Source of the DNA: Eledone cirrhosa
Lineage: Eukaryota
NCBI GenBank assembly: GCA_964016885.1
Contig: OZ024742.1
Coordinates: 175,274,001 to 175,338,000 of the forward strand
Reading direction: 5' to 3'
Length of the DNA stretch: 64,000 bases
The translations under genes and the position numbers were made by a program. Under the pieces are notes generated by a model, which saw only the letters and a list, made by a program, of their open reading frames with translations, made no database searches and was not told the DNA's origin. Position 1 is the first letter of the stretch, and the number at the start of each line of letters is the position of its first letter. Shown here piece by piece: positions 1 to 64,000 of the stretch.

Positions 1-3000
1 CATCCCAGGTCATCTTGGGTCTCTCCACTCCGCGGATTCCATCAACTTCTAGTGCTCTGCATATTTTATGCAGCTGTCATCCTTCATACGCATCACATGT
101 CCATACCAGCGCAACCGCCTCTCCTGCACACAGCATTTGATTCCTCTTATGCTCAGTCTCTCTCTCAATTCATTTATGCGTTGTCGTTCACGTATATTAC
201 TGTTACACATCCATCAGAGCATGCAGGCTTCGTTTCTCTCTAATCTACGTAAGTCTTCCACCTTCAGCGCCCAGGTCTCACTTCCATGCAACATTGCTGT
301 TCGGATACACGCATCATACAGTCTGCCTTTCATTCTGAGGGAGAAGCCTTTTGCAGCTAGCAGTGGTAGTAGTTCCCTAAACTTCTTCCATCCCGTTCTT
401 ACCCTAGTTATTCTACTTACCGAACACCCACCTCCACTACTAATTCGGTCACCTAGGTAGCAGAAGCTGTTTACTGTTTCTACAGAGCCCTCCCAGAGAT
501 TGGTGGTACTTGTTTCCTGTGGCTGTTTGGTGCTTGCTGTCCCAGCACAGCTGCTACATGTGAAGCCTACAATCTTAGTTAAGCTTCCTGAGATCCCGCT
601 ACATCTCTTGTATACCCATTGTTTGCATTTGGGGCAGAGAATGGAGTTCCTACCTACACCTTTCCTACATACTGAGCAAGGCCATTTCCCTGAGGGGATC
701 TGGGTTCTGTTTTCTCATCTTCTTACAAGGACCTTAGTCTTTGTCATGTTGACTTTGAGACCTTTTCTTTCTAGTCCCTGCTTCCAAGTTTGGAATTTAT
801 TCTCTAGTTCTAACATAGATTCAGCTATGAGTGCGAGGTCATCAGCATACAGGAGTTCCCATGGGCATCCGGTCTTAAACTCCTCCGTTATTGCCTGCAG
901 GACTATGATGAATAAGAGGGGGCTAAGAACAGAGCCCTGGTGGACCCCAACCTGTACGCTAAATTCCTCGCTATACTCATTGCTAATCCTAACTTTGCTG
1001 AGTGCTCCCCTATACATGGCTTGTACCGCTTTCACAAGCCATTCATCTACTCCTAGTTTTCTAAGAGCCCACCAGATTACAGCACGTGGAACTCTGTCAA
1101 AGGCTTTCTCAAGGTCGACAAATGCCAAGTAGAGTGGCTTACTTTTAGCTAGGTACTTTTCCTGTAATTGCCTCACAAGGAAGAGGGCACCAGTGGTACC
1201 TCTTCCTGGTACAAACCCAAATTGCATCTCGTCTATTTTCACCCGGTCCCTAATCAACTGTGCTATAACTCTTTCTGTTACTTTCATGACCTGGTCCATC
1301 AATTTTATACCTCTATAGTTTCCTCTATCTAGTGCATTGCCTTTACCTTTGTAGCAGTTGACAATGATGCTACTGCACCAATCTTTTGGTATGACACCTT
1401 CTAGTATTACCTGGTTAACAATACGTGTGGTTATAGTGTGACCTACAGACCCAGATGCCTTCAGCATCTCGGCAGCTATACCCGATGGACCGGTTGCCTT
1501 CCCCATCTTCATATCTTTGATTGCCTTACTTACTACGTTGCTGCTGACTTGTACTGCTGGCCCCTCTATAGGATCTAGTTGGGGTAGGGTCTCTTCTTCC
1601 CATGCATTCTCCTCATTTAGTAATCTATCATAATGACTCTTCCATGCATCTTTCTTCTCAGCACTTGTGAGGGCAAGCTCACCTTTATCATTCCGGATAC
1701 ACTTCTCTCCAATGACATCACAACTATCTCTGACACACTGCCTCGCAATCTTGAATACCTCCTGTTTCTGGTCCTCACGTTGCAAAACATGCTTGAATTT
1801 TCTATCCTCTGCTTCCCTCCTAGCTAAGTATACTTGTCGCCTAGCTTCCCTCTTGGTCTCTATGTAATGTACCCTGCTCCACCCGTTTTTCCATTCTTTC
1901 CATGCCTGTCTCTTGGCTTTAACTGCTTCATCTACCTTATTGTTCCACCACCAAGTCACACTCCTCCTGCTTGAGGTCTTACTCCAGCCACATACCTCAT
2001 CCGTCGCTTCTAGTAAATTATTTTTTAGGAACTCCCAGTTCTCTTCCTTAAATGTCTCTATATGTTCTTCTTTACTGTCGTAGGCGTTGAGTAAAATATC
2101 TTTAAATCTGTTACTGGTTGAGGGGACTTTCAGCTTCCAGATCTTTCTTCTCCAGGTTGGCCTCTGTTTTCAGGTTGATCTAGTTCTGACCGTGAGGTTG
2201 CTGACAACTAAGCTATGTTGGGATGTAAATTCCTCACTAGGGAAGGCTTTTGTGTTTACGACCGTCCATCTGTCACGTCCTCTGATGAGGATAAAATCTA
2301 TCTGACTGGAGTGCTCCCCTGATCTATAGCTGATCAGGTGGTTGTCGGGTTTCTTAAAGTTTGTGTTACATATCGACATGTCATTGGCGTCGCAGAATTC
2401 TAGAAGTCTGAATCCTTCCTCATTTCTTGTGCCAACCCCATGGCCTCCATGTACTCTATTGAAACCATCGCAGTGTTTACCTACATGTCCGTTAAAATCT
2501 CCTGCGATGATTAGGAAGTCATTGTCGTCTGTTAGAGCAGTAGTGTGCATTAAGGACTCGTAAAACATAACCTTAAGTTCGTCTGGCAGCCCCGATTGGG
2601 GTGCGTAAGCTGATATTATGGTTGTAATTGTTTTATTCAGGACTAGTCTGAGTTTAATGATTCTTGCATTTACCCTGTACACTGAGATTACTTTATCTAC
2701 CCACTTGTCAGCTAGTAGTATACCTACACCACCCATCCCATCATCATTTCCCACCCAGAAAAATTTGTAGCACCGACTTTTTCCTACCAGGACTCTGGCA
2801 GACTCTCCTCTCCATTTAGTCTCTTGCACACAGCATACATCAATTTCCTTTCGCTCTAGCATTTCTACGATTTCTCCTGCTCTTCCTTTCATTGAGCCTA
2901 CATTGATGGTACCAACTCGGAGTTTTGGGCATTTGTCGACACTCGTAGGGAAAAGTCTCGGGGTTGGCGCTTCACATGAATGCTTGGTAGCTCACAGATT

Positions 3001-3003
3001 CAT
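1..3003 (-). pseudogene. Disrupted APE-RT-PHD ORF of RTE subfamily 1
   Basis: Single frame from ATG at 3003 with TGA stops at 2992-2994, 2170-2172, 715-717 and ~214-216; colinear with ORF 58837..62124. Confidence 0.9.
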
Positions 3004-3264
3004 ATTTCATCTATTGATTCAGAGTTGCTCAAATTTATTCTCAGCTCATCCATCCATAACGGTGGGAAAATTGAGGGCTAGAAGAACAGTGGTGGTGGGA
3101 TAATGGCAGGGTGTGTTGGGCTGTGACAGGGGAGGAGAAAGTTAGTTAGGTAGTAGTAGTAGTAGTAGTAGCAGTAGCAGCAGTAGAAATGGCATGCTGA
3201 GGTTTGATTGGTCGAATAGGCTAGGGTGGGTGGGAGGAAAATTGTGAGGTGGGCACTGAGGGTC

Positions 3265-3691
3265 GCCGTCAAGGCTAACAGACTTAAATAACCGATAGAT
3301 TAGAATACCGCATGGTAAATATCCGAAATAATACAGCAAAAACAGTAATAATATTAAAAATAATAGCGTCATAAGAGCTAAGATACCTTCGAAAATTTGT
3401 ATGAATGGGTGGCTGGAACGAATCCAAATCAACTCTAGTGATCCATTTTAGCAGATAAGGATAAAGTGTCTCATCTCTTCAATAGCTTCAAGATGAGTGA
3501 GGTGGAATGGGCGAAAGGGAGGTTATGGGTGGCTTAGAGATAGATAGAGATAGGGTAGCCGTCAAGGCTAACAAACTTAAATGACCGATAGATTACAATA
3601 CCGCGTGGTAAATATCTAAAATAATACAGCAAAAACAACAATAATATTAATAATAATAGCGTCATAAGAGCTAAGATACCTTCGAATATTT
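3265..3691 (-). repeat. 5' tandem monomer of RTE subfamily 1 (293-bp unit plus partial second unit)
   Basis: gccgtcaaggctaac...gctaagataccttcgaa occurs at 3265 and again at 3558. Confidence 0.9.
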
Positions 3692-3734
3692 AAATATATA
3701 TATATATTTTATATATATATATATATATATTTAT

Positions 3735-3935
3735 TCTTTTTTTTATAGAAATGACTTCTACAGGACTGGAACTGTTTCATTCCTAAGAACTCACCAGGAA
3801 ATCTTTTGAATGAAACAGTTTTGATCCCGCAGAGATCCTATCTATAAAAAAAATAAAGGTGCCTATACTCAATCATATTATCGAGTACCTTTTTTTAACT
3901 ATGGTTAACTACTGATATACATCAGGAATCCATTA
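3735..3935 (-). mobile_element. Short fold-back element with decayed hammerhead motif (Penelope-like remnant)
   Basis: Inverted arms aactgtttcattc / gaatgaaacagtt. Minus strand reads CTGGTGA-GTTC-ttag-GAAT-GAAAC...GTC. Confidence 0.5.
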
Positions 3936-4262
3936 TTTTATATGTATATCTCTCTCTCTTTCTCTCTCTCTCTATATATATATATATTCATAAATATAAA
4001 TGGAAAAAATGAAATTTCATTTCTCACTCTTAGTACGGCTGATACTTAAATATAAGTATGTATACGTACATACATATATGTATACAGACGTACAGTAGTA
4101 TGTATATATATATACACATAGATACACACATATATATATGTACGCATGGGTTTACCAAACATTTATTATAATGCTCGGTTTGTTTGTAAACAAACAGCCC
4201 AAATTATGGCCATACAGTGTTTGGCAACCATCGTTGCCATTTTGTTCAACACTGACAAAGGA

Positions 4263-4305
4263 ACGATGAACTAGTTTCTAGCTTATTAGCTGCCATCAGC
4301 ACCAT
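4263..4305 (-). ncRNA. Minimal type I hammerhead ribozyme-like motif (core A9>G)
   Basis: Minus strand: ATGGTG-CTGATGG-CAGCT aata AGCTA-GAAAC-TA-GTT-CATCGT; palindromic stem III AACTAGTT. Confidence 0.65.
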
Positions 4306-4642
4306 ATACTTTCCTGTCAGTTGATTGAACATTTGAAAATATATATGCAAATTAGGCTGCTCAGCCATTAATATGCATAAGGAAAGTATATACTTATATA
4401 TATGTGTGCATGTATATACATACTACTGTATGTATGTATACATATATGTATGTACGTATACATATTTATATTTAAGTATCAGCCATACTAAGAGTGAGAA
4501 ATGAAATTCATTTTTTCCATTTATCGTTTTTGGTACGTCCAGCCGACTAACTCACTTGATATGCAAATTAGGCTGCTCAGCCGTTAATATGCATAAGGAA
4601 AGTATATACTTTCAAACGTTTAATCAACTGACAGAAAGGTAT

Positions 4643-4685
4643 ACGGTGCTGATGACAGCTAATAAGCTAGAAACTAATTCATTGT
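4643..4685 (+). ncRNA. Minimal type I hammerhead ribozyme-like motif (mutated stem III)
   Basis: ACGGTG-CTGATGA-CAGCT aata AGCTA-GAAAC-TAATT-CATTGT; stem I ACGGTG/CATTGT, stem II AGCT/AGCT. Confidence 0.65.
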
Positions 4686-5434
4686 GCCTTTGTCAGTGTT
4701 GAACAAAATGGCAACGATTGTTGCCGAACACTGTACGGCTAATAATTCAGGCTGTTTGTTTACAAACAAACCGAGCATTATATTAAATGTTCGGTAAACC
4801 CATACGTACATATATATATGTGTGCATATATGCATATACATACTACTGTAAGCCTGTATACATATATGTATGTACGTATATATACTTATATTCATAAATA
4901 TAGATATATACAGTAGTATATACATACTACTGTATGTCTGTATACATATATGTATGTACGTATACATACTTATATTCATAAATATAGATATATATATATA
5001 TTGTCTATGGGATAAATTTTCATTTTAAAATTCTTTTAGTGCATATTGAACATTACATATGTGTCACCCGTGGTTGACTCAAGGTCTTTAATGATTAAGG
5101 CATCACTTGAGTAACTTGCACATACATATATTTGCTTGCTTCCCGTAACATACCAGTTTAACTTTAAAAAAACACCTAAGTCCATTTACATTTGTACAGA
5201 AGCATAGCTGCAGTCTAATGAATATGAGCAGTAAAAGACATACACAATAGAAAAATAGATAAGCCAAGTGAAAGATTTATACATATATTTATCAGAACTT
5301 CATATGTGTAAAGTAAATGAAACAACTGTGAAAAGAGTTTTTATGATTTTTTGTTTCTTTGCATTCTTGTTTTATGTTTTCCTGTTGCACTAAGAGATTG
5401 TCACGGGACTTTCATTTTTATTATGAATCATAGT

Positions 5435-5600
5435 AAGACCATGAAAAACATGGGTCGAGGTGGTGAGATCTGACCTCAGATCGCTGAAGCTCACAGAGAA
5501 GATGACAAGGGACCATGATGAATGGAGAGATGCTGTGCGTAAGAGGACCCATCTCACCCTTGCAAGCAGGGAAAAGGGGACGTAGAATGACGATGATGAT
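5435..5600 (+). mobile_element. 3' end fragment of an RTE LINE (same family as 53725-54588)
   Basis: Matches 54420-54585: gacctcagatcgctgaagctcac...agcagggaaaag, then (GAT)n. Confidence 0.8.
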
Positions 5601-5639
5601 ACATTAAGGTATTTGTACTTAGAATCATGTAATTACTAA

Positions 5640-7197
5640 CTCAATAACTTAACACCCAGCTATAAAGCTAAGACCAAATAAAGAGTAAGCCAGCATCTTA
5701 ACCTGATAGCTATTGAGCAAGGATCATCTATCTAGGATCAGTACCTTAACCTCACAGCTATAAAGCTAGGATCATGCAACCTAGTACCTTAACCTCACAA
5801 CTATAGAGCTAGGATTATGTAAGTAGTAACCTAACATCTTATCCTCACAGATATAGGGCTAGCATCATTTAATTAGTAATCCAGTATCTTCACCTTAGCC
5901 ATAGAGCTAGCATCTGGTCAAAAGTAAACCAAAACCTTAACTTCACACCTATAGAGCTTAGATCATGTCAATAATAACCCAAAACGTTGACCTCACAGTT
6001 ACAGAGCTGGGACCATGTAATTAGAAACCCAGTATTTTAACTTTATAATTATAGAGCTAAAATTATGTGAGTAGGAACCCAAAATGTCACTGATATGGAG
6101 CTGGGATCATGGAATCAGTAACCTAAAAACTTAACCACACAGCTAGAGCTAAGATTATGTAACAAGTAACCCAGTACCTTAACCTCACAGCCTTCTACGT
6201 TCTGTCCACCGGGTCTGTGGGGAGGCCACCATTATAATTGACTGACTTGTCATTTTATCAGTCACTTAACAAATGTTCTTACATAGTCTTGAACTTCTCA
6301 GTATTAGCCACTGAAACACTTGTTAATTTCACTGTATTCCTGTTACCTCACAGCTATAGATCATGTAACAAGTAACCCAGTGCCTTAACCATACAGCTAG
6401 AGCTAAGATCATGTAAATAATAACCTGGTACCCTAACTTCAGAGTTATAGAGCTAGGATCATGTAAATAGTAACCCAGTATCTTAACCTCAGAGTTATAG
6501 AGCTAGGATCACGTAAATAGTAACTCAATGTCTTATCGTCACAGTTATAGAGCTAGGATCATGTAAATAGTAACCCAGTATCTTAACCTCACAGTTATAG
6601 AGCTAAGATCACGTAAATAGTAACTCAGTACTTTCACCATACGGGCATAGAGCTAGGATCTGGTCAATAGTAACCCAAGACCTTAACTTCATAGCTATAG
6701 AGCTTGATTATGTCAATAGTAACCCAACATGTTAACCTCACAGTTACAGAGCTGCGACCATGTGAATAGGAACCCAACACATCACAGATATGGAGCTGAC
6801 ATCATGGATTCAGTAACATAACAGCTTAACCTTTCAGTTTTAGAGCTAGGATCATTTATTTAACAACCTGGTACTTTAACCTCACAGCTACAGAGCTAGG
6901 ATCATGTAACTAGTAACCTTAACTCTAACCTCACAACTATAGAGCTAACATCATATAAATAGTAACCCAACATCTTAACATCACAGCTATAGAGCCAGGA
7001 TTATGACAATATTAACCCAGTACATTAACCTCACATCTTTAGAGCAAGGAACATATAATTATTCACCAAGTATCTTAACCTCACAGCTATAGAGTTTTGA
7101 CCTTTTAATTACTAGCCTATTTTATTAACTTCACAGCTATAGAGCTAGGATCATGTATTTAGTAACCCAGTATCTTAATTTCACAGCTATGGAGCTA
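5640..7197. repeat. 50-bp minisatellite array, interrupted by an insertion
   Basis: Unit aacctcacagctatagagctaggatcatgtaaatagtaacccagtatctt; agcta(g/a)gatc recurs at 6451, 6501, 6551, 6601, 6651. Confidence 0.95.
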
Positions 7198-7589
7198 CTG
7201 TTTTTGGCTTTAGCTTTAATTAGTGAGTGAGAATTTATTTAATTTAATGGTATCTTAGATAATTCCATCAGCTAATTACTTTATTTTGACACCAGGGTGA
7301 GGATGTGGAATGATATTTTAGCTGCTGACTGCTACTGCAGGTATTGTTTGCCCACCACAAGCCATTAAGCCGATTAGATCTGAATATCAATTGACATAAT
7401 CAAATTTCAACAAATACTAATCATATTGGTTTACTTATTCAACATTATATAAGATTTGATAAACAGCTAGAGGAACCATACTAATGCACTTCTTGCCAGA
7501 ATATCTCATACAAAATATGTTCTGCATTATTGAAATGGGGAGAGGTCATTAGTTTTACATATTGATTGTTTTCTTAGTAAGTTGATATC

Positions 7590-8030
7590 TAGGAATATAG
7601 AATCGCTGTAAAATTCTAGTACTGGTGCCACAATAATATGCACCTCCTATATCCTGTAAAGTGGTAATGCAGCTGCCATGGTAAAATCCACCCAGTACAC
7701 TCTGTAAAGTGGTACTATTGATACCACAATAAAAAGCACCTAGTACACTCTGTAAAGTGGTATTTATAGTGCCATGATAAAATGCTTGCAGTTCACTTTG
7801 TAAAGTGGTAGTGGTGGTGTCAAAATAAAATGCCTCCAATACATTCTGCATATTGGTAGTGTTAGTGTAAAGTGGTTGAATTTAGAATAATCATTCAGCT
7901 GTAAAAATCATACCAAAATATGGAACTTATGAACAAGATGTTTTTCTTTCATTAGTCTCGTCTGAAATTGTGATCACTAATCTAACTCAAGCTGGCATGG
8001 AAAGTAGACATAAAAAATGATGATGATGAT
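7590..8030 (+). mobile_element. RTE-3'UTR-derived element with expanded ~48-bp repeat and (GAT)n tail
   Basis: aaaagcacccagtacactctgtaaagtgg-type unit at ~48-bp spacing, ending gctggcatggaaagtagacataaaaaatgatgatgat. Confidence 0.7.
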
Positions 8031-8646
8031 TTCAAAATAGTAATACGCAGGTAAAATATATTAGAAATTAATATATTTGGATTATACAAACAAAAATAAG
8101 ATTTTCTTAATATAATGGAAAGAGTATTAAATAATATGGATACCAGTGGCTTTAATCTGTAAATTGGAATATATAATTATAGCATATTTGTTTAGTGTGT
8201 ATATATATATATGACATGGTAGGCATTTAAGATACGCTCTTCAAATTCTCACTAATCATTATCATATATCCTTATATCCTATGAGAAATATAATATTGAA
8301 ATTGCTTCTGCTTCCTCTTTCTAGGATATCTGTACATTTACACACAATCCATTAGGTCTTAACAAGGGGCTTGAGGTGGGTAATGGTTGGTTATAATGGA
8401 TGGTATTTTGTTTAGAGTTTGCAAAAGCAAGTAACAATGCATTCTATACACACACAAGCTCACAGAGAATATTTGTAGTTTTAAAAGGTCTACATACAAT
8501 ATTTACAGATACATATAGTAAGTAAAATCAATTAGAGTATTTATAGGTTGATAAAAGATAGTACCAGGAATGCACTGTGGGAGATTTAATCGACTCCCCC
8601 CTCTAAAAAATAAAAAAGAATTGCTGGATTTGTGCCAACATCAGAA

Positions 8647-8678
<32 letters not shown>

Positions 8679-9059
8679 TTCAATCATCCCACCATGTCTC
8701 AGCAAAGCTAGAGAGCCTCACACATTTTATTGTGTCAGCCTTACTAAAGGTGAACATTATTTAATGTGATTATAGCTTGGATAATTAGATATCAATGCAC
8801 CGGATTTGACCATATTTCGAAGAAACAATGTAGAATATTGAGAAGACATCTCACCCATGAGATAAAGCTGATTTCTTTCTACTGTTTATGTTCCAAATAT
8901 GAAAAGATTCTATCGCCAGTCCTCTAAACAGTGTTTTTTCATTAACGTAAGCACCCCTCATTCATGAACATGAATGATCAACGTTTTGCACATAGAAAGT
9001 CTTTTTGTGAGGAATCTACCCATGAAATGGTGGCCATTCACAAATTATTGTCTCACAAG

Positions 9060-9362
9060 CAACACATTATATTCCTACATCTCACACACTACAGTGTCAC
9101 CAATAGCACACTATATTTCCACAACACACTACAGTTTCCCCAACAACACACACACACACACACTACAGTCTCACCAACAACACACACACAATACAATCTC
9201 ACCAACACCATATTATATTCCCACAACACACACAAACACACATTGTATTCTCACCGACACACTATATTCCCTTATCTCACACACACTACAGTAACACCAA
9301 CAACACACTATATTCCCACATCTCACACACACACTACACTAACACCAACAACACAGTATAAC
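9060..9362. repeat. CA-rich low-complexity / degenerate minisatellite
   Basis: Recurrent caacacac(ac)tatattccc and cactacag motifs. Confidence 0.8.
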
Positions 9363-10970
9363 CCAGCATCTTGCCTAGAAAGCTATAGTGTCCAGCAATA
9401 CATTTTAATATTTTAAACATCAGATTTACTTTGCCTCTCAAATAGGAAAGCTATTGCTTGTTGATACATAGCAAGTTGGAATTTTTATTATCAGAGATAA
9501 TGTCACCTTTTTAATCTGATTTGACTATTTTGAAGGATTCTAACTGTACAGTAAACTATTTCTTTTTAATATCATACAATCTGTGTGAATGGAAGCAAAT
9601 TAGCTGCCCATTCTGCATTAAGATAGAACCTATTGATAAAATAGATGTGCTTCCAGATTAAATAGTGAACCAGTTGTTGGAAGCGGTGAAGAAGCTGACA
9701 GAACACTGTCTTTCTTTTTCTTAATTGCTTCAAGACATTCAGCTGACAATGGAAAATGTTGACATTGTTAAGCTTCATAGAAGAGGGCTGCAAATTCAGC
9801 AAAATATTTTATTCAGTTTGAATAACATACAATTAACCCAATGAAATGCTAATATTCCTTGGTATTTTCAGTACCAGAAAGACCAAGTAAAAACCTGAAG
9901 TCTGTTAAGGTTTGGCAGCATCTTCACATCTATAAAAATCTGGCCTAGAAATGAGAATTCTTTCACATTATATTTACAATCGTTTAAAGTTGAGTGAGAT
10001 AACATTTGAGGAAAAACTTGCATATATTCCCCATGGATCTTCGTATCTTCTCTACATAACATCCACATAATCAAAGTAGTAGGCTACCCACTTTTAATTA
10101 TTTTGTTTCTTTCATTAGATCATCCTTAGTTTCTATTGCTCCCATTAAGCATTAGGTGATGATAGATCTCCATTCCACTTGGTTGCAAACCTTGTCACAG
10201 GCCTGCCACAAGGCCACCTATATGCTCATCCTTGCTGTAACAATTTAGGAAAATTTTACTGGGGATGCACTAATAAGCAGATTGGCTTATACCAATTAAT
10301 CAGCCACAAATCATCTTTAAAGTAATTTGTATTGTGATATGAAAAAACATGTAAATAATACTTTATATTTCATAATTAATCACAATTATGTAGCTATTAT
10401 TTGAGAGGACATGATGAAAAAATTTGACAATTTTTATTATATGAGGTAACATATACAAGCTTACAACAAATCAGTTGATCTCTAGAAATTGAGAAATTTA
10501 CAAGTACTTAAATTTGATCGATAAATTTTATTCATTCTTTTAGTAAATTAAGATGACAGGCATTATCATTACTGAAAAACATTTGAATGTTGTTAGATAA
10601 ACTTGTAATTTAAAAATTCTTTTTTAAAAGATCAGTTAAATACATATCTCCTGTGGGTAGATGGGTCATTCTTCTACTTTGACATCCTACTGGAATTTAA
10701 ACCCCCTTGGCAGTCACAATAATTTTTCCCTTGTGAAGATCAGTATTATAAAGCACTAGTGGGCTTAGATGCTATGTCCTTGGAAATAATATCTGTTTTT
10801 CATGTATTTCTACATGTTGAGTCCAATGTGTTTTGCAAATTTTTCTGTCATCCACGGGTTTCTGCTACAAAACAATAATATACAACTATCAATCAATGCT
10901 TACATAAAATATACATGTTTAATGTTCAATAAAAATTGCTATAGATTTAGAAGAAAAAAATATGCATTTA

Positions 10971-11321
10971 CATCATCATCATCATCATCATCATCATCAT
11001 TATTTTAGGTCCACTTTTCCCTGCTTGGAAAGGGTGGGACAGGAACTGACTCTGGCTTGATTTCTACAGCTGGATGCCGTTCCTAACACCAACCTCATTT
11101 ACAGTGAGTGCTGGGTGCTTTTTTGCCGTGGCACCTCCATGACCACTTTGTAGTGGAATGATATGGACCCCAGTCCCTATCATTTCATTTCTACAGCTGA
11201 GTAAACTGGAGCAATGTGAAATAAAGTGTCTTGTTCAATGAAACAACACATCACCCGGTCTGAGAATTCAACTCACAACCTTTCGATTGCAAGCCCAATG
11301 CTCTAACCACTAAGCCATGTG

Positions 11322-11324
<3 letters not shown>
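10971..11324 (-). mobile_element. tRNA-derived SINE family A (RTE-type tail)
   Basis: Reverse complement of 24942-25278; followed by a long (TA)n(TG)n. Confidence 0.9.
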
Positions 11325-11413
<89 letters not shown>

Positions 11414-12001
11414 GTGTGTGTGTGTGTGTGTGTGTGTATGCGTGTGTGTGTATGTGTTTTATTTATTCCATGAGAAAATCTCACTGCAATACATTAGTTA
11501 ACGAAGAAGCTTGTGTTACATCTTTAAATTGAAAAAAAAAATACATCTTTTATTATTAAGGCAAAAACTGCTGCGGAAATAGCCAGAACATATTGTATTT
11601 ACAGGAAAGAACAGAATAGAATTAAAAAAAAAAAAAAAAAAATGTGGGTAATAAAATAAAAGGAGAAAACAAAAGTATAATACATCCAGACGACATATTA
11701 CCATCAGAAAAAAACTTGAGTAATATTGGCAAAAAAATAAAAACTACCCAAAATGACAAAATACCCACCTATTGATGTGATGTGTAAAACCTAGATAGAA
11801 TTTATTTATCGAGCTTTGCATGGCTTCTCCAGCAATATAGTTTCTGTAACAGGATTTCAAAAACGAAAAAGAGACAATTACCAAAAGAAAAAAATATTTC
11901 TTTCTTTATTTATATATTATTTATGTTATTTATTCAAGCTTTATTCATATTTATATATTCACCACCATAACGAAATCTACTTAGAACAGGCAATGCAGCA
12001 C

Positions 12002-12061
<60 letters not shown>

Positions 12062-12309
12062 GCACAAATATGTATAATGTATATGTAGCACAAATATGTA
12101 TAATGTATATGTGTGTAGGAAGCTGTGACAGTAATTTATAGGTTATTAATTCTCCAATAAACCAAAACTACATATATACCCAAACATATATATACACATT
12201 CAAACACATGAACATACACACACATATATATTATATATACATATATATATACATATACATTCATATATATATATATACACACACACATATATGTATGTAC
12301 ATATATATA

Positions 12310-13200
12310 TTATCATCATGGTGTTTCCATGTTTGAATGGATTAGATGAGTCTTCTCCAATACAGCATCTTGGCATTTGTTACTTTCTTGATGGGGTCCA
12401 ATATCTGACCAGGTCTTTCTTGGAACATCTGATACTTTTTTATCCAATGTTCATCACCCCTGTATCTTACATGTCTGTACCAACACAATTTCTCTGCTGT
12501 AGATCAAGTCTTAATCTCCTTATACCCAGTTTTCCTCTGAGCTGATCTTTGCTTCATTGTCCATGCATACTGTCATTTACACTCCTCACTTTATTAATTT
12601 ATTTTCAGCATTCACATATCCTTTATAATCTGTGATCATCATTGCATTATAATACAGCCCTCATAAAGAAAGAAAATCCCTTTGTTGCTAATAGATATAG
12701 AAGCTCTCTGAACATTTTCCATCCTGTTCTTACTCTAGCTACTATGTTTTCAGTGCCTCCTCCTCTACTGTTAATTAAGTTACCTAGGTAATAGAAGCTA
12801 TCAGCTACTTCTATGGAAAAATCCATAGATTGGAAAGTTTTGTTTTGGCTGGGGGGGTGTTCTCTTACTATTAACTATGGTTGTAAATTTACCACATAGA
12901 AAATCTGTCTTCTCTGTAAGTCTGCCTGTAATTCCACTGGACTCTGTGTATCCATATTTTACATTGAGTACAGTATATGGTATTCCTACATACTTCTTTT
13001 CTAAATATCAGTAGCATATAGCCAGGGATTTCTGGAAAAGAGTGGCTACTTGATTTTCTTCAATGCCCAGTGTCTCCACAAGTACATTGTTGCTCTTACC
13101 CTCCACTAACCCATTATAGAATGTTATGGTGAATTTTCCACCTATTGTACTGTCCAATTGGCTGAGGGATGTGAGCACTTGAAGACATTCCAATTTTAAT
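12310..13200 (-). mobile_element. Old degraded RTE fragment (finger to C-terminal region)
   Basis: Similar to 300-700: ttttccatcctgttcttactctagc, acctaggtaatagaagct (F.YLG motif). Confidence 0.65.
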
Positions 13201-13854
13201 AATATTAATAATAGAAAATAGCATTCATCTAGAATATGAGCTGAATTATATATGTATATACTTATTGTGTATATTTAGTGAATGGTTTTCCTGGGATCTA
13301 TCTAAATATGTATTTAATATTCCTACAAATATGATATATGTTTGAAATGACATTTCCTTTTGAAAGCTAGATCACAGAGTGACAGGTATTGTTAATTCAA
13401 TATAGGAAAACAGCCATTTAAAAATTTAAATTAGCCTATAAATATGTCTGTTGAGCTGACTATTCTCTGTCTTGAAAATGTGGAATCAAGGAAATCCTGA
13501 AGATAGAATCTTGTGTTGGTCATCCGTTAAAGACAATCTGATTTCTGCAGAATACTCAACTATGTTGTGCACCAATCAAATTAGCTTGTAAAAACAATTT
13601 ATATGTGTCAGTTTATGTATAGCTTTAGGAATAATATTGAATAAACAGCTTTATCCATTGTTCTTGCAACACAGTTAATTTCACAAAAGTTCTGTCTATT
13701 CTTCTCGAGAGATGAAGCTGAGTAATGTATGAGAGAGAGAAGGAGAGAGATATAGATAGTGAGATGGTAGACAGGTAAGCAAGCATTAAATTTCATTAGT
13801 CAATTATCAGATATAAGCAGGCAGCTGGATAAATGTGCTATCAGAAGGAAATAA

Positions 13855-14057
13855 TGATTTCTAATTTAAGCACAAGGCCATCAATTTATGTAAAGGATGT
13901 CAATTACATCTACTACAGTACATTACTGATACTTTATTTCATTGACCCCAAAAAGATGAAATGGAAAGATGACCTTGGCAGGATTTGAATTTAGAATGTA
14001 GAAATACTACAAAGCATTTAGTCCGATGCTCTACTGATACTGCCAATCCACTGCCTA
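13855..14057 (-). mobile_element. SINE family B, decayed
   Basis: cacaaggcca...aagatgaaa...ggcaggatttgaat...gatactgccaatccactgcc; reverse complement of the 46586-46775 type. Confidence 0.75.
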
Positions 14058-14544
14058 TGTCAAAATGAAAGGAGAAATATTATATGATCTTTGATTAGAA
14101 AACCATTAAATGATATTGATATGAAGAACATTTATGAAACAACCTTCTATTAATCCCTAAAACCACAGTAAGACAACTTAAAATATAGTAACCTCATTTG
14201 GAAGTTGCATTAGATCAAATATTATATAAGAACCTATATAAGACACTTATTGTATGCATTTCCATTCATTGATAAATTCATTTACTGAATATGTTTGATC
14301 TTAATATATTGAATATGATTTACAAAATAACAAATCATAGAAAGAAAACAAAGAAAATAACAAGTGAAGGAATGTACAAAATATTACATGCTACAACAGT
14401 GAATGTTGCTGTTGATCTATAGAAATATCCATTTGTGGCTGAGAACAAGGGGCTTAATTAAGTGTTGTTACTTCTTATAATACATGTGTGAGAGAATGAC
14501 TATATCAACTTCAACAAATACATGATCTTAGAAAAGTGGTTTCC

Positions 14545-14890
14545 ATAATGTATTATCACACTTCAGTGTGTCAGTAATATTCTCAAGTGTGTCACTCATA
14601 AATTCTCAGTGTGTCATAACACTGAACTATGTTACTGATAATCTCTAGGTCTGTTATGACACTTTACTATGTCATTTATAATCTCTAGGTCTCTTGTGAC
14701 ACTTTACTTTGTCACTGATAATATCTAGGTGTAACATAAAACATTACTAGTTCACTGATAATCTCTAGATGTACCATAACACATTATTGTGTCACTCATA
14801 ATCTCAAGGTGCGTTGTAACACTTTACTATGTCAACAAAAATATCTAGGGGTAACATAACATTTTACTCTATTACATATAATCTACATGT
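14545..14890. repeat. 40-bp minisatellite
   Basis: at(c/a)tct(a)g motif at 14641, 14681, 14721, 14761, 14801, 14841. Confidence 0.9.
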
Positions 14891-15249
14891 GTGTTTGTGA
14901 AATTAAATAAAATCTGATCAATTTTCATGAATATATGGGTGTGAAAATATATATGTGATATTTAATTGTTGCTTTATTAATTTTTTTTTGTTTTGTGCCA
15001 CTAATAAAACATAATTTGCCTGAAAAATCTTTTTTTTAATGAATTTGTTGTTTAGAATGTTCTGTCACAGAATTTGAAAAACTTCCTCACTCATAATATA
15101 TACTTGCTTAAATGTGTTACCAAATGAGTTTGTAGGACTAAAGGTATGAAATTCCAGTAATGGTAAATATTGAAAGAATCATATATTTAAGATATTTTCC
15201 TTTTCCAGAAGATGTAGGAGAAATAACAGACAGATACAGCAGCAATAGG

Positions 15250-16650
15250 TAATAATAATAATAATAATGATTTCTACTAAAGGCTCAAGGACAGCAATTT
15301 TGTGGGAGGGGGGAACTGATTAAATCGACATCCAGTGCATCACTAGTGCTATATGTTATCAACCCATAAGGATGAAAGGCAAAGCTAACCTCGGCAGGAT
15401 TTGAACTCAGAACATAAAGAGTTGTAACTCTATGCTCTGAAGCATGTTGTCTGATGCTCTATCGATACTGCCAATCCACTACTCTAAACATAATAATAAT
15501 AATCATCATCTTAAGGCCTGTACAATAACAATGATAGTCAGCACACTTGGAATGATAAAAAAGGGTACTGAAAAATATTTGGACTGGATACTTGGATAGA
15601 TATCTCTGCAAGAGATAGAGAAAATAGTACTGACTGGTATTGTCCATGTCCCAAGAAAGGTATTATCAATCAATTTAAAAACTTTGTAAAGACATTTAGT
15701 CTGATGTTTAAACCCTTGTGCATCATCCGTATGGCAATTGATTGTAAAATGTGTGTATTATCAAATTTTACCGCAGGTGTGAGGTTGACACTTGGAAAGG
15801 AGCAGAATTCAAAAGAAGTTTCACATGATAATAGAAATAATAATAATAATATATTTTTGTGTTGAAAGACAACAAAAAATAGAAATGTCTCCTGATTGAT
15901 GCATCACTCCTCACAGACAACAATATATCTATCAAAGAAATTAAGAAATTATCCAAATATAAAGATCTGGAGATAGAAATAAGCTAACTGTAGATAAAAA
16001 CAGAAATAATTCTCATAATACTTAGGTGCTCTGGAAATGTTTAAAAAAAACACAGACGGATACATAACCTAAATCCCAGGACCTACAAATATATACAGCA
16101 CCAGTAGGCACTGCACACATACGTATTACAAAGTGCATCCTCAATATAATAGAAATAACACCACCGAAAACAACACTGCACATAACCAAGACACATAGAG
16201 CTGTGCTCAGTAATATAGCAACAACAACACAATAACAGTAAGACTAATAACAATAATAATTGTTTCTACATTTGGCACAAGGCCAGCAATTATCCCAGTG
16301 CATTACTGGTACTTTATGTTATCAACCCCGTAAGGATGAAATGCAAAGTTAACCTCAGCGGGATTTGAACTCAGACCGTTAGAGTCGTAAGTCTATGCTG
16401 AAAATCATAATAAAAATAATAATGGTATCTAATTTCAGCAAAAGGCCAGCAATATGGGAGGGGGACAAAGATGGTTATTTCAACTCCAATATTTCATTGG
16501 TGCTATATTTTTATCAACCATGGAAAGGTGAAACGTAAAGTTGACCTCAACAGGATTTGACCATAGAACATGAACATGCCATGATTAAATATTATGAAGC
16601 ACTTTGTTAGAAAGTCTAATGATTCTCACAAGCCATTGCCATAATAATAA
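15250..16650. mobile_element. Cluster of three SINE B copies (-) interleaved with R4/Dong-like LINE 3' remnants (+) at (AAT)n tracts
   Basis: SINE B at ~15270-15485, 16260-16400 and 16425-16640. 15520-15670 translates ~TMIVSTLGMIKK..LQEIEKIVLTG. 15885-15985 translates CLLIDASLLTDNNISIKEIKKLSKYKDLEIEI, resembling a restriction-like endonuclease region. Confidence 0.7.
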
Positions 16651-17744
16651 CAATAATAGAATAAGTGTATAGTTTTTGTGAACAATATCTGTATGGAAGG
16701 AGTACATTTGAGGCAAACAAACAAATATGAAAAGCTTATTTTATTACATTATAGGTTGATAGACAAGATGAGCTGAGAGCAAGTTAAACATTCCAATGGA
16801 ATATAATAAATTGTTTTCTCTTCTTCACATTCACATACCTGATCTATATTCATCTATTTTAGAAAATAAATAAGTAAACTAAAACTAATCTTGGGGGTAT
16901 ATATGATCTGAGATGTTTGTTTTCGTTGATGTCTGTAGAAGACAATACAAATTCCATTTGTTACTAAGAAAATTGCTGCTGAGTTAGAAATACGTTTTGC
17001 TCTACAATGTCATATAAAGGATCTATATATATTTCTATCTATCTCTCTATATATATTCAGCTTCAAAAGTACATCTATATAATTTATTGCATGGTTCACA
17101 CTGAGAAGAATGAGCTTCTGAAATAGTTCATCTCACATGTGCTCACTTATGAAATACCATGATATATTTTACAGGACATGAACAAAATGCTGAGTGCACA
17201 CAAAAAAAAGATCAATCACCTTTTCTTCTTTGCCTATATTATGTAAAAATAGTTTGGACTATAAAGCTTCTGAGCATACTGGAATTAAATACAAATAACA
17301 CAACATATTGAAAACGTCATGACTTTCATAATTGTTTAGGTCTGCTTTGGAATTCATAATATTTCGTTTTATAAAGAAATAGAATGTATGTGTTGACACT
17401 TCAGTTGAGAGAACAGGTGTAATACTGTTCTTCAGGTTACAATCTTTAAACTATTGAAATATATAAACAGAACAAACAGTATAATAAAGACACTACTGAA
17501 CACTATGGAAGCCATTGTAAATTTCCTGGTTTTAAAGATGATATATTTCCTGAAAGAAATTACTGTAACTCTTTCATTAAAATGTTTCTATATTTTTTGA
17601 ATAATTATGGAAATAATCAATAATTTAAAATCATTTGGTAATAACATTAATGTTTTCATTATTTATTTGGTGTGTGGAATATATCAAAGCAAACTTCTTT
17701 CTGATGGGAGTTTTTTTTAGATAAAAACCTTTGTAATAATCAAG

Positions 17745-20637
17745 GTACAAATTGTTGTCCTTAAATGCCCGTAATCTATGCAATAAGATACATCTTTTTG
17801 ACTTTTATGTCAAAAGTATAGACCCTCACTTCATTGCAACCACGGAAACATGTGTACATTCTTTACTCTGTGATGGGGTTTTCAGCATAACTGGCTACAA
17901 CTTGTTTCGTAAAGACCGCATTAATCATGGTGGTGTAATGGTCTACGTTCAGTCAAATTTTTCAGCAATTCCTTGTGTTGATTTGAACCAAGTATTTTTC
18001 TGCGATATATGTATGACCAAGTATTTTTCTGCTAGATGGAGTCGTTTACCGTCCCCCAAATTACCATCAGGACACTCAACTTTGTGATATCCTCAGAGCT
18101 GCTGCCAGGAAAACAGCCACTTATGTTTTTATTGCAGGGGACTTCAATCAACCTGAGATTGACTGGGAAACCTTTCGTTGGCCGCAAAGTGCAAATGATT
18201 TCCTTGAGCTAGTGCTGGACTCGAACTAGTCCCAAGTAGTCACCTCCCCAACAAGAGGTAACAACACTTTGGATCTATCCTTCACCACTACTCCTGAAAC
18301 AGTGATTAGTGTTACTACTGAGGAACCTTTAGGTGACTCTGATCATGCTATGATCATTGCCAATCTGTCCCTCATGGGCAGTAACAAAAACCACAACCAT
18401 CTCCAAACTGCTCTTTTGACTGGAATAAAGCAGACTGGAACTGTTACTGCACCGAGCTGCAACGCCCAAACTGGCTTGAGTTTTAGGACTCTGGAGATGT
18501 CAACACTGTACTCCAGAACATCCTGAACTCAATATGGACAGCATGTGGAGCATCGGTGCCACATAAGCAGAAAGAACATCCCAAAAGTGCAATTTGGGAA
18601 ACTACAGCAGTCCCTCTTGCCAGGAAAGAACACTGTAATGCTGAATGTGAGTACAAACTGCATCAATCAGATATCACTAGGACAAAGTGAAATAAATCAA
18701 CCAACCATCTCAAGTAGGTGACAAAAAAGGTAGTGCTTGAATTTGAGCAGCGCATGGCAACCAACCCTGACAGTAAAGGTGTCCTGGATGTATATTCACT
18801 CAAAGCAGAGGCCTCACTCTCCAGTTGATCCTCTTTGCAATCCCCACACAAGCCAGGTTACTGACGACTACAAGAAATGCGCAGAACTCATTGCTGAATG
18901 CTATGCAGGCATTTTCACTGTTGAAGACCAGAGTGTACTGTCTCCATCACCTATGACATCGGATACTATTACAACTATGGGATTTACACCTCCAATGCTG
19001 CAACGTCACCTTAAAAATAAACGTTACCATGCCTCTCCTGGTCTTTATGGTGTTACGTACCTGCTTCTCACACATAGTGAGAAGCAGGTACGTAACACCA
19101 GTTATCACACTTCTTCCAATTATGACTGAACTAAATTGCCAGTGACATTCTGTTCAAAAAGGGTGACCGCACATCACCTGTCAACTATAGTCCAGTCAGT
19201 CTTACTAGCTGCATTGCCAAACTGATGTAATCCTCTGCCAGAGAAACACTTTGGAACTTCTGGAACTCTCACAGTCTTATCCAGCCCTCGCAATTTGGAT
19301 TTATCCTCAACTCCAGCTGCTGTGATCAACTTATCGAGTTTCTTGAAGACATCACCTGGATCACTGATGGCGGCTCATGGGTGGATGTTGTTTACCTTCA
19401 CTTTGCTAAAGCTTTCAATTCTGTGACACACAAGAGACTTATGGCAAAACTCTCTGCAATGGGTGTGAAGGATGATCTTTTTAACTGGTTGAAGTCCTTC
19501 ATTCTCAGTTGAAGAGAGGTAGTCACAGTTCTAGGACAGCATTCTTCACCGTATGAGATGTCATCTGGTGTACCACAAGGATCTATTCTTGGTCCCCTTT
19601 TGTTTGTGGCATATATTTAATGATATAGATGCCAACTTAAAGAATGCCACAGTACTGAAATATGCAGATGATATCATGCTGTACCTTGCGATAAAAGGAC
19701 AGATCCTGAAAACTATAGATCTTTCCAGCTATCTGACCTGGACACAATGCAACAATGGATCATGGATTGACAACTCAAGTTCGCTGTGGACAAGTGTACC
19801 ACCATGCATTTTGGGAGTAAAAACCCAGCATCCACATACTCCCTCCACAACACTAATATCAAGAAGTCTTCTTGTGAACGTGACCTGGGCATTACTGTCA
19901 GCAGCGATTTGCATTGGATGAAGCAAGTCTATAAAATTGTCAACAAGGCGGAGGGTGTCTTAGAATCACTCAGCAAGACCTTTGTCAGCCGCTCTCCAAC
20001 TATCTATTTAAAGCTGTATATAGCTATGGTGCAGCCACACTTAGAATTTGCATCACCAGTCTCGAACCCCTATCTTGCTCAGAACATTGACCGCCTGGAA
20101 ACTGTTCAGAGACATGCAACCAAGTGAATACCCTCCATCAGGCATCTACCATACTCTGAGCGCCTTGCTTCCCTGGGCATGGATACATTGAAGCTCCGAC
20201 GTCTGGCAACTGACTTGGTAAACACCCACAAAATTATTAACTAACTTGCCAACAACAACCCTGAGCACCTTTTTGATTTCCATGTGTCTAACACACGTGG
20301 GCATGCCCACAAAACCAGAAAACAGCACAGCTCCCATGACTTTCGGAAATATTTGTTCATGCTCAGCATTGCTGAGGCATGGAACAAACTACCTGCATCA
20401 GTTGTTAGCTGTCGAGATATTGCATCCTTTAAAACCTCCATGCTTCCTGAGATTTGCGAACACTATACCTGATATCCCCCCTTCATACACACGCACACAT
20501 GTATTTCATGACTCATACACTGTTCATCTTCCTGACATTTGTACATTATTCTATGTACTATACATGCACCTTTGATGAGTTGTAGTGCACCTGAGCACTG
20601 TACACAATAATTTCATTATTATTATTATTATTATTAT
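17745..20637 (+). mobile_element. Degraded CR1/L2-group LINE ORF2 (APE + RT) with (ATT)n tail
   Basis: SLNARNLCNK, GGVMVYV, GDFN, TRGNNTLDL, SDH; GVPQGSILGP; YADD at 19661; KCTTMHFG, ERDLG, PHLEFAS, TRGH. Many stops and frameshifts; (att)n at ~20615-20637. Confidence 0.9.
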
Positions 20638-22729
20638 AAACATGTTTGTATCACAGAACCAGGGGTGATTTAAGATAGTTTGGTATCAAACGGATAAAAT
20701 CTATGGAGATCTTTTTTCTGTTTAGTCAGGAAGAGCAATATCCTTGGCCCTTTTCAGGGATTCTGAGATTGATAGAACTAATACCAAAGCATTTAATATG
20801 CTGCTCTAATGACTCTCTCAATTTCATCCTTGTATTTGACATGAAATGACTGAGAGAATAGCCCACTCTGTACAGTTGATGGCAAATATTTTGTCAGCTA
20901 TTTTTACACCACAAGTCTACTTCAGCAATGTTGACTGATCATATTCAACTATAACAACTAGGAAGCATCCACTCAATCACACAATGTACTAGGAATGCTA
21001 ATCATCGTCATCATTTCCAATATTTTTTCCCTGTTAGTAAGAGTTGGATGGGCCATCATAGACCAAGTCAGTACTCAATCAAAGCCACTGGTCTCACTGA
21101 TGGGCTGGAATCTCATCTCACTTACACGCATTTCTACTTCCCTCACTCAAGTCTCACAAAGAACGAGTCAGTCCAGTTAAAGCTGGAATTCCATGAAGGA
21201 ATCAAAGCTAACTACATCTTCAGCAACAACAATATATTATTGCCTGTGAAAGTGAAATAATTTCCAAGTTTCATGCAACCCATGGAAAAACAGATAAAAA
21301 ATGACTTATTAGAAGGCACATGCACTAAAAATAAAGGTATTGGGTTTAGAATCAGAATGTTTTTAGTTTGATACCCAGCTACTGTCCTCCAAGATGGGTC
21401 AGAGACCCTTATTTCACATTCCAACTTGAGCATAGTTCTTAGAATTCCATACTCCTCCTAACACTTTACAAGATATACTAGGTACTTTTTAGCATAGCTG
21501 GAATGTCATTTGAGGATAAGGACCAGCTGGGGCTTCAACTACTACAACAACAATATTACAGGCACAGATGCATATGGAACATTATGTTAATATTCTACTC
21601 CTATGTTTGGATAAATTGTTATTTATTCTTCTTCCATGCTTAAATTCAGTGATACTGCAATATTTGAACATTAAATCAATAATAATTCAATTAAAGTTCA
21701 TGGAACAACTTTGCTTGTATGTATTCAAAGACATATATTGTCTAGATTTAGACACATAATTGCATCAGACTGCCATTTAATGTTGCTATACAGAAGAGAA
21801 ATTGCACTGGTTGTCAATCTAACACCAATGATTTAAAGGTAAAAAGCTGCTTGCATTTATGTAAAATCTGAATTTTTCCTTCTCATCTTAATGTAACACA
21901 ATTTTCAACATCAAAGTACTTTCTTTAGCAAGAAATTATAAATATATATATATATATATTTCTGAGAATGAGTTTGTTACATTTACGATCATGAAACTGT
22001 TTGGTAATGCAGAAATACGGTAAATTGGTAATAGAAATGTTCTCAAATTGCACTTTTCTTTCATTTCTACCAACATTTGTATATCATCATCATCATTTAA
22101 AGTCAATCTTCGACGCTAGCATTCATACATATATATATATACATTATATTGAAAATTTAGTTTTCTTATGCATAATATGCCTCCCATTGGCCATCAATAT
22201 TTTTATTTTATCTGTTTTTTTTTTAAATTAGTATTACTTGTTTCACTATCACTTTTTAACTGTATGGAGTACTCAATACTTTCCCTAGAATGTCATGGCT
22301 TACTAGATCTATACAGACATTTAAATTGATTAAATAAATAAATAATTAAATAAATAGAAGTTTCAATGTATATTTTTGACTATGATAAATAGTCTTAACC
22401 AATTGGGGATAAAAGCCCCTGGATGGAAAAAATTTGCTAGGGTCGCCCACAGGATGATGTCAAATTTTTTTCTCTCCATGGGCTTTTATGACACATTTGT
22501 AAGACTGTTTATCTTAGTCAAAAATATACATTGAAGCTTCTAAATTTTCAACAAATTCATATCTTCTCACTGTTTCTATAAATGTCACTGGATCGAGATC
22601 TTTGGCGCTATGCAGTTGTACAGAAGACATGGCTTCCCTTGGATACAAAATTAAAGCTACAGTCAGCAGGCACCTATTAACCCAAAATACACAATACTCC
22701 ATCATCCCATTTCCGTCTACTGTAAAGTA

Positions 22730-22932
22730 GTTGTGTTGGTGACACAACAAAAAACACCCAGTCCACACTGTAAATGTGGTTGGTGTTAGGAAGGGCATCC
22801 AGCCGTAGAAAGCCTGCCAGGGACACTTATGTATGAGCGAGACACAGGCTGCCGGCCAATCGCAAAACAAGCGGAACAAAACCGTCTAATCCATGCTAGC
22901 ATGGATGATGGACATTAAACGATGATGATGAT
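22730..22932 (+). mobile_element. RTE 3'UTR-only fragment with (GAT)n tail into (TA)n; relatives at ~27970-28200(-), 33530-33745(+), 35255-35410(+), 36950-37180(-), 54595-54830(+)
   Basis: Conserved gtggttggtgttaggaagggcatccagc and ccatgctagc...taaacgatgatg. Confidence 0.8.
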
Positions 22933-23110
22933 ATATATATATATATATATAATCTTTAAGGCCAAGATTCAATCTCTTTACTCGGCAGTTTCTCTCGTAT
23001 ACACATCTGTCTGATGACCCTGAGTTTATGCAGCATAAAGGACAGAGTAACAAACCTTAAACCTGGACTTAATAGATGAAATATTCATTTTTCTCTCTCT
23101 CGCTATATAT

Positions 23111-23456
23111 CATCATCATCATCATCATTTCATTTTACGTCTGCTTTTCCCTGCTTGCAAGGGTGGGACGGGAACTGATTCTGGCTTGATTTCTACAGCT
23201 GGATGCCGTTACTAACACCAACCTCATTTACAGTGAGTGCTGGGTGCTTTTTTGCCGTGGCACCTCCACGACCACTTTGCAGTGGAACGATAGGAACCCC
23301 AGTCCCTATCATCTCATTTCTACAGCTGAGTAAACTGGAGCAATGTGAAATAAAGTGTCTTACTCAAGGAAACAACACATCACCCAGTCTGAGAATTGAA
23401 CTCACAACCTTTCGATTGCAAGGCCAATGCTCTAACCACTAAGCCATGTGCCTTCA
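23111..23456 (-). mobile_element. tRNA-derived SINE family A
   Basis: Reverse complement of 24942-25278; TA-flanked. Confidence 0.9.
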
Positions 23457-23504
23457 TTTATATATATATGTGTGTGTGTGTGTGTGGGTGTGTGTGTGTG
23501 TGTC

Positions 23505-23552
<48 letters not shown>

Positions 23553-23989
23553 AAGAGAGAAAGAGAGAGAGAGAGAGACATATCAGACGGACCCTTCAGT
23601 TGTGTTGGTGATCTATAGAGTAAATGCACCCAGAACATGCTGTAAAATGGTTGGTGCTAAGAACAGCATTAAGACAGAAAGCTTGCCAAACAAAGGGTTT
23701 GGAAGACCCTTCAGTTTTATCAAAGACATGACAACCTTTCTAGTACAGATTCCATGATAAAAGCCCTCAGTTGCCTCACTTCAGTACTGAATTGGTCTGT
23801 GAAGTTCCATCCAACCCTATACTAACAGTAAAAGCAGACATTAACTGATGATGCTGATGAAATTTAAATACACACACACACACACACGTGTGTGTGCGTG
23901 TGTGTGTGTATAACATCAACAGACTACATATGGACTGATATGTTGTTGTTAAAATACTTGTCAAAATTAAGGGTCCTTTCATGTTGCCC

Positions 23990-24470
23990 ATTTCCACCTA
24001 TGCATATTTTAAACTGACATCACTGATTCACCAACAGGCAGTTTGATCGCAGGCAGACTAACAGGAAAGTTAGACTTTGCATGTAACAGATGTACAGGAT
24101 TAACATGTAGTAAGAGCAGGCATCAGATAAACCTGTTGTGGAAACAGAACTTAGAATCAAAAGGGGTCAGAGTAACCCTATCAAAGACATAAATGTTAGT
24201 ATGTAGGAAGGAGGACAAGGCACTGTTGCCATCAGCGAAGTGACCCTCTTCAATATGTAGGAAATTACTAAGTGGACACTCTATACAATGTACCAAGATG
24301 CGCTGGCAGACTAACAGAAAAATAAACGTTGCTTTGCATGTGACAGATGCACAGGTATAGTTTGTAATGAGAGTAGAAGGGAAATAAACTTCTTCCAATC
24401 CCAGGAAAGTTCCTTAGTAGCAGCTGATAGTTTCATAGATTCACATGTGTGTTTAGAAGAAGGTAAGTTG
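23990..24470 (+). mobile_element. Old degraded RTE fragment around the Cys/His finger
   Basis: ttagaatcaaaagggg...gttagtatgtaggaaggaggacaagg...tttgcatgtgacagatgcacagg resembles LESKG..KVLVCRKE..FTCGRC. Confidence 0.55.
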
Positions 24471-24697
24471 AATTAAAATTAGAAGATTTCAACTAAAGGA
24501 AATAGTGTAATAAAGGAGCATATAAGCCCCTGAATGAAATATGTTGGGCATCAGCAGACACGAAGGGTGGATACACACCTCTTGTTTGTCAAATAAGTTG
24601 CTACCATTTACATGTGAGTTGGCGCCCATCTTTATTTGAAAATATATCGAAAATTTCTAATTCAATACATATATCATCGTCATTGCTGTTTTACACA

Positions 24698-24749
<52 letters not shown>

Positions 24750-24816
24750 AAGGTAGAAAACTGGAAGGTAATATCCGTAGTGGTAGAGCACCCAGTCCAT
24801 GGGACGAGTTTGGTAG

Positions 24817-24934
24817 AAGTAGTAACATAATAGTTAGTTCACCATACCGAGAACAATTATTTCACCTTCTGAAGATGCGCATAAGGTGAAACAATTGTTC
24901 TTGATATGGTGAACTAACTGTTGTGTTACTACTT
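24817..24934 (+). mobile_element. Fold-back element (~52-bp arms) with partial hammerhead motif
   Basis: aagtagtaaca...tttcacctt / aaggtgaaac...tgttactactt; CTGAAGA...GAAAC-AATT-GTT. Confidence 0.6.
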
Positions 24935-24941
24935 ATATATA

Positions 24942-25278
24942 TGGAGGCACATGGCTTAGTGGTTAGAGCATTGGCCTTGAAATCGAAAGGTTGTGAGTTC
25001 AATTCTCAGACCAGGTGATGTGTTGTTTCCTTGAGCAAGACACTTTATTTCACATTGCTCCAGTTTACTCAGCTGTAGAAATGAGATGATAGGGACTGGG
25101 GTCCCTATCATTCCACTGCAAAGTGGTCGTGGAGGTGCCATGGCAAAAAAGCACCCAGCACTCACTGTAAATGAGGTTGGTGTTAGGAAGGGCATCCAGC
25201 TGCAGAAATCAAGCCAGAATCAGTTCCCGTCCCACCCTTGCAAGCAGGGAAAAGCGGACGTAAAATGATGATGATGAT
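24942..25278 (+). mobile_element. tRNA-derived SINE family A, full length
   Basis: A box TGGCTTAGTGG, B box GAGTTCAATTC, central ccttgagcaagacactt, RTE 3'UTR-like tail and (GAT)n; four near-identical copies in the window. Confidence 0.92.
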
Positions 25279-25727
25279 ATATATATATATGCTTGTGTAA
25301 AACAATGATAATCTATCTCTCTCTCTCTCACTCTCTCTCGACATATACAGAGAGAAAGAGTCTTTTTTATTTCATATTACTTTCCATGTATATTTCCTGA
25401 ATTCCTCTATTTATCTAACCATTGCTTTCCATGTTTCTCTTTTATCTGTTTCAGTGCCAGCTGTTTCTACTTTAATAGCTATATTTTTTACACTGATATT
25501 ATTTACTAGCTCTCATTCACACCATGGCCTGTTTAAACTGTATAGAATCTATGAAAATAGTGTTGACAATGTTTCATTGAAATAACTTACAATACCATTG
25601 CAATACTAACAGTATTCAGTCATTTACAGAACATAGCAGGCAGCAGTATTTTCAGCTACTTAGATTCCGTAATCTTTGACATAACCTTACATAGAAATAA
25701 GTACTGCTGATTTGTGTGAAGTGTGTC

Positions 25728-25763
<36 letters not shown>

Positions 25764-26804
25764 ATAGTTTTTTTCTATGCAAAGAATTCAAAGGTACAAA
25801 GAATTGTTTTGATGATTGAAAAAAAAATATATATATATATATATAATAAATTACTAAAAATAAACTAGAATAGACTTAACTACAAAAGTCTCCAATTTTC
25901 AAAATCTATTCATATGAAATCATATATAAATTTGATGAAACACTGTTTGAATGGAATCTATATATAAATATAAAATTTGATTTATTGATGTTGATGATGA
26001 TGTTCTACGATATATTTACTCATCTAATTACTACAGCAGATTTATTTGGTGTTAGTTTCGTAATATAAAGCAGATATTTTTTCCTTTTCAACAATGATAG
26101 TATGCTTTTGTTTACTCATTTGAGGCAGGAAAACAATTTGGATATATTTGTATGCATGGGTGAGAGTTGAAGATTAGATGGAAGGTAAGAGGAGAGAGGA
26201 ATCACTGTAGATATACACAATACAAATAAAATGCTACTATGATTGGACAATAGAAGATAAGAATTTTTTTCTTCAAATAAATATACATCTCATAGTATAA
26301 TCATTGGTAATGACAGATATTGAATAACAGAAACATCATAAAAGATAGAATTTATATAAAATGAGGATTATTTTAAAATAAAAGAAGCAATTTCAGTTAT
26401 AAACAATACAAAATTATAGTCTTTATATAATAATTTCACAAAGCCAAAAGATAGCATGAAGATTTTATCGATGTAGAAGAAAAAAACACACCCCTTCCGT
26501 AGGTATTGAAATAATATTATGTTTTTATTACATATAAAAGCCGTATATGTTTTAAATGTTTGTATTATACCACTACTATTGTGACATGAATTTTCTGTCT
26601 AAAGTTTGCTGTTTTATTAACACAGTCTCTTTGAAGATGTTAAATAAATGTATTGCCGAACAATGAAATTAATTTTTGATAATATGAATGTTATTCCAGA
26701 ATATAGTAACTCAATTAGAATATTGTCTGGATGACAAATGGTGTTTCTTCTTTGGAAATAGTGTTACAACAGTTTTGTTTTTAGCTCAAATCAGTCAAGA
26801 GCTG

Positions 26805-27215
26805 GTGCTATGATAAAATTTACCTAGCCTACTGTGTAAAATGATATTGCTGATGCCACAATAAAATATACCCAACCTACTCTATAAAGTGGTAGTGCTG
26901 GTGCCATAGTAAAATACACCCAGTACCCTCTGTAAAGATGAAATGCTAGTGCTATGGTACAATACACCCAGCCTAATCTGTAAAGTGGTAATGCTGATGC
27001 TATGATAAAATGCACCTGCAAGATGGTAGTGCTGGTGTCACAATAAATGCACCCAATGCATGCTGTAAATTGCTTCTGTAGCCATAGAAACCATGCCAAA
27101 ATGGAATGTATGAAATATACATGGTCATCTGATCTGTCTAATCTCTGAATGAGACAACCCATCTACCCTATGCTAGCATGGAATATATATGTAAAATGGT
27201 AGTGAGGATGATGAT
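26805..27215 (+). mobile_element. RTE-3'UTR-derived element with expanded ~48-bp repeat
   Basis: Same unit as 7590-7880, about 6 copies, ending atgctagcatgg...gatgat. Confidence 0.7.
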
Positions 27216-29029
27216 CTCAGTGAAGGTTGGAAGCCAAACATTCACAGGACATTACCTTAGTAAAGCCTGCAGAACAGAGGATATTATAAGAGAGAGCATG
27301 TGGATGGCTTTGAGTGAAAAGAAGTGACCATTGGAGTCAGGATATTGGTACTTGGACATAGGCTTATTCAATTTGGTCAGGTCATATGAGAATGTATGTT
27401 GTGCATAAGCCCCCAAAACAAAGAATGACTTGAGAATACAACATTAACAATGTGTCCAAGTATTTGAATTTATAGGTTTATGAACAATTAGATGTGTATA
27501 TCATATCTGGAAAATAATCTTTTCCAATGCTCTTATAATTACAAGTTATTTATTGATCACAGAAAGATCAATGGTAAAATTGACCTCAAGTGGTATTTGA
27601 ACAGTTGACTTTGCATTTACATTACTCTATATATACTATTATATTTTCACGGTAAAAGCTTTACCTTACATAATTATCTCACATAATAGTGAATCTATAC
27701 CTTAACATCAATAGAAGTAACAAGTTACAGCCAGTTTGAACAGAAAGAGGTGAGAAAATTCTGGCTGGATTTAGAAACTCAATGCGATAGAATTTTTAAA
27801 TGACTAAAAGCCCAAACAATGTGTATAAAGATTTGAAATGTTTTTTACTCATGAATAAAAGACTACATTTTAATTCTTTATGTTTAGACATTTATTCATT
27901 TAAAAATGTTAAAATATTGTCAAAACGCTTCTAACATCTGCCCCAAAACTCAATTTATATATTTAATTCATCATCGTTTAACATCAATCTTCCACGCTAG
28001 CATGGATAGAACAGCCTGTCCCTTTGTGAGAGATCAGGTCGGGGGGACCGTGATTCGCTCAAACAGAACTGATTTTGGCTTGGTTTCTACAGCTGGATGC
28101 CCTTCCTAATGCCAACCACATTTACAGTGTGTGCTGGGTGCTTTTTGTTGTGACACCTACACAACCACTTTACAGTGTAGACTGGTTATTTTTTGTTGAC
28201 TCAAAACAAACAATAAAATAATTGCTATTATGCAGTATATAACTCAAAGCACCAACCTTATCTACAATACTTCAACACAACCCAAAGTTTACAACCTAAC
28301 CATTACATGATTGCTTCAATGTGCAACAAATAACTGCCAAATTCTTTAGAAATTGTACCCTAACGTCTCAAGAAATGGAGACATTGTGTAATGTAGTCGG
28401 AGCCTCAACAATTACTCTTTACATCCTATAATGGTTCAGCAGAAAATATCTAAAAATGGGTTTGTTAATTCAAATGTTTGTAGTATTTTCATTAGTTGAC
28501 AGATCCCTGAAAATTTGTAATATTAGAGTAGCAGTGGCTTTCATTGTTATTTGGATTCAATAATGATGTTTTGTACTTTTCAAGAATGTTTTGCTAATGT
28601 AGTTTTGCTAATTCCATTTGTTATAGTATATTTACTAGTAGACAGATTATTATGAAAATTTGCAGTGAAATAAAATAAATACTTCAATTTCTAAAGTGAT
28701 TTAATAAAAGTTCTCTTTTATACTTTTCAAGAATGTCTTGCTAATGTGGTTTCAAGTAGTATAGGACATTAAAAGTTAATCTAATGCTCCAACCAATCTA
28801 ATGTTTCCTGTCAACTTTTAGTTACCATTGAGACAGTGTTATTTTAGAAACCCTAACTGCCAGCAATAAGTAGAAACAGTTCTTTAGTTCTACACATTTC
28901 CATTAACAAACTTGCCTACTATTCATATAGGTAAGTTTTCTGCAAGTATGTGTGATTCATAATTCATCTATCAATGTATTAAAATGTATTAAAAAAAAAG
29001 GATAACATGCAAAAGATATGTATTTCCTT

Positions 29030-29430
29030 TCTTTACCCTCTTATTCCTGTCAGGGTTGTGGAGGCAGTGTCCTCAAGTACACCTTCCAGTAGATCCTGTC
29101 AGAAACACACATCTCCAATTGATCCAGATGGATCCCTAAGCATGACCAGACAAATTCATGGATGTTATCCAGCATCTTGCTCAGGGTCTGCCCCTGGATC
29201 TCCTGCCAGCTGGTTTTGCCCGTAAAATCTGTCCAGCTATCTTTTTCAGAGACATTCTAACCACATACATATCCATAATATCAGAGCTATGATCTCTCAA
29301 TTTAGAGAAATAGCAGCTCTACCTGGAGCAACTCTTTGATCTCCAAACCATGCACACTATTGAGATATGTTACTCCAATCCCCTTCGAAGGAACCCTACT
29401 TTGATCGCTTGTATTTGTAACTGTGTTCTT
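29030..29430 (-). mobile_element. 3' fragment of another RTE-like LINE family; sister copy at ~48250-48620 (+)
   Basis: Reverse complement aligns with 48318-48620; translates ~IERS...RILRAKPAGRRSRGRP..RCWITS. Confidence 0.7.
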
Positions 29431-30071
29431 TCGAAAAGGTATAAGAATAATATATTTGAGATAATTATCAAAATCATAATGAATGTTGTCATAGGAGAAA
29501 TCTCATTGAACTATCATGAACAAATGGAAATGAAAACAATATATTGTTATTTTTTCATTTTGGGGTGTGTGTGTGTGTGCACTGGAGAGGGCTGAGGGTG
29601 AGGTTTATTGAAGCAGATCTATTTTGTATGAAGAGTATATTAATGAATAAGAAAACATTTTGAAAATTACAAAGTATTCATGTAGTAATATATATTTTTG
29701 GTTTCTTTCTCAAAGAATTTTCTGTAATTGCATAATTTGATTGGCACTTTAACATTCTATCTAGCACTACACTTCACTGAATCATATTCCTTGCAAAGTT
29801 ATAGTTTGTCATTTCCAGTGAATTGTGTGCATAGATAATTCCATACATTCTCATAGAAACTTTCTACTCCCTCTTTCTCTCTGTCCTTTACTCTCTTTCA
29901 TTTTCTCTCTCACTCTTATGATAGGCAAAAATAATTAGAATTTTAAATATACTGAATTAGATCTTTTTTCTTTTATACAGTAGTTTTGTTTTTAGTCTCA
30001 TGTACATCTGTACATTCTAATTTTGCAGGCAATATCAAAAAGCACAAACTCCATGCATTCACTCAACTAAG

Positions 30072-30121
<50 letters not shown>

Positions 30122-31369
30122 AGTATACTAAATGAATGTGCTTTTATTACATACACAAATAAATTAAGTTAATAATAATAATAAAGAGTAGTTTTCTCCT
30201 GAAGTATCACTATCTAAAAAGCCCAACATCTATAGATATATTTCTAATGCTTTTAAGTTGATTACTTTGCCAAAGTTTGTTGATCTAACATCCTGAAATG
30301 GATCGGATCCATTTCTGTTCTCATTAAATGAATTCTTTCTCTCTCTCTATATATATATAGCATCATAAATTGTCTTTTTCTATTATTGTAAGTTTGCCAT
30401 GGATTAGAGATACACAAAACTTGGTATGGTTAAAGGAAACTTACCCTAAAAGTAGTGAGAGGGAGAGCAAAAAGAAAAAAAAGTGAGAATGAAGGAAGTA
30501 AAAAAAAGAAGATAAACATGTTTTACAGATCTTTTTTATTTTCTTGCTGTCAGTTGTAAAGAGGTCTGTAAAAAATAATATCTTAGATCATGTCTGGTAA
30601 AGTGATATGAACAGTCAAGTGAAACACAAGACATTCTCTCATTCTCCATTTAGTCCTTTTAAAGTCCAATGATTTCTGTTTTTGTAGACTCCTAATGATT
30701 CTTGATTGGAAGGAAGAAGGGATTACCAGCAAAAGCTTTCAAACTCCGTGTTCACTTTTCTAATCAATTATTTATTTACATGCTAGAACTATTGATATAA
30801 GCAAGACAAAGTCTTAACCTTATTTGATATATTCTGTTACTGGTCTCAGTCATTAGACTACGCCCATGCTGATATACAATAGTGTTTTGTTTTTTAATTT
30901 TCATCAGTCATACCTATTATGCCCCCCCCCCCCCACACCACCACCACACACACTATATATTTCATCTTGATATTTATTTGTCAGTCAATCAAATTGCGAC
31001 AAACTGGTAGTCATTAGAACATCGGTTAGAATGCTTTGAGATATTTGTTCCAGATCTCTGTGCAATTAGTTCAAACCCTACTGAAGTCAACTTTGCCATT
31101 CATCCTTTAGAGGTTTCTAAATAAAGTACCAGCCCTATACTAGGGTCAATTTCTCCTCCAGTTCTGTTTCTCTATTACCCCCTTTCCCTCTCTGGAAGGA
31201 ATCTGCAGTGTTCAAACCTGGAGAGGAGAAATGCTCTGCCAGGTTTTTAAAATTGCCCAGGAAATGCCATATGTCACTACAACATCATTAGGAGTTGTGG
31301 ATTCATCCATACATGATACCAGTACATATTTCAACTTGGTATTTATTTGTTGATATCTATTTGGCTGTG

Positions 31370-31495
31370 GATGCAGCATGGCTGAATGTTTAAGAAGTTT
31401 GCTTTGGGATCATAAGGTCATGCGTTTGATCCCACTGCATGACATCTTGGGTAATTGTCATGTGAGTGAAACTATGTAGACAGAAACTATTTGAG
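31370..31495 (+). mobile_element. tRNA-derived SINE family C fragment; other copies ~38195-38330(-), 44800-44955(-)
   Basis: gcatggctgaatgtttaagaagtttgct...gtttgatcccactgcatgacatcttggg...gtagacagaaact; degenerate A/B boxes. Confidence 0.6.
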
Positions 31496-31537
31496 AATCA
31501 GGCTGATGGGCTGTACCAGTAATTCAAAGAGGCAGAT

Positions 31538-32840
31538 ATCATCATCATCATCATCATCATCATCGTTTAACGTCCGTGTTCCACGCTTGCATGGGTTTGG
31601 ACGGGGGTTTTCCCACTTGAGGCAAGAGTGATTGTCTTGCTCGCATAGGACTGTCTGGCAGGTTTTCTACAGTTGGATGCCCTTCCTAACACCAACCACA
31701 TTTACAGTGTGGGTCTGGGAGGTTTTTACCGTGTTGCCTACACGGCCACATTACAGCGTGGACTGTGTGTTTTTTGTCGTGACACCTACACGATCTCATT
31801 TGTTTCGGCCTGGATCGTGTGGCACCAACATAACTTTACATAGAAGGGGGCGGTGTGGATGGGGTGGGGGTTGTGGGACGGGGGTGTATTTTGTTAGAGA
31901 TGCCTACTGACTGTAGTAGGTTTTACTTTGTATTTAGGTAAGGCGGGTCTTCTCTATTACTGAGTACCGCCAAAGGTCTCGGTCCAGTGACATTGTCTTG
32001 GTGAGGTGTAAGTGTGTGAGGTCGGAGTTTATCAGCTCGTCCCAGGTTTTTCTGGGTCTGCCTATTCCGTGGCTACCGTCTATCTTTATTGCCCTGCACT
32101 TTGTTATACAGCTATCGTCCTTCATGCGCATCACGTGACCATACCAACGTAGCCTTCTCTCTAGTAAACAACATCTGATCCCTCTTATTTCTAATTTTTT
32201 CCTTAGATCGTTTATGCTTTGTCGTTCACGTATATTACTATTACACATCCAGCGGAGCATGCAAGCTTCGTTTCTCTCTAGTCTGCGTATATCCTCTGCA
32301 CACAATGCCCAGGTCTCACTGCCATGCAACATTGTTGTTCGTATGCAGGCATCGTACAACCTGCCTTTCATTTTTAGGGAGAACCCTTTAGCGGCTAATA
32401 GTGGTATAAGCTCTCTGAACTTTTTCCACCCAGTTCTGACTCTAGCTACTGTACTTTCAGAGCACCCTCCCCCACTGCTGATTTTGTCACCCAGGTAACG
32501 GAAGCTGTCCACTATTTCTATAGAACCCTCTGCGCAGTTGAAAGAGGTAGTATTTTGTGGGCACTTGCTGCTACTTATTGCCCCAGAACACCGGCCACAT
32601 GTAAAATCTATGTTCTTAGTTAGCTTACCTGTGATCCCACTACATCTTTTATGAACCCAAACTTTGCATTTGGGACACAAAATGGAATTTCTACCTAGGC
32701 CTTTCCCACACCCTTCTCATGGCCACTTCCCGGAGGAGACCGCCGCCTTATTTTCTTTCTTACAAACTAGAACTTTAGTCTTAGCCAGGTTAATTTTAAG
32801 GCCTTTTGATTCTAGCCCGTGCTTCCATGTTTGGAATTTC
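31538..32840 (-). mobile_element. 5'-truncated young copy of RTE subfamily 2
   Basis: Nearly identical to 58482-59755; ORF 31934..32680; (GAT)n tail; candidate TSD (c)agatat at 31533-31539 and 32840-32846. Confidence 0.95.
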
Positions 32841-33039
32841 AGATATATAGATATAAACACACATATACATACTTACAAACACACATATATGTATATATAG
32901 ATACATACACAGATGCAGATACTAACATGCATATAGTCACTACTAATAACAAATACAAAGACAAAAATCCAGAAAGCACTCGATAATAGTTGTATATATA
33001 TAAATGATATATATATATATATATAAACATGCAAAGCAA

Positions 33040-33490
33040 ATATCATTAGCACAGATTAACAGGTTAGGCAAACAATTTCTGCTTTCACCCTGAAGTGGGA
33101 TCTTCTGAAAGCAAGAAATATCAATCCAAGGGTACAATGTAAATGTTTCAAAAAAAATATCACCATATATTGTCTTTAAAAAATAGAAAGACATAATAGT
33201 TGTTTCTACTTTTGGCACAAGGCCATCAATTAACCAGTGCATTACTGGTACTTTATTTTATCGACCCCGTAAGGATGAAAGGCAAAGTTAACCTCGGTGG
33301 GATTTAGAAAGACATAATAGTATCATGTGAAATGTTCTCTTGAGATATAATGAAATATATTTTGGTCATAATGTTCTTTGAAATATTTACATATGCATCC
33401 ATGGATTGATATTTTTCAGTTTCAGAAGATCCCAATCTAGGGGGAAATCAGAAATTGTTTGCTTAAACTTTTAATCTGTGCTAATAATTA
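33040..33490. mobile_element. Fold-back element with a nested, 5'-truncated SINE B (33201-33304, -)
   Basis: Arms ttagcacagatta...gggatcttctgaaa / tttcagaagatccc...taatctgtgctaa. 17-bp TSD tagaaagacataatagt at 33184-33200 and 33305-33321. Confidence 0.8.
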
Positions 33491-33754
33491 ATATATACAT
33501 ATAAATATATATATATATTAGTTTATGCTGTAATGTGGTCGTGTAGGTAACACGGTAAAAAGTTCCCAGTTCCACACTGTAAATGTGGTTGGTGTTAGGA
33601 AGGACATCCAGCTGTAAAAAACCTGCCAGATACAGTCTTATATGAGCGAGACACGGTCACCCGACCAACCTTGCCTCAAGTGGGACAACTCCCGTCTAAC
33701 CCATGCTAGCGTGGAAGATAGTCATTAAACGAAGATGATGATGACATATATATA

Positions 33755-34710
33755 GGGTTAGAAGGTAAACGGGATGTAAACAAGAGAAGAAAAGTATCCC
33801 TTCAGCAGCTGTTTACTACAGATCATAGATGTTTCGGTGTTTAAAACAGAACATCAAGAGAGAGGAAGAAGAAAAAAAGGAAAAGAGGAAAAGATGAAGT
33901 AAACATACTGATATAAGTTGGGACACAGGACAATGGCACTGTATGTAAAGTAATCGAAGAGAAAGTGGAATAAGTTATAATAAGCCGATGGGTATAAGCC
34001 CACTGGTGGTGATAACAGCGGAGCAAGGTTCTTCCGTGGTGATCTAGGTAAAGTGAGGGTAGAGAGAGGGAAAGACGGAGGGACCGAAAGTGAGAGGGGG
34101 TGAACAATAGGAACAGAGAGGGAGAAGAAGGGAAAGGGAGTTAATAGAAAAGAGTTTTACGACACGTGTGACCAGGCCGAAAACAACCAAATGGGTAGAG
34201 AGAGTGAGAGAGAAAAGGAGGGAGTCAATCTGAAAGACAAATCGAGCAAGACAGGCAGAGAGGTCACAGCATTAAATACAAAATTACAGGTGAAGAGTTC
34301 TAACTTTTCACTCGTAATTTTGTATTTCTCTCTCTCTCTCTACCCACACTTTACTGAGATTACCATGGAAAAACCTTGTACCGCTGTTATCACTGCCAAT
34401 GGGCTTATATCTATCGGTGTACTATAACTTATTCCAGTTTCTCTTCGGTTACTTACATACAGTGCCATTGTCCTGTGTCCCAACTTATATCAGTATGTTT
34501 ACTTCGTTTTTTCTTCTCTTTCTTTTTTCTTCTTCCTCTCTCTTCACTGTCACTTCTTTCCCTCATGGCCTTTAGATGGATAAAAGGCCATAGGAATGCT
34601 ACAGATCGATGTTCTGTTTTAAGCGCCTAAACATCTATGATCTGTAGTAAACAGCTGATGAAGGGATACTTCTCTTCTCTTATTTACGTCCCGTTTACCT
34701 TCTAACCCTT
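33755..34710. mobile_element. ~950-bp element with ~310-bp inverted arms (MITE-like or Penelope inverted pseudo-LTR remnant)
   Basis: 33755-34070 is inverted at ~34330-34709, e.g. gggttagaaggtaaacggga / tcccgtttaccttctaaccc. Arms contain ctgatgaaggga and gaaacatctat motifs. Confidence 0.8.
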
Positions 34711-35760
34711 CGTTTTCAGTAACCACACAGCCTAACTCTTCACCTGTCATTTTATATATATATATATATATCTATACATAAAAAGAGAGAGGGGTGGGTG
34801 GGTATACAAATACACATTAGGATACATAAACTCATATAGATATACACATAGATATGTAGTACATATTATATTCATTAGGGTAATTGTTCATATAGCTAAC
34901 CTGCTATTTCAATGCTATCCCATTATTTCAGGAGGTCACAAATATGTTCACAATGTTTTACAGTTGGAAGCATTTCCTAACCCTAACCTATTTAGTCATT
35001 TATTATGATGAAAACGGATATGGTGTTCCTATTCTAAAGTGGATTCACATGGTTCATATATATATATATATACATACTTTCCCCTCCACCTCATCCTTCC
35101 ATACAACCCTCCCTCATCCACGTCCCTCACCTTTTTGCACCTCCCATGTCTCAACACTCCACTCATGTCTGAACACACCCCGAGCCATCACACACTCCTC
35201 AATTTACGTCCCCAATAACCTCCTTATATAAGTCACCAGCACACACTTTAAATCCAGTTGGTGTTAGGAAGTGTATCCAGCTGTAGAAACTAAGCCAAAA
35301 TCAGTCCTGTATGAGCAAGTCATGGTTATCATACCTGGCTTGTCTCACAACAGGACAACTCATCTAACCCATGCTAATGTGGAAAATGGATGTTAAACAG
35401 TGATGATGATATATATATATATATATATGTGACAGTTTTGTAATTTGCTTGAAGCACTGTGGAATATGAAAATTGGTTGTGTTTAGGAAGCCACTACAAT
35501 GCAGATGGGGTTGTAAGTATTCAAGCAACAAACTCGGGTGAAGAAATAGAGAGGTGTGTTTGAGAGCAGGAAAGGAAAAAGAAGAAAGAAGCAGGGATAA
35601 TATCACCTTAGAATTATTTATTGGTTCTTATATTACGGAGGTACCAAAATATAGTCAATGGATTCCAAAGGGAACTTTGAATGTCGGAGAGGATCTTTTT
35701 GTGCCTTCGAGTGGCTCATGTTTGAGTTAGAACATATGTTATACATGTATATTCTTTATT

Positions 35761-35893
35761 ATGGTTAAGTCTAAACTCTTCTTACTCTGAAGTTTCACCT
35801 GAGCACTCGCTAGTTAATTAGATAATAGTTGCCTGATGATCCTGTGAATGCACAGGTGAAACTGCAGGGCAAAAGGACTCACCATCTAACCAT
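35761..35893 (+). mobile_element. Fold-back element with decayed hammerhead motif
   Basis: TTGC-CTGATGA-T-CCTGTG aatg CACAGG-T-GAAAC-TGCA-G-GGCAA at 35829-35872; inverted partial copy at ~35787-35810. Confidence 0.65.
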
Positions 35894-36646
35894 AATTATA
35901 CTCTACTTTAGTATTGAATACTCATTTTCATGTCCAGCAATATCACATGTATATATATATATATATACACATATTATTGTTATTATTATAATACATTCAA
36001 AGTTCCGCCGAGGTTAACTTTGCCTTTCATCCTTACGGGGTCGATAAATAAAGCACCAGTAATGCACTAGGGCCGATTTAATCGACTCCCCCCCCCCCTT
36101 CCAGTTGCCAGCCTTGTGCCTAAAGTAGAAACCATTATATTACATTCAAAGTAAAAGGTGTCATGAATGATACAACATCAAACATGTCTTGTCTCCAAAA
36201 AACAGCTCAAGATAGAATTCAGAGAATAAAATCAAGCCTTAATCATTATAAGAAAGTGAATGAAATATATCCATACACATAAGTATGTATTAAGATACAT
36301 CAAAACTTAAAACTAGAGACAATCTGCACTGAATGTAAGATTACATAATTCGTTGAGTATCTTAATAAATTTAATTAAAAAATTAACACAAAATACCTGA
36401 TAACGATCAATATATTTCCTTCATATGAATTCTTCACAAAACCAGAATACATTTCACCAAATAACAGCGAAATTAGGTATTTTGAAACGGATCATCAGTG
36501 AGGGAATCTCAAAATCACCTAATCTCTTCAATAGAAAGTGACTAAATGAACATAGTATCAATATATGAATTTAGCACCTGCAATGACATGAAAGGGTTCT
36601 CATCCACTAGAAATAGCAGTCCAGACTCTCGACATATTAAACAGCT

Positions 36647-36900
36647 TGTGGGTATGGTGTGGCGTGTGGTGGCCGGAGGCGCGGGGGGCTCGACCGGAAG
36701 GGGTTTTTGACCGGAAGGATGCTCGACCGGAAGGCCAAGGAGAGGGCCTCTCTCTAGTGGTGACCAGCATACGGTGTGGACGCGAGTTTTGGGCAGCTCC
36801 CGGTGTTAAGCAGTCGGACGCACGTGGAAGAGGAGTACCTGCAGTGGAATTTAGCGGCGCCTGTGAAAAGCGGTAAGTGAGATAGCTTTTTCTAACCACA
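36647..36900. mobile_element. Solo LTR (254 bp) of an LTR retrotransposon
   Basis: TGTGG...CCACA termini; 5-bp TSD CAGCT at 36642-36646 and 36901-36905; GC/CpG-rich island in AT-rich context. Confidence 0.85.
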
Positions 36901-37184
36901 CAGCTCACCAAATATTCACTTTCTTATATATATATATATATATATATATATCATCATTTAACATCTATCTTCCACGCTAGCATGGGTTAGATGGGTTTGT
37001 CCCATTAGAGGCTAGTTGGGTCAGGTGATAGTGTCTCGCTCATATAGGACTGTTTCTGGCTGGTTTGCTACAGCTGGATGCCCTTCATAATGCCAACCAC
37101 ATTTAGAGTGTGCTGGATGCTTTTTGCTGTTTCACCTACATAACCACTTTACAGCGTGGGCTGGATGTTTTGTGGTACCACTAT

Positions 37185-37407
37185 AATATATATATATATA
37201 TCATGATAATGATGATGATATATATATATATATCATGATAATGATGATGATATATATATATATATCATGATAATGATGATGATATATATATATATATCAT
37301 GATAATGATGATGATATATATATATATATCATGATAATGATGATGATATATATATATATATTATGATAATGATGATGATATATATATATATATCATGATA
37401 ATGATGA

Positions 37408-37441
<34 letters not shown>

Positions 37442-37503
37442 TCATAACGATGATGATGATATATATATATCATCATAACAATGATGATATATATATATAT
37501 ATA
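37185..37503. repeat. Compound (TA)n-catgataatgatgatga minisatellite
   Basis: About 9 units of ~31-33 bp. Confidence 0.9.
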
Positions 37504-37838
37504 TTAGATTTTATGCATATACTTCCATATTTTCACCAATACATCATAGTAGAGTTTCAAAATATATTCAGAAATATTAGAAGTTATATAATAAATATTA
37601 TAGACTGAAATATTTGATCTCAGATAATAATTATTTCAAAGAAATGTTAGCTCAGAGCTGAGGATACGTTCTTCATTTTTCTAAAAAATAAAATAGCTGG
37701 CTTTAGCTGTCTGTCATTGTATTATTAAAAGATAATTATGTTTCTATTACATTACTACCATCAATTTTACTCGCAATTTTAAAATTGTTATTGTTTACTC
37801 AGAAGGAATGTCAGAGTTCATGATCCTTCTCAGAGCCT

Positions 37839-38026
37839 CTGTGACTGAAGGTGGGAAATGAGAGGAAAATATTGTCTAAATGGTAGACTTTATATATATA
37901 TTGCATTAGTTTAACACAACAACCCAGAATCTTGGGTACTTTTTGTGGATTCCCTTCCGTTGCAAACCATCAGGCGCGATATCCATTTAGAAAATATTTT
38001 CCTCTCATTCCCCACCTTCAGTCACA
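37839..38026. mobile_element. Small inverted-repeat element (~44-bp arms)
   Basis: tgtgactgaaggtgggaaatgagaggaaaatatt..ctaaatgg / ccatttag..aatattttcctctcattccccaccttcagtcaca. Confidence 0.75.
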
Positions 38027-38571
38027 ATTTCTACAATAGGTGTTCCAGTTGTTTGATCAACATACCACCTTGCTCATGAAATTAATGTGTAAGTGGTTGA
38101 GCATCCCACAAGACATATGTACCGTTAATGTAATTCTCAGGGATATTTAGCCTGGTGCAATGGGTGGCAAGTACAAGTACAGTCAGTCCCTCCAATGGGC
38201 TTCCACACAGTTACTGACTATGCAATTTCACTCATATGACAAGGGTTGAATTGTGGCTATGGTAAATGACACTTGCCCGGGACGTAATAGTTGCAATATG
38301 AAGAAGACATTAAACATTCAGGCATGCTATGCCAACTGAAAATCTACCACTCAAGTAAGCAATGCCAAAATTTGAACACAATGCAAAGAGCTAAATGAAA
38401 TAACACAAAACATTTTTTCCTACACTTTAATACTTCTGATAATTTGCCATTTATTTACTAAATATCCCCTAATATCAGTAATACTAATAATTGTTTCTAC
38501 ATTTGACACAAGGACAACAATTACCCAATACATTACTGGTACTTTATTTTATGGACGCCATAAGGATGTTA

Positions 38572-38960
38572 CAATGAAGTTACATCTGATACCCACTATG
38601 TCACACTGAAGTTAAATCTATCTATCCACTATGTCACACTGAAGCTACACCAATCTATCCACCACATTATACTGAAGTTACATCTATATATCCACCATGT
38701 CACACTGAAGTTAACTCTATATATCCACCATGTCACACTGAAGTTGAATTTATCTATTTATCCATCATGTTACACTGAAGCTACATCTATCTATCCACCA
38801 GGGAAGTAACATTCACATTTCCACTATACTGTTACTATTAATGTTACAGTTATATTTCCACCATGTTACAGTGATGTTACACACAGTTTCCCTGTGTTAC
38901 ATTGATGCTACATCTATGCATTAGTGTTACATTCAAGTAACATCTATATGTCCACCAACA
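38572..38960. repeat. ~32-bp degenerate minisatellite
   Basis: Unit tgtcacactgaagttacatctatctatccacca. Confidence 0.85.
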
Positions 38961-39883
38961 CATCAGTATCAGTGAGGCTATCAAGTTACTTTTCTATTTT
39001 CACAGTTATCTGCTGAGCTAGACTTCATTTATATAAACCTCAGCACTCTAATTTACCATTTTCCAGTTTTGCAAATTTCTTATTTTTCTTTTAAGTAGAC
39101 CATGATTAGAAAAAAGAATCTGACAAGAGAACATTTCAACACAGCAATTTGTTTAAACATAAAAAGATTTCACCAAAGAAATGTAGTAATACAATGTTGA
39201 CAAAAAAAAAAAATGGTGTTAAGAAATTGGATGAAAACTCATGTTATGAAACTGAAGGAAAATACAACAACCTAATGTGTAAGATTCCAGACATAGAAAT
39301 ATTTTATCAAAACAGAATCAGTGACCAATTCTGAGATTCTAGTGATAAATAATGACATAAAAGATGACTGATATTAGGAATAAATGCAATCAGAAGGTAG
39401 GAGTTTATGGTGCTGCTCATGTTGATGATGATCTTAGTCTGGTTTCTTTCTTTTGATGTTTTCAAACAATTTTCACATAAATAATTCCAATTATTAACTG
39501 TACTAAAAAAATATATATTTTCTGACTCTCTGCAGGCTGAGTTTCAATCTTGCTGAGGTTCATTTTGTTTTAAAGCCATCCAGGATCATCATTATACTTT
39601 GCAGTCATTTCCTCCTGCTTGCATGGGCAGGTCTTCTCTAGCATTGTATCCATCCCTTTGTTGTCTCCTTTGTTGTATTCTGTGAGATTCATTGTTTTAA
39701 GATCATCTCTTCCCCAATATTTCTCTACTGCCACTTTCATCCACTCTTGGCACTTCTTAACTTACTGATCATTATTCATATTTTTTACTAACAATATCAT
39801 CATCATAATTTTCACTAATTCAAATGCTAGGCTATATCTTACTGTTTTATATATGAATTCATGAAACATATTAACTCTTATCA

Positions 39884-40052
39884 TTGTTTCTACTTTTGGT
39901 ACAAGGCCAGCAATTACCCAGTGCATTACTGGTACTTTATTTTATTGACCCCATAAGGATGAAAGGCAAAGTTAACCTTGGCGGAATTGAAACTCAGACT
40001 GTATAGGGCCATAACACTATGCTGCAAAGACCAATACTGCCAATCCACTGCC
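39884..40052 (-). mobile_element. SINE family B
   Basis: Reverse complement of the 42593-42777 type. Confidence 0.8.
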
Positions 40053-40440
40053 ATATAAATAATGAACAAGAGAGGTGACAGTACACGCCCTTTGCGGAGT
40101 CCAACTCCTGCATTGAATTGGTTTGATTTAGCACCATTTACTTGAACACAAATGTGGTCATACACCATTTCAAGGTCTACAGAACATACCTTTTGGCAAT
40201 AATCCCCCGATTTCTCAAAGAACTACTATAGTGTGCAAATTTGATCAGCTGTGCTGCATCCTGCGTGAAAACTGCACTGTTCATCAAATAGCTTGGATTC
40301 AACAATCTCCCTGCATCTTTTTGTCAGATACTTAGCATAGACTTGTCTCCCTTTTTGAAAATTTTGATTATTGATCCCGATTGCCATTGCTTAGGTGCCT
40401 TTCCAGAAACCCAGGCCACCTGGCACACACAAGTCAGTCA
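40053..40440 (-). mobile_element. Degraded RTE-type RT fragment
   Basis: GVGLRKGRVLSPLLFIIYM in ORF 39926..40168; adjacent decayed EQCSF and VDLE motifs. Confidence 0.7.
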
Positions 40441-40909
40441 AAGAATACCTTCTCAAATTGAAGTTTTTAACAAATCTGTTTATAGATATTTTCAGCTGAA
40501 TCATTGCAGGATTTTAAGAAAAGCATTTTCAACAGAATTTTACAGTTCTATATCATTTTAAATTTGCTTTCCATAATGGCAGGGATTAGTTGGGTCATCA
40601 ATGTTTGAGTCAGATCTTATGTCAGATCTTAGGTGAGATGCATATGAGGACTCTGAACTCATGCCAGAAATGGAAAGCTAGAGCAAGACAAAGGCAGGAT
40701 ACCCTAACAGCAAATACTTTACAAAGAGTGCTGCATGCATTTTATCATGGCCCCAACACTAAAGAGTCCTCTCAGCTTTCCTTTGTGTTCAATACAGATT
40801 ATGAATACTCATTTTAACCTGTTTGCTGCTACATTTCTAATGAAATACAATGTATTTTAATTAATTTATTAGAAAGTTGGAGATTTTTACTAAAACTATT
40901 TCATTGGGG

Positions 40910-41082
40910 AATTGGCAGTATTGGTAGAGGGTTGGACGCCATGCTTTCTAGCATAGTTATGTCCTTTTAGGGTCTGAGTTCAAATCCTGTCGAGGTTAAC
41001 TTTGCCTTTAATCCTTACGGGTCGATAAAATAAAGTACCAGTAATACACTGGTATAATTGCTAGCCTTGGGCCAAAAGTACA
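40910..41082 (+). mobile_element. SINE family B
   Basis: attggcagtattggtagag...gagttcaaatcc...ttgccttt.atccttacgggtcgataaaataaagtaccagt. Confidence 0.85.
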
Positions 41083-42592
41083 GTACTTGTAACAACTTAT
41101 GAAAAGGTATAGAATTGTGTTAGAAAGTTTCAATTTAAATAAGAACTATTCAAAATAGATGGATGAGTGTCACCGAACCAAATTCAGATCAGACAATGAT
41201 TGCATGGTTTAACAAATATACTTCTAATGAATGAAAATTAAAATAATTAATCTCAATTATGTATGCTTAGTTCTTGTGTAGTCAATAGCATCACTAAACA
41301 GATGTTTTAACAAATATATTTCTTCTTGTGACTGACTTTTGGCAATTTAGATTTTAAAATCCACATTTTAATAATGGTAACATGTCAAAACTGAATATAA
41401 ATAGTCATATTCACAACAGCATGCATTCCTGTCTTCTCCCACACTTTTTCTCATGATATATATATAGAGATTGTGTTTATTTGTATATATTCTATTGAAA
41501 AAAGTATCAAAATTGTTATTATGTATAATCGAGGATGAAATCTGAAAAAAATATACATATTCATAATCACTTCTTTTATATTTATATATCTCCTCTGAAT
41601 CTTTTTCACTGTCCTGAATAGATTAATCCAATCACCTCACAATAGTTGTATTTCAATATTTCTTTCTTTACACTTTCTTTACAATGTACCATTTATTCTG
41701 GGAACCATAACAATTTAGCGATTTCAATCCATTTAGCACTATAGGCTTGCCAATCACCAATATTTCAATATTTACGCATCTAATTGGCTTAGGTGTGACA
41801 CAAATGTTTGGCATCAGTTTATAAATACAAAGGAGATAATGAACTTTTTCATATCAGTAATGAGAAGTAAACTTGTTTATTGGAACATTTTAGCCTCTAA
41901 CTTGTTTTGAACGTCAGAAATCAATATCCCATATTATATTGATCTTTTATAGCTCTGTTAAAAAAGATAGAATAGCAAGCAAATTAGAACTAAAGTTAAA
42001 TGTTTCATAATTTCTTTTATTACTGCCCTAGCATATTAAAGTTAAACTGTCCTTTATAAATTCTCTGCTAATCAGTGAGCCATACAGTAATTTTCTCCTC
42101 CACCTAACCTTCTCTTATTTATAACTTATTCAGTCTATCTAATGCTTTTATTTTCATTACATGAGCTAGCAAAGTAGCCAATACATGATTGCTTGACCAG
42201 CTAGAAATAACAGCCAAATCTCCTTCACATCACATCTTACTGACTAAATGAAATAAATGAGATAGTAGATAATGTAATTCTAAATATGTTCTGATTGATT
42301 TGAATGTGAATACAGGATAGGGTTTCGTTGGAGATAAAGTTTTTGTAGGCATCTACAATTTTGGAGTTATAACCAGTGCAATAGTCATCACCACTGAATG
42401 TGGGTACGTTGCTCAATGAAACTGCCAAATATCAGGACAGAGGTTTCATAGATGGAGCCTTGTTGTAAGCTACTTCCAGATGGAGAGATCAGCATGTCAC
42501 AAGTCGTTGGCTAATATCAAGACAGACATGCCTTGAGTTTCATAGAAGATGAAGATTTCTTGTAAACTACTGACATTACTTATCTTTTCAAG

Positions 42593-42777
42593 GGCGGTGG
42601 ATTTGCAGTATCGGTAGAGGGTCGGATGCCATACTTTGATGTATAGAGATACGGCCCTTGCCATTCTGAGTTCAAATCCTGCCAAGGTTAACTTTGCCTT
42701 TCATCCTTACAGGGTCGATAAAATAAAGTACCAGTAATGCACTGGGTAATTGTGGCCTTGTGCCAAACGTAGAAACA
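42593..42777 (+). mobile_element. SINE family B, full length, with 18-bp TSD
   Basis: TSD attacttatcttttcaag at 42575-42592 and 42778-42795; B box GAGTTCAAATC; central gcctttcatcctt..gggtcgataaaat..gtaccag resembles the Deu/Nin SINE domain. Confidence 0.9.
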
Positions 42778-43506
42778 ATTACTTATCTTTTCAAGTTAGT
42801 ACTTAATTTATCAATCCATTTTTCGTCAAACTGCTAAGTCATAGGGCATGTAGACAGACATGCACACACATATATATAAAGAGAGATAGAGAGAGACACA
42901 CACACATATCTATATATATGTGTGTGTGTGTACAGGTGAGGAGATTGCATTTATATAGACATATGATGCATATAAAGGTTGACAGCTGTATAAAAAGGTG
43001 CGGAACCTTCAAAGTTAATGGAAGCTATACAGTGGGAAAACCTAGGAAGACTTGAGATGAGGTGACTTTATACAATGTCACCTCTCAAAGGTGATGACAC
43101 AGGACCGTGATCTCTGGTGTTATGCAGTAATACAGCAAACCTGCCTTCCCATATGTAGGGGCTGAGGGATACATCTAGTATGCACCACCTTCCCTCACAC
43201 CACCCCTCCCATATTGTAATCAACCAACCCCTATATCTACCTCCCCAATTCCCCATGCATCTCCCCCACCCACGTCCCCAACCCACACTATAGAGTGGTC
43301 ATCTTGGAGCCACAATGACTGCCCAGTCCACTCTGGGCACTCAAGAAGAACATGTTTTTGCCTGCAGCATATAACATAAACAAATATTCATCTGAAGAAA
43401 TCACTTCCATACCAGCAACGAATGTAAAATCTGCATCTTGGATTGCATAAGGGCAGTCATAGAAAAAATGATAATGAATAAATGCTTTATGTAATTGCAG
43501 CATATA

Positions 43507-43540
<34 letters not shown>

Positions 43541-43543
<3 letters not shown>

Positions 43544-43808
43544 TGTTAGGAAGGGCATCCAGCTGTAGAAAACCCGCCAGACAGTCCACGCTGTAATGTG
43601 GCCGTGTAGGCAACACGGTAAAAACCTCCCAGCCCCACACTGTAAATGTGGTTGGTGTTAGGAAGGGCATCCAACTGTAGAAAACCCGCCAGACAGTCCT
43701 ATGCGAGCAAGACAACCACTCTTGCCTCAAGTGGGAAAACCCCCGTCCAAACCCATGCAAGCGTGGAACACGGACGCTAAACCTGATGATGATGATGATG
43801 ATGATGAT
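43541..43808 (+). mobile_element. 3'UTR-only young copy of RTE subfamily 2
   Basis: Near-identical to the reverse complement of 58482-58705; 43541-43587 duplicates 43653-43699; preceded by (TA)n. Confidence 0.9.
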
Positions 43809-43811
43809 AGG

Positions 43812-44719
43812 GCAGGTAAAATTCCCAAGATCCATGGACGAGTTCTCTCCAGCGGTCTCTGTCCCTCATCATCACTGCCATGTCCTGCTTCTCCAAGAGA
43901 CCTGTGTCTGTCCTTAGGGCATCAACATATATCAATCTCGGTCTCCTTCTTCTAGTATTTCCATGTAGGGGATCCCACCAGAGCACTGAGTGCAGTCTCA
44001 ACTCTGAATGTTAGTGAACATGTCCAGCTAACCTCAGTCTCCTCTGTGTTACTTTTGAGCTGACTTTTGGGAGGCTCCTGTACAGGTCTGAGTTTTTAAT
44101 CCTCAGTGTATACTGATTAATGTTCAGAGTCATCCTCAGCATTCTCGTGTAGCACCCATCCACTATCTGAGTGAGTTTCTTGGTCACTTCCCAAGTCTCA
44201 GACCCATACAGTAGCACAAACTCCCCTGTAGCAATGAAGAGTAAGATCTTCAGGAAGGTTCGACTTCTACACCAGTCTCAAACTGTGACACACCACCCAA
44301 GCTTTGCTCTTCCCCTCAACCACATCCTCCTCTGTGCTCCCAGATACAGCAAGTCCTCAACCAACTCTAGCGCCTTCCCGCCTACATTTATAATCTTCTT
44401 TGGCTTCTTAATGTTATCTACAAGATACTTCGTCTTAATCTCATTCATTCTCAGCCTCACACTTATCGACACAGTCTCCACCTCCTGCATCAACTCCTCT
44501 GCTTCCTTCACTGTGTTTGTCACCAGAAATATGTCATCAGCACATTCGGCATCTGATATCTTTTAGGCTTAACTTTTTAGACATCACTACAAGGACAAAA
44601 ATGTAGGGAGCCAATGTATCTCCCTGGTGCACTCCAGCCAGTATCTCAAAAAACTCTGTCATCCCATCAGGTGTAATGTCTTGGACTTTGGTGTTGGTGT
44701 AGAGCAGTGATATCAGGTC

Positions 44720-44722
<3 letters not shown>
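43812..44722 (-). mobile_element. Degraded RT and C-terminal fragment of a distinct RTE family
   Basis: GVHQGDTLAPYIF, LYLG, LLYGSETW, RRLRLAGH and DRDRWR across ORFs 43777-44851. Confidence 0.85.
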
Positions 44723-44803
<81 letters not shown>

Positions 44804-45558
44804 GTCACTACCGTCTACCAAATTCCATTCACTAAGCATTGGTAAACCCAATGCTATAATAGAAGACTCTTATCCAAAGTGCTGTACAGTGGGTCTGAAC
44901 CCAGAGTCATGGCTGCAAAGTAAATTTCTTAAACATGTTGCGATGCCTGCGCCTATATATAACAATATAAAAATAAAACTAGTAGCATTGACTGAGCATA
45001 CATTTGAACCCTAAAATATGACTGCTGTAAATTTCCACACAATCACTTTTACATTTTAATCTACTTATGAGATTTGGAATCAAACTCCTTATGTCTCAGA
45101 TACTGAAGGAGTGCGTTAACTACTAAGCTAAAGACTAAGAATGCCTAATATCCTGGGTAAGAGAAGAAATCCTTTTAGTATTCCTTTGCAGTCTAAATCA
45201 AAGTTGCAGGTTTTTATATTTTGGAGTAAATTAGATTTTTAGAGTAGAGAGGAAAGAACTGCTATCATTCATTTTTTCCCCTAAGTACTTTAGTAGCATG
45301 AAAGTGAGGCATCTTCCTTCAGATATAACAATTATATATATACATACATACACATACACATTATATATATATGTATGTGTGTGTATAAAAATGTAATTGT
45401 ACCTGCAGTGGATGTTAAATGATGATGATTATGTGTATATTTATATGTATAAAGGAAGCTAAAAAGTTGACTGCAACTGCAATGACCAGCGGTTTCAGCT
45501 TGTATTCTGAAAGCAATATATATTATATGTATGTACATATATACGAATATATATGTTT

Positions 45559-45597
<39 letters not shown>

Positions 45598-45598
<1 letters not shown>

Positions 45599-45643
45599 TT
45601 TCAAAGGTCAAAATTCTCTTATTCTCAATAATTTTATGCTATA

Positions 45644-45700
<57 letters not shown>

Positions 45701-45773
45701 ATATATATACATATATATATACATATATATAGCATAAAATTATTGAGAATAAGGGAATTTTGACCTTTGAAAA
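45598..45773. repeat. Palindrome: ~43-bp unique inverted arms around a (TA)n core
   Basis: ttttcaaaggtcaaaattctcttattctcaataattttatgct / agcataaaattattgagaataagggaattttgacctttgaaaa (1 mismatch). Confidence 0.9.
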
Positions 45774-46019
45774 CTTACAATTACATCAACTAAATGTAAT
45801 TAATCTCACTGCTGTAAATTTTAATTAACTTTCCTAAGAACCTTTAATCTACCAAACTTACAATCCAATGATGGAGCTCTTAAGCATTTCCACTGCATTA
45901 ACTCTGTAACCATATGTCAAAACACCTTAAGGTAACTTGCTCAATACTGACAGAATCGCAACAACTAACAAACTAAACAAATATTATTAAACTTCATACA
46001 ATATGCTGGAAGCAACAGG

Positions 46020-46790
46020 ATATGTAATGCTATTTTCTGGGTTCGAATCTCGTTGAGATCTACTTTGCTTTTTCAACCCTTCAGGGTTGTTATATAATGT
46101 AGCAGTCAATTGATCTAATCGACTTTCCACTCTCCACAAAATACAGACCCTGTGCCTAGATTAGAAATCATTGTCATGCTTTATAGGATAGAGTTACAGC
46201 CCTTTACATTCTGAGTTCAAATCCCATTGAGGTTAGCTTTGCCTTTCATCCTTACAGGGTCGATAAAATAATGTACCAGTAAGTCACTTTAATCAACTTT
46301 TCCCTACCCTATAAATTGCTGGCCTTGTGTCTAAAGTAAAAACAATTATTATTATTATGGTGGTGGATAAGTGCAGTGGATTGGCAGTATCAGTAGAGAG
46401 CATCGGACATTATGCTTTGGAGCATAGAGTTAAGGCCGAGCTTAACTTTTCCTTTCATACTTACATGGTTGATATAATAAAGTACAAGTAATGCACTTGG
46501 GTTGATTTAATCAACTTTCCCCAAACCCCAAATTGCTGGCCTTGTGCCTGAGTTAGAAACCATTATTATTATTATCTTCATGAAGGGCGGTGGATTGGCA
46601 GTATCGGTAGAGAGTCGGACACCATACTTTGAAGCATAGAGTTACGTCCCTTTATGATCTGAGTTCAAATCCTGCCGAGGTTAACTTTGCCTTTCATCCT
46701 TACGGGGTCGATAAAATAAAGTACCAGTAATGTACGGGGTAATTGCTGGCCTTGTGCCTAAAATAGAAACAATTATTATCTTCATGAAAG
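46020..46790 (+). mobile_element. Head-to-tail cluster of four SINE B copies
   Basis: Units end in aaa(c/t)(c/a)att at ~46170, 46345, 46562 and 46775. The last copy (46586-46775) is flanked by duplicated attatcttcatgaa. Confidence 0.85.
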
Positions 46791-46922
46791 GACTCAGCTT
46801 TTTTTCTGCTAGAGATGATAGAAAGTGTCAGCTGCCCATAACCAGCAGACTAAAGTCACTCTTGCTTACTGTTCATGCTTGAAGAACCCTGCAGAGGACT
46901 CTTGAATTTCCAAGCAATGATA

Positions 46923-47262
46923 TGGAGGCACATGGCTTAGTGGTTAGAGCATTGGCCTTGCAATCGAAAGGTTGTGAGTTCAATTCTCAGACAGGGTGAT
47001 GTGTTGTTTCCTTGAGCAAGACACTTTATTTCACATTGCTCCAGTTTACTCAGCTGTAGAAATGAGATGATAGAGACTGGGGTCCATATCATTCCACTGC
47101 AAAGTGGTCGTGGAGGTTCCACGGCAAAAAAGCACCCAGCACTCACTGTAAATGAGGTTGGTGTTAGGAAGGGCATCCATCTGTAGAAATCAAGCCAGAA
47201 TCAGTTCCCGTCCCACCCTTGCAAGCAGGGAAAAAGTGGACGTAAAATGAAATGATGATGAT
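46923..47262 (+). mobile_element. tRNA-derived SINE family A
   Basis: Near-identical to 24942-25278. Confidence 0.92.
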
Positions 47263-47269
47263 TTTTGTG

Positions 47270-47700
47270 AATATTCTACTTTTATGTTTATTCCAATCTT
47301 TTTGAGTCATGTTGGTAGTTGGGTACTGATACTTCCAAGTGTGCCAATCACAATTGTTATCATATCCACTATCTTCATTGCCCACAATCTGTGTTTTTCC
47401 CAATTTAATTTATCATAGTTGTTCATTTTTTCTTTCTCTTCTATTCTGTTGTCATAAAGACATGCAATGTCAATTATGAGGCATGTTGTTTTTTTCCATT
47501 CCCTACAACAATGTCAGCTTTTTTTATGTGAAATCTGATGATCAAACTCAATAATTGTATCTATCCCTCAGGATTTTGTAGTTCTCATTCTCAATAACTC
47601 CAAGGGTTTGGCCAAACCACATCTTTGATCTTTCCAGGCCATAGTTTCCATAATGCTCCTGATGAAACATTCTTGCCACATTGTCATTTCACCTTTTGTA
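47270..47700 (-). mobile_element. R4/Dong-like LINE remnant (restriction-like endonuclease region)
   Basis: Minus strand translates ~IIDIACLYDNRIEEKEK..YDKLNWE..RLWAMKIVDMITIVIGTLG. Confidence 0.6.
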
Positions 47701-47717
47701 TTTATTATTATTATAAT

Positions 47718-48170
47718 GAGGCGGTGGTTTGGCAGTATCGGTAGAGAGTGGGACATCATGCTTTGCAGCATAGAGTTACGGTCTGAGTTCAAATCTCAGC
47801 AATGTCAAATTTGCCTTTCATCCTTACAGGGTCGATAAAATAAAGCATCAGTAACGTACTGGGTAAGATTTAATCGACTTGCCATTCCCCCAAATCACTG
47901 GCCTTGTGCCTATACTATAAATCATGAAATCATATTATTATTATTATGGGGTGGATTGGCAGTATCGGAAGAGGGTCAGACGCCATGCTTTCCAGCATAG
48001 TTAAGTCCCTTTATGATCTGAGTTCAAATCCTGCCGAGGTTGACTTTGCCTTTCATCCTTGCGGGGTCGATAAAATAAAGTACCAGTAATACACTGGGTA
48101 ATTGCTGGCCTTGTGCCTAAAGTAGAAACAATTATTATTGTGGGGTGGGTTGGCAGAATTATTAAAGCAT
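47718..48170 (+). mobile_element. Tandem SINE B copies separated by (ATT)n
   Basis: Copies at ~47718-47925 and ~47948-48135, and a third head at ~48140. Confidence 0.85.
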
Positions 48171-50054
48171 TGAACAAAATTTCATTTTTAAGCTGTTTGA
48201 ATCCTAACTTAATAATTTAATATAAACAGTTTAAAAAAAAAAGCTTTTGAGGTTACTCCGAAGGGTCTTTGGACTGATGTTACTCAATAGAATATGAAGC
48301 TCGGAGATCAGAGATTTACTCCAGGTAGAGGTGTTACTTCTCTGAATTGAGAGATCACAGCTCCAACACTATGAGCATGTGGTTAGAAGGTCTCAGGAAA
48401 GAATCGCTGGACACATTTTACAGGCAACACCAACTGGCAACAGACACAGAGGTAGACCTTGAGCAAGATGGTCGGATAGCATCCATAAGTTTAGCTGGTC
48501 TTGCTTGGGGATCTAGTCAGATGAGTTGGAGATGGTTGCTTCTGACAGGACCTGTTGGAAGGAGTGTTTAAAGGACTCTGACCTCATGACCCTCTGAGGA
48601 ATATGTGAGCAAAGAAAAAGATTATTATCATAAAATCACAGCCAGTTTCATGTGTTTTGATACCAAAATTGTTAATTAACTGGAGCTATCCACTATACAA
48701 AAGATGTGTGACCCTGGGCAATGAAAGAAATGATTGTAAGATAGATTTGGATATTTAGCCATTAATTTACAGAACACACCATACATCTTACTAATTAATT
48801 AATTCTATATATGAATATATTTGTAGTATCAGTAGTAATAGTAGTAGTCATTGTTCTATAAAAATATATTTGTACTCTTGTTCTAAAGTAATTTTAGAAC
48901 TTCTGTGTTCTCTCTGGGGAGTTATAATCATGAAAATATTTTAAGCAAAGCTAGAAATATATAGGATTAATTTAGCAGCTATTTCTAAAGGATGATCAGA
49001 TATGCCAAACAGTGGAACAAATTTTGGTGAATTCTAATATTAGCAACATCAGTGCATAATTGGAAAGTTTATTTTGATTTTCAATATTTAATTCATGGCT
49101 TTTTACATAGATTAATTATTAAAGAAGCAGTGGCGTGACAGAGATTTCTATGTACATGTCATCCTTCATTGGCAATATCCTCACACAATGTTCTCTATCT
49201 GAGAGACAGAAATCTTCTAAATGAAGACTGATAGCCCAAAGATGTAGAAATCCAATACCACATCTCAATTCTTTATGTATTGAAGAGAAATACATTATGA
49301 ATTGATAAATTCTAGCTTCACTAAGACAATTCACTGTTTCAGCTTCAACAAAGTGATTAATCATGTTTATCAACAAAGTAATTAATCATATTTTATAATT
49401 ATATTAATTATATTTTACTGTCTCTTTTGCAATACTATGGCATCAGACCTTTCCAAACCATGGGTTAAACAGGTCTGCTATAGATTATATCACCTCTTGT
49501 CTCAATACTTCATCATCTTATCTGTGAGGCTAATATACTAAACATTAGTTTTATAACATGTTCAGATATCTACCTAGGGTCAAATTATTCAGAAGCCCAG
49601 GAGCCCTTCAGGGATTAGATACTCCTATCAGTTCGGTTTTGTTTGCTGAGACAGTGTTACCAGCACCCTAGAGCTCAAATTCCAGAAAGCCTAAGTGTTG
49701 AGTCATGGGTTAATATGGTCCAGCTTCTATCCTAACCTTCATCTGGTATGGCAGTCACTACTGCCTGCAATTTATTTAGTCATCTCTCTTCATGATTATT
49801 AAAGATTGATTTATGTAAAGAGGGATAAGAAATATTCAATATATATAGAGGGTTGCTAAGCTTTTTGAGGGCTCATATTTTAATAGCTTTAATGGTTTAC
49901 TAACTTGTTTTGATTTTCATTTCCTTTTAGTTAAATGATGACAGATATCAAGCTAACTCAGCAAATGAAAAAAACATGCTGTGGTCATTGCCTTAAAGTC
50001 AGAGCATTGTGATTTGGAGATTTTTCATTTCCTGAAAGTTACATCGTCATTTGT

Positions 50055-50371
50055 AGTTCAAAGTTCACAAAGAGCTGCGCAAAGGGGGGCGTGTTGAGAA
50101 AGTTTTTCTGTGATAAGAAAACCTTTTATCAGGACCAAAAGGTCAACTGAAAGAAAGAATGACAGATGATTTTGCAGACACCATAGAAACGTTCCAAGTC
50201 TAGTAAAAATCAGAGCCTCTTTCATTTCAGATGTGCTTCTTACATACGTTCATTGCATTCTACAATGCACCAGATGCATTCAAGCATGGTACTGTACTAA
50301 GGAGGTTGTCATGCTTTTGAAACAACCTCATTTTCATTTTATATTCTCTTCTATTTACCTGTAAGGTGAGT
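50055..50371 (+). promoter_or_regulatory. Candidate regulatory motif cluster and non-coding exon
   Basis: DR1 AGTTCAAAGTTCA 50055-50067; GC box 50084-50093; GATA sites 50111 (+) and 50126 (-); AGGTCA 50140; acceptor tttcatttcag at 50230; donor AG|GTGAGT at 50365/50366. Confidence 0.25.
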
Positions 50372-52379
50372 TATACATTTTCATTAATTATATTAGAGGA
50401 TCATTATTGTGTGTTTGAATGTATGTGTGTGCATATGAATTCATTTCAGTCTGGAATTTAGTGTGTGTGTGTGAAAGAATATATCATATTTTGTAGTTTT
50501 CTTAAAACATAAATTTCAGTATATTATTTTTATGGTGCACCTGTTTTATATTCATTCAAGTTCAATTGAAAATCCAATAATGGGCAAAATTATTCTGTAT
50601 TAGAATTCTGCTATATACCCAGCAGAATATTGGCTAATAATTCATTTGATACTGACTTTTTTTTTAATTTGAAATCTTAATTCTAAAAGCTCATATTCAT
50701 ATACCAATGTATATAAACGTTATAGTAGTTCTATGAAATCAATCTAGTTTTTGATTATTTTATAATTTAATGGAAACACAAAGGGTGCATATTTTAGTTT
50801 GAAATATATTAAGGAAATGATTTACACCAGCTATCTGTAAGAACTCATTTATGTCAATGACCTGAATCTATCAAATATTTTGAGAAGAAATTCTAGATGT
50901 GGCAGCAAAGAGTAGAATCAAGACAGTTTAGTTGTTTTCTTACTGTGTATTTAATGAAAGAATTTGTATTTTATTTAAATATACATTACATGTTGGAATT
51001 GTTTTTGTTTTTTACTGACTCAAAGACTACAGATAATGACAAAAGCTGTAGAATTATCATGGCAATAAGGAAACAAAAAAGAAAGTAAAAGAAGAAATAT
51101 CATTAAAAAAAATGGAACTAAACAACAAAAGAAAGGGAGAGGGAGTGAGCGACAAAAAAATGCATTATTGCAGAGAATGGCCAATAGTATCTGACGCAAC
51201 AGCCAACCCACCCCATGGAACTCCTTCCTCAGGTGGGCTGCTGTCTTTCTTGTTTTACAAAGGCAGTGCAGGGACGTAGGCCACCTGAGATATCAAAAGT
51301 GACTGGTCAAGCCCCAGTATTTGTTTATCATCCTCTACTATGCATTGTAGATTTGCAGCTAAAGCAAGATGGTTGGAGACAGAGCAAAAATCACAAAATG
51401 TTGCACCCAAATTAAGTATTTAACTCCCTCAAATGGGAAGAGGATTATTCTGTTGGTGCACTAAACATTACCAAGGACAAGGTCAGCTGTCTCCAGTTGT
51501 GATGGGAAGCCAGCCACATAGAAGCTCCTTCTGATGATGATGTTCGTAGCAATTTGTCAGGGGAATCAAGCACATGCCAGCTGAACTTGTCAGCAAACCT
51601 CATCAAGAAGGGTACCAGTAGACGAGGAGGGCACCAAACTGAACCACATGCTTCTGTTTGGTTGTGAAGTGGAGAAGATGCGGCCGAGGCAGTGCTGGTC
51701 GAAACAAGAATTGATAAGCCTGAAGGTGGAATTTGCATTTGATGCTCTTCCATTTTCATTGGGCATTAGTATACTGGAGAAAGGTGAGACCTTCCTTGGT
51801 ACAATTGGTCAGAGCTGATTCCGATTCCTGGGAGACATCATGTTCTGCTATCTTGCAGAACATCTCACTGATGAGGTGTAGCTGGAAGAGATTGAGGACA
51901 GATATGCTGGCAGTGCCAGCTCAGAAGTAAATTGGGTTCAGAGGCTATTGATCTTCAGATAGCTTTGCCTGTTGCCAGCCAGCACTGGTAAAACTAAGTA
52001 GATGAGTTCAATACAGTATCTGATGGTGGTATTGTGTTAAACAAAATGATCTGCAAGAGGGTGACAAGGCACACCACACAGCATGTAGAGTAGTTTGGGA
52101 AGGGCAAACCATTCATCATGGAGAAGAGTGTTATAGGTGTGCATCAATGAGGTACAATCTCTCTGTTAATTAATGAAGAATTTACTAAAATTATAATTTC
52201 ATTCAGATGGTATTTGTAACAGCAAAATGTCCTTTTTAAAATTATGTTAGAAGGTTTCGATTTAAGTAGGAGCCCTTCAAAATGTATGGTTTTGTTTCAT
52301 AGAAGGGGAGGCAGCTTTGCACAGGTTGATTTTGAAAGGCTAAAGTAATCTTAGTTAAGAGAAATTTTAGCAGTAAAGA

Positions 52380-53700
52380 TAAACTCTAAAGACATCTGAG
52401 ATGTGGTCAAACAGAATATGTAGAAAAGGAATAAGTAGACATTCCATAGATGTACCCAATTTAAACTATTGGCAAACAAGAGGTATAAAGGTATTACAGG
52501 TAGAGATGGACAAAGAAGAAAGATTGTGTAACAGTTGCACAATAAACAGTAAGAGCACCTGTAAAATAAAATTACTTCAAATGCTCAAAAATCTCTATGG
52601 AAGTAGTTGATAGCTTTTAATACCTTGGTTACTTAATTATTTGTGGAGATTGAGTGCTCTGAAAGCATAGTAGCCAGAGTAAAAATGGAGTGGAAAGTTC
52701 AGATAGGTTTTACCTCAAAATAAAAAGATTCCAATGAATGAGTGAGCAACCACATGGTCACATGATTTGCTAAATATAGCAGACAAATCTCATTTTAAAT
52801 AAAGTACACATTGGATAATGTCCTAAATATTCTACAAAAATAGGATGGTCTGCTTAATCAGAGCAGATCTTGTACTAAACAACAACACAGAGATTTTAGC
52901 CTCGAATAAAGGACACATTGTATTAATATGCAAGGTTTCATGGTAGCAAAATATGGACATTTAAAGAAGTTTGGTGAAGGATTAAGAGAAATAAGGTGAG
53001 CATCCACAGCTGGATATGTATCATTAATGTACACAAAGAATGAAGTATAAATAATATGAGAGAAAATCTAAGCACAAGAACAATCATAAGAGCTACTAAA
53101 GGCCATGAAAACCCATGCCAATGAGGAAAGCAGATGCAAAACACAATGAAGGACAGCATGTTTATAGCTTGAACTGATTACAATTTGGGGGGACAGTATT
53201 GGATCATGCAGTGGTAGTGGACCAAATATTTAGAAAACCTTAATAAAAACAAGTGACATACGTAGATCTTATTACATCACATCAGGGAAGCATATTCACT
53301 TGCCAAGTTGGCTAGATTAGAATGTTTCTAATATATATATAAAGAAATGAAGCCTCCATGCTTTGCTCGATGTGAAATAGCAATATACGTGAACAGCAAA
53401 GTATAAATATGTACTGCGTGAGAAATTACGCATAAGAGGGATCAGTTGTTACATGCAGGAGAGGAGTTTGTGTTGGTATGGACATGTGATGGGTATGTAG
53501 AATGACAGCTGTATAAAATGGTGCAGAGCAGTCAAAGTTGATGGTAACTGTGGAGTGAGCAGGATTAGGAAGACTTGGAATGAGGTAATGAAAGCTGACC
53601 TTGCACAATTACATATCTCAAAGGCAATGACACAGGACCACGACCTCTTGTGCTATGCAGTATTACAGAAGACCTGCCCGTTATTATACTCAGGCTGATC
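52380..53700 (+). mobile_element. Several old degraded RTE fragments
   Basis: atatgtagaaaaggaataagtagacattcc (CRKG..R.SI), ttggttacttaatt, and tggtatggacatgtgatg (WYGHVM). Confidence 0.55.
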
Positions 53701-53724
53701 TTATATCTAGTATATATATATAGT

Positions 53725-54588
53725 GTTGATAAGTAGCAAAGAGGAGAAAACTCTGATTCCATCAGAGAAATGGCCATGTTCAATGTTAGTATAAATTCTG
53801 TAAATTGTACACAATGCAGATCTTGGGTACACAAGAGATGTAGTGGGATAGCAAGCAAGCTAACAGGTAGGGAAACCTATATATGCAGTAGATGTACAGA
53901 GAAATTTGACAGTAGAAGTTGCAGTGGTAGACACATTTTTCAAATGTGGGTAGGACCTCTAGAGGTGGTTGATAGCTTCCGATACCTAGGTGATCAGATT
54001 AGTAAGGGTGGAGGGTACTCTGAGGCCATAGTATCCAGAATAAGGACAGGTTGGAAGAAATTTAGGGAGCTGCTTCCTCTGTTGACAAAGAAGGGTTTCT
54101 CCCTACGAACGAAAGGCTGGTTATATGATGCCTGTGAGAGATGTGCGATGCTGCATGGTAGTGAGACATGGGCAGCAACTGTGGAAGATATGCGACGGCT
54201 GGAAAGAAATGAAGTAAGCATGCTCCGTTGGATGTGCAATGTCAATGTGCATGAACGACCAAGCATAGCTGAGTTTGGAGAGTAACTATGTATAAGAGGG
54301 ATAGGCTTAGTGTGCAGGAGAGAAGACTGCATTGGTATGGACATGTGCTGCGCATGGAGGATGACCGCTGGGTAAAGAAGTGCCAAGAAATCCCAGTAGA
54401 AGGAAGACACAGTTGAGGAAGACCATGAAAAACATGGGTGGAGGTGGTGAGAGCAGACCTCAGATCGCTGAAGCTCACGGAGGAGATGACAAAGGACCGT
54501 GACGAATGTAGAGATGCCGTGCTTCATAAGAGCTGTCCCACCCTTCGAAGCAGGGAAAAGCGTAACATGATGATGATGATGATGATGA
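53725..54588 (+). mobile_element. 5'-truncated RTE subfamily 3 (finger, C-terminus, short 3'UTR, (GAT)n)
   Basis: ORF 53770..54285: CTQCRSWVHKRCSG...CSRC, FRYLG, HGSETW. Confidence 0.9.
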
Positions 54589-55814
54589 TATATATTATGT
54601 TGGTACCACAAAACATCCAGCCCACACTGTAAAATGTTTGTGTTGGTATCACGACAAAAAGCACCCAACACACATTGTAAATGTTGTTGGCATTAGGAAC
54701 GGTATCCAGCCATAGAGAAACAGTCCTATGTGAGCGAGACATAGTCATCCAGTCCAACTTGCCTCTAAATGGGACAGACCTGTCTAACCCATGCTAGCGT
54801 GGAAGATAGACATTAAATAATGATGATGACACATACATATATACATATATGCATGTGTGTATGTGTATAAATCTATATAATTGTTTCTACTTTTGGCAAA
54901 TAATTTTCAACTAGCAATAACCACGCCTTAGTAAATTTCTAACTGAAGGCCAATTCCATTTTGACTGCCTTCTTCTGTCAGGATTTGTGCCTGACAGTGT
55001 CAGCAATGGTGGAACTAATGGAAATATACTTTCCTTGGTCTGATCTGATGATCCACTCATTTCCTTTGCTTTTAAATTGAACTCTAAATTCATCCATATT
55101 GTCCATATAAACTAGGTAGCTATGCTAATAAGATGTTTGTCTAATCTAAACATGTTATTGAATAGAAAAGAAAAAGAGATCAATAATGTGATGGGTTCAT
55201 TTCAAGTATTTAGGCATAGCTGGAAGGATTTCAACTATAAAGAAAACTTCATGCTGTTAATCTGTAATGGAATTGAAATGCAATCGAAGATAATTTTACA
55301 GAGCAGTGGGGAACATCATCTATTCCTTCCTTTATGATTTCACTTTGGTGCAAATGCATTAAATATTCAAAGGCTCTGTTATAAGTTCTCACTATCGAGA
55401 CTTTGAACTTCATTTTTATATCAGAGCATTTAACATTAAATGCTGCTTAAAGGGTATGAAATAAAATGAGGTAAACTTCACAAGTGATATAATGTTAAAA
55501 TATGATGTGCATCCAAATTTAAATAATAAGGAAATATTTCATTATAAATTCCCCACAATTTGTGGAAAGATGATTTATTTCATAAAGACATGCATACAGC
55601 TTCGGTATCGATTTTAACAAACTGGTATAAATGAAATGGCAAAATAATTAAGAAATGGTTCAGAGGAAATTTAAGGCTATTTCATAAAATTAGCTTATTT
55701 TCTTCATTACTGTATATGAGGAATGCCAGTTCTGATAAAAGGGATAGAAGACAGGATTCAGCTTGCACTATTCACTGATTAGTGAATGTCATTAAATATC
55801 TATCCATGAAGAAA

Positions 55815-56035
55815 TACACTAAACTGCCAATACACACTAAACTAACAATACACAGTACAGTGTTAATACACAGTAGAGTGTTAATACACTCTACACTGCC
55901 AATACATAGTCCAGTGTCAATACAAAGTACAGTGTCAATACACAGTAGAGTGTTAATACACTCTACACTGCCAATACAAAGTACAGTGTCAATACACAGT
56001 ACAGTGTCAATACAAAGTACAGTGTTAATACACAG
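55815..56035. repeat. 18-bp minisatellite
   Basis: acagtgtcaatacacagt variants, giving the HSTVSI-type repeat in a spurious ORF. Confidence 0.9.
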
Positions 56036-57072
56036 TCATCATCATCATCATCATCATCACCGTTTTACATCCGTTCTTCCACGCTAGCATGGGTTAGATG
56101 GGTTGTCCTGTTGTGGGCAGTGTCTGGTCGGCGGACCATGCCTTGCTCACACAGGAACTGATTTGGCTTGATTTCTACAGCTGGATGCCCTTCCTAACAC
56201 CAACCTCATTTACAGTGGGTGCTGGGTGCTTTTTCGTGGTGCCTACACGTCCACTTTACAGTATGGGCTGGGTGCTTTTTTGCCGTGGCACCTCCACGAC
56301 CACCTTGCGGTGGGGGTGGGGGGGGGGCATATTGTCTATAAGCTTCAGCTTGTACCCATGGGAGGTCGGGTACTTTGTATTACTGTGTGACGCCAGAGGT
56401 CACGGTCATGTGTCATCGCCTTTGAGAGGTGTAATTGGGTAAGGTCGGCTTTTATCACCTCATCCCAGGTCATCTTGGGTCTCCCCACTCCGCGGTTTCC
56501 ATCAACTTTTAGTACTCTGCACCTTTTTATACAGCTGTCATCCTTCATACGCATCACATGTCCATACCAGCGCAACCACCTCTCCTGCACACAGCATTTG
56601 ATTCCTCTTATGCTCAGTCTCTCTCTCAATTCATTTATGCTTTGTCGTTCACGTATATTACTATAACACACCCATCGGAGCATGCAGGCTTTGTTTCTTT
56701 CTAATCTACGTAAGTCTTCCACCTTCAGCGCCCAGGTCTCACTACCATGCAACATTGCTGTTCGGATACACACATCATACAGTCTGCCTTTCATTTTGAG
56801 GGAGAAGCCTTTTGCAGCTAGCAGTGGTAGTAGTTCCCTAAACTTCTTCCATCCCGTTCTTACCCTAGTTATTGTACTTTCTGAACACCCACCTCCGCTG
56901 CTAATTCGGTCACCTAGGTAGCAGAAGCTGTCTACTGTTTCTACAGAGCCCTCCCAGAAATTGCTGGTACTTGCTTCTTGTGGCTGTTTGCTGCTTGCTG
57001 TCCCAGCACAGCTGCTGCATGTGAAGCCTACATTCTTAATTAAGCTTCCTGAGATCCTGCTACATCTCTTAT
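56036..57072 (-). mobile_element. 5'-truncated copy of RTE subfamily 1 with complete 3'UTR
   Basis: 56461-57070 is nearly identical to 1-610; (GAT)n tail. Confidence 0.95.
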
Positions 57073-57074
57073 AG

Positions 57075-57500
57075 AATTGCTCGTAGCTCTGCTTCCACAG
57101 TGTGCATGATGCTCTCTCAGCTCACAATGAAATCTAAAGGAATCATATCTGAAGATTAGGGAGTCTGGCAAATGACCAAAATTCCTTTCGTTGCTGATAA
57201 ACCTTAGATTAGCTGTTACATATATGTTGAGGTTTTGTCATGATGCTGTTGCCAATTGTGTAGGTTTCACAGATCAAATCTTGAATGCTGAACATAACGG
57301 CATCGGAAGTCTTCCTGATTGTACTTCTTTGTCCTTCTGGTGCACATTCATGATGCACAATGGCTCAGTAGTCAACGAGAACAGTATACATCACCTTGAT
57401 ATTGCTCTGCATCTTGAGTTTTATTGGGCTTTGGTGATGTTAGATACTCCGACTGTGATTGAGCTTTGGTTTCTAGGTCGTACTCATACACCCACAGCTC
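57075..57500 (-). mobile_element. Degraded mariner transposase fragment
   Basis: Minus strand translates WVYEYDLETKAQS..SPKP..SNIKVM..IVHHE.APEG, HHD and a decayed SPDLAP.DF motif. Confidence 0.75.
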
Positions 57501-57779
57501 ATGGTATTCAGAAACTCAGGATCCTTGCTACAGTATTGTGTGAAATGAAAAAGCAACAGGTAAGTAGTTCAAAACATCACATGGTATCTGTCTAATAGTA
57601 AATAATGTATCCAGAAAGCTCATTAAAGCCAATGCATGTGGTTCCAGTCTACAGTCTTTTGTCTCACTTATTACATACTATGGGTAAACAAAATTGGATA
57701 TTCTTTAGACAGACCTCATATAAATATATATGATGGCTGCAAATTCATGCTAAGAGTATTGCAATCGCTTGTCAGATTC

Positions 57780-58030
57780 AGATGTGTGATGCTCAGATAT
57801 GGCTTTTCAAGCCTGCTAGAGACCCACAATCCTTCACACATTGACAACAACCATATATCTCCCGGGCCTGTGAACCTTCACAATACCGTGGAGATCATAG
57901 CTCACCAGCTCTCTCTGTATATGGCTGAGACTGTGGCTCTCAAGACCAGACCTGCTCAAGCAAATCCTTTGACACTCAGTGCACACCAATTCCACGGAGA
58001 CACAAATCGTTTTGAGATACACCAGGGCAT
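57780..58030 (-). mobile_element. 3' remnant of a LINE with a C-terminal C2H2 zinc finger
   Basis: CTECQRICLSRSGLESHSLSH = C-x2-C-x12-H-x3-H at ~57919-57985. Confidence 0.6.
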
Positions 58031-58099
58031 TGCTTACACACATCCATTTTCCACGCTAGCATATATATATATATATGCTAGTGTGGAAAATGGCTGTTA

Positions 58100-58138
<39 letters not shown>

Positions 58139-58149
58139 ATTTATATTCA

Positions 58150-58355
58150 TATGCCTAGCATGTATTGCACTACCATAAGTTTCACAGAAGTGTGATAACA
58201 AAAAAAACGTCTCTTTAATCAGAGGCAAGCACAAGTTTTGCACCTGATGAAAGAAGTCAGATTTTTATCACTTTTCCATGCTTTCTTCATAGTCTGCAGT
58301 GGTGGCCACAACTGGACCTGAAACCTAAGGTAGTGCAATGCATGTTAGGTGTATG
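58150..58355 (+). mobile_element. Fold-back element with hammerhead motif
   Basis: TTGCAC-CTGATGA-(long, poorly paired stem II)-GAAAC-CTAAG-GTA-GTGCAA at 58238-58338; inverted partial copy at 58152-58184. Confidence 0.65.
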
Positions 58356-58836
58356 GACATAATTAAATACTAAATTAACTATCTTGCACTAAATTGAGCA
58401 CTCTTTTACTTTTTCTTTATTCCTATCCACAGACATTTTTGTTGTATATACATATATAAAGGAATAAACAATAAATGATATATCATCATCATCATCATCA
58501 TCAACGTTTAACGTCCGTGTTCCACGCTTGCATGGGTTTGGGCGGGGGTAGTCCCACTTGAGGCAAGAGTGATTGTCTTGCTCGCATAGGACTGTCTGGC
58601 AGGTTTTCTACAGTTGGATGCCCTTCCTAACACCAACCACATTTACAGTGTGGGTCTGGGAGGTTTTTACCGTGTTGCCTACACGGCCACATTACAGCGT
58701 GGACTGTGTGTTTTTTTGTCGTGACACCTACACGATCTCATTTGTTTCGGCCTGGATGGCGCGGCACCAACATAACTTTACATAGAACGGGGTGGTGTGG
58801 ATGGGGTGGGGGTGGCGGCGGGAGGGGTGTATTTTG

Positions 58837-61800
58837 TTAGAGATGCCTACTGGCAAGGCGGGTCTTCTCTGTTACTGAGTACCGCCAAAGGTCACGGTCC
58901 AGTGACATTGTCTTGGAGAGGTGTAAGTGTGTGAGGTCGGAGTTTATCAGCTCATCCCATGTTTTTCTAGGTCTGCCTATTCCGTGGCTACCGTCTATCT
59001 TTATTGCCCTGCACTTTGTAATACAGCTATCGACTTTCATGCGCATCACGTGTCCATACCAACGCAGCCTTCTCTCGAGTAAACAACATCTGATCCCTCT
59101 TATCTCTAATTTTTTCCTTAGTTCGTTTATGCTTTGCCGTTCACGTATATTACTGTTACACATCCAGCGGAGCATGCAAGCTTCGTTCCTCTCTAGTCTG
59201 CGTATATCCTCTGCACACAATGCCCAGGTCTCACTACCATGCAACATTGCTGTTCGTATGCAGGCATCGTACAACCTGCCTTTCATTTTTAGGGAGAACC
59301 CTTTAGCAGCTAATAGTGGTATAAGCTCTCTGAACTTTTTCCAACCAGTTCTGACTCTAGCTACAGTACTTTCAGAGCACCCTCCCCCACTGCTGATTTT
59401 ATCGCCCAGGTAACGGAAGCTGTCCACTATTTCTATAAACCCCTCTGCGCAATTGAAAGAGCTAGTATTTTGTGGGCACTTGCTGCTACTTATTGCACCA
59501 GAACACCGGCCACATGTAAAGTCTATGTTCTTAGTTAGCTTACCTGTGATCCCACTACATCTTTTATGCACCCATACTTTGCATTTAGGACATAAGATGG
59601 AGTTTCTACCTACGCCTTTCCTACATACCGAGCACGACCATTTCCCAGAAGGGACCGCCGCCTTGTTTTCTTTCCTACAAACTAGAACTTTGGTCTTAGC
59701 CAGGTTAATTTTAAGTCCTTTTGACTCTAGGCCGTGCTTCCATGTTTGGAATTTCTTCTCTAGCTCGGCCATTGATTCCGCTATGAGTGTCAGGTCGTCT
59801 GCGTATAGGAGTTCCCATGGGCAGCCTGTCTTGAACTCCTCTGTTATAGCCTGAAGGGCAATAATAAATAGTAGGGGGCTGAGAACAGAGCCCTGATGGA
59901 CGCCAACTTTTACGCTAAACTCTTCACTATATTCGTTGTTAATTCTAACCTTGCTGACTGTTTCTTTATACATGGCTTGTATAGCCCTCACAAGCCATTC
60001 GTCAACGCCTAGTTTTCTAAGAGCCCACCAGATAATGGAGCGGGGGACTCTGTCGAAGGCTTTCTCCAGGTCGACAAAAGCTAAGTAGAGGGGTTTACCT
60101 TTAGCTAGGTACTTCTCCTGTAGTTGTCGTACTATGAAAAGAGCGTCTGTGGTGCTTTTGCCTGACACAAACCCGAACTGCATTTCATCTAGATCAATTC
60201 TCTCTCTGATTAGTTGCGCTATTACTTTTTCCGTGACCTTCATGACCTGGTCGATTAATTTAATGCCTCTATAGTTACTCCTATCTAGGGCGTCTCCTTT
60301 ACCCTTATAACAGTTAACGATGATGCTGCTATGCCAGTCCTTCGGAACAACCCCATTCTGTACGACTTGGTTAACTATGCGGGTGACCATGGTGTGTCCC
60401 ACCGTGCCAGATGCCTTCAGCATCTCAGCAACTATTTCCGAAGGCCCAGCCGCCTTACCAGTCTTCATATCCTTGATTGCCTTACTTATTATACTCCCCT
60501 CGACTAACACTGCTGGTCCCTCTATCGGGTCGATATGGGGGAGACTGTCTTTCTCCCATTTATTCTCCTCATTTAGTAGCCTTTCATAGTGACACTTCCA
60601 AGCTACCTTCTTATCAGTGTCGGTGATGGCAAGTATGCCATCATCGTTAAGTACACACTTCTCCCCGACAATATCACGGTTTTCCTTGACGCATTGCCTG
60701 GCAATCCTGAACACCTCACGTTTTTGGTCATCGCGTTGTAGAACATGCTTGAACTTTCTTTCCTCAGCTTCCCTTCTTGCTAAGTACACTTCTCTCCTAG
60801 CTTCCCTCCTGGCCACTTGATAGTCTACTCTACTTCCCCCATCCCGCCATACTTTCCAAGCCTGCTTTTTGGCCTTAATTGACCCCTCCACCTTACTGTT
60901 CCACCACCATGTTACTCTCCTCCTGCCTACAGGCCTGCTCCAGCCACAGACTTCGTCTGTCGCCAACAGCAGGTTAGCTTTCAGAAATTTCCACTGTCCC
61001 TCTATATTGTCCGATTCTAGATGCTCTTCCTTACTGTCGAAAGCATCAAGTAATATGCTTTGAAATTTATTTCTGGCTGTGGGGTCTTTTAGTTTCCATA
61101 TTTTCCTCCTGAGGATAGTCCTCTTCTGCTGTCGGGTGCGTCTCGTCCTGACTATGAGGTCGCTAATTATCAGTCTATGTTGGGAGGTGCATTCTTCATG
61201 GGGGAGGGATTTAGTGTTTACAACAGACACTCTGTCACGTCTTCTGGTAAGGATATAATCTACCTGGCTTGTGTGTTCCCCGGATCTATAGGTAATCAGG
61301 TGATTGTCACGTTTTTTGAAGTTAGTGTTACAGATAGTTAGGTTATTTGCATCACAGTATTCCAGAATTCTGGAGCCTTCCTCATTTCTAGTACCAAACC
61401 CATAGCCTCCATGGATTTCGTCATAGCCGTCACAATGTTGTCCAACGTGACCATTTAGGTCGCCTGCAATAATTATATAGTCACTGTCAGATATTTGGGA
61501 GGTAGTTAGCAACAGTGTCTCATAGAATCTGTCTTTTATAGTGCCGGGCAGTCCGGATTGGGGTGCGTACGCAGATATTACTGTCACCGTAGTTCTATTG
61601 AGGACAAGTCTTATTTTAATTATTCTGTCGTTCACTCTATTTACGTCTATTATCTTATCTGCCCACTTTTCTGCTACCATGATTCCTACTCCACCCAGCC
61701 CATCGTCGTTTCCCACCCAGAAAAGCTTATAACATCGTTTTTTACCCTCAATGAACCTAGCAGACCCACCCCTCCACCTGGTCTCTTGAATACAACAAAC

Positions 61801-62103
61801 ATCGACCTCCTTACGTTCAAGCATTTCTACAACCTCGTTAGCGCGACCCTTTAGGGTGCCTACATTTATGGTACCAACTCTGAAGTTTTGGGTTGCGTTT
61901 GGAGGGTGGGGGTGGTGGGGGGCGGGAGGAGATAGGGTTATGTTAGCCATCCGCGGACGAAACAAAGAGGAGTGCTCGCATTCTCGTCCACGAGGTGAAT
62001 TTGACTTTAACTTTGACATTTTCGCTCTGGGCGTCCAGATTTTTCTCTCCCTTCCACTCTCCAAGGATTCCGCAGTCCGTCCGTCCATCCATCCATCCAT
62101 CAT
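58837..62103 (-). CDS. RTE LINE polyprotein: APE endonuclease, reverse transcriptase, PHD-type finger, C-terminal domain
   Basis: First in-frame ATG at 62103 (track start 62124 is TTG). GTINVG, IQETRW, SAYAPQ, GDLNGH, VDYIL, SQH; QFGF, DLEKAFD, QGSVLSP, YADD (59794-59805); C4HC3 at 59503-59634; FRYLG, HGSETW, GRPRKTW. Confidence 0.96.
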   Translation of the reverse strand: MMDGWMDGRTAESLESGRERKIWTPRAKMSKLKSNSPRGRECEHSSLFRPRMANITLSPPAPHHPHPPNATQNFRVGTINVGTLKGRANEVVEMLERKEVDVCCIQETRWRGGSARFIEGKKRCYKLFWVGNDDGLGGVGIMVAEKWADKIIDVNRVNDRIIKIRLVLNRTTVTVISAYAPQSGLPGTIKDRFYETLLLTTSQISDSDYIIIAGDLNGHVGQHCDGYDEIHGGYGFGTRNEEGSRILEYCDANNLTICNTNFKKRDNHLITYRSGEHTSQVDYILTRRRDRVSVVNTKSLPHEECTSQHRLIISDLIVRTRRTRQQKRTILRRKIWKLKDPTARNKFQSILLDAFDSKEEHLESDNIEGQWKFLKANLLLATDEVCGWSRPVGRRRVTWWWNSKVEGSIKAKKQAWKVWRDGGSRVDYQVARREARREVYLARREAEERKFKHVLQRDDQKREVFRIARQCVKENRDIVGEKCVLNDDGILAITDTDKKVAWKCHYERLLNEENKWEKDSLPHIDPIEGPAVLVEGSIISKAIKDMKTGKAAGPSEIVAEMLKASGTVGHTMVTRIVNQVVQNGVVPKDWHSSIIVNCYKGKGDALDRSNYRGIKLIDQVMKVTEKVIAQLIRERIDLDEMQFGFVSGKSTTDALFIVRQLQEKYLAKGKPLYLAFVDLEKAFDRVPRSIIWWALRKLGVDEWLVRAIQAMYKETVSKVRINNEYSEEFSVKVGVHQGSVLSPLLFIIALQAITEEFKTGCPWELLYADDLTLIAESMAELEKKFQTWKHGLESKGLKINLAKTKVLVCRKENKAAVPSGKWSCSVCRKGVGRNSILCPKCKVWVHKRCSGITGKLTKNIDFTCGRCSGAISSSKCPQNTSSFNCAEGFIEIVDSFRYLGDKISSGGGCSESTVARVRTGWKKFRELIPLLAAKGFSLKMKGRLYDACIRTAMLHGSETWALCAEDIRRLERNEACMLRWMCNSNIRERQSINELRKKLEIRGIRCCLLERRLRWYGHVMRMKVDSCITKCRAIKIDGSHGIGRPRKTWDELINSDLTHLHLSKTMSLDRDLWRYSVTEKTRLASRHL

Positions 62104-62134
62104 ATATCGAAGGCAACCGGGCAAGCGATAGTAT

Positions 62135-62290
62135 AGGCCTCTGGCTTATGATTTGGTCCGCGTAATAATAATAATGGTGATGCGTGGGGGTGGGGGTGGG
62201 TGGCTCTGGCTTATAATAATGGTGGTGATGCGGGGGGGGGCTCTGGCTTATGATTGGTCCACGTATTAAGTATGGTGGCGTGTGGGGGCG
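62135..62290. repeat. Three short degenerate repeats in the 5'UTR
   Basis: ctctggcttat...ggtg(at)gcg + G-run recurs at ~62138, 62204 and 62241. Confidence 0.75.
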
Positions 62291-62319
62291 GGAGGGAGGG
62301 GTGTGGGGTAGCTAGCTGG

Positions 62320-64000
62320 AAGGTTATGAATGTTTAACAAGCGATTTAACAAAAAGCAAAACTGCAAGATTTGTTCTGTTCAATACGACAAAAACACCGT
62401 ATTTAAACCTTAAATAGATAACAAAAAAATACAGATTTCGGATTTTGCGAGATTGGATGTTTGTTTGGACTGTGTACGGAATTGAGCGTGGAAATGGAGA
62501 GAAGGATTGTACTTTACGGTTTACATGAGTCCATCATAGAAATAATTGAAGCAAAGTGGATAAACATGAAGGAAAACTTATCTTATATATATATGTGTGT
62601 GTGTGTGTGTGTAGCTAAGCGAGAGATAGAGGGGAAGAAAGAGAGGGGGGGGGGGGGGAGATAGTGGCTGACCGCAGCCCCCTCGTGGAGAAGCAGGAGG
62701 GTGAAGGGGTGGATCGGCTTTTTGACTTTCAAGTAGCATACTATATATATTTAAAGTAATTTATAAGTAGAATGTGGAGGATTTTGTTTTTTTTTGTTTG
62801 AGAATACGATAGAATTAAGGAATTGGACGAATACGATAGAATTAAGATAGAAGGTTATGAATGTTTAACAAGCGATTTAACAAAAAGCAAAACTGCAAGA
62901 TTTGTTCTGTTCAATACGACAAAAACACCGTATTTAAACCTTAAATAGATAACAAAAAAATACAGATTTCGGATTTTGCGAGATTGGATGTTTGTTTGGA
63001 CTGTGTACGGAATTGAGCGTGGAAATGGAGAGAAGGATTGTACTTTACGGTTTACATGAGTCCATCATAGAAATAATTGAAGCAAAGTGGATAAACATGA
63101 AGGAAAACTTATCTTATATATATATGTGTGTGTGTGTGTGTGTAGCTAAGCGAGAGATAGAGGGGAAGAAAGAGAGGGGGGGGGGGGGAGATAGTGGCTG
63201 ACCGCAGCCCCCTCGTGGAGAAGCAGGAGGGTGAAGGGGTGGATCGGCTTTTTGACTTTCAAGTAGCATACTATATATATTTAAAGTAATTTATAAGTAG
63301 AATGTGGAGGATTTTGTTTTTTTTTGTTTGAGAATACGATAGAATTAAGGAATTGGACGAATACGATAGAATTAAGATAGAAGGTTATGAATGTTTAACA
63401 AGCGATTTAACAAAAAGCAAAACTGCAAGATTTGTTCTGTTCAATACGACAAAAACACCGTATTTAAACCTTAAATAGATAACAAAAAAATACAGATTTC
63501 GGATTTTGCGAGATTGGATGTTTGTTTGGACTGTGTACGGAATTGAGCGTGGAAATGGAGAGAAGGATTGTACTTTACGGTTTACATGAGTCCATCATAG
63601 AAATAATTGAAGCAAAGTGGATAAACATGAAGGAAAACTTATCTTATATATATATGTGTGTGTGTGTGTGTGTAGCTAAGCGAGAGATAGAGGGGAAGAA
63701 AGAGAGGGGGGGGGGGGGGAGATAGTGGCTGACCGCAGCCCCCTCGTGGAGAAGCAGGAGGGTGAAGGGGTGGATCGGCTTTTTGACTTTCAAGTAGCAT
63801 ACTATATATATTTAAAGTAATTTATAAGTAGAATGTGGAGGATTTTGTTTTTTTTTGTTTGAGAATACGATAGAATTAAGGAATTGGACGAATACGATAG
63901 AATTAAGATAGAAGGTTATGAATGTTTAACAAGCGATTTAACAAAAAGCAAAACTGCAAGATTTGTTCTGTTCAATACGACAAAAACACCGTATTTAAAC
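62320..64000. repeat. Tandem array of near-identical 530-531-bp units (3 complete plus partial)
   Basis: aaggttatgaatgtttaacaagcg starts at 62320, 62851, 63381 and 63912; visible differences are limited to homopolymer length. Confidence 0.97.

Follow-up and report, generated by a model that had tools for sequence, protein, structure and literature searches.

The analysed stretch of DNA (the window) comprises 64,000 nucleotides of the Eledone cirrhosa genome, and corresponds to positions 175,274,001-175,338,000 of contig C3 (OZ024742.1; G000:C3) in a genome assembly of 3.0 Gb. It contains, on the minus strand, an RTE-like LINE whose 3' UTR (58482..58836) ends with a (GAT)n tail (58482-58502), for which a matching end is found in sister copies. 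Upstream lies a single intact ORF (58837..61950) that encodes 1037 aa from its first ATG (61950), with an APE-type endonuclease, a reverse transcriptase (RT) and a PHD finger; no match for RNase H was obtained in this ORF, which also holds one genome-unique change. The ORF is followed by a tether of 369 bp (61951..62319, minus strand; 54% GC), which contains a CCAAT-box-like 9-mer (62251..62259, minus strand), 69 bp from the unit border, which we take to be an NF-Y/CCAAT box, and, immediately before that border, a G-rich box with a GC-box/G-quadruplex-like pattern (62284..62308, plus strand).

Beyond the tether, a tandem array of 5' units begins on the minus strand with unit 1 (62320..62850; 531 bp), unit 2 (62851..63380; 530 bp), unit 3 (63381..63911; 531 bp) and an 89-bp piece from the start of unit 4 (63912..64000). 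The array runs on for 10,115 bp beyond the window and ends at C3:175,348,115, with a total of 22 full units plus 133 bp (11,796 bp); unit 1 bears an array-private base at 62775. Pairwise comparison of the three full units in the window reveals no substitution and a single 1-bp indel, located within a G run. An earlier reading made from the sequence only had placed at least three near-identical units of 530-531 bp directly upstream of the intact ORF; the units are as described, but the tether lies between them and the ORF. The homogenisation that it reported was confirmed, in that the microsatellite and the internal duplication are equal in all window units. Unit 1 has 37% GC and a CpG observed/expected ratio of 1.03, compared with 0.37 for the window, so that the units are not CpG-depleted.

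A sister element lies at the start of the window, with an RTE-like body (1..3258, minus strand) that has a broken ORF and a tether of its own and is 74% identical over 2.9 kb. Its 5' units (3259..3691, minus strand) comprise one 293-bp unit and a 140-bp partial copy (3259-3398 and 3552-3691 are 92% identical), and a CCAAT-like motif (3205-3213, minus strand) is located 54 bp from the unit border. The sister layout with an unrelated-looking 293-bp unit, also part of the sequence-only reading, thus holds insofar as this unit cannot be aligned to the 531-bp unit (alignment score 29; shuffles 28.3 +/- 4.1), but the window shows only about 1.5 sister units.

The window is rich in this LINE group; additional copies from the two families that lack their 5' part, together with short fragments of 3' ends, are found at 31535-32840, 43578-43809, 53343-54829 and 56038-57073. 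Furthermore, there are degenerate tandem repeats with a period of 33-50 bp (5778-7867, 14590-14884, 26801-27016 and 38566-38800), which presumably resemble those in cephalopod zinc-finger or repeat-rich exons.

One ORF with APE endonuclease and RT and no ORF1, as found here, is described as an RTE feature (PMC13295347), as is a microsatellite-like 3' end (PMC6007223), represented here by (GAT)n. At least 120 homologues, among the matches listed, are 49-58% identical and carry no clade names, for which reason the element is labelled 'RTE-like'. A short target-site duplication (TSD; 7-15 bp) was not readable outside microsatellites for the window element and 62 loci, several of which have unique flanks, and many copies lie in (TA)n, where none can be read. 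The TSD that had been anticipated beyond position 64000 was likewise not found, and a comparison of 2 kb with 4 kb of flank yielded only TA-repeat matches.

Linkage of the units to the element body

A 41-mer taken from the unit is matched exactly at 950 places in the genome, and its reversed control at none. The first 100 matches listed represent 58 loci on contig 1, all of which were examined. At each of these 58 loci, the 5' part of the same RTE-like body joins unit 1 in register, and copy number varies, as the sequence-only reading had expected of a genome search; in four of them, the 3' part of the body is absent from the stretch examined. The distance between body and unit 1 is 50 bp or less in 57 of the 58 loci, and the remaining one is split by an expanded 27-bp junction repeat: at this locus (L080; C1:306,949,311-306,950,200), a duplication of 27 bp at the tether/unit border has become a minisatellite of approximately 0.9 kb between the body and the first full unit. 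A free satellite that merely lies beside a LINE was also considered and was rejected, since the unit was never found apart from a body in the 58 listed contig-1 loci; the 42-kb sister array described below is attached to a body as well. The array layout is almost certainly real and borne by the element.

Scaled from the 950 matches, approximately 400 loci in the genome bear units, in agreement with 449 matches of the tether/unit junction, a count in which some loci are represented repeatedly. The unit region extends to a median of 590 bp past the tether, and it is shorter than 1.2 kb in 52 of the 58 contig-1 loci and 1.7-5.6 kb long in six; in one locus it meets an assembly gap. Two or more unit cores are present in 20 of the 58 loci, and the longest unit region among them is 5.6 kb. 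The length of the unit depends on the locus (503-772 bp), and short variants of 198 and 247 bp also occur.

A 26-mer near the start of the ORF has 2,930 matches, far above the number of tether/unit junctions. An unbiased sample was drawn from these, comprising 20 of the 91 listed loci that were not already known to carry the unit. Of these copies, 15 reach the unit region and have related, diverged units (a second unit is visible in seven of the 15, with periods of 55 to ~570 bp), and five stop before the tether motif. Older subfamilies thus carry diverged, homologous units, and the layout predates the present unit. The divergence of the units is 1.4 to 4.2 times that of fourfold-degenerate ORF sites at 24 of 24 loci, which are not independent of each other, and short blocks inside the unit are kept across seven aligned subfamily units.

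The sequence-only reading had proposed that lineages exchange or capture unrelated monomer promoters, for which the 531-bp and 293-bp units, unalignable despite bodies that are 74% identical, could be an indication; mammalian L1 is reported to have replaced its own 5' UTR repeatedly (PMC5381506). The evidence across subfamilies does not sustain the term 'exchangeable': subfamilies whose ORFs are 88-99% identical have homologous units, and the change consists of fast divergence and re-cutting. All units in the larger family are homologous and drift gradually, and at the observed drift they would be unalignable by the time that ORF identity has fallen to 74%, with no swap at all. Moreover, no body of one family with the unit of the other was found among 82 + 20 + 19 loci. 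Exchange is therefore a quite improbable explanation; as judged from the alignments, the relationship of the subfamily units is one of descent with fast change.

Of the 73 aligned full-length bodies, 53 retain an open frame of 1030 aa or more, and the family is thus very young. Several copies (L045, L046, L167, L168 and L169) lie within one minisatellite with a period of 18 bp, and many others within (TA)n; this insertion inside the minisatellite and (TA)n suggests a target preference.

Probable growth of long arrays

Long arrays were sampled in the 24 closest copies including that of the window, which were picked as best matches and not at random. Five of these 24 copies have between 22 and at least 28 full units, and the four relatives of the window array have 23, 24, 26 and at least 28. 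In each of three arrays examined, every unit bears a private base, and all of its matches in the 3-Gb assembly (22, 25 and 28, respectively) lie in that one array. The five long arrays together show four variable columns in 63.5 kb (three of which sit at the edges of G runs), compared with ~16 expected from ORF-private changes (P = 3e-4), a value that would be weakened if such changes stem from unsampled source elements. Plain copying-through, at 0.8-1.3 ends per kb, would yield 0.03 or fewer arrays of 11.8 kb in 400 loci, and five were found; these end rates are rough, being exact 26-mer counts across subfamilies. Together, the private bases, the few variable columns and the rarity of copy-through indicate that each long array likely goes back to one unit, and that the long arrays were very probably amplified locally. 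The 22-unit array of the window, likely amplified from one unit and representing the rarer state, had been missed by the sequence-only reading.

An origin of the long arrays in misassembly of a short repeat would be in line with their near-identical units, with lengths that cluster at 12-14 kb, and with the fact that the arrays were read from an assembly; furthermore, among raw reads from two other samples, none of 73 in one and at most 1 of 65 in the other carries the private base of the window array. A locus-private base is, however, expected to be rare in other individuals, and each array has its own markers, with unit, G-run and microsatellite lengths that vary in blocks along the arrays. 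The sister array on C11 is heterogeneous, and head-to-tail joints are found in an independent run from another organism (X5). Such an artefact is therefore very improbable. Two other runs (X6 and X7) cover the ORF and leave the unique part of the unit uncovered, and X8 covers parts of the unit; reduced-representation reads and contigs cannot measure array length, and the absence in X6 and X7 is not evidence. All five long arrays are 12-14 kb long, one of them stops at a contig end and another locus stops at a gap, so that read length may have determined how long the arrays appear.

As to the time of amplification, the long arrays could have been made in one step at insertion, if the polymerase returned repeatedly to the tether border and copied a single unit over and over, with no unequal exchange later. 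The longest perfect arrays are found in the youngest copies (0-2 ORF-private changes), as expected under such a course of events; the arrays of two to six units in older copies have an internal divergence close to the age of the body. At L101, the outermost partial unit also bears the private base, and most new junctions re-enter the unit within ~12 bp or less of the tether border (L056 type, L071, L105, L106 and L050), as do three head-to-tail joints in X5. Some new junctions hold border bases that are absent from the junction of their own subfamily. Other junctions, however, re-enter ~35 bp inside the unit (L163/L168) or represent internal deletions (L092 and L173); the junction types were sorted by eye and are not all independent. 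Furthermore, some block patterns need duplication at the DNA level after mutation: L050 has blocks of four, six and four short units between full units, with variants in common at offset 7, 13 consecutive units at C2:146.76 Mb share a single microsatellite length, and C11 holds a higher-order array. Amplification wholly in one step is a possibility to which we give less than even weight.

The C11 array (C11:3,140,300-3,186,056; L136, L137, L141, L142, L150 and L151) consists of ~155 sister units in 42 kb and forms a higher-order satellite, in which the units have a mean divergence of 5.8% and their nearest neighbours are most often 12 or 23 units apart. It adjoins a full-length body with a broken ORF that is 95% identical to the sister copy in the window. 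In general, the sister family, as represented by 19 loci found with the 293-bp unit, has mostly one unit and a fragment.

An inversion with twin-priming geometry is present at the end of a 23-unit array (C2:146,752,694-146,753,651; L034 and L035). Its main arm ends at unit position 336, and the inverted arm starts from 345, is 610 bp long and crosses a unit junction, which indicates that at least two units were present on an RNA template. A 5' inversion of this geometry is a signature of L1 and is not known from RTE-like elements.

Possible promoter function and comparison with known elements

Promoter activity in the units is about as likely as not. A promoter role would be favoured by the position of the units, the layout kept in both families, the conserved blocks, the undepleted CpG and the precedent of mouse L1. 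This reading is partly weakened by 5' ends that are not clustered and by the location of the best-conserved promoter-like motif (CCAAT) in the tether. The positions of 52 of the 58 5' ends within the unit do not depart from a uniform distribution (KS test, p = 0.32); the other six, which fall in the first 55 bp, were excluded owing to locus selection. In mouse L1, by contrast, the ends are clustered at start sites. The rate of ends is 1.3 per kb in the units, 0.8 in the ORF and 0.4 in the tether (1.6 to 3x); it is thus only modestly raised in the units, and most ends look like ordinary truncation. The units are AT-rich and are not CpG islands.

Alternatively, the promoter core might be located in the tether (CCAAT and GC box), and the units would then act as a buffer or enhancer, or would have arisen neutrally through faulty copying of the 5' end, and would be kept by absorbing truncation. 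Besides the unclustered ends and the fast divergence of the units relative to fourfold sites at all 24 loci, this reading draws on the CCAAT-like 9-mer, which is common to the tethers of both families (80 of 82 loci, at 69 bp from the unit border, and, in the sister family, 14 of 18 loci, at 54 bp) though their units share nothing alignable, and which is present in 15 of 15 unbiased copies that reach the motif; the pattern of the G-rich box is found in 67 of 82 loci. However, an alignment of the 100 bp around the two family borders scores no higher than shuffles do (22; shuffles 21.8 +/- 4.0), so that the common 9-mer is only a lead, and short blocks inside the unit are conserved across seven subfamily units. 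The tether of mouse L1 is conserved as well, yet has weak activity (10.1101/2021.12.03.471143). We regard a promoter core in the tether as less likely than not.

Rfam searches of the unit and of the 5' end revealed no ribozyme or other structured RNA, with no match near the gathering score, though new variants could escape such a search. Similarly, no window there had a structure score below z = -2.1, and a hammerhead core was not found. A retrozyme-like element or a ribozyme-headed LINE, which had been considered as candidates, were therefore rejected. Ribozyme-headed LINEs (Perere-3 with twister variants, R2 with HDV-like ribozymes) represent another way in which a single-ORF LINE defines its 5' end, and have a fixed, self-cleaved 5' end (PMC8501958), in contrast to the scattered ends observed here.

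The layout appears to match the monomer-plus-tether 5' UTR of mouse and rat L1, at least in anatomy. Mouse L1Md (A, Gf and Tf; monomers of ~200 bp) and rat L1 (~650 bp) also have tandem units at the extreme 5' end and a tether of a few hundred bp (PMC5381506, PMC6454616, 10.1101/2021.12.03.471143), and in these sources, as here, the unit number is variable, the outermost unit is partial, the longest arrays are in the youngest copies and very long arrays are rare. Unlike mouse L1, the present element is of a different LINE type, with a single ORF and a (GAT)n tail, and its units are AT-rich with microsatellites and do not form CpG islands. The 5' ends are clustered in mouse A and T monomers and unclustered here, and an array of more than 20 units is homogeneous here, with one private base, whereas the mouse example of 50 monomers is described as heterogeneous, and 99% of mouse promoters have 10 or fewer monomers (PMC6454616). 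A typical copy has about one unit here, and three to four in young mouse L1. Tandem 5' units with a tether (58 of 58 loci), variable unit number and a partial outermost unit are thus L1-type monomer features of the element, and clustered 5' ends and a CpG island are lacking; for these two reasons, and because its promoter activity is putative, the unit was not filed as an L1-type monomer promoter.

The A-module of Dictyostelium TRE5-A is also tandemly repeated, and we know of no array growth of comparable scale in TRE5-A. This element differs from the present one in its type and in being targeted to tRNA genes; its 5' module is the plus-strand promoter of a non-LTR element (PMC4559204). Compared by description, the octopus element RTE-2_OV (PMC9115989) resembles the present one in its single ORF of ~1,100 aa with endonuclease, RT and zinc finger and in its microsatellite 3' end; its 5' UTR is ~600 nt long, and the word 'tandem' is absent from that paper. 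No RTE 5' monomer arrays were found in the literature searched, a search that did not extend to Repbase reports and subscription journals.

Proposed life cycle and significance

On balance, and with moderate confidence, we favour the reading that the 531-bp units are the repeated 5' end of a young RTE-like LINE family, that the 22-unit array has likely grown in place from one unit, and that the units would supply or protect an upstream promoter in the manner of mouse L1. In the corresponding life cycle, the 5' ends of copies would be scattered over the unit region, as was observed, and units would be present on the RNA template, as was observed once, in the twin-priming-type inversion. Reverse transcription would erode the array, so that most daughters keep about one unit. 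The private markers suggest that a copy which retains one unit and part of another may then expand again, in register, to tens of units, probably at insertion or soon after. Subsequently, block duplication, as observed in older copies, would lead to higher-order repeats, up to the LINE-attached satellite of 42 kb. Finally, regrown copies could hypothetically restart transcription in distal units and become the next sources.

As a more specific mechanism, RT might, during insertion, return again and again to one set position on the tether border and re-copy one unit up to ~30x, and the resulting perfect arrays of 12-14 kb would later mature into satellites. We consider this unlikely on present evidence; if true, the jump-back would be a direct mechanism for L1-type monomer growth and a programmed route from a LINE to satellite DNA.

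The matter bears on how a LINE retains a 5' promoter in the face of truncation. For mouse L1, the mechanism of monomer-array regrowth is stated to be unclear, with two models (PMC6454616). In the present genome, a LINE type unrelated to L1 is represented by hundreds of young loci, in which private bases mark the founding unit of each array and could let models of array growth be told apart. The long homogeneous arrays also explain the difficult assembly of full-length copies of such elements. Of note is an apparent 5' design resembling that of L1 in a LINE of another type, in which the loci trace a path towards satellite DNA, beginning with single units and reaching a satellite of 42 kb that is still attached to its LINE.
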